Assembly (NCBI GenBank): GCA_051745565.1
Contig: JBNJEF010000001.1
Coordinates: forward strand, 1 to 52,319
Length of the DNA: 52,319 bases
Direction of reading: 5' to 3'
Source of the DNA: Patescibacteria group bacterium
GTDB lineage: Bacteria; Patescibacteriota; Minisyncoccia; Phycocordibacterales; CSBR16-193
Positions 1 to 52,319 of this stretch are shown one piece after another. Both the position numbers and the translations under genes were made by a program. Each line of letters opens with the position of its first letter. Positions within the stretch are counted from its first letter, which is position 1. A model generated the notes under the pieces. It made no database searches. It was not told the origin of the DNA and worked only from the letters and a program-made list of their open reading frames with translations.

Positions 1-41
1 AAGGCACGGCTAGCGGAAGCTGGTCGTGGAATATATCAAAA
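1..41 (+). rRNA. possible 3' terminus of 16S rRNA (helix 45), cut by the window edge
   Basis: AAGG-cacggctagc-GGAA-gctggtcgt-GGA has the same spacing (10 nt, GGAA tetraloop, 9 nt) as the terminal 16S hairpin h45. The stem is 8 bp including 2 G-U pairs. tRNA-Ile(GAU) lies 260 nt downstream, as in many rrn spacers. Only about 40 nt are visible and no CCUCC tail follows. Confidence 0.3.
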
Positions 42-220
42 ACTTCTTCATAACGTTCGCCTAACGGGTCGTTATGAGGTGACAGGTCGACTCCGAGCGC
101 CTTTTGGCGCTCGGACAAGCCAAGGTCTTAGGCTCTATTAAGACCATCTTTTCCGGCACTGTCGGAACATAATCGGAGTATTTCGGTTGCGGGAACGGAA
201 CAAAATAAAGAGCAGTTTAA

Positions 221-252
221 AAAACCTTTCGCTAAAAGCGAGAGGTTTTTTC
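221..252 (+). terminator. intrinsic terminator-like hairpin
   Basis: cctttcgct-aaa-agcgagagg is a 9-bp stem with one G-U pair, followed by a T6 tract. It is nearly the same sequence as the hairpin at 35318-35350. Confidence 0.6.
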
Positions 253-300
253 TTGTTTTATCCTCCCTTTTTTGTTAATCTGATATTTAGGCTTTAAAAA

Positions 301-374
301 GCGCGTGTAGCTCAGTTGGTTAGAGCGCGTCACTGATAATGACGAGGTCCCAGGTTCAAATCCTGGCACGCGCA
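301..374 (+). tRNA. tRNA-Ile (anticodon GAU)
   Basis: Full cloverleaf by eye: acceptor gcgcgtg/cacgcgc, D arm gctc-agttggtta-gagc, anticodon arm cgtca-ctGATaa-tgacg, T arm ccagg-ttcaaat-cctgg, discriminator A. Confidence 0.95.
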
Positions 375-656
375 CCGCGAACAATCGAGTGCTTCGGTTG
401 GACGCGCTCTAACCAAGGTTAGAGCGGAGGAAGCTTGAAAATCTTGCATTCTCCTAAAGACGCAGGTCCCATGGAACAAATCCTGGCACGCGTGCCACTT
501 CGCTAAAGCTTTACGGCACGCGTACCGCGATCCGTCTTGACCTCGGTCGGACGCGCCGGGAAATCTGATTAGAGCGGAGGAGGCTTGAAAATCAGGTATC
601 CTCCCAAGATGTAGTTTCTAAGAAGCAAACACCAGTACAAGCACCGCTTCGCTAAG
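365..656. repeat. two decayed tandem units (about 143 nt each) derived from the tRNA-Ile gene
   Basis: Unit A is 365-508 and unit B is 515-656. Both start ggcacgcg(c/t)accgcga and end cttcgctaa(a)g. They share ttagagcggagga(a/g)gcttgaaaatc. Unit A retains a recognisable copy of the tRNA T-arm/acceptor 3' half (caggtcccatggaacaaatcctggcacgcgtgcca, 463-497) and an inverted D-arm fragment (gacgcgctctaacc-aa-ggttagagcg). Confidence 0.7.
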
Positions 657-723
657 TATTTTGACGTAAAGCAAATTTAATAATATTGTCCTATTAACCG
701 AGTGTTCTTTAATTTTCATTTTA

Positions 724-1167
724 ATGAGTAAAAGCAAACCGCAAAAAAGATTTAGAAATTTCATTTTTGACTCTTCTATCCCCGGTGGGGTTCGTGTTGT
801 GATGATGGCTTATATGGTTTTAATTCTTTACTTTTCTATTGTTTCCATATTTCTTTCCGTTTTGATCTTTTTTAATCCCCAAGCGGCATCCGAGGGGCTT
901 CTATTTATAATGTGGTATAGTTTAGGTTGTCTTTTTTTTCTTCTTCTTAGTATATATCCTTTATGGAGTGCCAGGTTTGCTCCCAGATTTCTTTCTTCTT
1001 TTACCGCTCTTTTAATAATAGGGTACGGAGCGGTTTGGTTTTTCGTTGAAATTATGTTTACGCCCTTAGCTTTTGCTTTTCTACTCATAGGAGCGATAAA
1101 TCTACTTTATATCACAAAAGGTCAAGGACCTGATCAGTATTACAAAAATACTCCATCCAAGTCGTAG
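724..1167 (+). CDS. hypothetical integral membrane protein (about 4 TM segments)
   Basis: 147-aa ORF with an ATG start and strongly hydrophobic segments (VMMAYMVLILYFSIVSIFLSVLIFF etc.). No recognisable family. Confidence 0.55.
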   Translation: MSKSKPQKRFRNFIFDSSIPGGVRVVMMAYMVLILYFSIVSIFLSVLIFFNPQAASEGLLFIMWYSLGCLFFLLLSIYPLWSARFAPRFLSSFTALLIIGYGAVWFFVEIMFTPLAFAFLLIGAINLLYITKGQGPDQYYKNTPSKS

Positions 1168-1224
1168 GTTTTTTTATGGCCTGAGAGCTTTATGGATACT
1201 CAACAATCTCTCGGAGGAAATAAT

Positions 1225-2649
1225 ATGAAAAGAAGAACTAAAATAGTTGCCACCGTAACTCCTAGGTTTCTGGAGGAAGATCTTCTCAGAGAAATGGCTA
1301 TTGGAGGAGTTGATGTTTTTCGCTTGAATTTTTCTTATGGTACCCACCGAGAGCACGGAGAGATAATAGATAAGATAAAGAATATCCGAAGCGATTTAAG
1401 TAAGCCGATGGCCATAATTCAAGATCTGACCGGACCTGGTGCCCGAATTGGAAACCTTGATAGTTTTAGTGTTTATCTGTCAGAGGGAAGTGATTTTATT
1501 CTTTCTGCTGATCCTGCCATGGTTGGAAATAAAAATGGTGTATATGTTGATCATCCGAGCTTGGCAAGTGAGCTGGAAAAAGGGGATAAGGTTACTATTG
1601 CCGATGGAGAAGTGGAGCTTGAGGTTTATGATATCTCGGAAGGGGAGATCTATTGCCGAGTATCACGAGGCGGAGAGATACAGAGTAAAAGAAGTTTAAC
1701 TTTTGAGGGTAAGAGCCCTTCCTCTCCGGCTTTACGTGAAAAAGATAAGGCGGATGTAGAGTTTGGTTTGAAAAAAGGGGTGGATTTTGTGGCAATGTCC
1801 TTTGTGCGGTCAACGGAAGATGTAGAATCGTTGCGTTCTTTTATCAGTGAAAAGGATGAAGGTGGTAAACCTGATATTATTGCCAAAATAGAAACTAAGG
1901 AAGCGATCGATAACCTTGACGGTATACTTAAAAGTGCTGATGCTATAATGGTGGCCAGAGGCGATCTGGCGTCCGAGATATCTCCCGAAGAAGTTCCTTT
2001 TTTACAAAAGGACATAATAAAGCGTGCTAACTCACTAGGAAAACCGGTAATCACCGCTACTCAAATGTTGGAATCAATGGTTAACTCTTCCTCTCCCACA
2101 AGAGCCGAAACCTCCGATGTTGCCAATGCCATCTTGGATGGAACGGATGCCATTATGCTGTCCGCCGAAACCGCCATAGGTAAATATCCGATTTTGGCCG
2201 TGGAAGAGATGGGTAAAATAGCTATAAGGACCGAAAAAGAACGCTCATCGGAGAATAGGCCTAAATACGATAAAAAAAGGGATATGCAGACAGCTGACGC
2301 TGTCAGTGCGGCCGTGGTTAATATCTCTTACGATTTGAAGTCGAGATTGGTTGTCGCTCTGACTGATTCCGGCTTCACCGGCAGGATGATCTCTCGTCAT
2401 AAGCCCGGGGTGCCCATAATTACAATGACGGCAAAGGAAGAAACTTTCCGAAAGCTGGCTCTTTGTGCCGGTTGTGTCCCGCTTTTTACGGAAAAACCGA
2501 AGGGTCTGGAAGACGCCTTTTCTTTAGTTAGAGAATATGCCCTTAAACATGATCTGGCTCAAAGAGGGGACCGCGCCGTAGTTGCCGCAGGGGTGCCCTT
2601 TGAAAGACCGGACGCTAAGACAAATATGCTTTTTGTGGAGACTTTCTAG
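1225..2649 (+). CDS. pyk: pyruvate kinase
   Basis: MKRRTKIVATV N-terminus, and the MVARGDLASEI and TQMLESM motifs typical of pyruvate kinase. GGAGGA lies 6 nt upstream of ATG 1225. The track ORF starts at 1192. Confidence 0.95.
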   Translation: MKRRTKIVATVTPRFLEEDLLREMAIGGVDVFRLNFSYGTHREHGEIIDKIKNIRSDLSKPMAIIQDLTGPGARIGNLDSFSVYLSEGSDFILSADPAMVGNKNGVYVDHPSLASELEKGDKVTIADGEVELEVYDISEGEIYCRVSRGGEIQSKRSLTFEGKSPSSPALREKDKADVEFGLKKGVDFVAMSFVRSTEDVESLRSFISEKDEGGKPDIIAKIETKEAIDNLDGILKSADAIMVARGDLASEISPEEVPFLQKDIIKRANSLGKPVITATQMLESMVNSSSPTRAETSDVANAILDGTDAIMLSAETAIGKYPILAVEEMGKIAIRTEKERSSENRPKYDKKRDMQTADAVSAAVVNISYDLKSRLVVALTDSGFTGRMISRHKPGVPIITMTAKEETFRKLALCAGCVPLFTEKPKGLEDAFSLVREYALKHDLAQRGDRAVVAAGVPFERPDAKTNMLFVETF

Positions 2650-2655
2650 ATCACT

Positions 2656-3465
2656 TTATTTACTTTTCTCTAATAGGGCTTCAAAGTCAACGGGGTGTAT
2701 GTCTCCCAGCTGTTCTTCGTTGGTCGGTTTATCTTCTTTGTAGAAGACCCCCAGAGGTATAGATCCTTCGTCGTTATAATTCCATTCTTTTATTTTTTCA
2801 TAAGCTTTCTTTCGGCTTAAGTATTCTTCTTCCATTTGGTAGCATTTTTCGTTATAAACGGAATAAGTGTCATGCCAGGCGACACAGGGCTGTAGTATCT
2901 CTATGAAAGAGAATCCTTTATGTTGCATTCCTTCAAGCATTAATCTTTTGATCTGCTGAGGTTTACCTGAATATCCTCTGGCAATGAAAGTGGCGCCAAA
3001 GGTCATGGCCACATCAAGAGGATTAATAGGCACTTCCGTACTTCCTTTGGGGCTGGTGCTACTTACGTATCCTTTGGGGCTTGTTGACGTTGGTTGGTTT
3101 ACCGTTAAGGCGAAAACTCTGTTGTCGTGAACGATAACGGTAATATCGGAATTTCTTTTGGCGGCATGAACGAAATGTGACATACCTTCATCATATGTAT
3201 CTCCGTCACCGACCATACATACCACATTTAGGTCTCTGTTACCTACTTTGATACCCGTAGCTGTAGGGATGGTTCTTCCGTGCAGGGAGTAGAAGCTGTT
3301 TATATTCATATAGTCCGTTATCTTTCCGTGACATCCTATTCCGGAGATCATAACGGTCCTGTCTTTGCCCATTTCAAATACCGCTTCTTTTAAGGCGGCC
3401 TGGATGGCAAAGTTCCCGCAACCGGGGCACCATGTGTTTTCAGTTGGCAAAATAAGATCTTCCAT
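2656..3465 (-). CDS. 2-oxoacid:ferredoxin oxidoreductase, beta (TPP-binding) subunit
   Basis: WCPGCGNF, GIGCHGK and GDGDTYDEG motifs of PFOR/KOR beta subunits. The track start at 3471 is TTG; the ATG at 3465 is preferred. Confidence 0.9.
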   Translation of the reverse strand: MEDLILPTENTWCPGCGNFAIQAALKEAVFEMGKDRTVMISGIGCHGKITDYMNINSFYSLHGRTIPTATGIKVGNRDLNVVCMVGDGDTYDEGMSHFVHAAKRNSDITVIVHDNRVFALTVNQPTSTSPKGYVSSTSPKGSTEVPINPLDVAMTFGATFIARGYSGKPQQIKRLMLEGMQHKGFSFIEILQPCVAWHDTYSVYNEKCYQMEEEYLSRKKAYEKIKEWNYNDEGSIPLGVFYKEDKPTNEEQLGDIHPVDFEALLEKSK

Positions 3466-3476
3466 AAGCAAAATAT

Positions 3477-5135
3477 TTAAGCGTTTAATTTTTCTTGTAA
3501 GCTCTTTGTAAGACCTTCAACGGTAAAGGGACGTGAGTCGTATTTTAATATACTGTCATGAACTTCTATTTGGTACTGTTTCATAACCTGTTCAAGTTGG
3601 CCGGTTGCGTTTAATTCTACACATATAATTCTCTCTACTCCTTCCAGCTCCTCTTTCATTCTTTTCTCAGGGAAGGGTTGCATTACTACGGGCTGGATAA
3701 GTTTTAATCCCATATCTCTACTTGCTCTTAAAACCGCTCCCTTGCTTGAGCCCCAAAAGATCAAGGCGGTTGATCCTTCTCCATAGACTTTCACAGTTTC
3801 CAGTATTTCCAGCTCTTCTCTTAGTTTGCCTCTCTTGCGTAGTCTTTTTTCCACCATTCTTTTCACTTCTTCGGGGTTCTCTGTGGCTATTCCGTCTTCC
3901 GTATGCTCGTAACTGGTGGCTTTGACAACGGCTTTACCTCCCGGGAATTTGATAGGGGAAATATCATCACCGCTGTATCTTTTGTATTCGGTGTTATCAG
4001 GATCAAGGTCTTCAACGATATCTTCTTTGTCTATATGGTATGCACCCTCAAGGCCGTAGGTGTTCTCGGATAGCTCTTTATCAAGAAGAATTATTGAGGG
4101 CATCTGATGCCTCCATGCTATATTCAGTGCTTTTCCGCCCCAGTAATAGGCTTCATCCGCATCTCCGGGTGCGACGACAAATCTTTCTATATCTCCATGT
4201 CCGGCATTAAGAGCAAACAGCAGATCCCCTTGAGCTTCGTAAGTGGGAACACCGCTTGCCGGACCCATTCTTTGACTTAGAGCTATTAAGATCGGAGTTT
4301 CTGACTGGGCAGAAAGGCTCAGGGCCTCGGTCATTAGAGCAAATCCTCCGCCGGAGGTGGATAGAAGTGTTCGTCTGCCTGAATAAGATGCGCCCAAAGA
4401 CATATTTATCACGGATATTTCGTTTTCCGGCTGACAGGTTCTTATCCCTTCTACTGATGTTAGAAAGCTGAAAACTCCGGTTGCAGGTGTCATGGGATAT
4501 GATATACAACATTCCAGTCCGGCTTTTATGGCTCCGAGGGCCACCGCTTTATTTCCGGAGACTAGCGGAAGAGGATCATTTCCTGTTTCGGCAACTTCTC
4601 CTTTTTTGTGAACTTTATTAAAAGCCGCTTCGGCTACCCTTAGATTGGCTTCGGTTTCTTTGTTGAGGTTTTTTAGAAGAACCTCTTTTGTTTTGTGCCA
4701 TTCTATACCCATTAGCTTGGAAAGGGCGGCGATCAGAGCGGTGTTTTTCATTAAGGATGTCCCTTTGGCTTCTTCTATTATTTTATCTGTTGGGACGGAA
4801 AGTGTTTCTATGTCCTCTTCTTGAGACATATCCATTTTGGTTGACTTTTGGTCGTATACCAAAACCCCGCCTTTTTTTATCCTGTCTTTATGCTTTAAAA
4901 TAGTGTCTTCGTTGAGAGCTAGAAGGAAGTCTATTTCTTCTTTCTTGGCTTCCACCTTCCGGTCTGAAGATATGGATATTTGAGAAAAATTGTGCCCTCC
5001 TTTTATGAGAGAGTGGTAGTCTTCGTGTATGAAAACCTTGAATCCGTAGGAATTGAAGATCTTGCCGATTATTAAACCGGCTTTCTTGGAGCCTTCTCCC
5101 GCGGCACCTCCGACAACTATTTGAAAGTTATCCAT
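3477..5135 (-). CDS. 2-oxoacid:ferredoxin oxidoreductase, fused gamma-alpha subunit
   Basis: The N-terminus MDNFQIVVGGAAGEG is gamma-like, followed by an alpha domain (GNKAVALGAIKAG...ISYPMTPATG). The longer track ORF (to 5270) would overlap the ferredoxin gene, so ATG 5135 is chosen. Confidence 0.9.
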   Translation of the reverse strand: MDNFQIVVGGAAGEGSKKAGLIIGKIFNSYGFKVFIHEDYHSLIKGGHNFSQISISSDRKVEAKKEEIDFLLALNEDTILKHKDRIKKGGVLVYDQKSTKMDMSQEEDIETLSVPTDKIIEEAKGTSLMKNTALIAALSKLMGIEWHKTKEVLLKNLNKETEANLRVAEAAFNKVHKKGEVAETGNDPLPLVSGNKAVALGAIKAGLECCISYPMTPATGVFSFLTSVEGIRTCQPENEISVINMSLGASYSGRRTLLSTSGGGFALMTEALSLSAQSETPILIALSQRMGPASGVPTYEAQGDLLFALNAGHGDIERFVVAPGDADEAYYWGGKALNIAWRHQMPSIILLDKELSENTYGLEGAYHIDKEDIVEDLDPDNTEYKRYSGDDISPIKFPGGKAVVKATSYEHTEDGIATENPEEVKRMVEKRLRKRGKLREELEILETVKVYGEGSTALIFWGSSKGAVLRASRDMGLKLIQPVVMQPFPEKRMKEELEGVERIICVELNATGQLEQVMKQYQIEVHDSILKYDSRPFTVEGLTKSLQEKLNA

Positions 5136-5208
5136 AAATGAACAAGTTTTAATTATAATAAATGAACTTTTGTGGTTGTTTGGTAGTATTTTATCTACCT
5201 TTGCTTGT

Positions 5209-5427
5209 CTAATCCTCCACGCTGATGCACTGTACAGGGCAACTCTGCGCCGCCTCTCTGTTGCATTCAATGTCTTCTATTTCCGCTATTATTTTACCTT
5301 CTTCGTTCTCAACACCTTCTCTTAGACTTGCTTTACCGTCTTCTCCTAAACTCCAACGGGAAGGGCAGATGGAAGCACATGATCCGCATCCTATGCATTT
5401 TTCTTTTTCAAAAATAACTTTGGTCAT
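5209..5427 (-). CDS. small 4Fe-4S ferredoxin (delta-like partner of the oxidoreductase)
   Basis: 72 aa with CIGCGSCASICP and a distal C...CP. The start overlaps the acd alpha stop (ATGA). Confidence 0.85.
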   Translation of the reverse strand: MTKVIFEKEKCIGCGSCASICPSRWSLGEDGKASLREGVENEEGKIIAEIEDIECNREAAQSCPVQCISVED

Positions 5428-6749
5428 GATCTTTTTTTACTTAATATCCTTAAAACTTTTGCAACCTCCGAGGGGTCTTGGTAATTCGGTATTTTATTAT
5501 CTTCCAATGCGAGAATAGCTCTTTTGGTTTCTTCGCCTTTGCCCATAAAATTGGCTACTACTGTTTTTTGGTATTTACTTTGGGCTTCAATTAATATTTT
5601 AGCATTTTTTTCCGGTTCGGTCATAATCTGCGGGGTCTGGATAACCGCGATGGCTTTTATGTTATCTTGTTCCAACACCGATTCTATGGCCACTTTGTAC
5701 CTTTTTGCATCGGCATCTCCGACAATATCCAATGGGTTTCTTGCTGAGTAACCGGGATGCATTGTTTCCTCCATAAGAGAAAGAGTTTCTTCTTTTATAT
5801 CCGGAAGGTGTTCTCCTTTTAAATAGTCAGTCATCAAAACTCCCACTCCGCCACCGTTAGTTATTATTCCTATTCCACCTTCAAACCTTTCTTGCCAAGA
5901 AAGAGCCTTGGAAACGTGTAGCATCTCTTTCAATGTCATAACCTCAACGGCCCCCGCCTGCTTTAAGGCGGCAGAAAATATTTTGGCTTCTCCCGCCAAG
6001 GAGCCGGTATGAGAAGTTACCGCTTTTTGTGAGGCTTTGCTTTTGCCTCCTTTGATAACAACTACGGGTTTGGAACACTTTTTTATAGATTCATAGAATT
6101 CTCTGCCGTCTTTTACTCCTTCAATATATAATGTGATAACTTTTGTCTCTCCATCCTCTTCGGCCCATTTGATATAGTCAACCAAAGACAACCCTGCGGC
6201 ATTTCCCGGGGAGACCAGGAAAGAAAAACCATAATTTTCTTCCAAACTGCTGTCTATGATAGCGTCTATCAGGGCTCCGGATTGTGAAATGAAAGCTATA
6301 CCGCCCGCCTTAGGAGTAGATGGAGCGAAGGATGCGTTAAGGTTGGCTGAGGGTCTTATGATGCCGAGGCAGTTGGGGCCTATGAAAGGTATGTTTTTAT
6401 CTTCCAAAATACTTTTTATTTCTTCTTCCTCTTTTTTCCCCTCCGGTCCCATCTCTCCGAATCCGGCGGAGATTATAATGACACCGCCTACATTCTTTTG
6501 GGCGCATTCTTGTACAACAGCCCTCACTCCGCTCTTGGGAATGGCTATAATAGCCAGATCTATATCTTCTTCTATGGAAAGAATGCTTGGGTAGGCTTTT
6601 TCTCCCAAAACACTTTCTTTATTAAGGTTGACGGGAAATACTTTTCTTTTTTCCGTTAAAAGGTTTTCCATCAATCCTTTACCAACCGATCCTTCCCGGT
6701 CGGTTGCTCCTATCGCTACCACTGTACTGGGGTTCAGAAAATTTCTCAT
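5424..6749 (-). CDS. acetyl-CoA synthetase (ADP-forming) alpha-type subunit (CoA-binding / CoA-ligase domains)
   Basis: VAIGATDREGSVG, FIGPNCLGI and ISQSGAL motifs of the NDP-forming acyl-CoA synthetase family. Translationally coupled to neighbours. Confidence 0.85.
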   Translation of the reverse strand: MRNFLNPSTVVAIGATDREGSVGKGLMENLLTEKRKVFPVNLNKESVLGEKAYPSILSIEEDIDLAIIAIPKSGVRAVVQECAQKNVGGVIIISAGFGEMGPEGKKEEEEIKSILEDKNIPFIGPNCLGIIRPSANLNASFAPSTPKAGGIAFISQSGALIDAIIDSSLEENYGFSFLVSPGNAAGLSLVDYIKWAEEDGETKVITLYIEGVKDGREFYESIKKCSKPVVVIKGGKSKASQKAVTSHTGSLAGEAKIFSAALKQAGAVEVMTLKEMLHVSKALSWQERFEGGIGIITNGGGVGVLMTDYLKGEHLPDIKEETLSLMEETMHPGYSARNPLDIVGDADAKRYKVAIESVLEQDNIKAIAVIQTPQIMTEPEKNAKILIEAQSKYQKTVVANFMGKGEETKRAILALEDNKIPNYQDPSEVAKVLRILSKKRS

Positions 6750-7363
6750 AATATTAATTTTACATCACAAACCAAAGAAGAATATCCTCCCGAGAGTACG
6801 GGATTAAAGTCCAGTTCTTGTATACTATCTTCTTCCTTAAGAAGGTGAGAGGTTTTGACTAAAATGTCAGCCAAACTGTCCTTATTTATGGGGGGTCGCC
6901 CCCTGAAACCTTCAAGTATCTTTTTTCCTTTAATTTCCTCCAACATTTCAAGTGCTTCTTGCTTTTCCATGGGGGCCAGTCTGAATACTATGTCTTTATA
7001 GATTTCTACCGTTATACCGCCCAAACCAACCATAACAACCGGACCGAAGCATTTATCACGTTTACCTCCGATAATTACTTCTTCGCCCTCAGTCTGTTCT
7101 TGTACAAGAACTCCACCGCTTTCAATTTTCATAAGTTCTTCCATGGCCATAAAGGCCTCTTCTTCGTTTTTTATATCTGTTACGACCCCTCCTACTTCGG
7201 TTTTATGTGCGATTTCCTTGGAATCAACTTTCATTACGATAGGAAAATTAATACTCTTTAAGACCTCTGAAAGCTCTTCATGGTTCTTTACCGGAGTCGT
7301 TTTAAGCAAAGGGATATCGTATCTTTGCAGTATTTCTTGACTTTCTTTGAAGTTTAGAAGCAT
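6746..7363 (-). CDS. acetyl-CoA synthetase (ADP-forming) beta-type subunit (ATP-grasp)
   Basis: 205 aa with ATP-grasp-like sequence (VMKVDSKEIAHKTEVGGV...) and a 4-nt overlap with the alpha-type gene. Confidence 0.8.
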   Translation of the reverse strand: MLLNFKESQEILQRYDIPLLKTTPVKNHEELSEVLKSINFPIVMKVDSKEIAHKTEVGGVVTDIKNEEEAFMAMEELMKIESGGVLVQEQTEGEEVIIGGKRDKCFGPVVMVGLGGITVEIYKDIVFRLAPMEKQEALEMLEEIKGKKILEGFRGRPPINKDSLADILVKTSHLLKEEDSIQELDFNPVLSGGYSSLVCDVKLIL

Positions 7364-7462
7364 TGAAAATAGTTTAACCGAGTATCATTCGGTATATTAT
7401 AACTTATTGGAATAATAACCTTTTATAAGCCTTACGCCAATGTGGATGTAGCAACAGAGAAA

Positions 7463-8716
7463 CTAAAGTATCCTATGAAATACCAGCTCCTCTTCTATTC
7501 TTAATAGTTCATTATATTTGGCCGTTCTCTCTCCTCTGGCAGGTGCTCCGAACTTTACAAAAGGTGCGGCTGTTGCTATTGCGATATGAGCAATGGAGGT
7601 ATCTTCAGTCTCACCGGAACGGTGAGATACTATGGGAGTAATGTCGCTTGCGTAAGCGGCTCTGATGGCCGAAAGGGTTTCTGTAACGGTTCCTATCTGA
7701 TTAGGTTTTATTATCACCCCTCCGGCCGACTGTTCTTTATGAGAGTTATATATCTTTTGAGGGTTGGTGACTAAGAGATCATCTCCCACTATCATTGTTT
7801 TTTCTCGGACGGCATCATTAATAACGGAAAATCCGGATTCATCATTCTCTTCCAAGGGATCCTCAATGGACAGAAGAGGGTAGTCCTCGGAAAGTTTTAT
7901 AAGTTCGGATATGAACGTATCTCTTTTGAGGTAATGGCCATTATGCAGGTATCTTCCTTCGTTTGTTATTTCATTGGCCGCTATATCCAAGCTAAGTTGA
8001 TAGTCCTCTCCTTCGGTGTATCCGGCCTTTTCTCCCGCTTCCAATATTGTATTTAAAGCCTCTTCGTTGCTTTCCAGTAAAGGAGCAAATCCCCCCTCGT
8101 CTCCCACCGATGTTCCAAGACCTCTTTCTTTAAGGATCTCTTTTAGGGAATGGTATATTTCCACTCCGCATTGCAAGGAGCTTGCGAAGGTCTCTTTACG
8201 GGGTACTACCATAAATTCTTGAAAGGAGAGTCCGTTATCTGCGTGAGCTCCACCGTTAATTATATTTAGCATCGGTCTGGGCATTTTTATGATATTCTCA
8301 AAGCCATTGCTTAAGTATCCGTATAGAGTGGTTCCTTTATTTGAAGCTGAGGCTTTGGCAAAAGCTAATGATACTGCAAGTAAAGCATTGGCTCCCAGTC
8401 GTTTTTTATTTTCGGTGCCGTCAAGTTCTATGAGGGCGTCGTCTAACTCTTTTTGATCAAAGCTTTTATTGTAAAGCCGGTTATTTATCTCTCCTTCTAT
8501 ATTTTTCACCGCTTTTGTTACACTTTTACCTTTATAGATCCGGTCATCTCCGTCTCTTAATTCCACCGCTTCGGTTAAGCCGGTTGAGGCACCTGAAGGT
8601 ACTGCTGCTCTGCCAATGGATCCATCGCTTAGCACAACTTCAGCTTCCACGGTTGGGGTGGCCCGAGAGTCTATTATTTGACGTGCGTATATTTTGTTTA
8701 TTTCGGATGATCTCAT
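7463..8716 (-). CDS. eno: enolase
   Basis: IYARQIIDSRATPTVE, SHRSGETEDT and KYNELLRIEEEL are canonical enolase motifs. Confidence 0.97.
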   Translation of the reverse strand: MRSSEINKIYARQIIDSRATPTVEAEVVLSDGSIGRAAVPSGASTGLTEAVELRDGDDRIYKGKSVTKAVKNIEGEINNRLYNKSFDQKELDDALIELDGTENKKRLGANALLAVSLAFAKASASNKGTTLYGYLSNGFENIIKMPRPMLNIINGGAHADNGLSFQEFMVVPRKETFASSLQCGVEIYHSLKEILKERGLGTSVGDEGGFAPLLESNEEALNTILEAGEKAGYTEGEDYQLSLDIAANEITNEGRYLHNGHYLKRDTFISELIKLSEDYPLLSIEDPLEENDESGFSVINDAVREKTMIVGDDLLVTNPQKIYNSHKEQSAGGVIIKPNQIGTVTETLSAIRAAYASDITPIVSHRSGETEDTSIAHIAIATAAPFVKFGAPARGERTAKYNELLRIEEELVFHRIL

Positions 8717-9717
8717 ACTGTATTTATTGGTGTTCCTTTAATGAAGTTGATAATGTTTTCTACGGTTGTTTCTTGTATGCGTCGGAAGGCCTCTTTGGTG
8801 TTAAAAGCGTTGTGCGGAGTAACCAAAACTTTTGGGTGCTTTATGAGGAACTGATTACATAGTTGCGCTTTTAAAAGATCAATGTCAAGTTCCACATTAT
8901 CCGAAAGACAGACCTCTCCTTTTTTAAGAAGTCTTTCTTTTTCCATAACATCCAACGCCACTCCTTTCAGTATATCTTCTTCAAGACCTTTTATAAGAGC
9001 TTCTGTTTGAACCAGTTCTCCTCTGGAAGTGTTTATGAGCATACTTCCGGTTTTGAATGTTTTGATGTTCTCTTTATTTATCAAGTGGCGGGTGTGTTGG
9101 TTTAGGGGGGCGTGCAAGGTTATGATATCACTTTCTTGTAATACGGAATTGAATTCCTTATATTCAAAACCGATCTCCTCGGCCAGGTGTTCTTTGGGGA
9201 ATGGATCAGTGGCCAGTACCTCCATTCCGAAACCTTTCGCGATACGTGCCACGTTGGATCCTATTTTTCCCGTGCCTATTATTCCCAATCTTTTACCATG
9301 AAGGTCTATCCCTCTTAAGCCTTCTCTTGAAAAGACCCCCGTCTCTTTAGTTCTCTTGCAAGAAGAGCATATCTTACGAGAGATCGCCAGTATTAAGCCG
9401 AAAGTGTGCTCTGCCACGGTGTGCTCTCCGTAAGCGGGGACATTGGTCACAACAACTCCTCTTTCTCTGCACGCTTCAATATCTATATTGTCAAAACCCG
9501 TTGATCTGACAGCGATCATTTTAAGGGAAGGGAATTTGGATATTTCTTCAGAGTCTATTTTTTGCTTGAAGAAAAGAGAGAGTATCTCTGTTTGCTCTGC
9601 TTCTTCGCTAGATATATCATCAATAGTCTCAAAGAAATTGACCTCTGCCGAGTCCTGAAGATGAGATAGAACAAAGTCTCTTTCTTTATTGCTTCTCTGT
9701 ATGTAGGATACCTTCAC
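8713..9717 (-). CDS. D-isomer-specific 2-hydroxyacid dehydrogenase (D-lactate/glycerate dehydrogenase-like)
   Basis: GIIGTGKIGSNVA Rossmann motif, INTSRG, and the PHNAF catalytic His region. The track start at 9777 is TTG and overlaps ppsA by 50 nt. GTG at 9717 gives the family-typical N-terminus VKVSYIQ. Confidence 0.85.
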   Translation of the reverse strand: MKVSYIQRSNKERDFVLSHLQDSAEVNFFETIDDISSEEAEQTEILSLFFKQKIDSEEISKFPSLKMIAVRSTGFDNIDIEACRERGVVVTNVPAYGEHTVAEHTFGLILAISRKICSSCKRTKETGVFSREGLRGIDLHGKRLGIIGTGKIGSNVARIAKGFGMEVLATDPFPKEHLAEEIGFEYKEFNSVLQESDIITLHAPLNQHTRHLINKENIKTFKTGSMLINTSRGELVQTEALIKGLEEDILKGVALDVMEKERLLKKGEVCLSDNVELDIDLLKAQLCNQFLIKHPKVLVTPHNAFNTKEAFRRIQETTVENIINFIKGTPINTV

Positions 9718-9727
9718 GGATAAAGCG

Positions 9728-12151
9728 TTAAAAATCGCCTTCTTCTGAGAGTTTCTGTTCCTCGTCGCGTATTTCAAATTTCATGGGGATAATAGAGTCG
9801 GGGATAAGGGAGACGGAGTCAATTCTCTCTTGAATAAGGAAGCGCAAGAAGTCTTTATAATCGGAGGGCGCTTGTCCGCAGAATCCAATGTATTTTCCTC
9901 TTTCTTTACATTTCTTAATGGCTTCGGAAACAAAACGTTTAACCGAAGGATCGTTTTCGTTTGAAATACCGGCTACTATGGAAGAGTCTCTGTCCAAACC
10001 GAGAGTTAGTTGAGCCAGGTCGTTAGACCCGATGGAGAATCCGTCAAAGAGATCAAGGAAATCATCGGCACGGAGGACGTTTGTCGGCAGTTCGCACATT
10101 ACGTAAACCAAAAGTCCGTCTTCACCTTTTGCTAATCCGCACTCGGCCATTATTTCCAATACGCGTTGACCTTCTTCGGGTGTTCGGCAGAAGGGAACCA
10201 TTACGGCCAAATTTTTTAGACCGAATTCTTCTCTTATCTTTTTCATGGCTTCACATTCAAGCTTGAAGGCTTCGGTAAATTCCGGATGAGCGTACCTTGA
10301 AGCACCTCTCCATCCGATCATGGGATTTTCTTCTTCGGGCTCGTATTCTTGACCGCCGATAAGGGTCGCGTATTCGTTTGTTTTAAAGTCTGAGAACCTT
10401 ACAATGACTCTTTTGGGGTGAAAAGCGGCCGCTATTTGGCCCACACCTTCAGCCAATTTATCAACGTAGAACTGTCTTTTGTCTTCGTATCCGGCGGTTA
10501 CTTCGTCAATTTTCTTTTTTAAGGATGCTGACTGTGAGGAGTAATTTAATAGAGCAAGAGGATGCACTTTTATATGGGAAGCAATAACGAACTCTTCTCG
10601 GGCTAGGCCGACGCCATCGTTCGGGATAGATGAGTAAACCAAGGCGCTTTCCGGACTTCCGATGTTCATGGAAACATGAGTTTGCGTTTGAGGTATTTCG
10701 TCTATTTTGTGAACGGATTCTTCCCAGTCAAGTTTACCTTTATATATCTTTCCCACGGTTCCGCTGGAAGTGTCGCAGGTGATGGTCTGTCCATTCTTTA
10801 TGACCTTGCGAGCATTGGGTACTCCGATAACGGCGGGGATACCGAGTTCTCTTGAAACAATAGCTGCGTGGGATGTTCTTCCTCCTTTTTCCGTTACGAT
10901 AGCGGAAGCTATTTTCATTATCGGTTCCCAGTCAGGGTCGGTTATCTCCGTAACCAAAACCTCTCCTTCTTTGAAGTCGTGGATATTCTCAACCGAATCT
11001 ATTACTCTTGCTTTGCCCGAAGCTATTTTTGTACCTACTGCTATTCCTTCGGCTATATGTTCTTCGTCTGATTCAAGATGATACTCTCTTATTTCCATAC
11101 TCTTATCTTCGGCGTGGATGGTCTCCGGTCGGGCTTGTACTATGAAAAGATCTCCGCTTTCTCCGTCTTTGGCCCATTCAATATCCATAGGTGAGTGGTG
11201 TCCCGCTTTTTCCGAATAATGTCTTTCTATTTCCGACCCCCAATGTGCCAGCGTCAGAATATCTTCGTCATTTAGAGCGTAAGCTTTTCTTTCTTTTTGA
11301 GTAGTTTCCACCTCTTTGGTGGGGGAGTCTCCTTTGGAGCTGTATACCATTTTTATTCCCTTTGCTCCTAAGGTTCTTTTAATTATGGGTCGGAAACCTT
11401 CGTTTAAAGTGGTTTTGAAAACGAGATATTCATCAGGATTCACTTTTCCCTGTACAACCATCTCTCCCAGGCCCCAGGCCGCGCTTATTTGCACCACGTC
11501 TCTGAATCCGGATTCGGTGTCCAAGGTGAACATCACTCCGGAGGCACCTTTATCTGATCGAACCATCTTTTGTACGCCTACTGATAGGGCAACGTCAAAG
11601 TGGTCAAAGCCCTTATCCTGTCTATATGAAATAGCTCTGTCGTTGAAAAGGGAAGACATGGCATGTTTTACGTATTTCAGCACGCTATCTATGCCGACAA
11701 CATTAAGGTATGTATCATGCTCGCCGGCAAAACTTGCTCCCGGCAGATCCTCTGCGGTAGCTGATGATCTCACTGCTACATCGGCGGCGTTTTGGTTATA
11801 AGCGTTTGAGAGGTTTCTGTAAGCGGTCTCAATTTCTTCGGTGAGTTCCGGAGAAAGGTCGGCCTTGATTATTGCTTCTCTAACTTTTTTTCCGGCTTTT
11901 TGTAATGCTTTAATATCACTGGTATCCAAGTTCTCCAAGGTGGAGCGTATCAAGGGCTCCAGCCCCGCTTCATTAATAAAGCGTCGGTATCCTTCCGCTG
12001 TCACCACGAAACCATTAGGTACTCTTATACCTCTCTCGGCAAGGGTGGTGTACATCTCTCCCAGTGATGCATTCTTACCGCCGACCTTTTCAACATCATT
12101 GTTGTTCAATTGGTCAAACCATAGTACTAAGGATTGATTTTTTTCTAGCAT
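9728..12151 (-). CDS. ppsA: phosphoenolpyruvate synthase (pyruvate, water dikinase)
   Basis: 807 aa with a GGKNASLGEM ATP-grasp N-terminus, GGRTSHAAIVSRELGIPAV phosphohistidine swivel domain, and a C-terminal PEP-utilising TIM barrel (SIGSNDLAQ). Confidence 0.95.
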   Translation of the reverse strand: MLEKNQSLVLWFDQLNNNDVEKVGGKNASLGEMYTTLAERGIRVPNGFVVTAEGYRRFINEAGLEPLIRSTLENLDTSDIKALQKAGKKVREAIIKADLSPELTEEIETAYRNLSNAYNQNAADVAVRSSATAEDLPGASFAGEHDTYLNVVGIDSVLKYVKHAMSSLFNDRAISYRQDKGFDHFDVALSVGVQKMVRSDKGASGVMFTLDTESGFRDVVQISAAWGLGEMVVQGKVNPDEYLVFKTTLNEGFRPIIKRTLGAKGIKMVYSSKGDSPTKEVETTQKERKAYALNDEDILTLAHWGSEIERHYSEKAGHHSPMDIEWAKDGESGDLFIVQARPETIHAEDKSMEIREYHLESDEEHIAEGIAVGTKIASGKARVIDSVENIHDFKEGEVLVTEITDPDWEPIMKIASAIVTEKGGRTSHAAIVSRELGIPAVIGVPNARKVIKNGQTITCDTSSGTVGKIYKGKLDWEESVHKIDEIPQTQTHVSMNIGSPESALVYSSIPNDGVGLAREEFVIASHIKVHPLALLNYSSQSASLKKKIDEVTAGYEDKRQFYVDKLAEGVGQIAAAFHPKRVIVRFSDFKTNEYATLIGGQEYEPEEENPMIGWRGASRYAHPEFTEAFKLECEAMKKIREEFGLKNLAVMVPFCRTPEEGQRVLEIMAECGLAKGEDGLLVYVMCELPTNVLRADDFLDLFDGFSIGSNDLAQLTLGLDRDSSIVAGISNENDPSVKRFVSEAIKKCKERGKYIGFCGQAPSDYKDFLRFLIQERIDSVSLIPDSIIPMKFEIRDEEQKLSEEGDF

Positions 12152-12161
12152 ATTTATTTGA

Positions 12162-13433
12162 TTATTTATAATTTAATAAAATATATAGATCGGAGACGTT
12201 ACTTCCTGTTGGTCCGGTTATTATGTGGTCGCCGACTTTAGTAAAAAAGTTGTAACTATCATTTTCCGAGATAAATTCTTTTAGGTCAAGGTGTAACTTA
12301 TCCGCAGTTTCCATTGTGCTCTTGTCACAGATAGCTCCGGCGACATCGGTGTTATCTATACCGTCGGAAGCAGCCGAAATGAAAACGGCTTTTTCCGGTA
12401 AATGAAGCAGAGCGGACAGAGCTGTTTCTTGATTGCGTCCTCCTTTGCCGGAGCCGGTTATGGTTACCGTTGTTTCTCCGCCTCCTATCTTAACTTCTCC
12501 CGGTTGAAGCTCGCTCTGTGCAAAACTCTTGCCGACATCACCGGCTTCTCCGGATACCGTCCTTTCTGTGGGGACTGTTTTATACCCTAACTCCTGTGCT
12601 TTCTCCTCCATTTTTTCTATGGCATCAGCGTTGGTAACGAATAGCCTATTGGTAACTTTTTCAAACCATTTATCCTCTTTGGGGGTTTCTGTCAGCTGAA
12701 AGTCGGTGTCCTCTATTTTGTATTTCTCAAGTATCGCTTTAGCGTCCTCAACAGAGGTCTCGTCTTTGACGGTGGGGCCGGAAGCTATGACCGAGATGTC
12801 ATCGCCCAATACGTCAGAGAAGATAAGGGAGATCACTTCGGCCGGATGTGCCATTTTTGCCATCTGTCCTCCTTTAATGGATGAGAGGTGTTTTCGGACG
12901 GTGTTCAATTCGTAAATATCGGCTCCCTTTTTGGTTAAGGCCTTGGTGGTCTCAATGAGAGTGTTGCAGTCTGAATGATAGGGAAGACACAAAAGAGCCG
13001 AACCGCCTCCGGAGATCACTGTCAGAATAAGATCTTCCTCTGTGGCTGAGTTTAAAAGATCAGCTACTTCTTTTGAGGCGATAACATTCTTCTCTGAAGG
13101 CCAAGGATGACTTCCGGTGTATGTTCTTATTATATCGAGCTCTCCTTCGTTAGTATCAATAATCACTCCGTCGGTTATTTTTTTTCCCAGTATATCTTCC
13201 ATTATACCGCCTGCTTCAAGAGCACATTTACCGATACCTATAAAGTAGATGTTCTTATAATTGGAAAGAGGAAGTTCTTTATCCTCTATGAAAAGACTCT
13301 CGCTTTCTACCTTCATCTTGGATCGCATAATCCTCTCAGTATTAATGGAATCAAGCCCCGATTCTAGGATGGCGAGAGCATCCGCTCTGGCCGGAGTTAT
13401 TGCCAGTTCGGAGAAGTTTTTAATGTAAGCCAT
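12162..13433 (-). CDS. glycerate 2-kinase (MOFRL / DUF4147 family)
   Basis: 423 aa with GIGKCALEAG, ISGGGSALL and GGETTVTITGSGKGGRNQE motifs characteristic of MOFRL-type glycerate kinases. Confidence 0.85.
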   Translation of the reverse strand: MAYIKNFSELAITPARADALAILESGLDSINTERIMRSKMKVESESLFIEDKELPLSNYKNIYFIGIGKCALEAGGIMEDILGKKITDGVIIDTNEGELDIIRTYTGSHPWPSEKNVIASKEVADLLNSATEEDLILTVISGGGSALLCLPYHSDCNTLIETTKALTKKGADIYELNTVRKHLSSIKGGQMAKMAHPAEVISLIFSDVLGDDISVIASGPTVKDETSVEDAKAILEKYKIEDTDFQLTETPKEDKWFEKVTNRLFVTNADAIEKMEEKAQELGYKTVPTERTVSGEAGDVGKSFAQSELQPGEVKIGGGETTVTITGSGKGGRNQETALSALLHLPEKAVFISAASDGIDNTDVAGAICDKSTMETADKLHLDLKEFISENDSYNFFTKVGDHIITGPTGSNVSDLYILLNYK

Positions 13434-13481
13434 TATTTAATTTTATTCCGTTTACAGGATGTGTTCAATGGATAACCAAAG

Positions 13482-13509
13482 CCCTACACTTTACGAGTAA
13501 AGTGTAGGG
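13482..13509. other. perfect 12-bp hairpin in the glycerate kinase leader region
   Basis: ccctacacttta-cgag-taaagtgtaggg. It shares the core ACTTTAC-nAG-TAAAGT with a helix inside rnpB (35737-35764). Confidence 0.6.
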
Positions 13510-13690
13510 AAATCCCAAATTCCAAATAACAAATTCCAAATAAATTCAAAATTAGAAATCCCCCCGTCCCCAATTTTGCGAGATTGATTTAATTAAGGCG
13601 TAAAGGCAAAGCAAAGAATTGAATATTAAGCGTTCAACACTTCGCCCAACAAGGGATACTCTATTCGCGCCCGCGTTGAACGAAACAGCT

Positions 13691-13776
13691 TTAGCGCAAA
13701 GCGCTATTCCACAGGGTTTACCATGTGGAATAATTTCACCTGTGGTGAAATTAGCGCAAAGCGCTATTCCACAGGG
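13691..13776. repeat. two perfect 26-bp direct repeats with palindromic cores, 60-bp period
   Basis: ttagcgcaaagcgctattccacaggg occurs at 13691-13716 and 13751-13776. The 34-nt spacer forms stems with the repeats (attccaca/tgtggaat and aatttcacc/ggtgaaatt). Confidence 0.9.
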
Positions 13777-13778
13777 CA

Positions 13779-13822
13779 AAACCCCTTGCTCTTTCTACAA
13801 AAAAGCAAGGGGTTTTATATTT
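13779..13822. terminator. strong bidirectional intrinsic terminator-like hairpin
   Basis: aaaccccttgc (13779-13789) pairs with gcaaggggttt (13805-13815), an 11-bp stem flanked by A-rich and T-rich runs. No upstream plus-strand CDS exists for it to terminate. Confidence 0.7.
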
Positions 13823-13874
13823 AGCTATTCTTTTTGGACTCTTTTTGCTTTTATTGTTATATTTCTATGCAAAT

Positions 13875-13959
13875 GCCGTGGTGGCGGAATTGGTAGACGC
13901 GCTGCGTTCAGGTCGCAGTTCCCTTCAAGGGAGTGGGAGTTCAACTCTCCCCCACGGCA
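13875..13959 (+). tRNA. tRNA-Leu (anticodon CAG), long variable arm
   Basis: Acceptor gccgtgg/ccacggc, anticodon arm ctgcg-ttCAGgt-cgcag, variable arm ttcccttcaagggagt, T arm gggag-ttcaact-ctccc. Confidence 0.93.
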
Positions 13960-13990
13960 CAAAAAGTTAACCCTTTCTAATCAAAGTACG

Positions 13991-15334
13991 ATGACCTCTT
14001 ATAGAGAATATTTTAAAGGAAAGAGAATAACTCTTATGGGGTTGGGTTTGTTGGGAAGGGGTGTTGGAGATGCTCGTTTTTTGGCCGAGCAAGGTGCAAA
14101 AGTCATCGTGACCGATCTTAAAAGTGAAGAGGACCTAAAAGAGAGCTTAAGATCCCTAAAGGATCTTAAAAACATCTCTTTTGTTCTGGGTGAACACAGA
14201 ATGGAGGATTTTGAAAAGGCTGATCTGGTTATAAAAGGAGCGGGGGTTCCCTTAAATTCTCCTTACATAGAAAAAGCCCGTCTTAGAAATGTGCCTGTTA
14301 GAATGAGCGCCGCTTTGTTCGCCGAGTTCTCTCCTGCCAGGATCGTGGGAGTAACAGGGACCAAGGGAAAGACCACTGTTTCTTTTCTTTTGCATCATAT
14401 TCTCAAAGAAGCCGGAGAAAATGTTTTCCTGGGAGGAAATGCTCGGCTTATTTCCACTTTGGCGCACTTACCGGAAAGCAAGGAAGACGAGATCGCTGTT
14501 TTAGAACTTGATTCATGGCAACTTCAGGGTTTTGCCGAGGCGCGTATTTCTCCCTCTGTTTCTGTTTTTACAAACTTTATGCCGGACCATCTCAATTATT
14601 ACAAGGGAGATATGGATGCTTATTTTCATGATAAGGCGCAGATATTTGCTCACCAAAAAAAGGAGAACACCCTTATCCTTACCGAGGAACTTTTACAGGA
14701 AATTAAGGAAAGATACAAAGGAGAAATAAAGAGTGAAATTGATATAGCTTCGCCTAATGATGTCTCTGAAGATCTTGGGTTTACAATGGTCGGACAACAT
14801 AACCGACTTAATGCCTCTTTGGCCCTTAAGGCTTCAAGGGTACTGGGGGTTTCTAATAATAAAGGGGAAAGCGCTTTGCGTACTTTTGGTGGAGTTTCAG
14901 GAAGATTGGATCACTTGGGTTCTTTCAAGCAAAGGAGATTTTACAATGACAATAACGCAACAGCTCCGGAGGCTACCGTTGCTTCCATACTGGCACTAAA
15001 AGAAAAAGGCGGGGTTATTCTTATTGCCGGTGGAGCCAATAAAGATCTACCGCTGGAGGGATTAAGGAGAGCCATTGAGAACTCCGTCTTTAAGGCTTTT
15101 CTTTTGCCCGGTTCCGGAACTGATAGATTAAGAGAGATGACCGATCCTTCAAAAATAGAAATGGTTTCGGATATTAGGGAAGCTCTTAAGCGTGCCTATT
15201 CGGTCTCCAAAGAAGGCGATGCTATACTTTTCAGTCCCGCTTTCGCTTCTTTTTCGCAATTCAAGAATGAATACGAAAGAGAGAAAAAGTTATTGGAGGA
15301 ATTGGAGAAAGGGGAGTTCAAGCTTGAAAAATAA
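13991..15334 (+). CDS. murD: UDP-N-acetylmuramoylalanine--D-glutamate ligase
   Basis: GLGLLGRGVG N-terminal Rossmann-like domain, GVTGTKGKTT P-loop, and Mur ligase middle and C-terminal domains. The track ORF 5' extension (from 13619) runs through tRNA-Leu and is spurious. Confidence 0.9.
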   Translation: MTSYREYFKGKRITLMGLGLLGRGVGDARFLAEQGAKVIVTDLKSEEDLKESLRSLKDLKNISFVLGEHRMEDFEKADLVIKGAGVPLNSPYIEKARLRNVPVRMSAALFAEFSPARIVGVTGTKGKTTVSFLLHHILKEAGENVFLGGNARLISTLAHLPESKEDEIAVLELDSWQLQGFAEARISPSVSVFTNFMPDHLNYYKGDMDAYFHDKAQIFAHQKKENTLILTEELLQEIKERYKGEIKSEIDIASPNDVSEDLGFTMVGQHNRLNASLALKASRVLGVSNNKGESALRTFGGVSGRLDHLGSFKQRRFYNDNNATAPEATVASILALKEKGGVILIAGGANKDLPLEGLRRAIENSVFKAFLLPGSGTDRLREMTDPSKIEMVSDIREALKRAYSVSKEGDAILFSPAFASFSQFKNEYEREKKLLEELEKGEFKLEK

Positions 15335-15407
15335 TTACCGGTGATCGCTCTGCCGGTGACTCATTATCCTCATTTTAATGTATAGCATATATGCTATACT
15401 GTTTTTT

Positions 15408-16724
15408 ATGAGTTTTGTATTGGATCAGTTTGAGAATATTCATTTTTCCGGTATAGGCGGGATAGGCATGTCCGCTCTGGCAAGGATGTTTTTGAGCAAG
15501 AATATAAATGTCTCAGGTTCAGATCAGTCAAAGACAAAGATAACGGAATCTCTTTCCAAAGAAGGTGCAACTATTTTCTATGAAGAATCCAGGGGTAACA
15601 TAAATGAATACTGCGATGCTCTTATATATACACCCGCGCTATCTGGCGACCATCCTGAGCTCGTAGAGGCCGCTGAAAGGAATATACCTGTTTTTTCTTA
15701 TCCGGAAGCCCTGGGTTTCGTTTCCAAGGAGATCTTCACTATAGCCGTTTCGGGAACACATGGAAAAACGACCACCACTGCTATGATAGCTCATATTCTG
15801 AAAGAAGCGGGAATGGATCCTACCGTTATTGTAGGATCTTTGCTGAAGGATTGGGGAGAAGGAGACGGCGGTTCCAATTTTCTTGCCGGTTCGGGGAAGT
15901 ATTTTGTGGTGGAAGCGTGTGAATACAAGCGTTCCTTCAATCATCTTCATCCCGATATATTGGTTATTACCAATATAGAGGAAGATCATCTTGATTATTA
16001 TAAAGACCTTTCTGATATTCAAGAGGCCTTCGGACAGATAATCTCTAAGGTCTCTCCAAAGGGAGCCGTGGTTTGTGCCGATAAGGACGAGAAAGTACGA
16101 CCGATACTGAAATTATCAAAAGCGCCGGTATATGATTACAAAGAAATAGATATAAAGAAAGGATCTCTCAATGTTCCCGGGGAACATAATCGTCTGAATG
16201 CCTTAGCCGCTACCACCGCGACGAGCGTCTTGGGTGTTCCTTCAAAGAAGGCTGTCAGTATTCTCGGTTCCTTTAAGGGTACTTGGAGGAGATTTGAGTA
16301 TAAAGGCAAAACCTCCAAAGGAGCTTTAGTTTATGATGACTATGCGCATCATCCCAGTGAAATATCAGCTACCATTAATGCAGCACGAGACAGTTTTCCT
16401 GCTAGTAATATCGTAGTCGTTTTTCAGCCTCATCTTTACAGTCGCACCGAAGCTTTTTTTGAAGAAATAGTGAATTCTTTGGCAAAAGCGGATAAGGTTA
16501 TCATGGTGCCTGTTTACCAAGCCAGAAAAGAAAACCACACTCCTACTCCTTCTTCCTCACAGATAGCAAAAGCACTTAAAAGAAAAGGGGTAAACGCTTT
16601 CTCGGTGCGCTCTCTTGAGAGGTCGGCCTCCTTGGCTTTTGATATTTCCGGATCTGAAGACGTTGTTGTTATGATGGGTGCCGGCGATATATATACCGCA
16701 ACAGAGCGACTATTGGAGAAATGA
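15408..16724 (+). CDS. murC: UDP-N-acetylmuramate--L-alanine ligase
   Basis: HFSGIGGIGMSALA, VSGTHGKTTT and DDYAHHPSEI motifs. An alternative ATG lies at 15378. Confidence 0.92.
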   Translation: MSFVLDQFENIHFSGIGGIGMSALARMFLSKNINVSGSDQSKTKITESLSKEGATIFYEESRGNINEYCDALIYTPALSGDHPELVEAAERNIPVFSYPEALGFVSKEIFTIAVSGTHGKTTTTAMIAHILKEAGMDPTVIVGSLLKDWGEGDGGSNFLAGSGKYFVVEACEYKRSFNHLHPDILVITNIEEDHLDYYKDLSDIQEAFGQIISKVSPKGAVVCADKDEKVRPILKLSKAPVYDYKEIDIKKGSLNVPGEHNRLNALAATTATSVLGVPSKKAVSILGSFKGTWRRFEYKGKTSKGALVYDDYAHHPSEISATINAARDSFPASNIVVVFQPHLYSRTEAFFEEIVNSLAKADKVIMVPVYQARKENHTPTPSSSQIAKALKRKGVNAFSVRSLERSASLAFDISGSEDVVVMMGAGDIYTATERLLEK

Positions 16725-16782
16725 GACAATAAGGTTATAATGCTTTTCCGGATCAAATACTAAAATTAAACAAAGAATCTAT

Positions 16783-17109
16783 ATGTTCATGTCAAGATCA
16801 ACATTAATAATAGTAGCGGCTTTTTTTGTAATGATAGTACCCTTTTTAGGCTTTCCCAGGAGCTGGGAGCCCAAGGTTCTAATTATTTTGGGAGGAGTTA
16901 TTTTATTAGTTGAGTTATACGCGGTTTTGACGCGTGCCCAGGAGGCCTTCTTTCGTGATTACGAAGTTAATACAGAGGTATACGCCGAGAGGATCCAAGG
17001 CAGGATCACGTCCAAGAAAAACAAAAAAGGAAATAATGAGGAAGTCTCTTCGGATGACAATTCGGATGAAGAAAATTTAAAAGAGTTAAAAGATAAAGAA
17101 AATGAATAG
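16783..17109 (+). CDS. small membrane protein with acidic C-terminal tail, hypothetical
   Basis: 108 aa with two hydrophobic segments followed by SSDDNSDEENLKELKDKENE. It overlaps the next gene by 8 nt. Confidence 0.5.
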   Translation: MFMSRSTLIIVAAFFVMIVPFLGFPRSWEPKVLIILGGVILLVELYAVLTRAQEAFFRDYEVNTEVYAERIQGRITSKKNKKGNNEEVSSDDNSDEENLKELKDKENE

Positions 17110-18409
17110 ATGGTTTTATATTATACTCCCGATTCTTTTGGTAGTGGTTTTCGCTTTGCTCGTTGTACGGTTTACGGGACTTTCTCTTTTCGCGCTCGGG
17201 GAAGTGGATTTAATGGAGGAGAAAGATAATAATACTTTAGCGGAAACATCTGAGGATACCGAGGAAGAAGAAAAAGACAATGAAGGGAAGGACGAAGAAG
17301 AAGATGCGGAAGAAAAAGAAGAAAAAGAGACTTTCACTCCGCTGAGAGTTGAAACACCCGAAGAAGTAAAAGCACTTTATATGACAAATTGCTATGCCGG
17401 AACCCCTTCTTTACGGGATGGTTTGGTGTCTCTTATAGAAAAAACGGAACTTAACTCCATTGTTATAGATATAAAAGATTATACCGGTATGATCTCTTTT
17501 AAGGCCGAAGACCCCGAACTTGCTGATGCTTATGCCACCCACTGTCCGGTCAAGGACATGAGGGAATTCGTTTACGATCTGAATGAGAAGGGGATATATG
17601 TAATAGGTAGAATAACTGTTTTTCAGGATAAATATCTGGCCAACAAACGTCCGGATCTAGCTGTTCTCAGTGAGAGTGATAAAGAGGTATGGAAAGACAA
17701 TAAAGGTATAAGCTTTACCGACCCTTCGGCGGAAGAGGTCTGGGATTATCATATTCGCTTAAGTAAAGAATCTTACCGATTGGGTTTTGATGAGCTAAAT
17801 TTTGATTACATTCGTTTTCCTTCGGACGGACCGATGAATAATATATATTTTCCTCATTCCGAGGATAGAGATAAGGCTGATGTTATGGAAGAGTTCTTTT
17901 TCCATCTGGAAAAAGAGCTTGAAGGTTTGGAGGTGGTAACTTCTGCCGATATTTTCGGTTTAACGACCTCAGCCAAGGACGACCTTGGTATTGGACAGGT
18001 TTGGGAGAAGGTTCTTCCTTATTTTGATTATCTCTCTCCCATGGTTTACCCTTCGCATTACCCCTTCGGGTTCAAGGGGTTGGGAGACCCCAATGATTCT
18101 CCGTATGAGGTTGTCAAGTGGTCTTTGGATGATGCTGTAGACAGGACCGTTTCCGCCACTACTACGGTAAAGACCATCGGAGCCCAAAGAGTTGGAACTA
18201 CCACGCCGGCGGTTTATGAAAAAGAAGTTTTTGATGAAGACGTAATAAGGCCCTGGATACAGGATTTCCGTTACGGCGGAGCTTATACGGCCGAAGACAT
18301 TCTTCTGCAGGTAAAGGCCGTTTATGATTCCGGACTTGATTCTTGGATGTTGTGGGATCCGGCCAATAGGTATACCCCCGCCGCCTTACAGTCTGTGTTG
18401 GAAGAGTAG
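17102..18409 (+). CDS. putative glycoside hydrolase-like TIM-barrel protein (GHL10/DUF4015-like), membrane anchored
   Basis: N-terminal TM segment, then an acidic linker, then KALYMT...LNSIVIDIKDYTG...ELNFDYIRFP, resembling the COG1306 putative glycosyl hydrolase family. Confidence 0.65.
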   Translation: MNRWFYIILPILLVVVFALLVVRFTGLSLFALGEVDLMEEKDNNTLAETSEDTEEEEKDNEGKDEEEDAEEKEEKETFTPLRVETPEEVKALYMTNCYAGTPSLRDGLVSLIEKTELNSIVIDIKDYTGMISFKAEDPELADAYATHCPVKDMREFVYDLNEKGIYVIGRITVFQDKYLANKRPDLAVLSESDKEVWKDNKGISFTDPSAEEVWDYHIRLSKESYRLGFDELNFDYIRFPSDGPMNNIYFPHSEDRDKADVMEEFFFHLEKELEGLEVVTSADIFGLTTSAKDDLGIGQVWEKVLPYFDYLSPMVYPSHYPFGFKGLGDPNDSPYEVVKWSLDDAVDRTVSATTTVKTIGAQRVGTTTPAVYEKEVFDEDVIRPWIQDFRYGGAYTAEDILLQVKAVYDSGLDSWMLWDPANRYTPAALQSVLEE

Positions 18410-18437
18410 ATATTCAGATCTCTTTTTCTTGATATTG

Positions 18438-18469
18438 CTTCCGGATGTTTTCGCCAAAATGTCCGGAAG
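18438..18469. terminator. imperfect 14-bp-arm hairpin (terminator or operator)
   Basis: cttccggatgtttt-cgcc-aaaatgtccggaag, with 12 of 14 arm positions complementary. It lies between the GHL gene stop and the ATPase gene start. Confidence 0.4.
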
Positions 18470-18478
18470 TGTTATTAT

Positions 18479-20266
18479 ATGAACATAAGAGATATATTTA
18501 TGGAGGATACCAATCCGGAAAAAGTTACTTATATAGGAAAAACCGATTCGCGTAATAAGCGTAAAACTTTCGGAATAAAGGCCAGTGACCGCTCCCGTCA
18601 TATGTATGTTATCGGTAAGACCGGAATGGGTAAATCAACTCTTCTTGAGAATATGGCCGTTCAGGATATTAGAAACGGAGAAGGGTTGGCTTTCATTGAT
18701 CCACATGGTAAAAGCGCCGACCTTCTTCTTGATTATGTACCTAAAGAACGGATCCGGGATGTCATATATTTCGCCCCTTTTGACGTTGATCACCCCATAT
18801 CTTTCAATGTAATGGAAGACGTCGGCTATGATAAGCGTCACTTGGTTATGAGCGGTTTGATGAGTGCCTTTAAGAAGATATGGGTGGATGCTTGGTCTGC
18901 CAGAATGGAGTACATTTTAGGTAATACTTTGCTTGCTCTTCTGGAATATCCGGGTTCAACGCTTCTTAGCATAAACAGAATGTTCTCAGATAAGGAGTAC
19001 CGTAAAAAGGTGGTTGATAACGTAACGGATTCAACCGTAAAGGCCTTCTGGGAAGAAGAGTTTGCCAAATATACCGATAGATTCGCCGCAGAGGCCACGC
19101 CTGCCATACAGAACAAAGTCGGACAGTTCACGGCCAATCCCTTAATAAGGAACATAATCGGACAGCCCACTTCCAGCTTTGATCTTCGGAAGGCCATAGA
19201 TGATAAAAGCATATTCATAGTTAATCTCTCCAAGGGACGCATAGGAGAGATAAACGCTAATCTTTTAGGTAGTATCCTCATAACCAAGTTGTATCTTTCC
19301 GCTATGTCCAGAGCAGATACTGCAGAACAAGAATTAAAAGGTCTTCCCAACTTTTTCCTTTATGTAGATGAGTTTCAATCGTTTGCCAATGAGTCTTTTG
19401 CCGATATTCTATCTGAGGCCAGAAAGTATAAGCTTAACTTAACAGTTGCTCATCAGTATATAGAGCAGATGGCCGAAGAGGTTAAGGAAGCCGTATTTGG
19501 CAACGTGGGCACCATGATCTCTTTTCGTGTGGGGGCTTATGACGCGGAGGTTTTGGAAAAGGAGTTTGCTCCTAAGTTTACGGCAGAGGATCTTGTGAAC
19601 TTGGGTTTCGCTCAGATATATTTGAAACTTATGATAGACGGTATTAGTTCCGCTCCTTTTTCTGCGACCACATTGCCACCTATAGAACCTCCGGAGCTTT
19701 CAGTTAAGCGGGAGATAATTGAATATTCCAGAGAGAAATATTCATATCCCAGATCACAAGTGGAAGATCACATAAAGAAGTGGTACGATCCGGCAAAGAT
19801 CGCACCCAAAGAAGAAGGATCAAAGAAAGAAGTAAACGATAAGAGCAAGAATAAAAAGAAAGGCAAACCGCCACTAAATAAAAAAGCACCCCCTAAAGAT
19901 GAGGAGGAGACAGAAGATGTCGGAGAAGAGTTAAAGAGCGCTCTTTCAAAGGGCAAAAGATCTACTGACAGAAGGGCCCCGGTTACAGACGACAGTAAAA
20001 TGGGCCTTCGTGAAGCACTGGCTTCGTTGGCAATGAAAGGGCCGTTTTCTCAAAAAAGGGAGGAGAGAGGAAAAGGGGAGCAATCAGAGAAAAACGATAA
20101 TAGAGACAGAGAGAATAATGAAAGTAAAGATCAAAAAGAAGAAAATGGCAAACAATCCTCTTTTGATAAAAGTGAAGATTCTAAAAGTAAAAATATTCGG
20201 GAAGTTCCCAAAAGCGAACTTGAAAGAATATTAAATATAGAAGAAGAGGGAACGGATAAACACTGA
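18479..20266 (+). CDS. soluble VirD4/TraD/TrwB-like (type IV coupling protein-like) P-loop ATPase with Lys/Glu-rich C-terminal tail
   Basis: Walker A GKTGMGKST and Walker B-like FFLYVDEFQSF. Layout resembles the coupling-protein AAA-like domain, with no N-terminal TM segments. The last 150 aa or so are low complexity (KKEVNDKSKNKKKGKPP...). Confidence 0.7.
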   Translation: MNIRDIFMEDTNPEKVTYIGKTDSRNKRKTFGIKASDRSRHMYVIGKTGMGKSTLLENMAVQDIRNGEGLAFIDPHGKSADLLLDYVPKERIRDVIYFAPFDVDHPISFNVMEDVGYDKRHLVMSGLMSAFKKIWVDAWSARMEYILGNTLLALLEYPGSTLLSINRMFSDKEYRKKVVDNVTDSTVKAFWEEEFAKYTDRFAAEATPAIQNKVGQFTANPLIRNIIGQPTSSFDLRKAIDDKSIFIVNLSKGRIGEINANLLGSILITKLYLSAMSRADTAEQELKGLPNFFLYVDEFQSFANESFADILSEARKYKLNLTVAHQYIEQMAEEVKEAVFGNVGTMISFRVGAYDAEVLEKEFAPKFTAEDLVNLGFAQIYLKLMIDGISSAPFSATTLPPIEPPELSVKREIIEYSREKYSYPRSQVEDHIKKWYDPAKIAPKEEGSKKEVNDKSKNKKKGKPPLNKKAPPKDEEETEDVGEELKSALSKGKRSTDRRAPVTDDSKMGLREALASLAMKGPFSQKREERGKGEQSEKNDNRDRENNESKDQKEENGKQSSFDKSEDSKSKNIREVPKSELERILNIEEEGTDKH

Positions 20267-20281
20267 TACTATTTCCTTATC

Positions 20282-21304
20282 ATGGCCTTAATAAAAGAAA
20301 ATATCGGACTCGCCCCTTTTACCACTTTAGGGGTCGGGGGCGCGGCTCGTTTTTTTGCTCGTGCGGATTCGGTTGAATGTCTCAAACAGGTTAATTCCTT
20401 TGCCAAGAGTAAGGGGTTGCCTTTTATTGTTTTAGGAGGAGGATCCAATATACTTGTCTCTGATAGCGGGGTTGATGGGGTGGTGGTTAAAATGAATACA
20501 AAAGGAATAAAGTGGACGAAAGAAGACGACCACGGAGATGTGTTCATGGAAGTTTCCGCCGGCGAGGTTTGGGATGATGTTGTTGAGGAATCAACCCGCA
20601 GAGGTTTTTATGGAATTGAGAATCTATCCGGTATTCCCGGAACGGCGGGAGCCTCTCCTGTTCAGAATATAGGCGCTTACGGTGTTGAGGTTTCTGAGGC
20701 GGTGAGCTGTGTTACGGCTTACGATACTGAAAAAGAAGAAATGATCACTTTTAGTAAAGAAGAATGCCAATTTGGTTATAGAGAAAGTATCTTCAAAAAA
20801 AACCATGGACGTTTCATTGTTACTTCTCTGACTCTCTGTCTTTCAAGGTTTGGAGAACCTGTTTGCTCCTATAAGGATATAGCGGAAAAGATGAGTAACA
20901 CCGAAGAGAAACCGGATCCTCAAACCATGCGACAGATAGTGCTTGATATAAGAGATAAAAAATTTCCCGATATGGACCTTTATGGATCTGCCGGTTCTTT
21001 TTTCAAGAACCCTGTTGTATCCGGATCAAAGTTAAAGGAGCTAAAGCAAGACTATCCCAATATTCCTTTTTATTCGTTTGATTCAGGTCATTCTAAAGTG
21101 CCTTTGGCTTGGATATTGGATAAGGTTTTGGGACTCCGTGGAAAGAGTGAAGGTAATGTGGGTCTTTTTGAAGGTCAGCCTCTTGTTTTAATAACTTATA
21201 AGAATGCCAATGCTTCAGAAGTGGTCTCTTTTGCTGAGAGGGTAAGAAATAAAGTTTTGGAAACAACGGGATTGGAGGTTGAGTACGAAGTGGTTATTTT
21301 GTAA
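20282..21304 (+). CDS. murB: UDP-N-acetylenolpyruvoylglucosamine reductase
   Basis: FTTLGVGGAAR, LGGGSNILV, and GAYGVE...GYRES / AGSFFKNP motifs. Confidence 0.92.
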   Translation: MALIKENIGLAPFTTLGVGGAARFFARADSVECLKQVNSFAKSKGLPFIVLGGGSNILVSDSGVDGVVVKMNTKGIKWTKEDDHGDVFMEVSAGEVWDDVVEESTRRGFYGIENLSGIPGTAGASPVQNIGAYGVEVSEAVSCVTAYDTEKEEMITFSKEECQFGYRESIFKKNHGRFIVTSLTLCLSRFGEPVCSYKDIAEKMSNTEEKPDPQTMRQIVLDIRDKKFPDMDLYGSAGSFFKNPVVSGSKLKELKQDYPNIPFYSFDSGHSKVPLAWILDKVLGLRGKSEGNVGLFEGQPLVLITYKNANASEVVSFAERVRNKVLETTGLEVEYEVVIL

Positions 21305-21410
21305 GAGGATATCCACAATTTTGCCTGACAATCAATTGTTAAGTTCGGGTATATGTAAGATAATATATTCAGGTCGATATATTTTAATAAAACAAGTAGT
21401 TTTCAAAAAT

Positions 21411-21635
21411 ATGGCCATTAAAAAGAAGGCCGTGAGTGCTGCTTCCAAAAAGAGAACTTCATCTAGAAAAACGCCGACTAAGAGAAAGGGTTCGGTAAAA
21501 AAATTATCTACTCCAAAAAGAAAAGTCGCTAAGAAAACAGCTTCTCGCAAAACTGCCACCAAGAGTAAAAGCAAAAGTGTGAAGAGAGCTCCTGTCAAAA
21601 AAACAACTTCTCGGGGGCGTAAGAACAAAAGTTAG
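21411..21635 (+). CDS. lysine-rich histone H1-like / nucleoid-associated protein
   Basis: 74 aa of K/A/T/S/R low complexity (KKKAVSAASKKRTSSRKTPTKRKG...). The track ORF 5' extension overlaps murB and is discarded. Confidence 0.6.
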   Translation: MAIKKKAVSAASKKRTSSRKTPTKRKGSVKKLSTPKRKVAKKTASRKTATKSKSKSVKRAPVKKTTSRGRKNKS

Positions 21636-21668
21636 CAGTGTTTTTCATATACTCCGTGCTTCAGTTTA

Positions 21669-21699
21669 ACACCGCTCTTTCAAAGAGCGGTGTTTCTTG
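21669..21699 (+). terminator. intrinsic terminator
   Basis: acaccgctcttt / aaagagcggtgt is a near-perfect palindrome followed by ttcttgt. It lies downstream of the H1-like gene. Confidence 0.65.
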
Positions 21700-21731
21700 T
21701 AGAGATGTCCTTAAATATGTATACTTGTGCC

Positions 21732-24215
21732 ATGGATTTTATAAAAAAACTTTTCGGAGATGAATTTACTCGTCCTATAAAGAAGTATCAACCCATTTTA
21801 GAAAAGATAAACAGCTTTGAGGACAGTATATCCTCGCTCTCCGACGATAATTTAAAAGGTAAGACGGAGGAGTTTAAAAAGAGAATTGCTGAAGGTGAAA
21901 GCTTGGATGATATTCTTCCCGAGGCTTTTGCTGTGGTGAGAGAAGTCGCCAAAAGAACCCTTTCACAAAGGCATTTTGATGTTCAGATGTTAGGAGGTAT
22001 TGCTCTTCATATGGGAACCATAACCGAAATGCGCACAGGAGAAGGAAAGACCCTTGTGGCCACCTTGCCGGTCTATCTTAATGCTCTGGAGGGCAAAGGA
22101 GCGCATGTGGTGACTGTTAACGATTATCTATCAAAAAGAGATGCGGTTTGGATGGGGCAGATATATGATTTTTTAGGTCTGTCTGTTGGTATTGTTATTC
22201 ATGATAATTCTTTTATATATGATAGTAGCGCCTTTGTTGACAAGGACGAAGAGAGAGACGAAAAAGGTTCTTTCAAGGTAGTAGAGGAATTCCTAAGGCC
22301 GGTAAATAGACCTGAAGCGTACGGTGCGGATATTACTTATGGTACTAATAATGAATTCGGCTTTGATTATCTGCGCGATAACATAGAAACCAATGTGGAG
22401 AAACTGCGCCAGAGAGAATTTAACTATGCCATTGTTGACGAGGTTGACTCTATATTGATAGATGAGGCCAGAACACCTCTTATAATTTCGGCTCCCGCCG
22501 CGGAAGCGGAGGATCTTTACGTTAATTTTGCTCGAATAGTCAATCAGTTGAAACCGGAGGAGGATTATACTGTGGACGAGAAAAGTCGTTCCATAAATCT
22601 TACTCAGCAAGGTATAGGTAAGGCTGAGAAGGCTTTAGGTGTTGAGAACATATACACGGAAAGAGGGATAAAGTATGTCCATCATTTAGAGACCGCCGTA
22701 AGGGCCAAGGCTCTGTTTCAAAAGGACACTGATTATGTTGTTCGTGATGGAAGTGTCGTTTTGGTAGACCCCTTTACTGGACGTCTCCAAGGTGGCAAGC
22801 GCCTTTCCGAAGGCCTTCACCAGGCCATAGAAGCTAAGGAAGGTCTTCCTATACAAAGAGAGTCCAGAACCTTTGCATCTGTTACTTACCAAAACTTCTT
22901 TAAAATGTATCCGAAGCTCTCGGGTATGACCGGAACAGCGACAACTTCCTCGGAAGAATTTTTCAGGGTTTATGGACTCTCTACCGTGTCTATTCCTACC
23001 AATAAACCCTCCCAAAGAGTAGACAGGAACGATCTTATATTTCAGACGGAGCAGGGAAAGTTCAAGGCGGTCGCCAAAAAAGTAAAAGAACTTAATAAAA
23101 AAGGTCAACCGGTTCTTATCGGGACTGTGTCCATAGAAAAAAATGAGGTTCTATCCGAGTATATGACAAGATACGGAGTTCCTCATCAAGTTCTAAATGC
23201 CAAAAATCACGAACGGGAAGGAGAGATAATAGCTCACGCCGGCCAGAAAGGAGCGGTTACTATCGCTACCAATATGGCGGGAAGAGGAGTTGACATAAAA
23301 TTGGGTGGAGTTAATGCCGGCGAAAAGGAGTACGAGGAGGTTAAGGCTCTGGGCGGATTGTATATTATAGGAACTGAGCGTCATGAGGCGCGACGTATAG
23401 ATGATCAGTTGCGAGGTCGTTCCGGAAGGCAAGGGGATCCGGGGGAAACTCAGTTTTACGTTTCTCTTGAAGATACTCTGATGAGGGTTTTTGCATCTGA
23501 TGCTATGAAGAATATGATGGGCACTTTTAAGGTGCCGGAAGATCAGTCTATAGAGAACCGTTTCATTACTCGTTCATTGGAAAAGGCTCAGGCCAGAATA
23601 GAAGGATTTCACTTTGATTCTCGTAAACAGATACTTAAATATGACGATGTACTTAGCCACCAGAGAAGATCCGTTTATGAAGAGCGCAGGAAAGTGCTTT
23701 TGGGTGACAAGGAGAAAATAGAAGAATTTATAGAAAGAGCGAAGGAGGTTATGATGCCGGAACAGGAAAGATCTCTTAAGGAATTACAGAAGAATAATGA
23801 TGAGGAGGAATTTTATGAAATAGCTCGTAAGACCATTTTACAGACCATAGATATCTTCTGGATGGAGCATCTGGAGATGATGAACTATACGCGCTCCAGT
23901 GTTAATTTGCGCGCCTATGGGCAGAGGGATCCATTGGTTGAGTACAAAAGAGAAGGGTTGCGTCTCTTTAAGGAAATGAGAGAAGGTGTTGTTGAAGAGG
24001 TGGCCAATCTTTTGCCTTATGCCGAAAAAGGAGTAAAGGAGGCACAGAAACCTTCGGGATTAAGAGAGATACACAAGGCGGGATCCGTGTTGGCGGCGGC
24101 AGGTGGTAATAAGAATGACGGAGGTTCCTCGGAGGATAAGGATGAGAAAGTGGGAAGAAATGATCTCTGTCCTTGCGGTTCGGGTAAGAAATACAAAAAG
24201 TGCCACGGGAAATAG
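21732..24215 (+). CDS. secA: preprotein translocase ATPase SecA
   Basis: MDFIKKLFGD N-terminus, MRTGEGKT Walker A, DEVDSILIDEARTPLIIS, and a C-terminal zinc motif CPCGSGKKYKKCHGK. The track start at 21690 is GTG inside the terminator. Confidence 0.96.
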   Translation: MDFIKKLFGDEFTRPIKKYQPILEKINSFEDSISSLSDDNLKGKTEEFKKRIAEGESLDDILPEAFAVVREVAKRTLSQRHFDVQMLGGIALHMGTITEMRTGEGKTLVATLPVYLNALEGKGAHVVTVNDYLSKRDAVWMGQIYDFLGLSVGIVIHDNSFIYDSSAFVDKDEERDEKGSFKVVEEFLRPVNRPEAYGADITYGTNNEFGFDYLRDNIETNVEKLRQREFNYAIVDEVDSILIDEARTPLIISAPAAEAEDLYVNFARIVNQLKPEEDYTVDEKSRSINLTQQGIGKAEKALGVENIYTERGIKYVHHLETAVRAKALFQKDTDYVVRDGSVVLVDPFTGRLQGGKRLSEGLHQAIEAKEGLPIQRESRTFASVTYQNFFKMYPKLSGMTGTATTSSEEFFRVYGLSTVSIPTNKPSQRVDRNDLIFQTEQGKFKAVAKKVKELNKKGQPVLIGTVSIEKNEVLSEYMTRYGVPHQVLNAKNHEREGEIIAHAGQKGAVTIATNMAGRGVDIKLGGVNAGEKEYEEVKALGGLYIIGTERHEARRIDDQLRGRSGRQGDPGETQFYVSLEDTLMRVFASDAMKNMMGTFKVPEDQSIENRFITRSLEKAQARIEGFHFDSRKQILKYDDVLSHQRRSVYEERRKVLLGDKEKIEEFIERAKEVMMPEQERSLKELQKNNDEEEFYEIARKTILQTIDIFWMEHLEMMNYTRSSVNLRAYGQRDPLVEYKREGLRLFKEMREGVVEEVANLLPYAEKGVKEAQKPSGLREIHKAGSVLAAAGGNKNDGGSSEDKDEKVGRNDLCPCGSGKKYKKCHGK

Positions 24216-24338
24216 TACGGCTTTATTATTTTAAATACAATACAGATAGAAGGTATTAAATAATTAAAACCGAAAAAGAAAGTACGGATCCTGTTTAGTT
24301 AATATTTTCGTTCTGAATATTTATAACTTTTCATTTTT

Positions 24339-24995
24339 ATGATAGCCGGTCTTGTAGAAGCTCTAGAGGAAATAATAAGATCGCTCGGAGTCTGGGGGGT
24401 CTTGGCCGCTTCCTTTATTGAAGAGATCGTAGCACCTCTACCTTCACCGGTAGTGATGACCACTTCGGGTTTTTTCTTGCTTGAAGGAGATCTCTCTTTG
24501 CAATTTGTTTTAACATTGGTTTTCTTAATAGCCATTCCTTATGGTGTTGGGGTTACGCTTGGTTCTTTTTTTCTTTACGGAATATTTCGAATATTCGGAG
24601 AGGATGCGATCAGAAGATGGGGTGGCTGGTTCGGTATATCTTGGGCCAAGGTGGAGAGTATAAAAAAGAAAATGGATAAGTCCCGCTGGGATGAGGCTAC
24701 ACTTTTCTTCTTAAGAGTGGTTCCTATCGTTCCTAGTGCGGTTTTAGCTTCGGTATCCGGTCTAATAAAAATGAATTTTTTGAATTACACTCTTATTACT
24801 CTTCTCGGAGTTACACTGCGCGCTTGTATGTTCGCCAGTCTGGGTTGGTATTTGGGAGAAGCTTACAGGAAATATGCCAAAACAATAGGGGAAATAGAAT
24901 CTCTAATAGGGTACGGCTTTCTTTCCTTATTATTGGGTCTTTTGATAATTATGTTCATTTATACACAGGCAAGACGCAAAAATGTGATAAAATAA
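24339..24995 (+). CDS. DedA/SNARE-associated family membrane protein
   Basis: 218 aa, multi-pass. EEIVAPLPSPVVM and RVVPIVPSAV resemble the VTT/DedA domain. Confidence 0.7.
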   Translation: MIAGLVEALEEIIRSLGVWGVLAASFIEEIVAPLPSPVVMTTSGFFLLEGDLSLQFVLTLVFLIAIPYGVGVTLGSFFLYGIFRIFGEDAIRRWGGWFGISWAKVESIKKKMDKSRWDEATLFFLRVVPIVPSAVLASVSGLIKMNFLNYTLITLLGVTLRACMFASLGWYLGEAYRKYAKTIGEIESLIGYGFLSLLLGLLIIMFIYTQARRKNVIK

Positions 24996-25033
24996 CTTAC
25001 GTAATTTAAGTAAAGCGTTCATATCAGGCGTTC

Positions 25034-26086
25034 ATGCTAACAGCAAAAGCACAACTAAGGTTTCTTCTGGTTCTTGCCTTAGCGGCGGTTCTATTATCTT
25101 TTTTCATAATACAACCATATCTGCCGGCACTTTTTTTGGCGGTTATTTTTGTTATAGCCTTCTTGCCCGCACATCGATTTATTCGCAGGATCTTAGGGGG
25201 AAGGCATAACCCTTCTGCAATGATAAGTACTCTTTTAGTCCTTTTGATAATATTCATTCCTCTAACTCTGTTCGGTTTTTTGCTTTTTCAGGAGACCCTT
25301 TCTCTTTACGAAGGGGGTGTTTCTGAAACAGCTGTGGCCGATATAGTTGAAAACGCCACTTTGTCTTTGGAGAACAAGATCTCTGAGTTTTTTCCGACTG
25401 CTGAAATAAATATACGCCAATATACGGATATAGATGAAGCCATAGCTCAGGTGCCGGCAACAGTTGTTAATTATTTTGATAAAATATTTGCAAGTATTTT
25501 GCGGATAGGAGTGGGACTTCTTTTGATGATCTTGGGGATGTTCTATCTGTTCAGAGATGGCGGAAAACTTATGGAGAGAATAAGAAAGATAAGCCCTCTC
25601 AAAAAAGAATATACCAATACTATTTTCTCAAAGACGGTAGAAACCGTTAACGCCGTCATAAGGGGGCGCTTGCTTGTAGGGATCATTCTGGGCTTTTTTA
25701 TCGGAACAGGATTTGCCCTCTTTGCTCTTCCCGGTCCCGTCTTTTGGGGTTCAATCGCCGCCATAGCCTCAATGTTGCCTTTACTTGGTCCTATGTTGAT
25801 AATTATCCCCGCGTCTTTAATACTTTTTTCCATGGGCTCCGCTTGGTCGGCTATCGGTATTCTGGCTTGGGGTATAATAGCTGTTATCGTGGAAGAGTAT
25901 TTGGGGGCCATACTCATAAATCAGCGAATGAATATACACCCTTACCTTGTTTTGCTTTCCGTTATTGGTGGAATGAGTTTTTTTGGTCCCGTGGGGTTTG
26001 TGGTCGGCCCGGTTGTTTTAGCTTTATTGTTTGCTATACTGGAAATATATCCGCTTCTTACCAAGCCGGACGCGTATGAAACTTGA
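25034..26086 (+). CDS. AI-2E family transporter (PerM/TqsA-like permease)
   Basis: 350 aa with about 8 TM segments and a family-like layout (LFRDGGKL..., GRLLVG..., GPVGFVVGPVVLA). Confidence 0.75.
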   Translation: MLTAKAQLRFLLVLALAAVLLSFFIIQPYLPALFLAVIFVIAFLPAHRFIRRILGGRHNPSAMISTLLVLLIIFIPLTLFGFLLFQETLSLYEGGVSETAVADIVENATLSLENKISEFFPTAEINIRQYTDIDEAIAQVPATVVNYFDKIFASILRIGVGLLLMILGMFYLFRDGGKLMERIRKISPLKKEYTNTIFSKTVETVNAVIRGRLLVGIILGFFIGTGFALFALPGPVFWGSIAAIASMLPLLGPMLIIIPASLILFSMGSAWSAIGILAWGIIAVIVEEYLGAILINQRMNIHPYLVLLSVIGGMSFFGPVGFVVGPVVLALLFAILEIYPLLTKPDAYET

Positions 26087-26134
26087 TCTTATGCCAATGA
26101 ATTAGATTATGATTAGCACTAAGACAAAATATTT

Positions 26135-27382
26135 ATGAAAGTTCTGATGTTCGGCTGGGAATTCCCACCCCACAACAGTGGCGGTTTGGGGGTTGCTTGT
26201 AAGGGAATAGTAGACGCTCTCTGTGCCAAGGGTACAGCTGTTTCTTTTGTGCTTCCCACCAAAGTTCCTTTGTCACCTTCGGATAAGAATGTTCTTTTTG
26301 CTGATAAGGGAAAAGAAATGCTCTCTGCTAAAGGAGTAGATGTTCTTCTAACTCCTTACATCACTTCGGATGTTTATGATGAAGAAAAGATAAAGGAGGA
26401 CAAAAAAAAGAGCGGAAAGAAAAAGAAACGCTCTTCCGGTTATGCCAAGAATCTAGTGGAAGAGGTTTACCGGTACGGAGAGCTGGCGGGGGATATTGCC
26501 GAGAGCGAAGAGCATGATGTTATCCATGCACACGATTGGCTTTCTTTTGAGGCGGGAATAGCTGCCAAGGAAGCCAGCGGTAAACCTTTTATAGCTCATA
26601 TACATGCCACCGAGTTTGATCGTTGCGGTGACAATGTTAATCCGCAAGTTTATGAAATAGAAAGAAGAGGGTTGCATGCGGCCGATTGCGTCGTTGCCGT
26701 TTCTTCTCTTACTAAGGATATAGTTGTTAATAAGTACGGTGTACCGGAGGAGAAGGTTACAGTGGTTCACAATGGCATAAGAGAAGAAGATTACAGCGAG
26801 GTTTTAGAAGATTCTCCCGCTTCCGTGGTGAGCAAAATAAAAGATCATGGCTATAAGATCGTTCTCTTTGTTGGCAGGATAACTTTCCAAAAGGGTCCTG
26901 ACTATTTCGTTAAGATGGCTAAAAAAGTTCGCGCTTATGAACCCAATACATTCTTTGTGGTTTGCGGTTCAGGGGATATGGAAAACCAAATGATCCGCGA
27001 AGCGGCCGCAGCCAAAATGTCCGACAGATTCATTTTCACCGGATTTTTAAGAGGACAGGCCTTAAACACCGTTTACAAGAATGCTGATATATATATTATG
27101 CCTTCCGTTTCCGAGCCTTTCGGTCTGACTCCGCTTGAGGCGATGATACAGAATACGCCGGTTTTGATATCCCGTCAGTCCGGGGTGAGCGAAGTTGTTG
27201 ACCATGCCCTTAAAGCTGATTTTTGGGATATTGACGATATGACCAATAAGGTCGTTTCTGTTTTGAAAAACCCTTCTCTTTACCAATGTCTTCGCTCCAA
27301 CGGAAAAGTGGAAGTTTCCCGAATTAACTGGTATCCGGCTACCGATAAGCTCATCTCTCTTTATAGAAAAATGGCAAGTTAG
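26135..27382 (+). CDS. glycogen synthase-like glycosyltransferase (GT-B, GT4/GT5-like)
   Basis: MKVLMFGWEFPPHNSGGLGVA N-terminus like archaeal-type glycogen synthases. The C-terminal PSVSEPFGLTPLEAM is an E-x7-E-type motif. Confidence 0.8.
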   Translation: MKVLMFGWEFPPHNSGGLGVACKGIVDALCAKGTAVSFVLPTKVPLSPSDKNVLFADKGKEMLSAKGVDVLLTPYITSDVYDEEKIKEDKKKSGKKKKRSSGYAKNLVEEVYRYGELAGDIAESEEHDVIHAHDWLSFEAGIAAKEASGKPFIAHIHATEFDRCGDNVNPQVYEIERRGLHAADCVVAVSSLTKDIVVNKYGVPEEKVTVVHNGIREEDYSEVLEDSPASVVSKIKDHGYKIVLFVGRITFQKGPDYFVKMAKKVRAYEPNTFFVVCGSGDMENQMIREAAAAKMSDRFIFTGFLRGQALNTVYKNADIYIMPSVSEPFGLTPLEAMIQNTPVLISRQSGVSEVVDHALKADFWDIDDMTNKVVSVLKNPSLYQCLRSNGKVEVSRINWYPATDKLISLYRKMAS

Positions 27383-27450
27383 AACGCACCTGATCCTTTT
27401 AGGTTGATACGTTTTTTATTTACCCCTGATTGACGGGGTTTTTTAAGCAC

Positions 27451-27462
27451 CATTGATCAATG
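27451..27462. promoter_or_regulatory. perfect 12-bp palindrome upstream of the GH57 gene (possible operator)
   Basis: The palindrome is cattgatcaatg, 110 nt upstream of ATG 27572. The only evidence is the sequence symmetry. Confidence 0.25.
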
Positions 27463-27571
27463 TTTACTCTAAACACTTTGTTCACATTGCTTTATCCGTG
27501 TCTCTCAAGTTATTATATCTAACAGATGTTTCGGTTTTTATATCTCATTAATCCTTTTAATTAATTAATTT

Positions 27572-28822
27572 ATGGCATCCATTTGCTTCTACTTTCAAGT
27601 ACATCAGCCCTTTAGGATAAAAAAATATGGCATATTTGATATAGGAAGTACTGATTACTTTGACGATGACAGTGAGACGGATCTTAATAATAAAAGGATA
27701 TTAAAGAAGGTAGCCAATAAATGCTATCTTCCGGCCAATGCCGTACTAAAAGATGTTTTGGAAAAGCACCCCGAGTTCAAAGCCAGCTTTTCCTTTTCCG
27801 GTGTATTTTTGGAACAGTGTGCCATGTTCGCTCCCGAGGTTTTGGAGTCTTTCAAGGAGCTTATTGACACCGGCAGAGTAGAGGTAATGAGTGAGACCTA
27901 CTATCACTCGCTTGCCGCGCTTTACTCTCAAAAGGAGTTTGAAAAGCAGGTCAAGCTCCACAGCGAGGCCATAAAAGAGATATTCGGTTTGGAGCCCAAG
28001 GTCTTCAGGAACACTGAGTTGATCTACAGTAATGATATCGCTCGCGAGGCTCACAGAATGGGTTTTAAGGCGGTTTTGGCCGAAGGAGCTGATCATGTTT
28101 TAGGATGGAGAAGTCCCAACTTTATTTACAATCCTCCGGGAGTAAAAGATCTGCCTCTTCTGCTGAAGAATTACAGACTTTCGGATGACGTGGCTTTCAG
28201 GTTCGGAGAAAGGGGTTGGAAAGAGTATCCGCTAACGGCCGAGAAGTTTGCCAGTTGGGTTACTTCACATAACGGTAACGGTGAGGTTATAAATCTATTC
28301 ATGGATTATGAGACCTTTGGTGAGCACCAGTGGGAGGATACCGGTATATTTGAGTTCTTAAGACATTTTCCTTCAATGTATTTAAAGCATAAAGATAATG
28401 ATTTCGTTACCCCCACTGAAGCGGTGGAGAAATACAGGTCCGTCGGGGAAATTGATGTACCGCATTATGTTTCTTGGGCGGATGTGGAAAGAGATATTTC
28501 TGCATGGCGCTCTAACGAGATACAGCATGATGCTCTAAGGTGTATATATGAGATGGAGCGTGAGGTTGTTGAACTTGATGATCCCGCTATTTTGCACACC
28601 TGGAGAAAGCTTCAGACCTCCGATCACTTTTATTATATGTGCACCAAGTGGTTCCAGGACGGAGATGTTCATAAGTATTTCAATCCTTATGAATCACCTT
28701 ATGAGGCCTTTATTGCTTTTTGCAACGTGGTAAGCGATCTTAAACTTCGTATAGAGAATAAAAAAAGAGAGTTATCATCTATTGATCTTGAATCTAAAAG
28801 TGTTTTAGAAAAAGAAATTTAA
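27572..28822 (+). CDS. glycoside hydrolase family 57 (alpha-amylase / alpha-glucan processing)
   Basis: FYFQVHQPFR N-terminus and MDYETFGEH catalytic region, both typical of GH57. Confidence 0.9.
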   Translation: MASICFYFQVHQPFRIKKYGIFDIGSTDYFDDDSETDLNNKRILKKVANKCYLPANAVLKDVLEKHPEFKASFSFSGVFLEQCAMFAPEVLESFKELIDTGRVEVMSETYYHSLAALYSQKEFEKQVKLHSEAIKEIFGLEPKVFRNTELIYSNDIAREAHRMGFKAVLAEGADHVLGWRSPNFIYNPPGVKDLPLLLKNYRLSDDVAFRFGERGWKEYPLTAEKFASWVTSHNGNGEVINLFMDYETFGEHQWEDTGIFEFLRHFPSMYLKHKDNDFVTPTEAVEKYRSVGEIDVPHYVSWADVERDISAWRSNEIQHDALRCIYEMEREVVELDDPAILHTWRKLQTSDHFYYMCTKWFQDGDVHKYFNPYESPYEAFIAFCNVVSDLKLRIENKKRELSSIDLESKSVLEKEI

Positions 28823-28827
28823 TATTT

Positions 28828-29451
28828 ATGGGTAAGGATAAAGAGAATAAAAAAAGTTTATGGGATATGTTCTTCGGTGTACTTGACGAGGAAGATGATA
28901 ATGGTACTTATCCGGAAGAGGAACTTGAAGACGAAGATGAGAATCTGGCTTCTGCCTTAGAGGGAAAAAAGAAAAAAAAGGGCAAAAAGATAGTTCCCGT
29001 TTTTGAAGATACCAAAGAGATCTCTTTCAATAATGATGCCGAAGAAGAAGGCGGAGCAACTGAAGAGGTCGCCGAAGAAGAAGGAGGAGTAACCGAAGAG
29101 GTTACCGGAGAAGAGGGTGGGCAAGATAAAGAGCAGGAAGAAGAGGTAAAAGAGTATGACAACGAAAGAAATTTTTCGGCGGAAGAGTTGGAGCCTCGTT
29201 TTAAAGCTCCCGCCGAAAGTTATTTTTTTGTTCACGATGGCCCCACTCTTAAAGATCTCTATGACCTGGAATATTATTTGGGTACTATAACCGAAAATCA
29301 GTTCCGGCATCATGTGAGGGAAGATGGTAACGATTTTGCCAACTGGGTAAGAGGTGTTTTCAAGGAAGAGGGTCTGGCCTCAGAACTTGAGCGTGCCGGG
29401 GATAGAGATTCTATGTGTTCCATATTAAGCAATTTCTTAAATTTAAGGTGA
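28828..29451 (+). CDS. acidic repeat protein with conserved C-terminal domain, unknown function
   Basis: 207 aa. The N-terminal 120 aa are D/E-rich with tandem repeats. The C-terminal section FFVHDGPTLKDLYDLEYYL...DFANWVRGVF looks like a folded domain. It sits 5-6 nt from both flanking glucan genes. Confidence 0.7.
   Translation: MGKDKENKKSLWDMFFGVLDEEDDNGTYPEEELEDEDENLASALEGKKKKKGKKIVPVFEDTKEISFNNDAEEEGGATEEVAEEEGGVTEEVTGEEGGQDKEQEEEVKEYDNERNFSAEELEPRFKAPAESYFFVHDGPTLKDLYDLEYYLGTITENQFRHHVREDGNDFANWVRGVFKEEGLASELERAGDRDSMCSILSNFLNLR
29038..29121 (+). repeat. 33-bp in-frame tandem repeat (about 2.5 copies) inside the acidic protein gene
   Basis: gccgaagaagaaggcggagcaactgaagaggtc, then gccgaagaagaaggaggagtaaccgaagaggtt, then accggagaagagggtggg. 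These encode AEEEGGATEEV / AEEEGGVTEEV / TGEEGG. Confidence 0.9.
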
Positions 29452-29457
29452 TCTCTT

Positions 29458-31434
29458 ATGTCTCGCCCTTTGAACTTTGGAAACGGAATGATATTGGTTG
29501 GCTTGGACAAATACGCCCAAGTAAGGGATTTTTACTTTCCTTATGTCGGTTCGGAAAATCATATTGGACGAAGAGATGTTCATAAAATAGGCGTTTGGAC
29601 GGACGGTGAAATAAGCTGGTTCTCCGGGGGAGAGTGGCATATTGAAAATCGCTATAAGGAGGAGATGATGACCTCTGATATAACTGCTCATAATGAGAAA
29701 ATGCGTCTCACGGTTCATTTCTCCGATGTTGTTTATAATGAGAAGAACATTTTTCTTCGTTCCATAAGGATTGAAAATCACGCTGATCATAAGCGTGAAG
29801 TTAAGATATTTTTTAATCAACAGTTTGAAATATCTCAAACATATTATGCCGACACCGCTTATTATAATCCCGCTCTCAGATCCATTATTCACTACAAGGG
29901 TAGAAGAGTTTTTTTAGTTGGCGGTAGGAATAGCAAAGGGGAGTTCTTTTCCGAATATTCCACCGGTCTTTTCAATATAGAGGGCAAAGAAGGAACCTGG
30001 AAAGATGCCGAAGACGGAAAACTCTCTAAGAATCCCATAGAGCACGGAGCCGTTGATTCTACGATGGGCATAGTAATGGATATTGAAGCCGGACAAAAGG
30101 AACAGGCCTATTATTGGATATGTGTAGGAGAAACTCTTGGTGAAGCCGAGAGGTTACAGGATCATCTTTTACATAAAACCGAGGAACATATAATTGAGAC
30201 GACTAGTAATTTTTGGCAAGCCTGGGTTAACAATTTTGATATTTCTTTTGAGGGTCTTTCTAAAGAGGTAGTGGATCTCTTCAAGAGGTCTCTTTTGGTT
30301 ATAAGAACTCATTGCGACAATCGGGGAGGTATAATAGCTTCCGGAGATTCCGCTCAATTTCAGTACGGCAGGGATACATATAGTTATGTGTGGCCTCGTG
30401 ACGGTGTTTTTATAGCTCTTAGTATGGATAAAACGGGATATTCGGAAATATCGGAACGTTTTTACAGGTTTTGTAATGAGGTAATGACCCAAGGAGGATA
30501 TATGTTACATAAATATCAGCCGGATATGTCCTTGGGAAGTTCCTGGCACCCTTGGACTCAAGGGGAAACTCCTCAGCTTGCTATTCAAGAAGACGAAACC
30601 GCCCTCTTGCTTATTGGACTGTGGGAGCATTACCAGTTCAGTAAAAATCTGGAATTTGTAGAAGAGCTTTATAATCCTTTCGTAAAAAACGCCGTAGAAT
30701 TTATTATCAGTTACCGCGATGACGGGACCGGTTTACCCAGGCAGAGTTATGATCTTTGGGAAGAGAATTATGCTGTATCAACTTTCACTGCCTCCACGGT
30801 TTATGGAGCACTTACAGCCGCCTCCAAGTTCGCTGATCTTTTGGGCAAAGAAGAGGAATGTGACAGATACGCTCACATAGCGGAAGAAATAAGAAAAAAA
30901 ATAATTGAAAAACTCTATGATGATGAGAGAGGCGTTTTTTATAAATCGGTTCGCCTGGAAGAGGGAGTATTGATCCCTGATCATACTATAGATTCAAGTT
31001 CAATTTATGGGTGTTTTCGTTTCGGTGTTCTTCCGGTGAATGATGAGCGAATGGAGAGGGCTTTTGAGAATACCAAAAAAGCACTGTCGGACCCGGTGTC
31101 CGTTGGTGGTTTTGTTCGTTATGAAGGTGATAAGTACCACGCTCCCGAAGGAGGATACACAGATGTTCCGGGTAATCCGTGGTTTGTAACCACTCTTTGG
31201 ATGCTTCGGTACAAAATAGCGCGTGCCTCCTCAGAAGAGGATCTGTATTTTGTAAATGATGAGCTTATGTGGTGCGTGGATAAAACCCTTGAAAGCGGAG
31301 TGTTATCGGAGCAGATCAATCCCTATACGGCCGAACAACTCTCGGTAGCTCCTTTGATATGGAGTCATGCTGAATTTGTTTTATCCGTTTTGGAGTATAT
31401 AGATAAACTCAAGGAAATAAAGGGGGAGTGCTGA
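29458..31434 (+). CDS. glycoside hydrolase family 15 (glucoamylase/glucodextranase-like)
   Basis: 658 aa with an N-terminal beta-sandwich and an (alpha/alpha)6 domain. Motifs: YSYVWPRDG, DLWEENYAVSTFT and PLIWSHAEF. Confidence 0.88.
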   Translation: MSRPLNFGNGMILVGLDKYAQVRDFYFPYVGSENHIGRRDVHKIGVWTDGEISWFSGGEWHIENRYKEEMMTSDITAHNEKMRLTVHFSDVVYNEKNIFLRSIRIENHADHKREVKIFFNQQFEISQTYYADTAYYNPALRSIIHYKGRRVFLVGGRNSKGEFFSEYSTGLFNIEGKEGTWKDAEDGKLSKNPIEHGAVDSTMGIVMDIEAGQKEQAYYWICVGETLGEAERLQDHLLHKTEEHIIETTSNFWQAWVNNFDISFEGLSKEVVDLFKRSLLVIRTHCDNRGGIIASGDSAQFQYGRDTYSYVWPRDGVFIALSMDKTGYSEISERFYRFCNEVMTQGGYMLHKYQPDMSLGSSWHPWTQGETPQLAIQEDETALLLIGLWEHYQFSKNLEFVEELYNPFVKNAVEFIISYRDDGTGLPRQSYDLWEENYAVSTFTASTVYGALTAASKFADLLGKEEECDRYAHIAEEIRKKIIEKLYDDERGVFYKSVRLEEGVLIPDHTIDSSSIYGCFRFGVLPVNDERMERAFENTKKALSDPVSVGGFVRYEGDKYHAPEGGYTDVPGNPWFVTTLWMLRYKIARASSEEDLYFVNDELMWCVDKTLESGVLSEQINPYTAEQLSVAPLIWSHAEFVLSVLEYIDKLKEIKGEC

Positions 31435-31466
31435 TACTTCACTCTTTTTGTGTTAAAATAGCTTTA

Positions 31467-31829
31467 ATGTCGGTAATAATAGCTAAGTGGTTGGTGGGCG
31501 CACTTTCCGTGATGATCGTCGCCGAAACACTGGATGCCGTGTCGGTATCCGGTCCTTATATCGCTCTAATAGTGGCTTTAATATGGGGCTTTATGAATAT
31601 TTCCATAAAGCCCATATTGATATTTATAACTCTTCCCTTGAATATATTAACTTTTGGTCTGTTCACTTTCATAATAAACGGAGCACTTTTGCTGTTCTTG
31701 GCTTCTTTTATAGACGGTCTGTCGGTTGAAGGGTTTTGGTGGGCGGTATTGGCGGCCGCGCTGGTAGTCGCCGTTAATTGGGTCGGCAATAGAATGATAC
31801 GATCATTAGCCCAGTCGGATCCTGAATAG
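31467..31829 (+). CDS. phage holin family 4 / DUF360-type 4-TM membrane protein
   Basis: NISIKPILIFITLPLNILTFGLFTFIINGALLL matches the PF04020-type pattern. The track start at 31428 is GTG overlapping the GH15 end; ATG 31467 is used. Confidence 0.65.
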   Translation: MSVIIAKWLVGALSVMIVAETLDAVSVSGPYIALIVALIWGFMNISIKPILIFITLPLNILTFGLFTFIINGALLLFLASFIDGLSVEGFWWAVLAAALVVAVNWVGNRMIRSLAQSDPE

Positions 31830-31916
31830 AGCTTACTTGTCAAAAAAGGAATGCGAGTCCATACTGGGTTTATTCGCTTTGATGGAATAATTTTTATTGG
31901 ATGAAATTAATGGATA

Positions 31917-32819
31917 ATGAGTATTAAGATAGTTACACATAACGGTCATTACCACAGTGATGATATTTTTGCGGTTGCCGTTTTACTGCTTTATTTGAAA
32001 GAGGAAGAAAATGAGGTAGAGATATTAAGGACCCGTGACGAGAAAGTAATAGAAGAGGCGGATTTTGCCGTTGATATAGGTGGAAGACATGATCCGGATA
32101 AGGGTCTTTTTGACCACCACCAAGAAGAGGGAGTGGGTAACCGTGAAAATGGAGTACCTTATGCCGCTTTCGGTCTTGTTTGGAGGCATTACGGAGTTGA
32201 CCTCTCCGGTGGAGAAGAGGAAGCGGAGACCATTGATCGTAAACTGGTACAGCCTATTGATGCGGGGGATAACGGAGTGAGGATATCGCAAAATATTTTT
32301 GAGGACGTTACTCCTTACAGTGTGCAGCATTTCTTCTCCGCTTTCTTGCCGACTTGGAGAGAGGCAAACGAAGTGGATGTGAATAAAGTTTTCCAAAATT
32401 GCGTTGATATAGCCAAAAGTGTACTTAAAAGAGAGATCAAAAAAGCCAGAGATGAAAAGCAAGGCAAAGAGATGGTAAAGAAAAGTCTCAATGAATACTC
32501 CGGAGAGAGGGTGGTTGTTTTGGAAGATTACTATCCTTGGAAGGAGGTCGCCTTGGAACACCCGGAGATCTTTTTTATGGTCTATCCGAGTTCAGAAGGA
32601 AGCTCTTGGCATGTTCAGGGTGTCCCGTCCGAAAAGAATTCCATGAGCACTCGTCTTTCTTTTCCTGAGGAATGGAGAGGAAAAAGAGAGCCGGAAATTC
32701 CCGAGGTAACAGGAGTTGAAGATGCCGTTTTTTGTCATAAAGCCGGCTTTTTGGCTGTGGCTAGGTCAAAAGAAGGGGCACTGGATCTGGCTTATAAGGC
32801 GCTGGAATATAATAAATAA
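31917..32819 (+). CDS. MYG1 family (UPF0160) metal-dependent hydrolase/exonuclease
   Basis: The N-terminus KIVTHNGHYHSDDIFAV and FDHHQ are typical of MYG1/UPF0160. Confidence 0.8.
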   Translation: MSIKIVTHNGHYHSDDIFAVAVLLLYLKEEENEVEILRTRDEKVIEEADFAVDIGGRHDPDKGLFDHHQEEGVGNRENGVPYAAFGLVWRHYGVDLSGGEEEAETIDRKLVQPIDAGDNGVRISQNIFEDVTPYSVQHFFSAFLPTWREANEVDVNKVFQNCVDIAKSVLKREIKKARDEKQGKEMVKKSLNEYSGERVVVLEDYYPWKEVALEHPEIFFMVYPSSEGSSWHVQGVPSEKNSMSTRLSFPEEWRGKREPEIPEVTGVEDAVFCHKAGFLAVARSKEGALDLAYKALEYNK

Positions 32820-32822
32820 TAT

Positions 32823-33815
32823 ATGGCTTTCACAGATGAAATAAATATAAACTTAAAAGCCGGTAAAGGAGGCGACGGCGTTGTTCGCTGGAGGCACGAG
32901 AAGTATAAAGAAAAAGCCGGCCCCAGCGGAGGTAACGGAGGACGTGGCGGTGATGTGAAGGCCGTAGCGATCAGGGATATATTCCGTCTTTCTCACTATG
33001 CTCAGTTTCCGGAACTATCGGCCCAAGACGGGGAGGACGGCATGAAAGACAGCCGAACCGGAGGCGGGGGAGATGATCTGGTCCTTGATCTTCCGGTGGG
33101 CTCTGTTATTATTAACACTGAAACCGGAGAAAAATTTGAACTGTTAAAGGAGGGAGAGGAAGCTCTTCTTTTAAGAGGAGGTAAGGGTGGTTTTGGTAAT
33201 GAATACTTCAAAAGCTCCAGGAACGTAACTCCCAGAGAGCAAACTGACGGTAAACCCGGAGAGAGTGCCGAATTTCATATTGAACTGCGTTTGATAGCCG
33301 ATATAGGGCTTGTCGGTTTTCCCAATGCCGGCAAGTCAACCTTGCTAAATTCTCTTACGGGAGCTAAAAGTAAGGTGGGAAGTTATAAATTCACCACCAT
33401 TGAACCCTATTTGGGTGATCTGCATGGAGTGATAATCGCGGATATTCCCGGTTTGATAGAAGGCGCTTCCCAGGGACGCGGTTTAGGACATGCTTTTTTG
33501 AGGCATATATCCAGGACAAGGCTGTTGGTTTTTTGTGTCTCGGCTGATTCCGAGGATGTAGTCAAAGAGTACGAAGCGGTGAATAAGGAATTGGAAAGTT
33601 ATGACATATCTATGCTTGAAAAACCATCCGTATTGGTGATCACTAAATCGGATGTCGTTGATAAGGTTCAATTGGAGAAAATAAAAAAAGAAACCTCCGC
33701 TAAAACCGGTCTTTCGGTCTATTCGGTATCAATACTTGATGACGAAAGTCTTAAAGACCTTTCCGAAAAACTGACCGAATGGGCGCAGGATGAAAATGAC
33801 GGCCAACTTTCCTGA
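32823..33815 (+). CDS. obg: GTPase Obg
   Basis: Glycine-rich Obg fold (GKGGDGVVRWR...GGNGGRGGDV), G1 GFPNAGKST, and G3 DIPGLIEGA. Confidence 0.93.
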   Translation: MAFTDEININLKAGKGGDGVVRWRHEKYKEKAGPSGGNGGRGGDVKAVAIRDIFRLSHYAQFPELSAQDGEDGMKDSRTGGGGDDLVLDLPVGSVIINTETGEKFELLKEGEEALLLRGGKGGFGNEYFKSSRNVTPREQTDGKPGESAEFHIELRLIADIGLVGFPNAGKSTLLNSLTGAKSKVGSYKFTTIEPYLGDLHGVIIADIPGLIEGASQGRGLGHAFLRHISRTRLLVFCVSADSEDVVKEYEAVNKELESYDISMLEKPSVLVITKSDVVDKVQLEKIKKETSAKTGLSVYSVSILDDESLKDLSEKLTEWAQDENDGQLS

Positions 33816-33877
33816 GTTTTAGGGAGCTGGTATATTTATTCAATGGCTTTATTGTTTTATATAAATAGAAATACCTT

Positions 33878-35302
33878 ATGAAGAAGTATAAACCTACTAT
33901 TGGCTTGGAGATACACGCTCAATTGCACACAAAGAGTAAAATGTTCTGTCGCTGTATCAATGATCCTGATGAGAGAAGACCTAACGTAAATATATGTCCC
34001 ATATGCACCGGTCAGCCCGGGACTTTACCTGTGGCTAACAAAGAAGCCATAAGAAAAATGTTGCAAATAGGTGCCAGTTTAAACGGAAAGCTGGCTGATT
34101 TTACGGAGTTTGACAGAAAACATTACTTTTATCCGGATATTCCCAAGGGGTATCAGATAAGCCAGTATCAACATCCTCTTGTTGAAGGAGGGGATCTTTC
34201 GGGGGTTAAGTTAACAAGGATACATTTAGAGGAGGATACCGCTCGTTCTACTCATGACAGAAAAGGGGGAACCTATGTTGATTTTAACCGTTCCGGCTTG
34301 CCTCTTATGGAGCTTGTTACGGAGCCGGAAATTGAGAGCGGTAAACAGGCCGCTCAAGTAGCCAAAGAACTGCAACTTTTGCTTCGTTACCTTGATGCCG
34401 GTAAGGCCAATATGGAAAAAGGGGAGATGAGAGTTGAAGCAAATCTTTCAGTCAGTGATTCAGAGAAGCTCGGGACCAAAGTGGAAGTGAAAAATCTCAA
34501 TTCCTTTAAAGCTGTTGAAAAAGCAGTAGCTTTTGAAATAGAAAGACATATAGATCTACTGGAGAAGGGTGAAAAGATAATTCAGGAAACCAGAGGATGG
34601 GACGAAGAGAAGCAGATAACGATCTCACAGAGGCAGAAAGAAGAGTCTCACGATTACCGCTATTTTCCCGAACCGGATATACCGCCATTTATCCTCTCTG
34701 AGTTTGAAGAATTTTCCTCGGATTTCATAAAAAGATCTCTTCCCGAGTTACCTTGGAGTAAAAGAGACAGATACAAGAAAGATTTCAATTTACCGGATGA
34801 GCAGGTGGAAGTTTTTATTAACTCTCCCGTTTTGGCTTTATTCTTTGAGGATGTAATAAAAGAGATGTCCTCGGCGGATAAAGAAGCGATCAAGAAAACG
34901 GCTAATTACATTGCTTCTGATCTTGTGGGTTTAATGAAGGAAGAGAGCAAGGATGACATACCTTTTTCTTCGCCTCGGTTTGCCGGATTGATGGAAATGA
35001 TAATGAAAAACGAACTTTCCTCCAGAGGAGGAAAGGATGTACTTTTTCATATGTATAAAGGAGAGAAGGGTTTGGCGCGCGAAATAGCCGAGAAGTTTGA
35101 ACTTATTCAGTCTAGTGATAGCGATGAATTGGACTCTTTAGCCGAGGAGATCATAAAAGAGAATGTCCAAGTAGCTGAAGATTATAAAGGAGGCAAAGAG
35201 AGCTCTTTACAGTTTCTTGTGGGGCAGGGTATGAAAAAGAGTAAGGGTTCCGCCAACCCTAAGATGTTGAGCGAGGTGTTAAAAGAAAAAATGAGTCAAT
35301 AA
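33878..35302 (+). CDS. gatB: Asp-tRNA(Asn)/Glu-tRNA(Gln) amidotransferase subunit B
   Basis: YKPTIGLEIHAQL, ICPICTGQPGTLP, HLEEDTA, and a C-terminal GatB/YqeY domain. Confidence 0.93.
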   Translation: MKKYKPTIGLEIHAQLHTKSKMFCRCINDPDERRPNVNICPICTGQPGTLPVANKEAIRKMLQIGASLNGKLADFTEFDRKHYFYPDIPKGYQISQYQHPLVEGGDLSGVKLTRIHLEEDTARSTHDRKGGTYVDFNRSGLPLMELVTEPEIESGKQAAQVAKELQLLLRYLDAGKANMEKGEMRVEANLSVSDSEKLGTKVEVKNLNSFKAVEKAVAFEIERHIDLLEKGEKIIQETRGWDEEKQITISQRQKEESHDYRYFPEPDIPPFILSEFEEFSSDFIKRSLPELPWSKRDRYKKDFNLPDEQVEVFINSPVLALFFEDVIKEMSSADKEAIKKTANYIASDLVGLMKEESKDDIPFSSPRFAGLMEMIMKNELSSRGGKDVLFHMYKGEKGLAREIAEKFELIQSSDSDELDSLAEEIIKENVQVAEDYKGGKESSLQFLVGQGMKKSKGSANPKMLSEVLKEKMSQ

Positions 35303-35317
35303 ATATTTTTTGCAAAA

Positions 35318-35350
35318 TAAAACCTCTCGCTTAAAGCGAGAGGTTTTATT
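35318..35350. terminator. bidirectional terminator shared by gatB (+) and rnpB (-)
   Basis: cctctcgct-taa-agcgagagg is a perfect 9-bp stem flanked by A-runs and T-runs. Confidence 0.75.
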
Positions 35351-35351
35351 T

Positions 35352-35926
35352 ATGTGTCCGTACCTATAAGCCGAATTCTGTGCCCCGCTCTTTTAAGTTT
35401 CATTGTCTTGATCATCTCACTTGCTACTCTTTGTTTGAGTGATCCGATCAAATAACAAAACCTAAAAGAGCGGGGCGGTAGTCATTTATCTGGGATGAAT
35501 GTCGCCATTCACCTCAAGCGGCACTCCCCGCTCTTTTAAACCTCGTTTAAATCAATCCGGACTTCTCTTTGTTGATCTCCAAGAGAAGAATTATCTATCG
35601 GTCTAACGAAATCTAAAAGAGCGGGGCACGGCCTTGCACCCGGTAAGGATTTAGCCGTTTCACCTCTCCGTTGCCGGGGAGTTATTCCCGGAGGGAATCC
35701 TTTGCCTTTCGGCTCCGGCGTCACTGCTCGCACCTCTCCCCATACTTTACTAGTAAAGTATGGGGGACGGGTGTTACCCGCTACCTTTTTAGACGCTCCG
35801 GTGGAGCGAATGGGTGTTCGGACTTTCCTCCCCGCTCTTTTAAATCCCGTTCATTTATTATTCTTCCAATAGCTGTTCAATTGTAACGGGGCCTAAAAGA
35901 GCGGGGCGACTACCCGGTACGGACCT
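35352..35926 (-). ncRNA. rnpB: RNase P RNA, bacterial type A architecture, unusually long (about 575 nt)
   Basis: On the minus strand: P1 GTCCGTACC...GGTACGGAC; P2 GGTAGTC...GACTACC; P4 GAGGAAAGTCCGAAC...CACAGAATTCGGCTTAT; GGTAACACCCG; GAGGTGAAACGG...CCGGGTGCAAGGCC; and P18 GAATG-GCGA-CATTC. All occur in the canonical order. Confidence 0.9.
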
Positions 35927-36028
35927 TTTATATTATACAATACATTTATCAAATGTCCAACAACTATCTTGTTCATAATACTCGTTTTATAGACGAAACT
36001 TCTTCAATTTCTTGGGGATTTTGTTATA

Positions 36029-36781
36029 ATGGCCTTTATGGAAGAGAATGGAAAAATTGGATCGCTTCACCCCATAACGACCTTCATACAAGAAGCTCAC
36101 TCCATATTCAGGGATATGGGTTTTTTTGTCGCCGAGGGACCACAGATGGAGACCGAGTATAATAATTTTGATGCTTTGAATGTTCCCGCCGACCATCCCG
36201 CTCGCGATCAACAGGACACCTTTTGGATAAAAAGTCCAAAAGATGAAAGGGTTCTTTTAAGGTCTCAAACATCTAATATCCAGATCCGTTATATGACGGA
36301 TAACAAGCCCCCATTTAGGATAATTTCGCCCGGTAGAGTTTACAGACAAGAAGCTACGGATGCCACTCATGAAGTGCAGTTCCATCAGATAGAGGGATTG
36401 GTGGTAGAGGAAGGTGTTAACCTGGGCCATCTTAAGGGTGTACTGGATAACTTTCTTAAAAAGGTTTTCAATGACGAAGGCCTGGTAACCAGATTTAGAC
36501 CCGGTTACTTTCCCTTTGTTGAACCCGGTGTTGAAATAGACATATCTTGCACGTTTTGCGGAGCCGAAAGTTGCAGTATATGTAAAAAAACCGGCTGGAT
36601 AGAAATACTGGGCGCGGGTATGATCCATCCCAATGTTCTATCCGCCGTGGATATTGATCCATCCCAATGGAAAGGTTTTGCTTTCGGTCTGTCTCCGGAG
36701 CGAATTCTTATGCTAAGGAACGGTATTAACGATATTCGCTGGTTCCATTCGGCCGATCTTCGTTTTATTAGGCAGTTTTAG
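36029..36781 (+). CDS. pheS: phenylalanine--tRNA ligase alpha subunit, N-terminally minimal (250 aa)
   Basis: SLHPITTFIQEAHSIFRDMGF, FDALNVPADHPARD and class II motifs are present. The roughly 90-aa N-terminal coiled coil of canonical PheS is absent. Confidence 0.9.
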   Translation: MAFMEENGKIGSLHPITTFIQEAHSIFRDMGFFVAEGPQMETEYNNFDALNVPADHPARDQQDTFWIKSPKDERVLLRSQTSNIQIRYMTDNKPPFRIISPGRVYRQEATDATHEVQFHQIEGLVVEEGVNLGHLKGVLDNFLKKVFNDEGLVTRFRPGYFPFVEPGVEIDISCTFCGAESCSICKKTGWIEILGAGMIHPNVLSAVDIDPSQWKGFAFGLSPERILMLRNGINDIRWFHSADLRFIRQF

Positions 36782-36795
36782 TTATTTGAGTATTT

Positions 36796-38715
36796 ATGAA
36801 AGTACAACTATCCTGGCTACAAGACCATATAGAAGAAAAATTGCCTGATCCGAAAGAGTTATCTCGGACACTCTCGCTCAGGGCTTTTGAGATAGAAGGG
36901 GTAAAAGGCGAGGGCGATGAAGCTGTTATTGATGTTGACGTCCTTCCCAACAGGAATCATGACTGTCTTTCACACAGAGGTGTTGCCAGAGAGATAGCCG
37001 CCATATACGGATTTACTTTTAAAGAAGGGGAGAAAAGTGAGATAAAAAAAGAAGATATTGACGTTAAAGTTGACATAAAAGAGAAGGAACTTTGTCGTCG
37101 TTATGTAGCTGTGCCTGTTTTAAATATTAAGGTAGAACCTTCCCCAAAGTGGCTAAAGGATAGATTGGAGGCTTTAGGTGAGAGATCAATAAATAACATC
37201 GTTGATATTACTAACTTTATTATGTTTGATACCGGTCAGCCCTTGCATGCTTTTGATAAAGATAAGTTAGATGGAGAGAAGATCATTGTTCGCAAAGCTA
37301 AACCCGGGGAGGCTTTTATTACTCTGGACGGCAGTGAAATGGAGCTTAACGGAACTGAATTGGTTATTGCCGATGAGGTGTCGGTTATCGCTTTGGCCGG
37401 AGTAAAGGGTGGAAAGAAAGCCGAGGTTGATGATAGTACGCGCAATATAGTTTTGGAGTCGGCCTCTTTTGATCCTGTTTCGGTTAGGCGGACTTCTCGT
37501 TCTCTTGATCTTATAACCGAATCCTCCAAACGTTTTGAGAATAACGCAAGTCGCGAACTTTCACTTGAATCAGCTGAAAGAGCTCTATCAATGATAAAGG
37601 AGATAGCCGGTTTAAAGGACACATCCGTAGGTCAGCCGGTGGATGTTTATCCGAAACCGATACACCCGTGGTCCGTATCGGTCCCTCTGTCTGAGATAAA
37701 GAGTATTTTGGGAATTGAAATAAGCAAAGAGAGAGCTAAAGGTATATTGGAAGGCCTTAAATGTAAAGTTTCACTAAAAGATAAGGTATTGGAAGTTGAG
37801 CCCCCTATAGACAGAATAGATCTTACAATACCGGAAGAGATCGTTGAGGAGGTGGGTCGTATTTACGGCTATGAGTATCTTGATTCCGCTCTCCTTGAAC
37901 CTCTATCAGAGAATGTTCCTATAAACAAGCATTTTTATTACAAAGCCAAGATATCTTCCTTTTTGCAGAGTTATGGCTTCTCGGAGATGTTCACTTACAC
38001 TATCAGAGATAAAGGGAAAGTAGAGCTTGCCAATCCTTTGACCTACGACAGGAAATTCTTGAGGGATGAGATCGGTTCGGATATGAAAAAAGCACTTGAT
38101 CTGAATGAGCGTAATATAGAACTTATCGGAGATGATAGAGTCAAGATCTTTGAAATAGCCAATGTTTTCAATCCGGAAGCGGAGAAAACTCATCTTTCCT
38201 TGGGGGTCAGGAATGTTAAGAAGAAACAGAAGCCAAAGCAAGATGAATTTATAAAAGAAGTCCTAAAAGGACTTTCTTCGGAGTTGGGAAAAGAGATGGA
38301 AGAGCAAGGATCTTTCGTCTCCGATGGAGTTTGGGAATGTACCCTGGATGATCTGATAGAGTCCCTTCCTCAACCGCGGAGTTGGGATATTCGTATAGAA
38401 AAGACCGAGACCTGTTACAAACCCATATCTCCTTATCCTTTTGTGTTGCGTGATATTGCTGTCTTTGTTCCTTCGGATGTTGGAAGCACTGATGTTCTCA
38501 AGGTAATAGAAGACAATGCCGGGGAACTTTTGGTAAATCACAGACTTTTTGATGTTTACGAAAAGACGGACGAAAAAGGAAATAGCCGGATCTCTTATGC
38601 TTTCCGATTGGTTTTTCTCTCGCAGGATAAAACCCTCTCTGATAACGAGGTTAACAAGGTGATGGACATCATAACGGATGCGCTTAATTCCAAAAAAGGC
38701 TGGCAAGTAAGATGA
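36796..38715 (+). CDS. pheT: phenylalanine--tRNA ligase beta subunit, short form (639 aa)
   Basis: MKVQLSWLQDHI N-terminus, then B3/4 and B5 domains, then a C-terminal FDX-ACB-like anticodon-binding domain. The OB-fold tRNA-binding insert seen after the first 40 aa or so of E. coli PheT is missing. Confidence 0.9.
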   Translation: MKVQLSWLQDHIEEKLPDPKELSRTLSLRAFEIEGVKGEGDEAVIDVDVLPNRNHDCLSHRGVAREIAAIYGFTFKEGEKSEIKKEDIDVKVDIKEKELCRRYVAVPVLNIKVEPSPKWLKDRLEALGERSINNIVDITNFIMFDTGQPLHAFDKDKLDGEKIIVRKAKPGEAFITLDGSEMELNGTELVIADEVSVIALAGVKGGKKAEVDDSTRNIVLESASFDPVSVRRTSRSLDLITESSKRFENNASRELSLESAERALSMIKEIAGLKDTSVGQPVDVYPKPIHPWSVSVPLSEIKSILGIEISKERAKGILEGLKCKVSLKDKVLEVEPPIDRIDLTIPEEIVEEVGRIYGYEYLDSALLEPLSENVPINKHFYYKAKISSFLQSYGFSEMFTYTIRDKGKVELANPLTYDRKFLRDEIGSDMKKALDLNERNIELIGDDRVKIFEIANVFNPEAEKTHLSLGVRNVKKKQKPKQDEFIKEVLKGLSSELGKEMEEQGSFVSDGVWECTLDDLIESLPQPRSWDIRIEKTETCYKPISPYPFVLRDIAVFVPSDVGSTDVLKVIEDNAGELLVNHRLFDVYEKTDEKGNSRISYAFRLVFLSQDKTLSDNEVNKVMDIITDALNSKKGWQVR

Positions 38716-38721
38716 TGATAT

Positions 38722-39186
38722 ATGTCATTTCCTGTTAAGAATAAAAAGATCCTGCTTCTTTCGGCGGTCTTATTTATTTTTTTACTTTTTTTACTTTTTA
38801 AGGAGGATGAAGGGCTTGATGTCGTTGATATAAAGGTCGGCGAAACGGAGGTAAAAGCAGAACTGGCTCAAACAGAAGAAGAACTGATCCGAGGTCTCTC
38901 AGGAAGAAGATCTCTTGGAAAGATAGACGGACTTTTAATGGTCTTTTCCGAGGAGGGTAGACACGGTATTTGGATGAAGGATATGAACTTTTCTTTAGAC
39001 ATCATTTGGGCGAATCGGTCAGGCCGAATAGTTCACATAAAAGAGAGTGTTCACCCGAACACTTATCCGGATGTTTTCTTTCCGGATGAACCGGCGCTTG
39101 TAGTGCTTGAAGTTAGAGGCGGAAAAGTGGAAAAAGAAGGGTGGGAGAATGGTGATCGGATCATTCTTGAGAACCTCTCTTTTTGA
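38722..39186 (+). CDS. DUF192 (COG1430) family protein with signal/anchor
   Basis: GLSGRRSL...GLLMVF...GIWMKDMNFSLDIIWAN matches the DUF192 pattern. Confidence 0.75.
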   Translation: MSFPVKNKKILLLSAVLFIFLLFLLFKEDEGLDVVDIKVGETEVKAELAQTEEELIRGLSGRRSLGKIDGLLMVFSEEGRHGIWMKDMNFSLDIIWANRSGRIVHIKESVHPNTYPDVFFPDEPALVVLEVRGGKVEKEGWENGDRIILENLSF

Positions 39187-39358
39187 GTTGACCCTCTCAT
39201 CTTTTTTTGAGATGTCCACATATTCCGGATCTTTCTCAAATCCTCTTTGTTTGAGCAGTGACTATGCGTATTTTTTGACGCTTCTGTCCAACATTTGAGC
39301 TTGTAATGGAGGTCTTGGTTGTTACAATAAAAAAGTATTAAAAGTAATCAAAATAGTA

Positions 39359-41656
39359 ATGGCTGAAAACAAAAAGAAATACGTGGACATATCCGATCCC
39401 AAGAATACCAAAGGATTTATAGAAAAGGTTCAAAAGCGTGACGGTACCGAGTGCTTCTTTGATCTAAACAGAATAGCCAATGCTATTTACAAAGCAATGA
39501 TATCGGCTGACGAGGGTTCCGACGTGGAAGCTAGTATGGTTGCCAACAAAGTCTTTGCCGATTTGGTACGCATAAGTAAAAAACACAAGAGTTTTGTTCC
39601 GACCGTTGAGGGAATACAGGACACGGTGGAAAAAGAACTCATTGTCGGGGATTACGTAAATTCGGCCAAAAAATATATTCTCTATCGGGAAAAGAGAGCA
39701 AATCTTCGCAAGCAAGGAATAAAGGTCCCGCAAAAAGTCAAAAAGCTTACAGAAGAGAGCCGTAAGTATTTACCCAACCCTCTCTCGGAGTTCATATATT
39801 ACAGAACCTATTCTCGATGGATGGAGGAAGAGGGAAGACGTGAAACCTGGGTGGAGACGGTTGATAGGTATATGAATTTCATGAAAGAGAATATCAAAGA
39901 CGCTTTAAGTAAAGAGGAGTATGAAGAGGTAAGAGAGGCCATTTTAAAACAGGAGGTAATGCCTTCAATGCGTTTGCTTTGGAGTGCCGGCAAAGCCGCT
40001 CGCAGAAGTAACGCCTGCGGTTATAACTGTTCGTTTATTGCGCCAAGAGAGCTTCGCGATTTCGGAGAGATAGTCTATCTCTCTATGTGCGGAGCGGGAG
40101 TCGGTTTTTCGGTTGAAAGTCAGCACGTTGAAGCTCTTCCCCAGATACAAAAACAGAGCGGAGAGAAGCTGTCTACTCATGTTATTGATGATAGTAAAGA
40201 GGGTTGGGCTGACGCTTTGATCATGGGGCTGGAAACTTGGTTTTCCGGAAAAGATATAGATTTTGATTATTCTCAAGTAAGACCCCAAGGTTCTAAACTC
40301 AAAACCATGGGAGGTAAAAGTTCCGGACCGGCACCACTGAAAGATCTATTAAGGTTCACCAGGGAAAAGATCCTCTCCCGACAGGGGAGGAGGCTCTCAA
40401 CTGTAGATACTCACGATATAATATGCAAGATAGGGCAGGTTGTTGTTGCTGGCGGAGTTCGCCGAAGCGCTCTCATCTCTCTTTCCGATCTTGATGATTC
40501 GGGTATGAGGGATTCCAAAAAAGGTCAGTTCTATGTAACCCATCCTCACCGTACTATGGCTAATAACTCGGCCGTTTATAACGAAAAACCGTCAGCAACC
40601 GACTTTCTTGATGAGTGGCTTGCTCTTGTAAGATCTCAGTCTGGAGAAAGGGGTATATTCAATCGCGGATCTCTGGAGAAGCAGTTGCCCAAAAGACGCT
40701 GGCAGACTTTTTCCGGTTATATTGACTACTCCGGTATAAATCCTTGCGGGGAAATAGTTCTTCGTTCCAAGCAGTTCTGTAATCTGTCCGAGGTGGTGGC
40801 CAGAGCGGGAGACACAAAGAAAGATCTTCTTAGAAAGATAAGGTTGGCGACTATATTGGGAACGTATCAGTCTTCACTTACCAATTTTGGCTATTTATCA
40901 AAAGAGTGGAAAAAGAACTGTGAAGAGGAACGTCTTTTGGGGGTTTCCGTTACGGGACAGTGGGATTCGGAGGAATCCAGGAGTGCCGAAGTGCTCAAGT
41001 CTCTCAAAAAGGAAGCCGTAAAAGTAAATCACGAGTTTGCTAAGAGACTCGGTATAAATCCGTCCACTGCCGTTACCTGTGTTAAACCCTCCGGTACCGT
41101 CTCTCAGTTAGTTGATGCTTCTTCCGGAATGCATCCGAGGTATGCCAAATACTATATTCGCAGGATAAGAATATCTTCAACCGATTCTCTTTTTCATATG
41201 CTAAGGGATCAAGGTGTTCCTTTCCATCCGGAGGTGGGTCAAAGTGTTGATAATGCCAATACTTATGTTTTGGAGTTCCCGGTTAAAGCCCCCGAAGGAG
41301 CCATAACCAGTGGCGATCTGACTTCGCGGGATCAGCTGGAGCACTGGAAGAAGGTAAAACTGAATTACACCGAACATAACCCTTCTGTAACCGTTACGGT
41401 GGGTGATAATGAGTGGATCTCTACTGCTCATTGGGTATATAACAACTGGGATATAGTGGGAGGTCTTTCTTTCTTGCCTAAAAGTGACCATGTTTACCAA
41501 CTGGCACCTTACGAAGAAATAGATGAAGAAAGATATAAAGAACTTTCAAAGAGGTTCACCGATATTGATTTCTCAAAGATAGTCACTTACGAAGGGGAAG
41601 ATAATACCGAAGGAGCCAAAGAGTACGCCTGTGTTGCCGGTGGCTGTCCGGTTTAA
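39359..41656 (+). CDS. nrdJ: class II (adenosylcobalamin-dependent) ribonucleotide reductase with N-terminal ATP-cone
   Basis: ATP-cone (VQKRDGTECFFDLNRIANAI), YYRTYSRW...ETWVETVDR characteristic of NrdJ-type enzymes, NPCGEI active-site Cys, and a CVAGGCPV C-terminus. Confidence 0.88.
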   Translation: MAENKKKYVDISDPKNTKGFIEKVQKRDGTECFFDLNRIANAIYKAMISADEGSDVEASMVANKVFADLVRISKKHKSFVPTVEGIQDTVEKELIVGDYVNSAKKYILYREKRANLRKQGIKVPQKVKKLTEESRKYLPNPLSEFIYYRTYSRWMEEEGRRETWVETVDRYMNFMKENIKDALSKEEYEEVREAILKQEVMPSMRLLWSAGKAARRSNACGYNCSFIAPRELRDFGEIVYLSMCGAGVGFSVESQHVEALPQIQKQSGEKLSTHVIDDSKEGWADALIMGLETWFSGKDIDFDYSQVRPQGSKLKTMGGKSSGPAPLKDLLRFTREKILSRQGRRLSTVDTHDIICKIGQVVVAGGVRRSALISLSDLDDSGMRDSKKGQFYVTHPHRTMANNSAVYNEKPSATDFLDEWLALVRSQSGERGIFNRGSLEKQLPKRRWQTFSGYIDYSGINPCGEIVLRSKQFCNLSEVVARAGDTKKDLLRKIRLATILGTYQSSLTNFGYLSKEWKKNCEEERLLGVSVTGQWDSEESRSAEVLKSLKKEAVKVNHEFAKRLGINPSTAVTCVKPSGTVSQLVDASSGMHPRYAKYYIRRIRISSTDSLFHMLRDQGVPFHPEVGQSVDNANTYVLEFPVKAPEGAITSGDLTSRDQLEHWKKVKLNYTEHNPSVTVTVGDNEWISTAHWVYNNWDIVGGLSFLPKSDHVYQLAPYEEIDEERYKELSKRFTDIDFSKIVTYEGEDNTEGAKEYACVAGGCPV

Positions 41657-41682
41657 TATGAAATATATATAATAGAAATTCA

Positions 41683-41708
41683 CCCCGTCTTTAGGCGGGG
41701 GTTTTTCT
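41683..41708 (+). terminator. intrinsic terminator after nrdJ
   Basis: ccccgtc-ttta-ggcgggg is a 7-bp stem with one G-U pair, followed by T5. Confidence 0.65.
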
Positions 41709-41747
41709 TTACTTAAAGATCTCTACACTGTGATAAAATATTTAAAG

Positions 41748-43391
41748 ATGTTTATATCATTGCGGAAATATTTTAAAAAGACCATTCTTTCGGTATCTTT
41801 CTTAGCGGTTGTTTTCTTCGTATGTTTTCCTGCGACGGTTTTTTCGGTTGAACCCGTTTATCACAATTTTTCCTTAACGTATCCCATAGGTGAACTACAG
41901 CCTTCCGAAGGTGATATCATCGTCCGTAATAGGTATAAAAACACTTTCCGGATATCTTCAATAGAAGATAGCGCTGACGTTTTTGGAGTTGTCGCTTCTG
42001 ATGCGGCGTTGGTATTTAGAACAGAAGAACCGGATTCGGTTCCCATAATGAGATTCGGGCAGACCGCCGTTAACGTTATATTAAAAAATGGTGATATAGA
42101 AAGAGGAGATAATATAACCACTTCGGAAGTGATAGGACATGGACAGGCGGTTCAACCTTATCATAGATATACTTTAGGCGTTGCTCTGGAGGGTTTAAGT
42201 GAAGAAGATGCCAGTGAGGAGGTGGTTGGCCCGGACGGGGAGACCTACCCCTCCGGACAGGTAGTGGTGGATCTCAGGATAAGTTTTCATGGTTCGGGAG
42301 TTATAAATATCTCTCTGCAAGATATTCCCTCGCAGGCTGAACCGCTGGAGGTGGGCGCTATGTTTCGTCAAAACTTTCAGACCATGCGCCAGTTGGGGGA
42401 GGAAGTGACGGATCAAGCCCGCGATATTCTGGAGACAGAGGCCGGATCCATAGCTTCTAGATTCATTGAAACGGGAGGTGCGGTTACGGGTGCAATGATA
42501 TCCTTCGGGGCGCTTTTTTTGAGTCCGGTAACTGTTTTTGAGGTTTTTGCTTTACCTTTTAGAATATGGGCACTGTTTCTTGCTCTGTTTGGTATCAAAA
42601 GAAGATCCAGACCGTGGGGAGTGGTGTATGACAGCGTGACCAAACAACCCATTGATCCGGCTTATGTAATACTGGAAGACGATAAGGGTAATGAAGTAAA
42701 GATGTCCATAACGGATATTGACGGTCGCTATGGCTTTTTGGTAGATCCGGGTAAGTATAAAATGAAAGCTAACAAGACCAACTACATCTTTCCTTCCGAG
42801 AAACTGAAGGGGAGAAGGTCGGATGTTATCCATAACAATCTTTATTTCGGGGAGACCTTTGAGGTTAATAAAAAAAATGCCGTGATTGATAAGAATATTC
42901 CCATGGATCCGCAGGATTTTGACTGGAACGAGTTTACCAAATTGAATAAAAAGATCTTGACCTATTATTCCTATGCCGATCTTTTCAAGGCTTTTATTTT
43001 TCAGTGGCTCTTTTATGCCGGTTTTATTGTTTCTCTGGTTTCCGTTTTCTTAGTGCCTGATACTTACAGCTACGTTATATTAGGGGTTTATCTTTTTCTT
43101 TTCTTTTTGCGTATCGTGGGACTCAAGCCAAGGCGCTATGGAAAGGTCGTGGAAGAAGAAACGAATACCCCTCTATCTTATGCTATTGTTCATATATGTC
43201 TTAAAAGATCGGGAAGGGAGGTTTCCACCTCTGTCTGTGATGCTTATGGGCGTTACTTTGCTCTTGCCAGTAATGGGGAGTATTACGTGAAAATAGACAA
43301 GAAAAAAGGAGAGGAGGATTATGAGAATGTTTTCACCTCTGAACCTTTTGAGGTAAAAGGGGGAGTGATAAAAAGAACTTTCAAGGTGTGA
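41748..43391 (+). CDS. multi-pass membrane protein with N-terminal secreted domain and two carboxypeptidase-regulatory-like (transthyretin-like) domains, hypothetical
   Basis: Signal/anchor ILSVSFLAVVFFVCFPATVFS. The N-domain is paralogous to the next gene. VVYDSVTKQPIDPAYVILEDDKGNEV...DGRYGF and a second ...CDAYGRYFALASNGEYYV module each follow TM pairs. The track start at 41730 is GTG. Confidence 0.7.
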   Translation: MFISLRKYFKKTILSVSFLAVVFFVCFPATVFSVEPVYHNFSLTYPIGELQPSEGDIIVRNRYKNTFRISSIEDSADVFGVVASDAALVFRTEEPDSVPIMRFGQTAVNVILKNGDIERGDNITTSEVIGHGQAVQPYHRYTLGVALEGLSEEDASEEVVGPDGETYPSGQVVVDLRISFHGSGVINISLQDIPSQAEPLEVGAMFRQNFQTMRQLGEEVTDQARDILETEAGSIASRFIETGGAVTGAMISFGALFLSPVTVFEVFALPFRIWALFLALFGIKRRSRPWGVVYDSVTKQPIDPAYVILEDDKGNEVKMSITDIDGRYGFLVDPGKYKMKANKTNYIFPSEKLKGRRSDVIHNNLYFGETFEVNKKNAVIDKNIPMDPQDFDWNEFTKLNKKILTYYSYADLFKAFIFQWLFYAGFIVSLVSVFLVPDTYSYVILGVYLFLFFLRIVGLKPRRYGKVVEEETNTPLSYAIVHICLKRSGREVSTSVCDAYGRYFALASNGEYYVKIDKKKGEEDYENVFTSEPFEVKGGVIKRTFKV

Positions 43392-43507
43392 TCTTATTTC
43401 TCATTAATAGACATTTTCCCCGATTTACTTTGTTCTTTTTATGTTAAACTGTTCATATGACCGTTGTCGCGGTCGGTTTTGTGCAAATTTTTTTAAACTT
43501 CTCTTCA

Positions 43508-44344
43508 ATGAAAATGAGTTCACGTTTATTGATCCTTACCCTTTCTTTCCTTTTACTGTCAACTCCCGGACTCTTCTTCGGTATTGCTTCGGCTCAGATA
43601 GGTCAGGGTATTGAATCCGAGGAAGAAGATATATCTCCGGGGACTATCATATCCAGAGACCCCAGAAGTAACTATTTTCATCTCTCTAGAGGTGTCAGTG
43701 ATCCCAATATCTTTGGAGTTGTCGTGGAAAAACCTATTGCCAATATTCGTCCTGACGAGGAAAGTGATATATCGGTTTTAAGAACGGGAGAAGTAGAGGT
43801 CAGGGTCATATTAAAAGAGAATAGTATAGAAACGGGTGACTATATAACGACCTCGGAAGTTGAGGGATTGGGAATGCGTGCCAGCGATGATCATTCCAAT
43901 GTTTTAGGGGTAGCTCTTGAGAACTTTACTTCGGAGGATGCAGAGTCATCAGTTGAATATCAAGAGGAAGACGTGCCGATGGGACTTGTTCTTGTTGATC
44001 TTCAGATAGGAAACCGGCAGAGAGAAGAGGGCTCTGTACCTCCCGGAGAGGATAATAATGGTTTAACCCCTTTAGGGTCACAAGTTGAACACTATTTGGC
44101 TATGATAGCTCGGTATCTAGCCGCGGCTTTAGTAGCAATTTCGGCTCTGTATCTTTCTTTCAGGTTCTTTAAATCAAATGTGGCCGGAGGTTTATCCGCT
44201 CTGGGTCGCAATCCCCTGGCGCGTCAGTCCATACAGAAAATGATGCTTTTTAATATGTTCCTGGTCATAATTATAAGCGTGGGAGGTCTTCTGTTATCCG
44301 CTCTTATTTTGCTTATTCCGGTTTTCATTAGCAGGATAATATGA
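43508..44344 (+). CDS. secreted-domain protein (paralog of the preceding N-domain) ending in a two-helix membrane hairpin
   Basis: Signal peptide MKMSSRLLILTLSFLLLSTPGLFFGIASAQ. GVVVEKP...TGDYITTSEVEGLG...LGVALENFTSEDAE aligns with GVVASDA...RGDNITTSEVIGHG...LGVALEGLSEEDAS of the upstream protein. The C-terminal hairpin has a GRNPLARQSI loop. Confidence 0.7.
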   Translation: MKMSSRLLILTLSFLLLSTPGLFFGIASAQIGQGIESEEEDISPGTIISRDPRSNYFHLSRGVSDPNIFGVVVEKPIANIRPDEESDISVLRTGEVEVRVILKENSIETGDYITTSEVEGLGMRASDDHSNVLGVALENFTSEDAESSVEYQEEDVPMGLVLVDLQIGNRQREEGSVPPGEDNNGLTPLGSQVEHYLAMIARYLAAALVAISALYLSFRFFKSNVAGGLSALGRNPLARQSIQKMMLFNMFLVIIISVGGLLLSALILLIPVFISRII

Positions 44345-44388
44345 CCTTAATTCATAATATTGGTTAGTAGTAAGTAATTATTTACATT

Positions 44389-45351
44389 ATGTTTCAAGAA
44401 ATAGATCCCTTTTTTATACTCTTAATTTCTCTTATCGCCGCGGTGCTCTTGCTTTTACCTACCACTGTTTGGCTCTTTATACTTTTAAAAAAACAGAATA
44501 AAGAGTATAGGGAGGTAATAAGAGAGGCTGATTCACGTGCCGAGGATATAATCAGTAAAGCCAAGGCAAGATCAAGAGAGATATTAACAGAGGCGGACAA
44601 GGAAGCCGGTCGATACCTATCGGAAAGAAAAACAGAAATGGATTCAATGCACACTGAACTTGTAGATCGATTGGATAATTTAAAAGGTGAAGCTCAAAAG
44701 AGCTTTTCCGAGAGTGTAAAAAAAGTTGATTCCTTTTCAGAGGAGATATCCGAGGAAGCCAAAAAAGAGATACGATCTTCTGTACAAAAAGCCAACATCT
44801 CCGTTGGCGAGGTCATAGATGGTATAAAAGAGCAAATAGAAAAAGATATGAAGAAAACGAGCGAGAAGATACCGGAGATAGAAAAACAGATCAGGGATCT
44901 TGAGGCTCTGAACGAAAATGCCAAAAAGAGCTTTTCTGAAAGCTCGCAGAAATTTATTAAGATCTCCAATGAAGCTTCAGAGGAGGTACGTGGGCATTTG
45001 AACGCCTCCGCTAAAAAGGCGGATGAGCTTATGGGAAGTTTTACAGAGGAGGCCCGAAAAAAGATTAAGGAAGATATTAGCAAGACCGCCGAGGAAATGT
45101 CTTCAAACAGAGAAGAAATGGTCCGTCGCTTTAAAGAGGCCCTCAACAGTGAAATGGAAAAAGCCAGAAAGGAGTTGCAAGATTACAGAAAAGACAGATT
45201 AAGGGTGGTGGATGAGCATATCATCACTTTGGTTGAGGAAACGGCGGCCATAGCCCTCAATACCAGACTCTCCAAGGATGACCATAGAGAGGTGGTAAAA
45301 AACGCTTTGGAAGAAGCCAAAAAAAGAGGAGCTTTTGATAAATCCCGTTAA
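44389..45351 (+). CDS. atpF: F-type ATP synthase subunit b-like stator stalk, double length (320 aa)
   Basis: A single N-terminal TM segment followed by a long charged coiled coil. It occupies the position immediately before the delta/alpha genes and contains an internal duplication of about 76 aa. Confidence 0.7.
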   Translation: MFQEIDPFFILLISLIAAVLLLLPTTVWLFILLKKQNKEYREVIREADSRAEDIISKAKARSREILTEADKEAGRYLSERKTEMDSMHTELVDRLDNLKGEAQKSFSESVKKVDSFSEEISEEAKKEIRSSVQKANISVGEVIDGIKEQIEKDMKKTSEKIPEIEKQIRDLEALNENAKKSFSESSQKFIKISNEASEEVRGHLNASAKKADELMGSFTEEARKKIKEDISKTAEEMSSNREEMVRRFKEALNSEMEKARKELQDYRKDRLRVVDEHIITLVEETAAIALNTRLSKDDHREVVKNALEEAKKRGAFDKSR

Positions 45352-45354
45352 TTT

Positions 45355-45882
45355 ATGGATCTTTTTAAGGTCATTTTCTCCAATACCTATACCTATACGG
45401 ACTTTCGCTATCGTCTTTCGGTTCTGAGGGAATTTGTGGAATATCTCTTATACACCAAAGAGGAGGGAAGTCTTTCCGTTATGGAGAAATTTGACCGTTT
45501 CTCCGGAGAAAAGGGAATGAGTTATGAGGATATAAAATTTTTCAAGGAATGGGGAGAAAGTGTTTTTCGTAAAGCAGCTTTTGAGGGCGATATATATAAG
45601 ACTCTTGAGCATATAGAAGAGAGATTCAAAGAGAGTCCTCTTTTTATACTTAGAGCACCGGTCATCTTTTCAAAAGAAGATCAGAGATACTTCGGAAAGT
45701 GGGTGAGAGAAAACGTTGACGGTCGCGCCTTTATAAAAATAAAAGTTGATGAAAGCATAAATGCCGGCTGTGTATTCAGCTGGAGTAATGATCAGTACGA
45801 TATGAGTTTTGAAAGATTAAGAAAAGAGAGATACGATAAGATATCTGAACGGATCAGAGAGGTTTTAGATGCCAAAATGTAG
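45355..45882 (+). CDS. atpH: F-type ATP synthase subunit delta (OSCP-like), divergent
   Basis: 175 aa. The C-terminal IKIKVDESINAGCVFSWSNDQYDMSFERLRKE fits the OSCP pattern (vD.sliGG..v..gd...D.S). It occupies the operon position between b and alpha. Confidence 0.65.
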   Translation: MDLFKVIFSNTYTYTDFRYRLSVLREFVEYLLYTKEEGSLSVMEKFDRFSGEKGMSYEDIKFFKEWGESVFRKAAFEGDIYKTLEHIEERFKESPLFILRAPVIFSKEDQRYFGKWVRENVDGRAFIKIKVDESINAGCVFSWSNDQYDMSFERLRKERYDKISERIREVLDAKM

Positions 45883-45932
45883 ACGAAGATTTTCCACTTA
45901 TGAATATTTTTAAACGATAGTATAATGTAACA

Positions 45933-47429
45933 ATGAGAGAAAAGTTTGCGAGCAAAGAGGTCGGATATGTGACTCAGGTAAATAACTATCTTTTGACCAT
46001 AAAGGGTCTGCCAAGTGTAAGGGTCAATGATATTATCACCGACAGAAAGAGCAGAAGAGCGGTCATTCATTCCCTGCATGCTGATTCCGTCAGAGCTTTA
46101 TCTTTAAGTAAGGAGCCCGTTGACCCGGGGGCGGAGTTTTTTCTTGATAGAGAAAGCGGGAGGATGAATATGGGTGATCATCTAAAGGGCGGTGTAGTTA
46201 ATGCTTTAGGTAAATCGGTTATCTCTTCCGAAGGCAGGGATCGTGCAAATAGTGGAGCTTCCCGTGATCTGGAATTTGATGTGAAAGCTAAAAACATTGA
46301 CTCCAGAGATTTCATAAAAGACCAACTTGTTACCGGTTTCGCTCTTATAGATACGATAGTTCCGGTAGGTAAGGGTCAGCGGGAACTTGTTTATGGTCCC
46401 ATACATAGCGGTAAAAAAGAGTTTTTGCAAAGTATTGTAATAAACCAAAAGAAACAGAAGAACATATGCATTTACGCCGCTATAGGTAAACCGGCTATTT
46501 TCACCTCTCGTTTAATAAAAGTACTTAAAGACAATGATGCTCTTGATAACACCGTTATTGTTTCGGCTCTTTCTGATGATCCTGCTCCCATGATAACCGT
46601 AGCACCTTCCACTGCTTTCCTTATAGCGGAGCACTTCTGTTCCAAGGGTGAAGATGTTGTTTTGATATTGGATGATCTGGGAATACATGCCAAGTATATA
46701 AGAGAGTCCGCTCTCTTGTCTGGCCAGTTCCCCGGAAGGGAATCTTATCCGGGTGATATTTTCTACCAGCATGCTCATCTTATGGAAAGGAGTGGGAGTT
46801 TTAATGAAAAACAAGGCAATGGCACTATAACTCTCTTTCCCGTTTTGGAAACGGATGTTGAGAGTTTTTCTAATATAATACCCACTAATCTTATGGCTTC
46901 AACAGATGGGCATCTTTTCTTTTCGGCGGAGATGCATGCTGAAGGCTTTAAGCCGGCGGTTTCCATATTACAATCCGTTACTCGTGTAGGACATATGACG
47001 CATAACAATTTACAAAGAGGCCTTTCCACTAAGCTTATGAATGTTCTCTCGGAGTATCCTCGTCAACAGGAGTATAGCAGGTTCGGTACACAGATGAGCG
47101 AACACACCCGTGACATCCTTAAAAAGGGCAGAGTGATATATGAGCTCTTAAATCAAAACCACGGAGAGTTAATGACTGTTGGGACCCAATTAATACTCCT
47201 TTCACTTGTATTCACTTCTTTTTTTGATAGCGAAAAAAGAGATGTTGATTTTGTAAGGTTTGAAAGAGAGAACTTGATAAAGGCCGCAAATGAAAGTGAT
47301 ATTTTCAAAAAAGCCAGAGAGCAGGCAGACTTGGGGGAGATCGGTGTTGATGATTTTATTTACGTAATAGAAGAAGGTGTCAAAGATCTCAGCGCACTTT
47401 TTGATTCCAAAGATAAAAATGAGAACTGA
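45933..47429 (+). CDS. atpA: F-type ATP synthase subunit alpha, divergent P-loop
   Basis: The alpha/beta fold is recognisable (GKGQRELVYGPIHSGKK, ILDDLGIHA, FPGRESYPGDIFYQHAHLMERSG, ITLFPVLET). The Walker A reads GPIHSGKK rather than the canonical GDRQTGKT. Confidence 0.85.
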   Translation: MREKFASKEVGYVTQVNNYLLTIKGLPSVRVNDIITDRKSRRAVIHSLHADSVRALSLSKEPVDPGAEFFLDRESGRMNMGDHLKGGVVNALGKSVISSEGRDRANSGASRDLEFDVKAKNIDSRDFIKDQLVTGFALIDTIVPVGKGQRELVYGPIHSGKKEFLQSIVINQKKQKNICIYAAIGKPAIFTSRLIKVLKDNDALDNTVIVSALSDDPAPMITVAPSTAFLIAEHFCSKGEDVVLILDDLGIHAKYIRESALLSGQFPGRESYPGDIFYQHAHLMERSGSFNEKQGNGTITLFPVLETDVESFSNIIPTNLMASTDGHLFFSAEMHAEGFKPAVSILQSVTRVGHMTHNNLQRGLSTKLMNVLSEYPRQQEYSRFGTQMSEHTRDILKKGRVIYELLNQNHGELMTVGTQLILLSLVFTSFFDSEKRDVDFVRFERENLIKAANESDIFKKAREQADLGEIGVDDFIYVIEEGVKDLSALFDSKDKNEN

Positions 47430-47459
47430 TCCTTTGTTCCCTGAACAATTTTTGTCCTT

Positions 47460-49699
<2,240 letters not shown>

Positions 49700-49718
49700 T
49701 AGATCATACATTTGAAAT

Positions 49719-49740
49719 CGGCAAATTTGTCGTTTTTTTA
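49719..49740 (+). terminator. short hairpin plus T7 tract after atpD
   Basis: cggcaaatttgtcg is a near-palindrome followed by ttttttt. The stem is weak. Confidence 0.4.
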
Positions 49741-49773
49741 TTTGCCACAAATATAAAATCGTTTCCAAATTAG

Positions 49774-49814
49774 TGGCTCATCTCGGCCGTATCTCGGTTA
49801 TATCTGTTTATTTT
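49774..49814. repeat. left arm of 41-bp inverted repeat pair
   Basis: tggctcatctcggccgtatctcggttatatctgtttatttt matches the reverse complement of 50538-50578 at 35 of 41 positions. It contains iterated ATCTCGG units. Confidence 0.85.
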
Positions 49815-50133
49815 TAATTATAAATTAAAAGTTATGATCATCCTGAATAGTGTAACTTCAATAACCTGTAGTTGAATTGAACAATGTTGTGCTTTATGAG
49901 GTCACGGCCTCTCTCTGACTCTTAAACATTCCATCGGGAGTAGCGTCCCATCTTTTCTCTTTGGTTTTGTAATGTGTTTAATAATTATGAAGCTTCTCGT
50001 AAGTTCAGGCTTATTTTGAGTATCCCCCGGTTTAATGGAGTCTGCAAAAATAAGCAGAAATGATATGACTAATATTAGTATGGAACTTATAGCATCATAA
50101 CGATGCCAGTCTATTAGTTTTAAGTAGGATTTT

Positions 50134-50415
50134 TTATACGTTTGCGTATATTTTTATCTCGTTCTCTTTTGCGTACAGGAGAGAGCGAGGAAAAGTGAAT
50201 TTCTTCTCCTCTTTACTTTCAGTTTTAACCACTATAGGGGTGTCTTTAAGTATGGTTATAAAATTGGCGTGTTGAGGTAGTACATCAAATGGTCCACTGG
50301 TATTTTCGGCAGAAATGGATTGTGCGTAACCTTCCCATACCACTTCACCCAAAGAGATGATGCGCACGCTTAAAAGGGTTTGATCCTTTTCTTTAGACTC
50401 TTCGTTTTTATTCAT
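50134..50415 (-). CDS. atpC: F-type ATP synthase subunit epsilon, beta-sandwich domain only, encoded antisense to the rest of the operon
   Basis: LSVRIISLGEVVWEGYAQSISAENTSGPFDVLPQHANFITILKDTPIVV aligns with the epsilon N-terminal domain (G.fgiLpgHapl.t.L). There is no C-terminal helical hairpin. The track start at 50424 is TTG; ATG 50415 is used. Confidence 0.75.
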   Translation of the reverse strand: MNKNEESKEKDQTLLSVRIISLGEVVWEGYAQSISAENTSGPFDVLPQHANFITILKDTPIVVKTESKEEKKFTFPRSLLYAKENEIKIYANV

Positions 50416-50500
50416 ATATAGCAATTATATCATCTCAAACTATCTTTTTTTGGGTGTTACACACACTATCCACAGTAGCGGTTTCTCCTCTATCTCTGTC

Positions 50501-50509
50501 TGTTATAAT
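50501..50509 (+). promoter_or_regulatory. extended -10 promoter element facing the downstream large gene
   Basis: TGtTATAAT lies about 30 bp inside the right inverted-repeat arm and 100 nt upstream of ATG 50609. The -35 region is weak. AT-rich background lowers its specificity. Confidence 0.35.
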
Positions 50510-50537
50510 TAGATAACGAGACCAAAGAGAGGTACGT

Positions 50538-50578
50538 AAAATAATCCGAGATAACCGAGATACCGCCTAGATGAGACA
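50538..50578. repeat. right arm of 41-bp inverted repeat pair
   Basis: aaaataatccgagataaccgagataccgcctagatgagaca contains iterated CCGAGAT units. It is the partner of 49774-49814. Confidence 0.85.
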
Positions 50579-50608
50579 TTTTTTATATCTCGCTTATATA
50601 TCATCCTA

Positions 50609-52319
50609 ATGGAGGAGGCAAACGAAAGAAAATATATTCCAACACGGGAAGCTTCCAGGCTTACCGGATACACAACCGATTACATAGGTCAGCTTTGTCG
50701 TTCAGGTTTGGTGCTTTGTCGTAAGGATGTAAAGGGTTGGTTAGTGGATAGAGATGATCTTCTAAGATACAAAGAAGGCATATCCGCCGGTATACCCCAA
50801 AGTGAGAATACGCCTTTTAATATCAAAGTTCCTTATACAACAAATCAAACGGATAGCTTTGCTAAAACAGAAAAAAAAGGATCTGATCAGATCTCTTCTG
50901 ATCCTGTTTCTATTTCGTCTGACAATATAACTCAATCCGAAACTGCACCTTATTTGGGAATGGTAAGCAAAAAAGGATCCGGGGTTAATTTAATGGAAAA
51001 AGAAGAGAAGGAAAACGAGGTTTCTGAGGTCCACGATCAAGAAGGAGAAGTCAGTGAAAATGATCGTGTTAAAGATAAGTTCTTTTCCAAATTGGCCGTC
51101 ACAGTTATTTTATTTCTACTGTTCTTTTTGTCATCTTTCGGTATCTTGCAAGCCATCGGCTCTACGGAGGCAGGTGGCAGAGTGATATCAAATGCCACCG
51201 AGACTGCCGGGTTAATCGCTTCGTCCATTCTTGGCGATACCGAAGTTAAGAAGTATCTTCCCAATTTTATGTTGGCCCAGACAGGATCGGATTCTGAAAC
51301 CGAAGATACTTCGCAGGAAGTTGAAGCAGATCTGGAATCAATACCTATGGATCAGTTTGAAGGGGCAAGAGAGGTCCCTGCCGGGGATGCTTTTCCCAGA
51401 ATAGCCGAGGGTCTAGGTCTTTTGGAGATAAACGTTGACACACTCTTAAGCGAGGATCTGGAGGTGGCGGGAGATTCCACTTTCCAAGCGGTTGATATTC
51501 TGGGTCCTTTTAGTGTTGAGGGTCTTTTTACAGCCGGCGGAGGTTTGAATGTTATCGGTCCGGCCGATCTAGAAACTCTATCAGTTTCCGGTGAGAGTGA
51601 ATTTGTCGGTTTAACTACCATAAATGATCTCAATGTTGAAGGAATCGCCGAATTTTCAAACTCCGCTTCGTTCGCTGATATAACTGTTACTGAACCCAGT
51701 GAATTTATGGCTACTACCAGATTTTCAGAATTGGAAGTTACCGGCACCAGCACCTTTACTGGAACCAGCACTTTCCAAGCTCCTTCTATGTTCACGGAAC
51801 TAACCGTTTCAACTTCTACTGAGCTTATGGGAACAACAACGGTACTTGGTTCCAGTCGTTTCTTTGAAAGTTTAAGGGCTACCGGAGGAGTTTTAACAGG
51901 CGGCGCTGATATAGATCTTCAAGGAGGAAGACTACTTGGAACTGATCTTGTTCAGAATGTGGAAGCGGGATCGCAGATAAGGATAAATGAAGTTGAAGAA
52001 GGAGTTTTTCGTATAAGTTCTACTGCCGGAAGTGGTGCTCCTACTGCCGGTGAAGACATTGCGGTTGATGGCAGAGAAGTCTCTAATATTTCCACCATAG
52101 GATCAGTTGCGGAAAGAACATCAGGAATTTCTTGGGATGACGGTCGTGAGCGTATGACCATAGGAGGAACTTCAACACTGGATCACGGTTTGGACATAGA
52201 AGGAACTCTCTCCGTGACAGGCACCACCACCTTAGCCGGAGTGGAATACAGCTGGCCGGGAGATGCCGGTCTTGAAGATCAAGTTTTGGTTACTGACGGC
52301 AATGGTGATCTTTCGTGGA
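50609..52319 (+). CDS. large membrane-anchored protein: N-terminal HTH (MerR/excisionase-like), one TM, and an extracytoplasmic repetitive beta-helix/fibre-like region (partial, continues beyond window)
   Basis: Manual translation gives 570 codons with no stop to the window end. The ORF is absent from the track because it lacks a stop. HTH: YIPTREASRLTGYTTDYIGQLCRSG. TM: LAVTVILFLLFFLSSFGIL (about 51080-51160). After that come degenerate repeats of roughly 14-15 aa rich in G/T/S/V (LEVAGDSTFQAV, LSVSGESEFVGL, LEVTGTSTFTGTSTF) and YSWPGDAGLEDQVLVTDGNGDLSW. Confidence 0.8.
   Translation, partial: MEEANERKYIPTREASRLTGYTTDYIGQLCRSGLVLCRKDVKGWLVDRDDLLRYKEGISAGIPQSENTPFNIKVPYTTNQTDSFAKTEKKGSDQISSDPVSISSDNITQSETAPYLGMVSKKGSGVNLMEKEEKENEVSEVHDQEGEVSENDRVKDKFFSKLAVTVILFLLFFLSSFGILQAIGSTEAGGRVISNATETAGLIASSILGDTEVKKYLPNFMLAQTGSDSETEDTSQEVEADLESIPMDQFEGAREVPAGDAFPRIAEGLGLLEINVDTLLSEDLEVAGDSTFQAVDILGPFSVEGLFTAGGGLNVIGPADLETLSVSGESEFVGLTTINDLNVEGIAEFSNSASFADITVTEPSEFMATTRFSELEVTGTSTFTGTSTFQAPSMFTELTVSTSTELMGTTTVLGSSRFFESLRATGGVLTGGADIDLQGGRLLGTDLVQNVEAGSQIRINEVEEGVFRISSTAGSGAPTAGEDIAVDGREVSNISTIGSVAERTSGISWDDGRERMTIGGTSTLDHGLDIEGTLSVTGTTTLAGVEYSWPGDAGLEDQVLVTDGNGDLSW

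Follow-up and report, generated by a model that had tools for sequence, protein, structure and literature searches.

How does one and the same stem come to sit at the base of three different helices of a catalytic RNA? The stretch of DNA analyzed here (52,319 nt; hereafter, the window) carries on its minus strand a gene that the original prediction took for a type A RNase P RNA gene (rnpB) in which three long hairpins open and close with the same 13 nt. We consider it probable, at roughly 60%, that these hairpins are copies of an IVS-like helix cassette that is specific to stable RNAs, copied at the DNA level, and constrained at the RNA level.

An oversized rnpB gene

A covariance-model search matched positions 35351–35925 of the minus strand to the bacterial type A model RF00010 from model position 1 to 367 (92.8 bits, E 7.7e-29), and this full-length alignment bears out the predicted type A core. 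The gathering score of RF00010 is 100 bits, so the gene was found only with an E-value threshold; a default Rfam scan of the window returned two tRNAs only and missed it. We attribute the score below the curated 100 bits to the three large insertions. Along the RNA, which starts with GGUCCGUACCGGGUAGUCG and ends with ...ACAGAAUUCGGCUUAUAGGUACGGACACAUA, the type A elements follow one another in order: the P1–P4 core, GGUGAAA, the P15 loop, P18, and ACAGAAnnCGGCUUA. The 575 nt comprise a 304-nt core and 271 nt of cassettes (47% of the length), which come close to doubling the gene, compared with 366–369 nt for the RNA in relatives that lack the cassette, so the RNA is oversized as had been claimed.

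The core is 85%–90% identical to that of relatives. Neighboring genes in the window encode Obg, GatB, PheS, and PheT; the gene lies between gatB and pheS, in synteny with the rnpB of relatives, which also keep the order MYG1-Obg-GatB-rnpB. Judged by alignment, synteny, and core identity, the gene is the rnpB of a Paceibacteria/"Campbellbacteria"-type CPR bacterium. Since the 304 nt of core retain the conserved type A elements, which RF00010 aligns full length, we expect the ribozyme to be active. The gene and its flanking signals are as follows.

35351–35925, minus strand: rnpB, bacterial type A RNase P RNA (full-length RF00010 match, gatB/pheS synteny, core identity)
35932–35959, minus strand: promoter-like site of rnpB, sigma-70-like, TGGACA-16 nt-TATAAT (11 of 12 consensus positions)
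35314–35347, minus strand: intrinsic terminator hairpin directly 3' of rnpB, CCUCUCGC-UUUAA-GCGAGAGG plus a U-run (read from the sequence; not in the pattern-scan list)

The first G of the RNA lies 7 nt downstream of the predicted promoter, and relatives keep the TTGTATAATAT motif upstream of rnpB. The terminator is bidirectional, being common to rnpB and the convergent gatB, and has equivalent hairpins downstream of rnpB in relatives.

Three copies of one hairpin

The arms CCCCGCTCTTTTA and TAAAAGAGCGGGG have exactly six occurrences in the 52-kb window, all within rnpB, where they form three minus-strand hairpins with the 77, 101, and 93 nt and the identical 13-nt arms originally described. 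Each hairpin had been placed 1 nt too low; the corrected positions are listed here, with the energy of the fold, its z-score against shuffles, and the score of a covariance model of the cassette (R1, described below).

35830–35906, minus strand: cassette E1, 77 nt, in place of the entire P3 hairpin (exact arms; P3 position in the RF00010 alignment); −33.8 kcal/mol, z −5.9, R1 71.3 bits
35526–35626, minus strand: cassette E2, 101 nt, in place of the P16/17 hairpin adjoining the P15 loop (exact arms; RF00010 alignment); −44.9 kcal/mol, z −7.3, R1 72.2 bits
35383–35475, minus strand: cassette E3, 93 nt, in place of the J2/4 hairpin, the optional P19 position (exact arms; RF00010 alignment); −45.2 kcal/mol, z −9.4, R1 70.0 bits

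These placements agree with the ones first proposed (P3, P16/17, and the P2-to-P4 joiner); for E3, the RF00010 alignment puts the hairpin between the 3' strand of P2 and ACAGAA. A search for the arms with up to two mismatches gave 11 matches where 1.76 were expected, and none of 100 shuffles reached 11. The five inexact matches are unrelated to the cassette; the two-mismatch arm matches at 21670–21692 were rejected as an ordinary terminator palindrome. We ruled out an assembly artefact, since the copies have different interiors, an arm is shorter than an assembly k-mer, and independent assemblies show the same architecture. No Rfam family scored above noise within the hairpins in a search for a known ribozyme or intron.

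Identical arms could in principle serve alternative long-range pairings and make the RNase P RNA a conformational switch, as had been suggested from the formal complementarity of the arms, the one point that speaks for it. The probability that we assign to such a switch is close to nil. In the minimum-free-energy fold of the whole 575-nt RNA, all three cassettes are local hairpins, and the minimum-free-energy and centroid folds alike show these three next to P1, P2, P8, P9, and P18. The local stems of at least 22 bp include copy-specific covarying pairs that would be lost on cross-pairing; relatives have anywhere from zero to four copies and the 16S rRNA (below) a single one; and cross-pairing would disrupt the conserved core.

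Anatomy of the cassette

Alignment of the copies resolves the stem into 22 bp: 13 invariant base pairs, a G.U pair, four covarying pairs, and CGUU/AACG. Base pairs 1–13 (CCCCGCUCUUUUA/UAAAAGAGCGGGG) are essentially invariant, base pair 14 is G.U in 20 of 23 copies, base pairs 15–18 covary (AU/GC/GU; UA/CG), and base pairs 19–22 are conserved as CGUU/AACG. Beyond base pair 22 the stem opens into an A-rich internal loop, followed by a distal hairpin that evolves fast and varies in both length and sequence. The inner stem is related among copies (G(G/A)YYYCGUUA...AACGRRRUU), and the earlier statement that the interiors are unrelated and only the 13-bp base is identical thus understated a likeness that runs through the 22-bp stem. 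The conserved stem is a continuous Watson-Crick/G.U duplex with no kink, bulge, or K-turn; the K-turn hallmark, a kinked three-nucleotide bulge with tandem sheared G.A pairs, is absent from the conserved part of the cassette.

The window also holds two examples of a shorter hairpin, which we refer to as the short form.

35738–35766, minus strand: P9 short-form hairpin, CCCCCAUACUUUACUAGUAAAGUAUGGGG (alignment with the rnpB of relatives, two of which, L001 and L002, have a full cassette here)
13481–13510, strand not given: intergenic short-form hairpin, CCCUACACUUUAC..GUAAAGUGUAGGG, related to the P9 hairpin and not to the long cassette

The same type of hairpin occurs at P9 of L005 and in the V2 region of the 16S rRNA gene L004. 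The intergenic example has no Rfam family match, and it is uncertain whether it is part of the cassette system. This one hairpin means that confinement to stable RNAs may fail for the wider family.

Distribution among relatives

We scanned one genome from each of 185,579 species, including incomplete MAGs, for perfect arms 45–75 nt apart. Only five loci were found, all from four Campbellbacteria/Paceibacterota MAGs; four are rnpB genes and one is a 16S rRNA gene, and this exact scan found no cassette outside rnpB and 16S in the four MAGs. With relaxed arms (CGCTCTTTTAG..TTAAAAGAGCG), metagenome contigs gave four unrelated matches (L006–L009) and viral contigs none. Further relatives were fetched through their GatB homologues, and their rnpB genes were then read. 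The collection amounts to 23 copies with standard arms and two long copies with variant arms, all in the Paceibacteria/"Campbellbacteria" clade; the sites are P3, P9, P16/17, and J2/4 (P19) of rnpB and helix h6 of one 16S rRNA, with 22 of the 23 standard-arm copies in rnpB. We built the covariance model R1 from the 23 copies and searched the window and the clade loci (233,682 nt), where scores of at least 42 bits occurred only at the known rnpB and 16S copies. Every copy scored higher in the sense orientation, the two orientations being nearly equal for P3 of L017. The exact scans and the covariance model thus place the arms only in rnpB and one 16S gene, and the hairpin is not a generic REP-like palindrome, an outcome that the original prediction had said would make the finding ordinary. 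The occupied sites are as follows (all in rnpB).

Window, L005, L003, L017: cassettes at P3, P16/17, and J2/4
L001: cassettes at P3, P16/17, J2/4, and P9
L002 (same as L011 and L012): cassettes at P3, P9, and J2/4; short native P16
L013: cassette at J2/4 only
L010 (incomplete on its contig): cassette at J2/4; native P16
L016: stem-plus-tetraloop short forms at P3 and J2/4; long P9 and P16 hairpins with common variant arms CCCGCUCCACUUCU/AGAAGUGGGGCGGG
L022: collapsed remnant at J2/4
L015, L018: no cassette; 366 and 369 nt, 117 and 113.8 bits

Copy number per gene thus ranges from zero to four. The same arms stand at orthologous sites in L001, L002, L003, L005, L010, L013, and L017, so relatives keep the sequence of the stem base and do not replace it with unrelated stems. 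J2/4, the site of E3, is the most widespread cassette site of the clade; the P16 copy is absent from L002, L010, and L013. An apparent within-species polymorphism (identical GatB in L014 and L015, with a P3 cassette in L014 that is absent in L015) was set aside, since the 5' part of L014 is like that of the window lineage and creates an A.C mismatch in P1, which makes an assembly chimera or recombinant possible.

In element-free rnpB genes, all four sites hold short, unrelated native hairpins with identical junctions. At the E2 site this is a short native hairpin, and at the E3 site of L015 and L018 a native hairpin of ∼10 bp. Whole helices have therefore been replaced, as opposed to an insertion into a loop. 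We found no target-site duplications at the cassette sites, where native helices are absent and not split. The flanks differ by site (GUCG|..|AGGAAAG, CGUG|..|AGUGCC, ACCG|..|CACAGAA, and AACG|..|AGUGGC).

Such a pattern bears on whether the hairpin is a MITE/REP/RPE-like DNA transposon with 13- to 22-bp terminal inverted repeats, noticed in stable-RNA genes through their tolerance and the fragmentary state of the MAGs. Its ends would fit: they form terminal inverted repeats (13 bp invariant, 22 bp conserved) with bipartite conservation, its presence varies among relatives, and there are precedents in the Rickettsia palindromic element within the tmRNA gene and the STRR repeats within cyanobacterial rnpB. 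A transposon of this kind should nevertheless leave target-site duplications or a residual native helix, and what we see is whole helices replaced at exact junctions. Nor are there copies outside rnpB and 16S in the four MAGs or in the 234 kb searched, although intergenic DNA should be the easiest landing place. The window genes examined, which are housekeeping genes or lack a Pfam match, include neither a transposase nor a reverse transcriptase nor an RNase III, and the lack of a nearby transposase counts against a transposon as well.

A copy in 16S rRNA

The one copy outside rnpB lies in a 16S rRNA gene (L004, positions 803–902), where the same cassette stands in place of helix h6 in the V1 region. 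This contig and the rnpB locus with four cassettes (L001) belong to the same MAG, and the 16S cassette is one instance on a single MAG contig. Two further 16S loci of the clade, reached through an upstream SecF (73% and 69% identical to that of L004), have no cassette. Of these two, L020 has a different, ORF-bearing h6 insertion and L021 a native h6.

Inheritance, copying, and loss

Against its closest relative (L005; GatB 91% identical), the same-site interiors of the window cassettes are 70%–72% identical (E1 72%, E2 70%), which points to vertical inheritance of the cassettes, as judged from the sequences of the two lineages. In L001, on the other hand, the interiors of the P3 and J2/4 copies are 96% identical, and the likeness extends over the full length of the copies. 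As the two are distinct at this level of identity, they are not an assembly artefact, and the comparison indicates that one helix was recently copied to another. Similar pairs in L002 (P3 and J2/4, 75% identical) and L003 (P16 and J2/4, 71%) point in the same direction, and the variant arms common to P9 and P16 of L016 are also consistent with copying or concerted evolution.

Two of the explanations first offered were a duplication of the P3 base and the capture of a hairpin repeat element. The first is right in that hairpins are copied between helices, as whole hairpins; P3 is not demonstrably the source, given that the J2/4 copy is the most widespread and that the native P3 stems of element-free relatives are unrelated. 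The second is partly right, insofar as the hairpin is a repeat family. In a neighbor-joining tree of GatB, whose nodes carry no support values, the cassette-bearing L003 branches first in the clade and the element-free L015 and L018 are nested, a topology that suggests loss or repeated gain within the clade. Collapsed remnants occur in L016 and L022.

Two copies (J2/4 of L010 and P3 of L017) fold better in the antisense, which fits a DNA-level inversion or insertion in either orientation and makes it clear that DNA-level events take place alongside the constraint on the RNA. These two possibly inverted copies and the near-identical pair in one genome are further features that a DNA transposon would explain.

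Constraint on the transcript

The paired stem is maintained across the family. The copies are phylogenetically non-independent, so the pairing and sense/antisense statistics overstate significance: among the 23 copies, 96% of the stem cells are paired and eight pairs have changed on both sides, a result matched by none of 500 shuffles, and the fold is more stable in the host sense than in the antisense in 22 of 25 copies (mean −4.6 kcal/mol), with 77 G.U pairs versus 38. When the stem register is slid, only 35%–61% of cells are paired. The P3 copy of L002 combines a compensatory U-A to A-U change with a C-to-U change that keeps a U.G pair. The three window hairpins are much more stable than shuffled versions of themselves (z −5.9 to −9.4). 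Between the window and L005, identity is 90.4% in the core, 89%–95% in the 22-bp stems, and 58%–70% in the distal parts; with identity near that of the core, the stem is as constrained as the ribozyme core. In comparisons of this kind, the paired stem, the compensatory changes, and the stability in the sense orientation favor a constraint that acts on the transcript.

A dead MITE would not keep its stems at orthologous sites while the interiors decay, and the compensatory, G.U-biased changes point to RNA-level selection. Taking both sides together, we regard a MITE/REP/RPE-like transposon as quite improbable.

Selection on the stem could also mean that the cassettes are retained expansion segments that serve as a shared protein-binding module, in which one clade-specific protein would read the 13-bp stem and the G.U pair of RNase P RNA and of the small subunit alike. 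Several features fit such a protein: the stem sequence is conserved as strongly as the catalytic core in paralogous and orthologous copies, the G.U pair at position 14 recurs in 20 of 23 copies, the same hairpin occurs in two different ribonucleoprotein RNAs, and the long hairpins of L016 share variant arms, as if they had one co-evolving partner. A perfect A-form duplex without kink, bulge, or K-turn, however, offers little for sequence-specific recognition, and the hairpin is dispensable, close relatives having no copy or different subsets. The 96% identical interiors of L001 speak for duplication and not convergence, and no candidate protein emerged in the window, whose genes are only housekeeping genes. 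We therefore consider a protein-binding module unlikely.

Discussion

The reading that we prefer, an IVS-like helix cassette of stable RNAs, implies that the P3, P16/17, and J2/4 hairpins have been replaced from the first base pair by one lineage-specific cassette. It behaves as an rRNA IVS or expansion hairpin does, occupying solvent-exposed helix tips only (four rnpB sites and 16S h6), and it would be tolerated there by virtue of the projection of P3, P9, P16/17, J2/4, and 16S h6 from the particle. The most likely route of spread is copying of the DNA, with gene conversion or template switching starting from the conserved arms. Ordinary gene conversion does not easily account for copying at exact helix boundaries without flanking homology.

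The stem itself probably serves for recognition or processing, and the most plausible role for it is that of a double-stranded RNase III substrate of two turns. Its geometry is substrate-like, in that an internal loop closes a near-perfect duplex of 22 bp, and on such structural grounds excision of the cassettes by RNase III is plausible. Cut in this way, the hairpins would be shortened, and the stem bases, with P1/P2/P4, would hold the remaining RNase P RNA together; alternatively, the rods may simply be retained and tolerated. To our knowledge, RNase III does not normally require an invariant 13-bp sequence. The invariance of the outer 13 bp exceeds what RNase III needs, and so a sequence-reading factor or continual homogenization may be involved.

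A bolder proposal is that the cassettes are true IVSs of RNase P RNA, cut from pre-16S and pre-RNase P RNA by RNase III or by a clade-specific double-stranded RNA endonuclease that reads the stem, so that the ribozyme would work as a non-covalent assembly of three to five fragments and the cassette would be a mobile helix-swapping element targeting stable RNAs in general. We put this forward tentatively and think it rather unlikely. If true, no earlier case would be known of a bacterial RNase P RNA that is fragmented in nature.

Several known systems share features with the cassette. IVSs are an established feature of 23S rRNA, as in Coxiella (PMC4990558); bacterial rRNA IVSs lie in 23S helices 25 and 45 (Salmonella, Coxiella, and Leptospira) and also in 16S (PMC11270868, PMC4990558), and the rRNA genes of CPR bacteria have many short non-intron insertions that are thought to be RNase III IVSs (PMC11270868). 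Like these, the cassette is a hairpin with a long double-stranded stem that replaces a peripheral helix tip of a stable-RNA gene, is sporadic among close relatives, shows signs of transfer between sites, and has one copy in 16S h6. It differs in having RNase P RNA as its main host, with up to four copies in a ribozyme of ∼370 nt, and in being one family whose invariant 13-bp base is common to rnpB and 16S. An rRNA IVS is defined by RNase III excision without re-ligation, which yields a fragmented RNA, whereas the cassette is likened to it from sequence and geometry.

Lui et al. (2021, PMC8172020) described RNase P RNAs of CPR bacteria in which helices are extended or missing and whose scores lie below the Rfam cut-offs. 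The window gene resembles them as a type A RNA with large helix extensions that scores below threshold and is missed by default annotation; what sets it apart from that description is a cassette that recurs at several helices with the same stem each time and is shared with rRNA. The Rickettsia palindromic element inserted in the tmRNA gene (PMC1458961) and the STRR repeats in helix P12 of rnpB in heterocystous cyanobacteria (Vioque 1997, PMC146911, as cited in PMC2858038) are likewise repeated DNA tolerated within a peripheral helix of an essential structured RNA. Those repeats are genome-wide, with hundreds of copies that are mostly intergenic or coding. The cassette, in contrast, turned up in stable-RNA genes only; it takes the exact place of helices, and its stem is constrained at the RNA level.

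A different kind of parallel comes from archaea, where L7Ae binds K-turns in rRNA, RNase P RNA, and sRNAs. There, as here, one structural module is present in the ribosome and in the RNase P RNA of the same organism; unlike the K-turn, the cassette is a regular duplex with no kinked motif, is dispensable in close relatives, and has no known binding protein. In the literature searched, we found no description of an invariant-stem cassette at several helices of RNase P RNA or of one shared with 16S rRNA. What is new here is an IVS-like hairpin element in a new host RNA, in multiple copies, and shared between RNAs.

The finding also bears on annotation. With a threshold of 100 bits, the cassette-bearing rnpB genes reach no more than 92.8, 91.4, and 98.2 bits, and those of L003 and L017 about 49.5 bits; such scores help explain why RNase P RNA seems to be "missing" from CPR genomes. 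Short-read assemblies may, in addition, break at the repeated arms. Relatives with zero, one, three, or four copies amount to a natural experiment on the cargo tolerance of a ribozyme, on fragmented function in vivo, and on the copying of helices between RNA genes. If colonization of RNase P RNA and 16S rRNA by a single family holds, such elements target stable RNAs generally and not ribosomes specifically.

Short hairpins inside and outside rnpB

We found that the window carries a short intergenic hairpin resembling one that sits in helix P9 of rnpB, followed by a direct repeat:

13481-13510, intergenic, short hairpin CCCTACACTTTAC(GA)GTAAAGTGTAGGG, 28 nt
13690-13715 and 13751-13776, intergenic, upstream of tRNA-Leu, 26-nt direct repeat TTAGCGCAAAGCGCTATTCCACAGGG

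The stem of the 13481-13510 hairpin matches P9 of the window's closest relative (L005, 4125-4154) and not the window's own P9 (35738-35766), and no Rfam family was found at its position. We assign it, both P9 hairpins and the V2 hairpin of the cassette-bearing 16S contig (L004, 985-1014) to one putative short hairpin family. The intergenic copy lies upstream of a minus-strand DUF4147/MOFRL gene and of the tRNA-Leu at 13875. Both copies of the direct repeat contain the palindrome AGCGCAAAGCGCT.

Cassette arm variants and look-alikes

Hairpins with arms other than the standard pair were seen on two contigs:

L016 9033-9104, rnpB P16, second arm variant CCCGCTCCACTTCT...AGAAGTGGGGCGGG
L016 9218-9314, rnpB P9, the same variant
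L006 1217-1316, hairpin of 100 nt on an unrelated sediment metagenome contig, arms GGGACGCTCTTTTAGAATTT.../...AAATTTTAAAAGAGCGTCCC

The L016 variant is common to two helices of one genome; of the standard arms, it retains just the outer 8 bp. The L006 hairpin has the inner CGCTCTTTTAG motif in common with the cassette, but this resemblance is probably coincidental, because the CCCC/GGGG ends are absent and the hairpin lies outside any recognised RNA gene. In a contig of a more distant Patescibacteria (L020), we also noted a stretch (4060-4333) inside the 16S rRNA gene.

Two rnpB forms with one GatB

Two contigs from different runs, L014 and L015, encode an identical GatB (P0007) and are identical over the 3' two-thirds of rnpB; the 5' third differs. 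L014 has a P3 cassette (11805-11878) like that of the window and an A.C mismatch in P1, whereas the P3 of L015 is short and native. Natural recombination or a chimeric assembly would account for this difference.

ATP synthase region

A further region of note (49700-51351) adjoins three ATP synthase genes and holds an epsilon-like ORF:

45933-49699, plus strand, atpA, atpG and atpD
50134-50424, opposite strand to these genes, ATP-synthase epsilon-like ORF

The ∼930 nt after this ORF (50425-51351) had no ORF of at least 90 aa and no Rfam or tRNA/tmRNA match.

Contig breaks in rnpB

Two short-read (Logan) contigs, L010 (end 11775) and L022 (end 2818), both terminate within rnpB. Contig breaks near rnpB and Rfam scores below threshold may be among the reasons why RNase P RNA is "missing" from MAGs of this kind.

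Follow-up and report, generated by a model that had tools for sequence, protein, structure and literature searches.

Genes and Features of the Locus

The window, by which we mean the whole stretch of DNA analyzed here (52,319 nucleotides from a Patescibacteria group bacterium), carries the ATP synthase genes atpD and atpC near its end, followed by a large gene that is divergent from atpC and encodes a putative surface protein. Two arms of an inverted repeat bracket atpC [Table 1]. As the original prediction stated, atpC is the sole gene between the arms and lies on the strand opposite to that of atpD. Its product is 93 amino acids long when translation starts at the ATG at 50415 (the mechanical ORF from the TTG at 50424 corresponds to 96 amino acids), and it is 100% identical to NCBI protein P0001. 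The product matches PF02823 only, in keeping with the predicted truncation of the epsilon subunit to its beta-sandwich domain. Alignments indicate that this truncation is not special to the window locus: since matches in 73 relatives with the canonical gene order cover only residues 15 to 93 of the 93-residue query, these relatives show no sign of a C-terminal extension either. A literature search returned no paper on the epsilon subunit of CPR bacteria.

The region between the distal arm and atpC, about 330 bp long, had been described as free of ORFs, and here the longest ORF is indeed at most 29 amino acids. A conserved small ORF or ncRNA in this gap was rejected, since its six-frame peptides have no counterpart in the closest relative, L002, and its DNA does not align between species. 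Searches for known RNAs in this 320-bp gap and in the arms (Rfam at the gathering threshold and at E<=10, and ARAGORN; the window and four related loci) gave nothing relevant. An exact-protein look-up of atpD returned no further contigs of the window strain.

The product of the gene that starts at 50609 has an HTH_17-like N-terminus, a hydrophobic TM-like segment at approximately residues 160 to 185, and thereafter a long Thr/Gly/Ser-rich region. The HTH_17 score is sub-threshold in the window (19.9 bits), while orthologues in L005 and L041 score 32.9 and 26.7 bits, respectively. All short-read assemblies break off 1.7-2.3 kb into this gene.

Table 1. Positions of genes, promoter elements, and repeat units at the atpC locus, numbered from the first nucleotide of the window.
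Feature	Position	Strand	Remarks
atpD (beta subunit)	48281-49699	+	Convergent with atpC
Terminator-like hairpin and T-run after atpD	49719-49739		
Distal (left) arm	49774-49814	+	Three direct heptamers, inward-pointing; repeat search and orthologous arms
Distal-arm U1, ATCTCGG	49780-49786	+	
Distal-arm U2, ATCTCGG	49791-49797	+	
Distal-arm U3, ATATCTG	49800-49806	+	
Non-conserved spacer	49815-50133		No ORF >29 aa; no Rfam match
atpC (ATP synthase epsilon, beta-sandwich domain only)	50134-50415	-	PF02823, E 1.6e-12
Extended -10 of atpC, TGATATAAT on the - strand	50424-50432	-	Conserved block ATTATATCAT in seven-lineage alignment
DnaA-box-like motif CTATCCACA (consensus TTATCCACA)	50466-50474	+	About 30 nt upstream of the -10; conserved in the clade
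Extended -10 of HTH/surface-protein gene, TGTTATAAT	50501-50509	+	Invariant TnTGTTAnAAT (50499-50509) in seven lineages
Proximal (right) arm	50538-50578	-	Between conserved promoter and HTH gene start; conserved in seven-lineage alignment
Proximal-arm U3, + strand reading CCGAGAT	50546-50552	-	
Proximal-arm U2, + strand reading CCGAGAT	50555-50561	-	
Proximal-arm U1, + strand reading CCTAGAT	50566-50572	-	
5' part of large HTH/surface-protein gene	50609-52319	+	Runs off the window end

The Arms Are Phased Arrays of Heptamers

Of the 41 positions in 49774-49814, 35 match the reverse complement of 50538-50578. The arms enclose 723 bp, and the coordinates and the count both reproduce those of the original prediction. 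When 49000-51500 was shuffled 200 times with its dinucleotide composition preserved, the highest-scoring 41-nt inverted repeat averaged 25.4 matches (sd 0.9) and never exceeded 28. The repeat search extends the pair to 64 nt at 73% identity (49751-49814 and 50538-50601). The 25-nt core of the arm occurs at two sites in the 52-kb window, with zero expected, and both are the arms themselves; no further array of at least two heptamer units is present in the window, where other matches to TATCTCGG are single and lie within coding regions. The same holds beyond the window: in the two clade genomes present in GTDB the arms occur at the atpC locus only, the remaining matches in the GTDB scan are at chance level, and a scan of viral contigs for arrays gave two single matches only. 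A dispersed repeat or regulon was rejected on these grounds. A repeat family in gut Bacteroidales-like bins that carries ATCTCGG twice was judged coincidental; it lies among housekeeping genes and has nothing else in common with the arms.

Each arm is built of iterated CCGAGAT units, as had been claimed, and these take the form of three direct heptamers. Read inward, the order is U1, a 4-nt spacer, U2, a 2-nt spacer, and U3, with the unit consensus ATCTCGG. The consensus of 14 arms from seven lineages is tATCTCGGC..tATCTCGGttaT.TCgG. In 13 of these arms the units start 11 and 9 bp apart (U1-U2 is 10 bp in the other one), and U2 reads ATCTCGG in 13 of the 14. The variants are ATATCGG, ATCTAGG, and ATCTCTG. 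Each spacing thus corresponds to about one helical turn, and the three units of an arm cover about two turns. None of the 14 arms has internal dyad symmetry or a dyad-symmetric core.

The heptamers are conserved, while the inter-unit spacers and the variant units change independently between the two arms. Moreover, arm identity is 0.68 within the same genome and 0.64 between genomes. Base pairing or co-evolution of the two arms was rejected for these reasons. In a comparison of six lineages, the stretches that are identical in both arms of a genome are 7 to 13 bp long, and the 7-bp middle unit, U2, is exactly common to both arms in five of the seven aligned lineages.

Conservation of the Layout in Related Bacteria

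Relatives of the locus (atpC 57-86% identical) were drawn from NCBI, ENA, Logan, GTDB, and JGI data. Together with the window they form eight species-level lineages (window/L001, L002, L003, L004, L005, L041, L104/L193/L194, and L195), and two of the relatives are labelled Candidatus Campbellbacteria. Orthologous arms are present in L002, L003, L004, L005, L041, L104, and L195. All eight lineages share the layout in which an array lies on each side of atpC, the two being inverted relative to each other, and atpC is divergent from an HTH_17-like gene. In addition, atpD is convergent with atpC in all six lineages whose contigs reach atpD. L001, an independent sample of the window strain, has an identical proximal arm and reads straight through it.

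Between species, only the promoter/atpC block and a distal-arm island of approximately 45-75 nt can be aligned, and the distal arm is the sole aligning part of the atpC-atpD spacer. Across the clade, atpD has diverged to 74% amino acid identity. The atpD of L002 is 95% identical to that of the window, yet the 320-bp spacer (49815-50133) is only about 50% identical and aligns with many gaps. Because the DNA between the arms is unalignable even with this closest relative, both arms are under purifying selection. The distance of the distal arm from the atpC stop also varies: it begins 10 nt past the stop in L104 and L195, 122 nt past it in L004, and 320-890 nt past it in the window, L002, L003, L005, and L041. 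The variable DNA is found sometimes inside and sometimes outside the arm pair, and the interior is 440-1340 bp long. Since the distal arm shifts relative to its neighbors and the spacer does not align, the alignments indicate that 49815-50133 is unconstrained spacer and that the arms are the constrained objects. Extra arrays were observed as well. The L005 lineage has a degenerate third array, direct-oriented, in all contigs that reach that far, and L193 has a tandem duplicate of the box, promoter, atpC, and distal arm.

Outside the clade, the synteny comparison of atpD and atpC gave a uniform result. All 73 more distant loci with both genes (atpC 35-51% identical) have the canonical order, atpD followed by atpC on one strand. 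No ATCTCGG-type arrays were found in these 73 loci, apart from a short one each in L131 and L132. In L131, which has the canonical order, the interval between atpC and the HTH gene holds five ATCTCGG units in a stretch of about 120 bp, the palindrome TATCTCGGATGTCCGAGATA among them, and there is no partner arm between its atpD and atpC. Because these units have no inverted partner, the motif has a role that does not require inversion. In L132, two CCTAGAT units lie in the leader sense between a promoter-like site and the HTH gene.

Two Putative Divergent Promoters

In the seven-lineage alignment, the conserved blocks are the atpC -10, the DnaA-box-like motif, the outward -10, a purine-rich block, the proximal array, a short T-run, and the ATG. 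The outward extended -10, which the original prediction placed some 30 bp inside the right arm and directed toward the HTH gene, is present in the sequence and conserved in seven lineages. A simple -35/-10 scan found no full sigma-70 match at the TnTGTTAnAAT site. Judging from the position of the -10, transcription of the surface-protein gene would start near 50516, about 7 nt past this element, and the proximal array would then extend from approximately +29 to +62 in a leader about 92 nt long. The array lies between the promoter and the ATG in all seven aligned lineages. With respect to structure in the leader RNA, the RNAalifold consensus is empty, single-sequence z-scores range from -2.1 to +0.3, and there is no Rfam match for a structured cis-regulatory RNA. 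On the other side, the atpC -10 is only about 8 nt from the ATG at 50415, and hence the atpC mRNA probably has a very short leader or none.

The DnaA-box-like motif has no perfect TTATCCACA copy elsewhere in the window. In the canonical-order relatives L107, L137, L166, and L178, TTATCCACA followed by a -10 precedes the HTH genes. An origin of replication at the locus was rejected, the motif being single and the GC skew showing no sign change near 50 kb.

Origin of the Gene Order

All 73 distant loci are canonical and the clade loci share one orientation, and for this reason the inversion of atpC is, on comparative grounds, an old and fixed trait of one clade. The same comparison indicates that the promoter of the surface-protein gene is ancestral and has kept its ancestral orientation, because TTATCCACA and the -10 are oriented in the same way relative to the HTH gene in canonical-order relatives. 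Given this orientation, the arms are not the breakpoints of the evolutionary inversion, and an inversion from arm to arm could not have produced the present layout. Instead, only atpC was flipped in the evolutionary inversion, one breakpoint of which lies between the two promoters. These considerations divide the earlier claim that flipping the segment would restore the canonical atpD-atpC order. The canonical order stands, being found in all 73 loci outside the clade, whereas an arm-to-arm flip would not restore the ancestral state.

Orientation of the Segment and Search for a Recombinase

One orientation is found in the window and in 16 of 16 related loci that have both atpC and atpD (six of the eight lineages; consensus assemblies). 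These loci include nine contigs from nine samples of the L005 species and six contigs of the L041 species, and all clade contigs that reach the HTH gene have the same proximal junction. This evidence comes from assemblies, which report the majority orientation only and in which minority orientations are hidden.

The original prediction also stated that no recombinase is encoded in the window. In agreement, no recombinase domain was found among the 30 ORFs up to 39186 or the atp genes, and the genes in the scanned ORFs are all housekeeping. The ORFs 39359-41656 and 41730-43391 lie outside this direct scan; at the syntenic positions, relatives encode ribonucleotide reductase and a CarboxypepD_reg protein. 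The flanks of relatives (about 10 kb) contain no recombinase either.

Contig ends near the distal arm were considered in this context. Three contigs of the L005 species stop at a common position, 40 nt to the outside of the distal arm, and a single MAG contig stops 53 nt to the inside; both kinds of broken contig read through the whole arm. These breaks fit co-occurring strains that share a conserved island rather than a branch at a crossover core.

A Fixed Regulatory Module as the Favored Explanation

Every public assembly shows one orientation and the arms resemble protein-binding sites; hence the locus is more likely to be a fixed regulatory module than a flipping DNA switch. The explanation that we favor, and to which we assign about an even chance of being correct, combines an atpC inversion that is both ancient and fixed with a pair of operator-like heptamer arrays to which a putative DNA-binding protein binds. 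Phased direct heptamers, with conserved units and free spacers, are a signature of cooperative binding to one face of double-stranded DNA. The repeats here are phased at about one helical turn and are conserved at orthologous promoters amid diverging noncoding DNA, as expected for an operator array.

In the proposed sequence of events, atpC would have been inverted out of the atp operon in the ancestor of the Campbellbacteria-like clade and would have acquired a promoter of its own, placed back to back with the ancestral one that drives the surface-protein gene. The outcome would be two divergent transcription units, each bounded on its outer side by the same three-heptamer cis element. The predicted protein would bind the heptamers cooperatively along one face of the DNA helix. 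The proximal array, positioned in the leader of the surface-protein gene (approximately +29 to +62), would act as an operator at which the bound protein represses or blocks transcription. At the distal array, downstream of atpC, the same protein may stop read-through into the convergent atpD. Alternatively, the distal and proximal arrays might pair and thereby loop out the 0.44-1.3-kb segment with both divergent promoters. Whether as roadblock or as loop anchor, the role of the distal array is conjecture; this array has no associated gene or conserved RNA.

A candidate for the binder is the HTH_17 (Xis/MerR-like) domain at the cytoplasmic N-terminus of the adjacent membrane protein, which would then be an autoregulator. 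This idea is weak, because HTH genes are present in several canonical-order relatives that lack arrays and the HTH domain of L131 is no more similar to that of the window than those of such array-less relatives are.

Inverted sites around an outward promoter beside a surface-protein gene are also what an inverton looks like, and the locus is a legitimate candidate for one.

Alternative Explanations

The phase-variable promoter switch that was originally predicted would require a serine or tyrosine recombinase, encoded elsewhere, that recombines the arms and flips the segment of about 720 bp. The flip would uncouple the TGTTATAAT promoter from the surface-protein gene (phase-OFF) and make atpC co-directional with atpD; in the window strain, the flipped left junction would read GGCTCATCTCGGCCGTATCTCGGTTATCTCGGATTATTTTACG, with hybrid arms arising from a crossover within GTATCTCGGTTAT. 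Several features suit this reading. The inverted arms far exceed the shuffled controls (35 of 41 matches versus a maximum of 28) and are conserved in eight lineages, the conserved promoter that faces outward is set about 30 bp to the inside of the proximal arm and adjoins a large surface-protein gene, and a common core of 7-13 bp, including the U2 that is exact in both arms of five of seven lineages, could serve for crossover. An interior of 440-1340 bp is variation that an inverton could tolerate, and in one species several contigs have breaks no more than about 50 nt from the distal arm. These breaks, however, lie 40-53 nt beyond the arm on both sides and fit strain variation around a conserved island. 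Against a switch also speak the single orientation in the window and the 16 related loci, the lack of a recombinase in the scanned ORFs and the flanks of relatives, the L131 motif, and the ancestral orientation of the promoter. Furthermore, the arms are direct-repeat arrays without the dyad-symmetric core that is typical of hix, fim, and Mpi-type sites, and the two arms of one genome are not homogenized (0.68 versus 0.64). The direct-oriented extra arrays persist in the L005 lineage and L193, where recombination has not resolved them; an active enzyme would be expected to delete between them. Finally, the flipped state would be no clean OFF, because read-through from atpC would face the surface-protein gene. 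The switch is so far not supported, and we regard an active inverton as unlikely. Its complete form, in which novel heptamer-array arms and a distant recombinase couple phase variation of the surface protein to re-orientation of atpC, with a flipped state too rare for consensus assemblies, is slightly less probable again.

The mirror orientation of the arrays can also be explained at the RNA level. In this reading the arrays are inverted because both divergent transcripts, in the leader of the surface-protein gene and in the 3' region of atpC, would have to carry CCGAGAU repeats in the same sense, either as sites for an RNA-binding protein or as a polar, protein-dependent stop. With respect to transcription outward from the divergent promoters, the two arrays do have one polarity. 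In most arms, U1 is followed by a T-rich run when read in the direction of transcription, the distal array occupies a terminator position 10-122 nt past the atpC stop in L104, L195, and L004, and the two CCTAGAT units ahead of the HTH gene in L132 have the same sense. In five lineages, however, 320-890 nt of unconserved DNA separate atpC from the distal array, and in L131 the majority of units run counter to the HTH gene in sense. The strict 11/9-bp phasing suggests recognition of double-stranded DNA, and neither the empty RNAalifold consensus, the z-scores, nor the Rfam search points to a structured RNA. We thus consider such a sense-strand element distinctly improbable. Alternatively, the arms might be the terminal inverted repeats, with subterminal repeats, of a MITE- or transposon-like element that brought atpC along or picked it up. 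Terminal inverted repeats of short iterated units are typical of transposon ends, and the dispersed repeat with two ATCTCGG copies in the gut Bacteroidales-like bins could be cited in favor of this origin, although it is unrelated. The arms are, however, unique in the window, confined to the atpC locus in the two GTDB clade genomes, and absent from viral contigs. Neither a transposase nor a target-site duplication is present, direct repeats being absent from the flanks of the arms, and the arms keep a syntenic position in eight lineages while interior and exterior spacer lengths vary. A mobile-element origin has a minimal probability and is effectively excluded.

Comparison with Known Systems

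The locus resembles the invertible promoter switches, such as E. coli fimS with FimB/FimE, Salmonella hin/hix, and the Mpi-controlled polysaccharide promoters of Bacteroides fragilis, in having inverted repeats around a short segment, an outward promoter, and a gene for a surface structure. In contrast to these switches, it shows one orientation only and has no recombinase within reach, its arms are triple direct heptamers rather than sites with a dyad-symmetric core, and it encloses a housekeeping gene with its own promoter while the surface promoter is ancestrally oriented.

A second group of comparable systems consists of direct-repeat operator arrays with helical phasing, for example PhoB boxes, OmpR F-sites, the heptads of the pSM19035 omega repressor, and Xis/Cox boxes. 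PhoB boxes are 7-bp repeats with a 4-bp spacer, and Xis/Cox boxes are bound by excisionase-type HTH proteins. As in these arrays, the locus has 7-bp units every 9-11 bp at a promoter or leader, and the units are conserved while spacers and flanks drift; the L131 units, which are both direct and inverted, recall the omega heptads. The locus differs in that two arrays, 0.44-1.3 kb apart, are mirror-oriented around divergent promoters and in that the binder is putative. To our knowledge, the heptamer ATCTCGG cannot be assigned to any described regulator.

The adjacent protein shares with the membrane-anchored one-component regulators ToxR and CadC an N-terminal domain of the DNA-binding type, one hydrophobic segment, and a large C-terminal part, and its gene lies beside a direct-repeat array in its own leader. 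Unlike ToxR and CadC, it has an HTH_17 (Xis/MerR-like) domain and not an OmpR-type winged helix, its external part is very large and fiber-like, and autoregulation is a conjecture.

Implications for Gene Regulation in Patescibacteria

Patescibacteria are mostly uncultured episymbionts, in which giant surface proteins are suspected to act in host contact, and we know of almost nothing on gene regulation in these bacteria (CPR). The literature search found no paper that links invertons with Patescibacteria. If reads were to show both orientations, the locus would be the first inverton reported in the phylum, within the literature searched. The locus preserves the trace of an old event that defines the clade, the removal of atpC from the atp operon, and can be used as a synteny marker. 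What is novel is a conserved pair of sharply defined cis elements in a phylum about whose regulation hardly anything is known. The locus offers a cis element of about 27 bp that selection has maintained in eight lineages and that is located in the leader of a surface-protein gene, which itself begins with a domain of the DNA-binding type.

Gene order and composition around the ATP synthase operon

Between positions 13600 and 52319 of the window, atpC is the sole minus-strand gene among the long ORFs. GC skew is positive over the whole of this interval, and its sign changes near 14 kb, coinciding with the switch in gene orientation. None of the three ORFs upstream of atpA has an ATP-synthase Pfam match, and the 320-aa ORF gives only sub-threshold Pfam matches to coiled-coil families (e.g., Apolipoprotein). 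No gene for an a or c subunit is recognised beside the atp operon, either in the window or in its relatives.

Features in the window and in related loci
Locus	Feature	Coordinates	Strand	Remark
Window	Three ORFs upstream of atpA (295, 320, and 175 aa)	43457-45882		
Window	atpC extended -10 region	50413-50432	-	
Window	DnaA-box-like TTATCCACA	50466-50474		Conserved across the clade and canonical-order relatives
Window	HTH/surface-protein gene, partial	50609-52319	+	Runs off the window end
L131	Heptamer cluster and downstream hairpin	3760-4050		Canonical-order relative
L131	Intrinsic-terminator-like hairpin	4027-4049		T8 run
L193	Tandem duplication	2255-2990		MAG GCA_964559575.1
L005	Island common to contig ends	about 3553-3673		

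Heptamers at other loci

In L131, where atpD and atpC lie in the canonical order, the heptamer cluster includes a perfect palindrome (8+4+8); about 150 nt separate the cluster from the hairpin. A small transcript could be encoded in this region. The heptamer ATCTCGG also occurs in a dispersed intergenic repeat of ~100 nt, which starts with ATCTCGG-N4-ATCTCGG-N2-GTATCG and continues with two copies of CCCTACCATTA and then GGGTTTTGTAAGG-like repeats. Carriers of this repeat are L021, L030, L062, L073, and L081 (bin named Azospirillum sp. CAG:239), together with L023 and L088 (Bacteroidaceae bin), and its neighbours are Bacteroidales-type housekeeping genes. Considered as kin of the arrays (arms) flanking atpC, it was judged unrelated; it is an uncharacterised repeat family.

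Assembly ends and an atpC duplication

In the species of L005, the contigs L007, L187, and L189, which differ in sample and assembler, terminate at one shared position 40 nt outside the distal arm, while L075, approaching from the opposite side, ends 53 nt inside it. Together, these ends delimit a common island of ~120 nt.

The assemblies of all lineages (window, L001, L003-L008, L041, and L190-L195) stop 1.7-2.3 kb into the HTH/surface-protein gene, after about 570-770 codons, irrespective of the sample and of the assembler used. Within the sequenced 5′ part of the gene, tandem repeats are not apparent. Either repeats or population hypervariability just past the stop point systematically break the assemblies.

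In the contig L193, a segment comprising the box, atpC with its promoter, and the distal arm is duplicated in tandem, which yields two apparently identical atpC copies; the contigs L194 and L104, from the same species, have a single copy. L193 also has a split gamma gene, and the duplication is therefore possibly an assembly or sequencing artefact.

Promoter-region elements

The TTATCCACA element precedes the HTH-gene -10 by 30-45 nt in the clade with inverted atpC and in canonical-order relatives alike, the latter having it 5′ of HTH genes in L107, L137, L166, and L178. No further perfect copy is present across the rest of the window. This element may respond to DnaA or serve as an activator site. 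In the lineages checked, only 7-13 nt separate the atpC ATG from its extended -10, and no Shine-Dalgarno sequence precedes the gene. Together, these features suggest that the atpC mRNA is leaderless.
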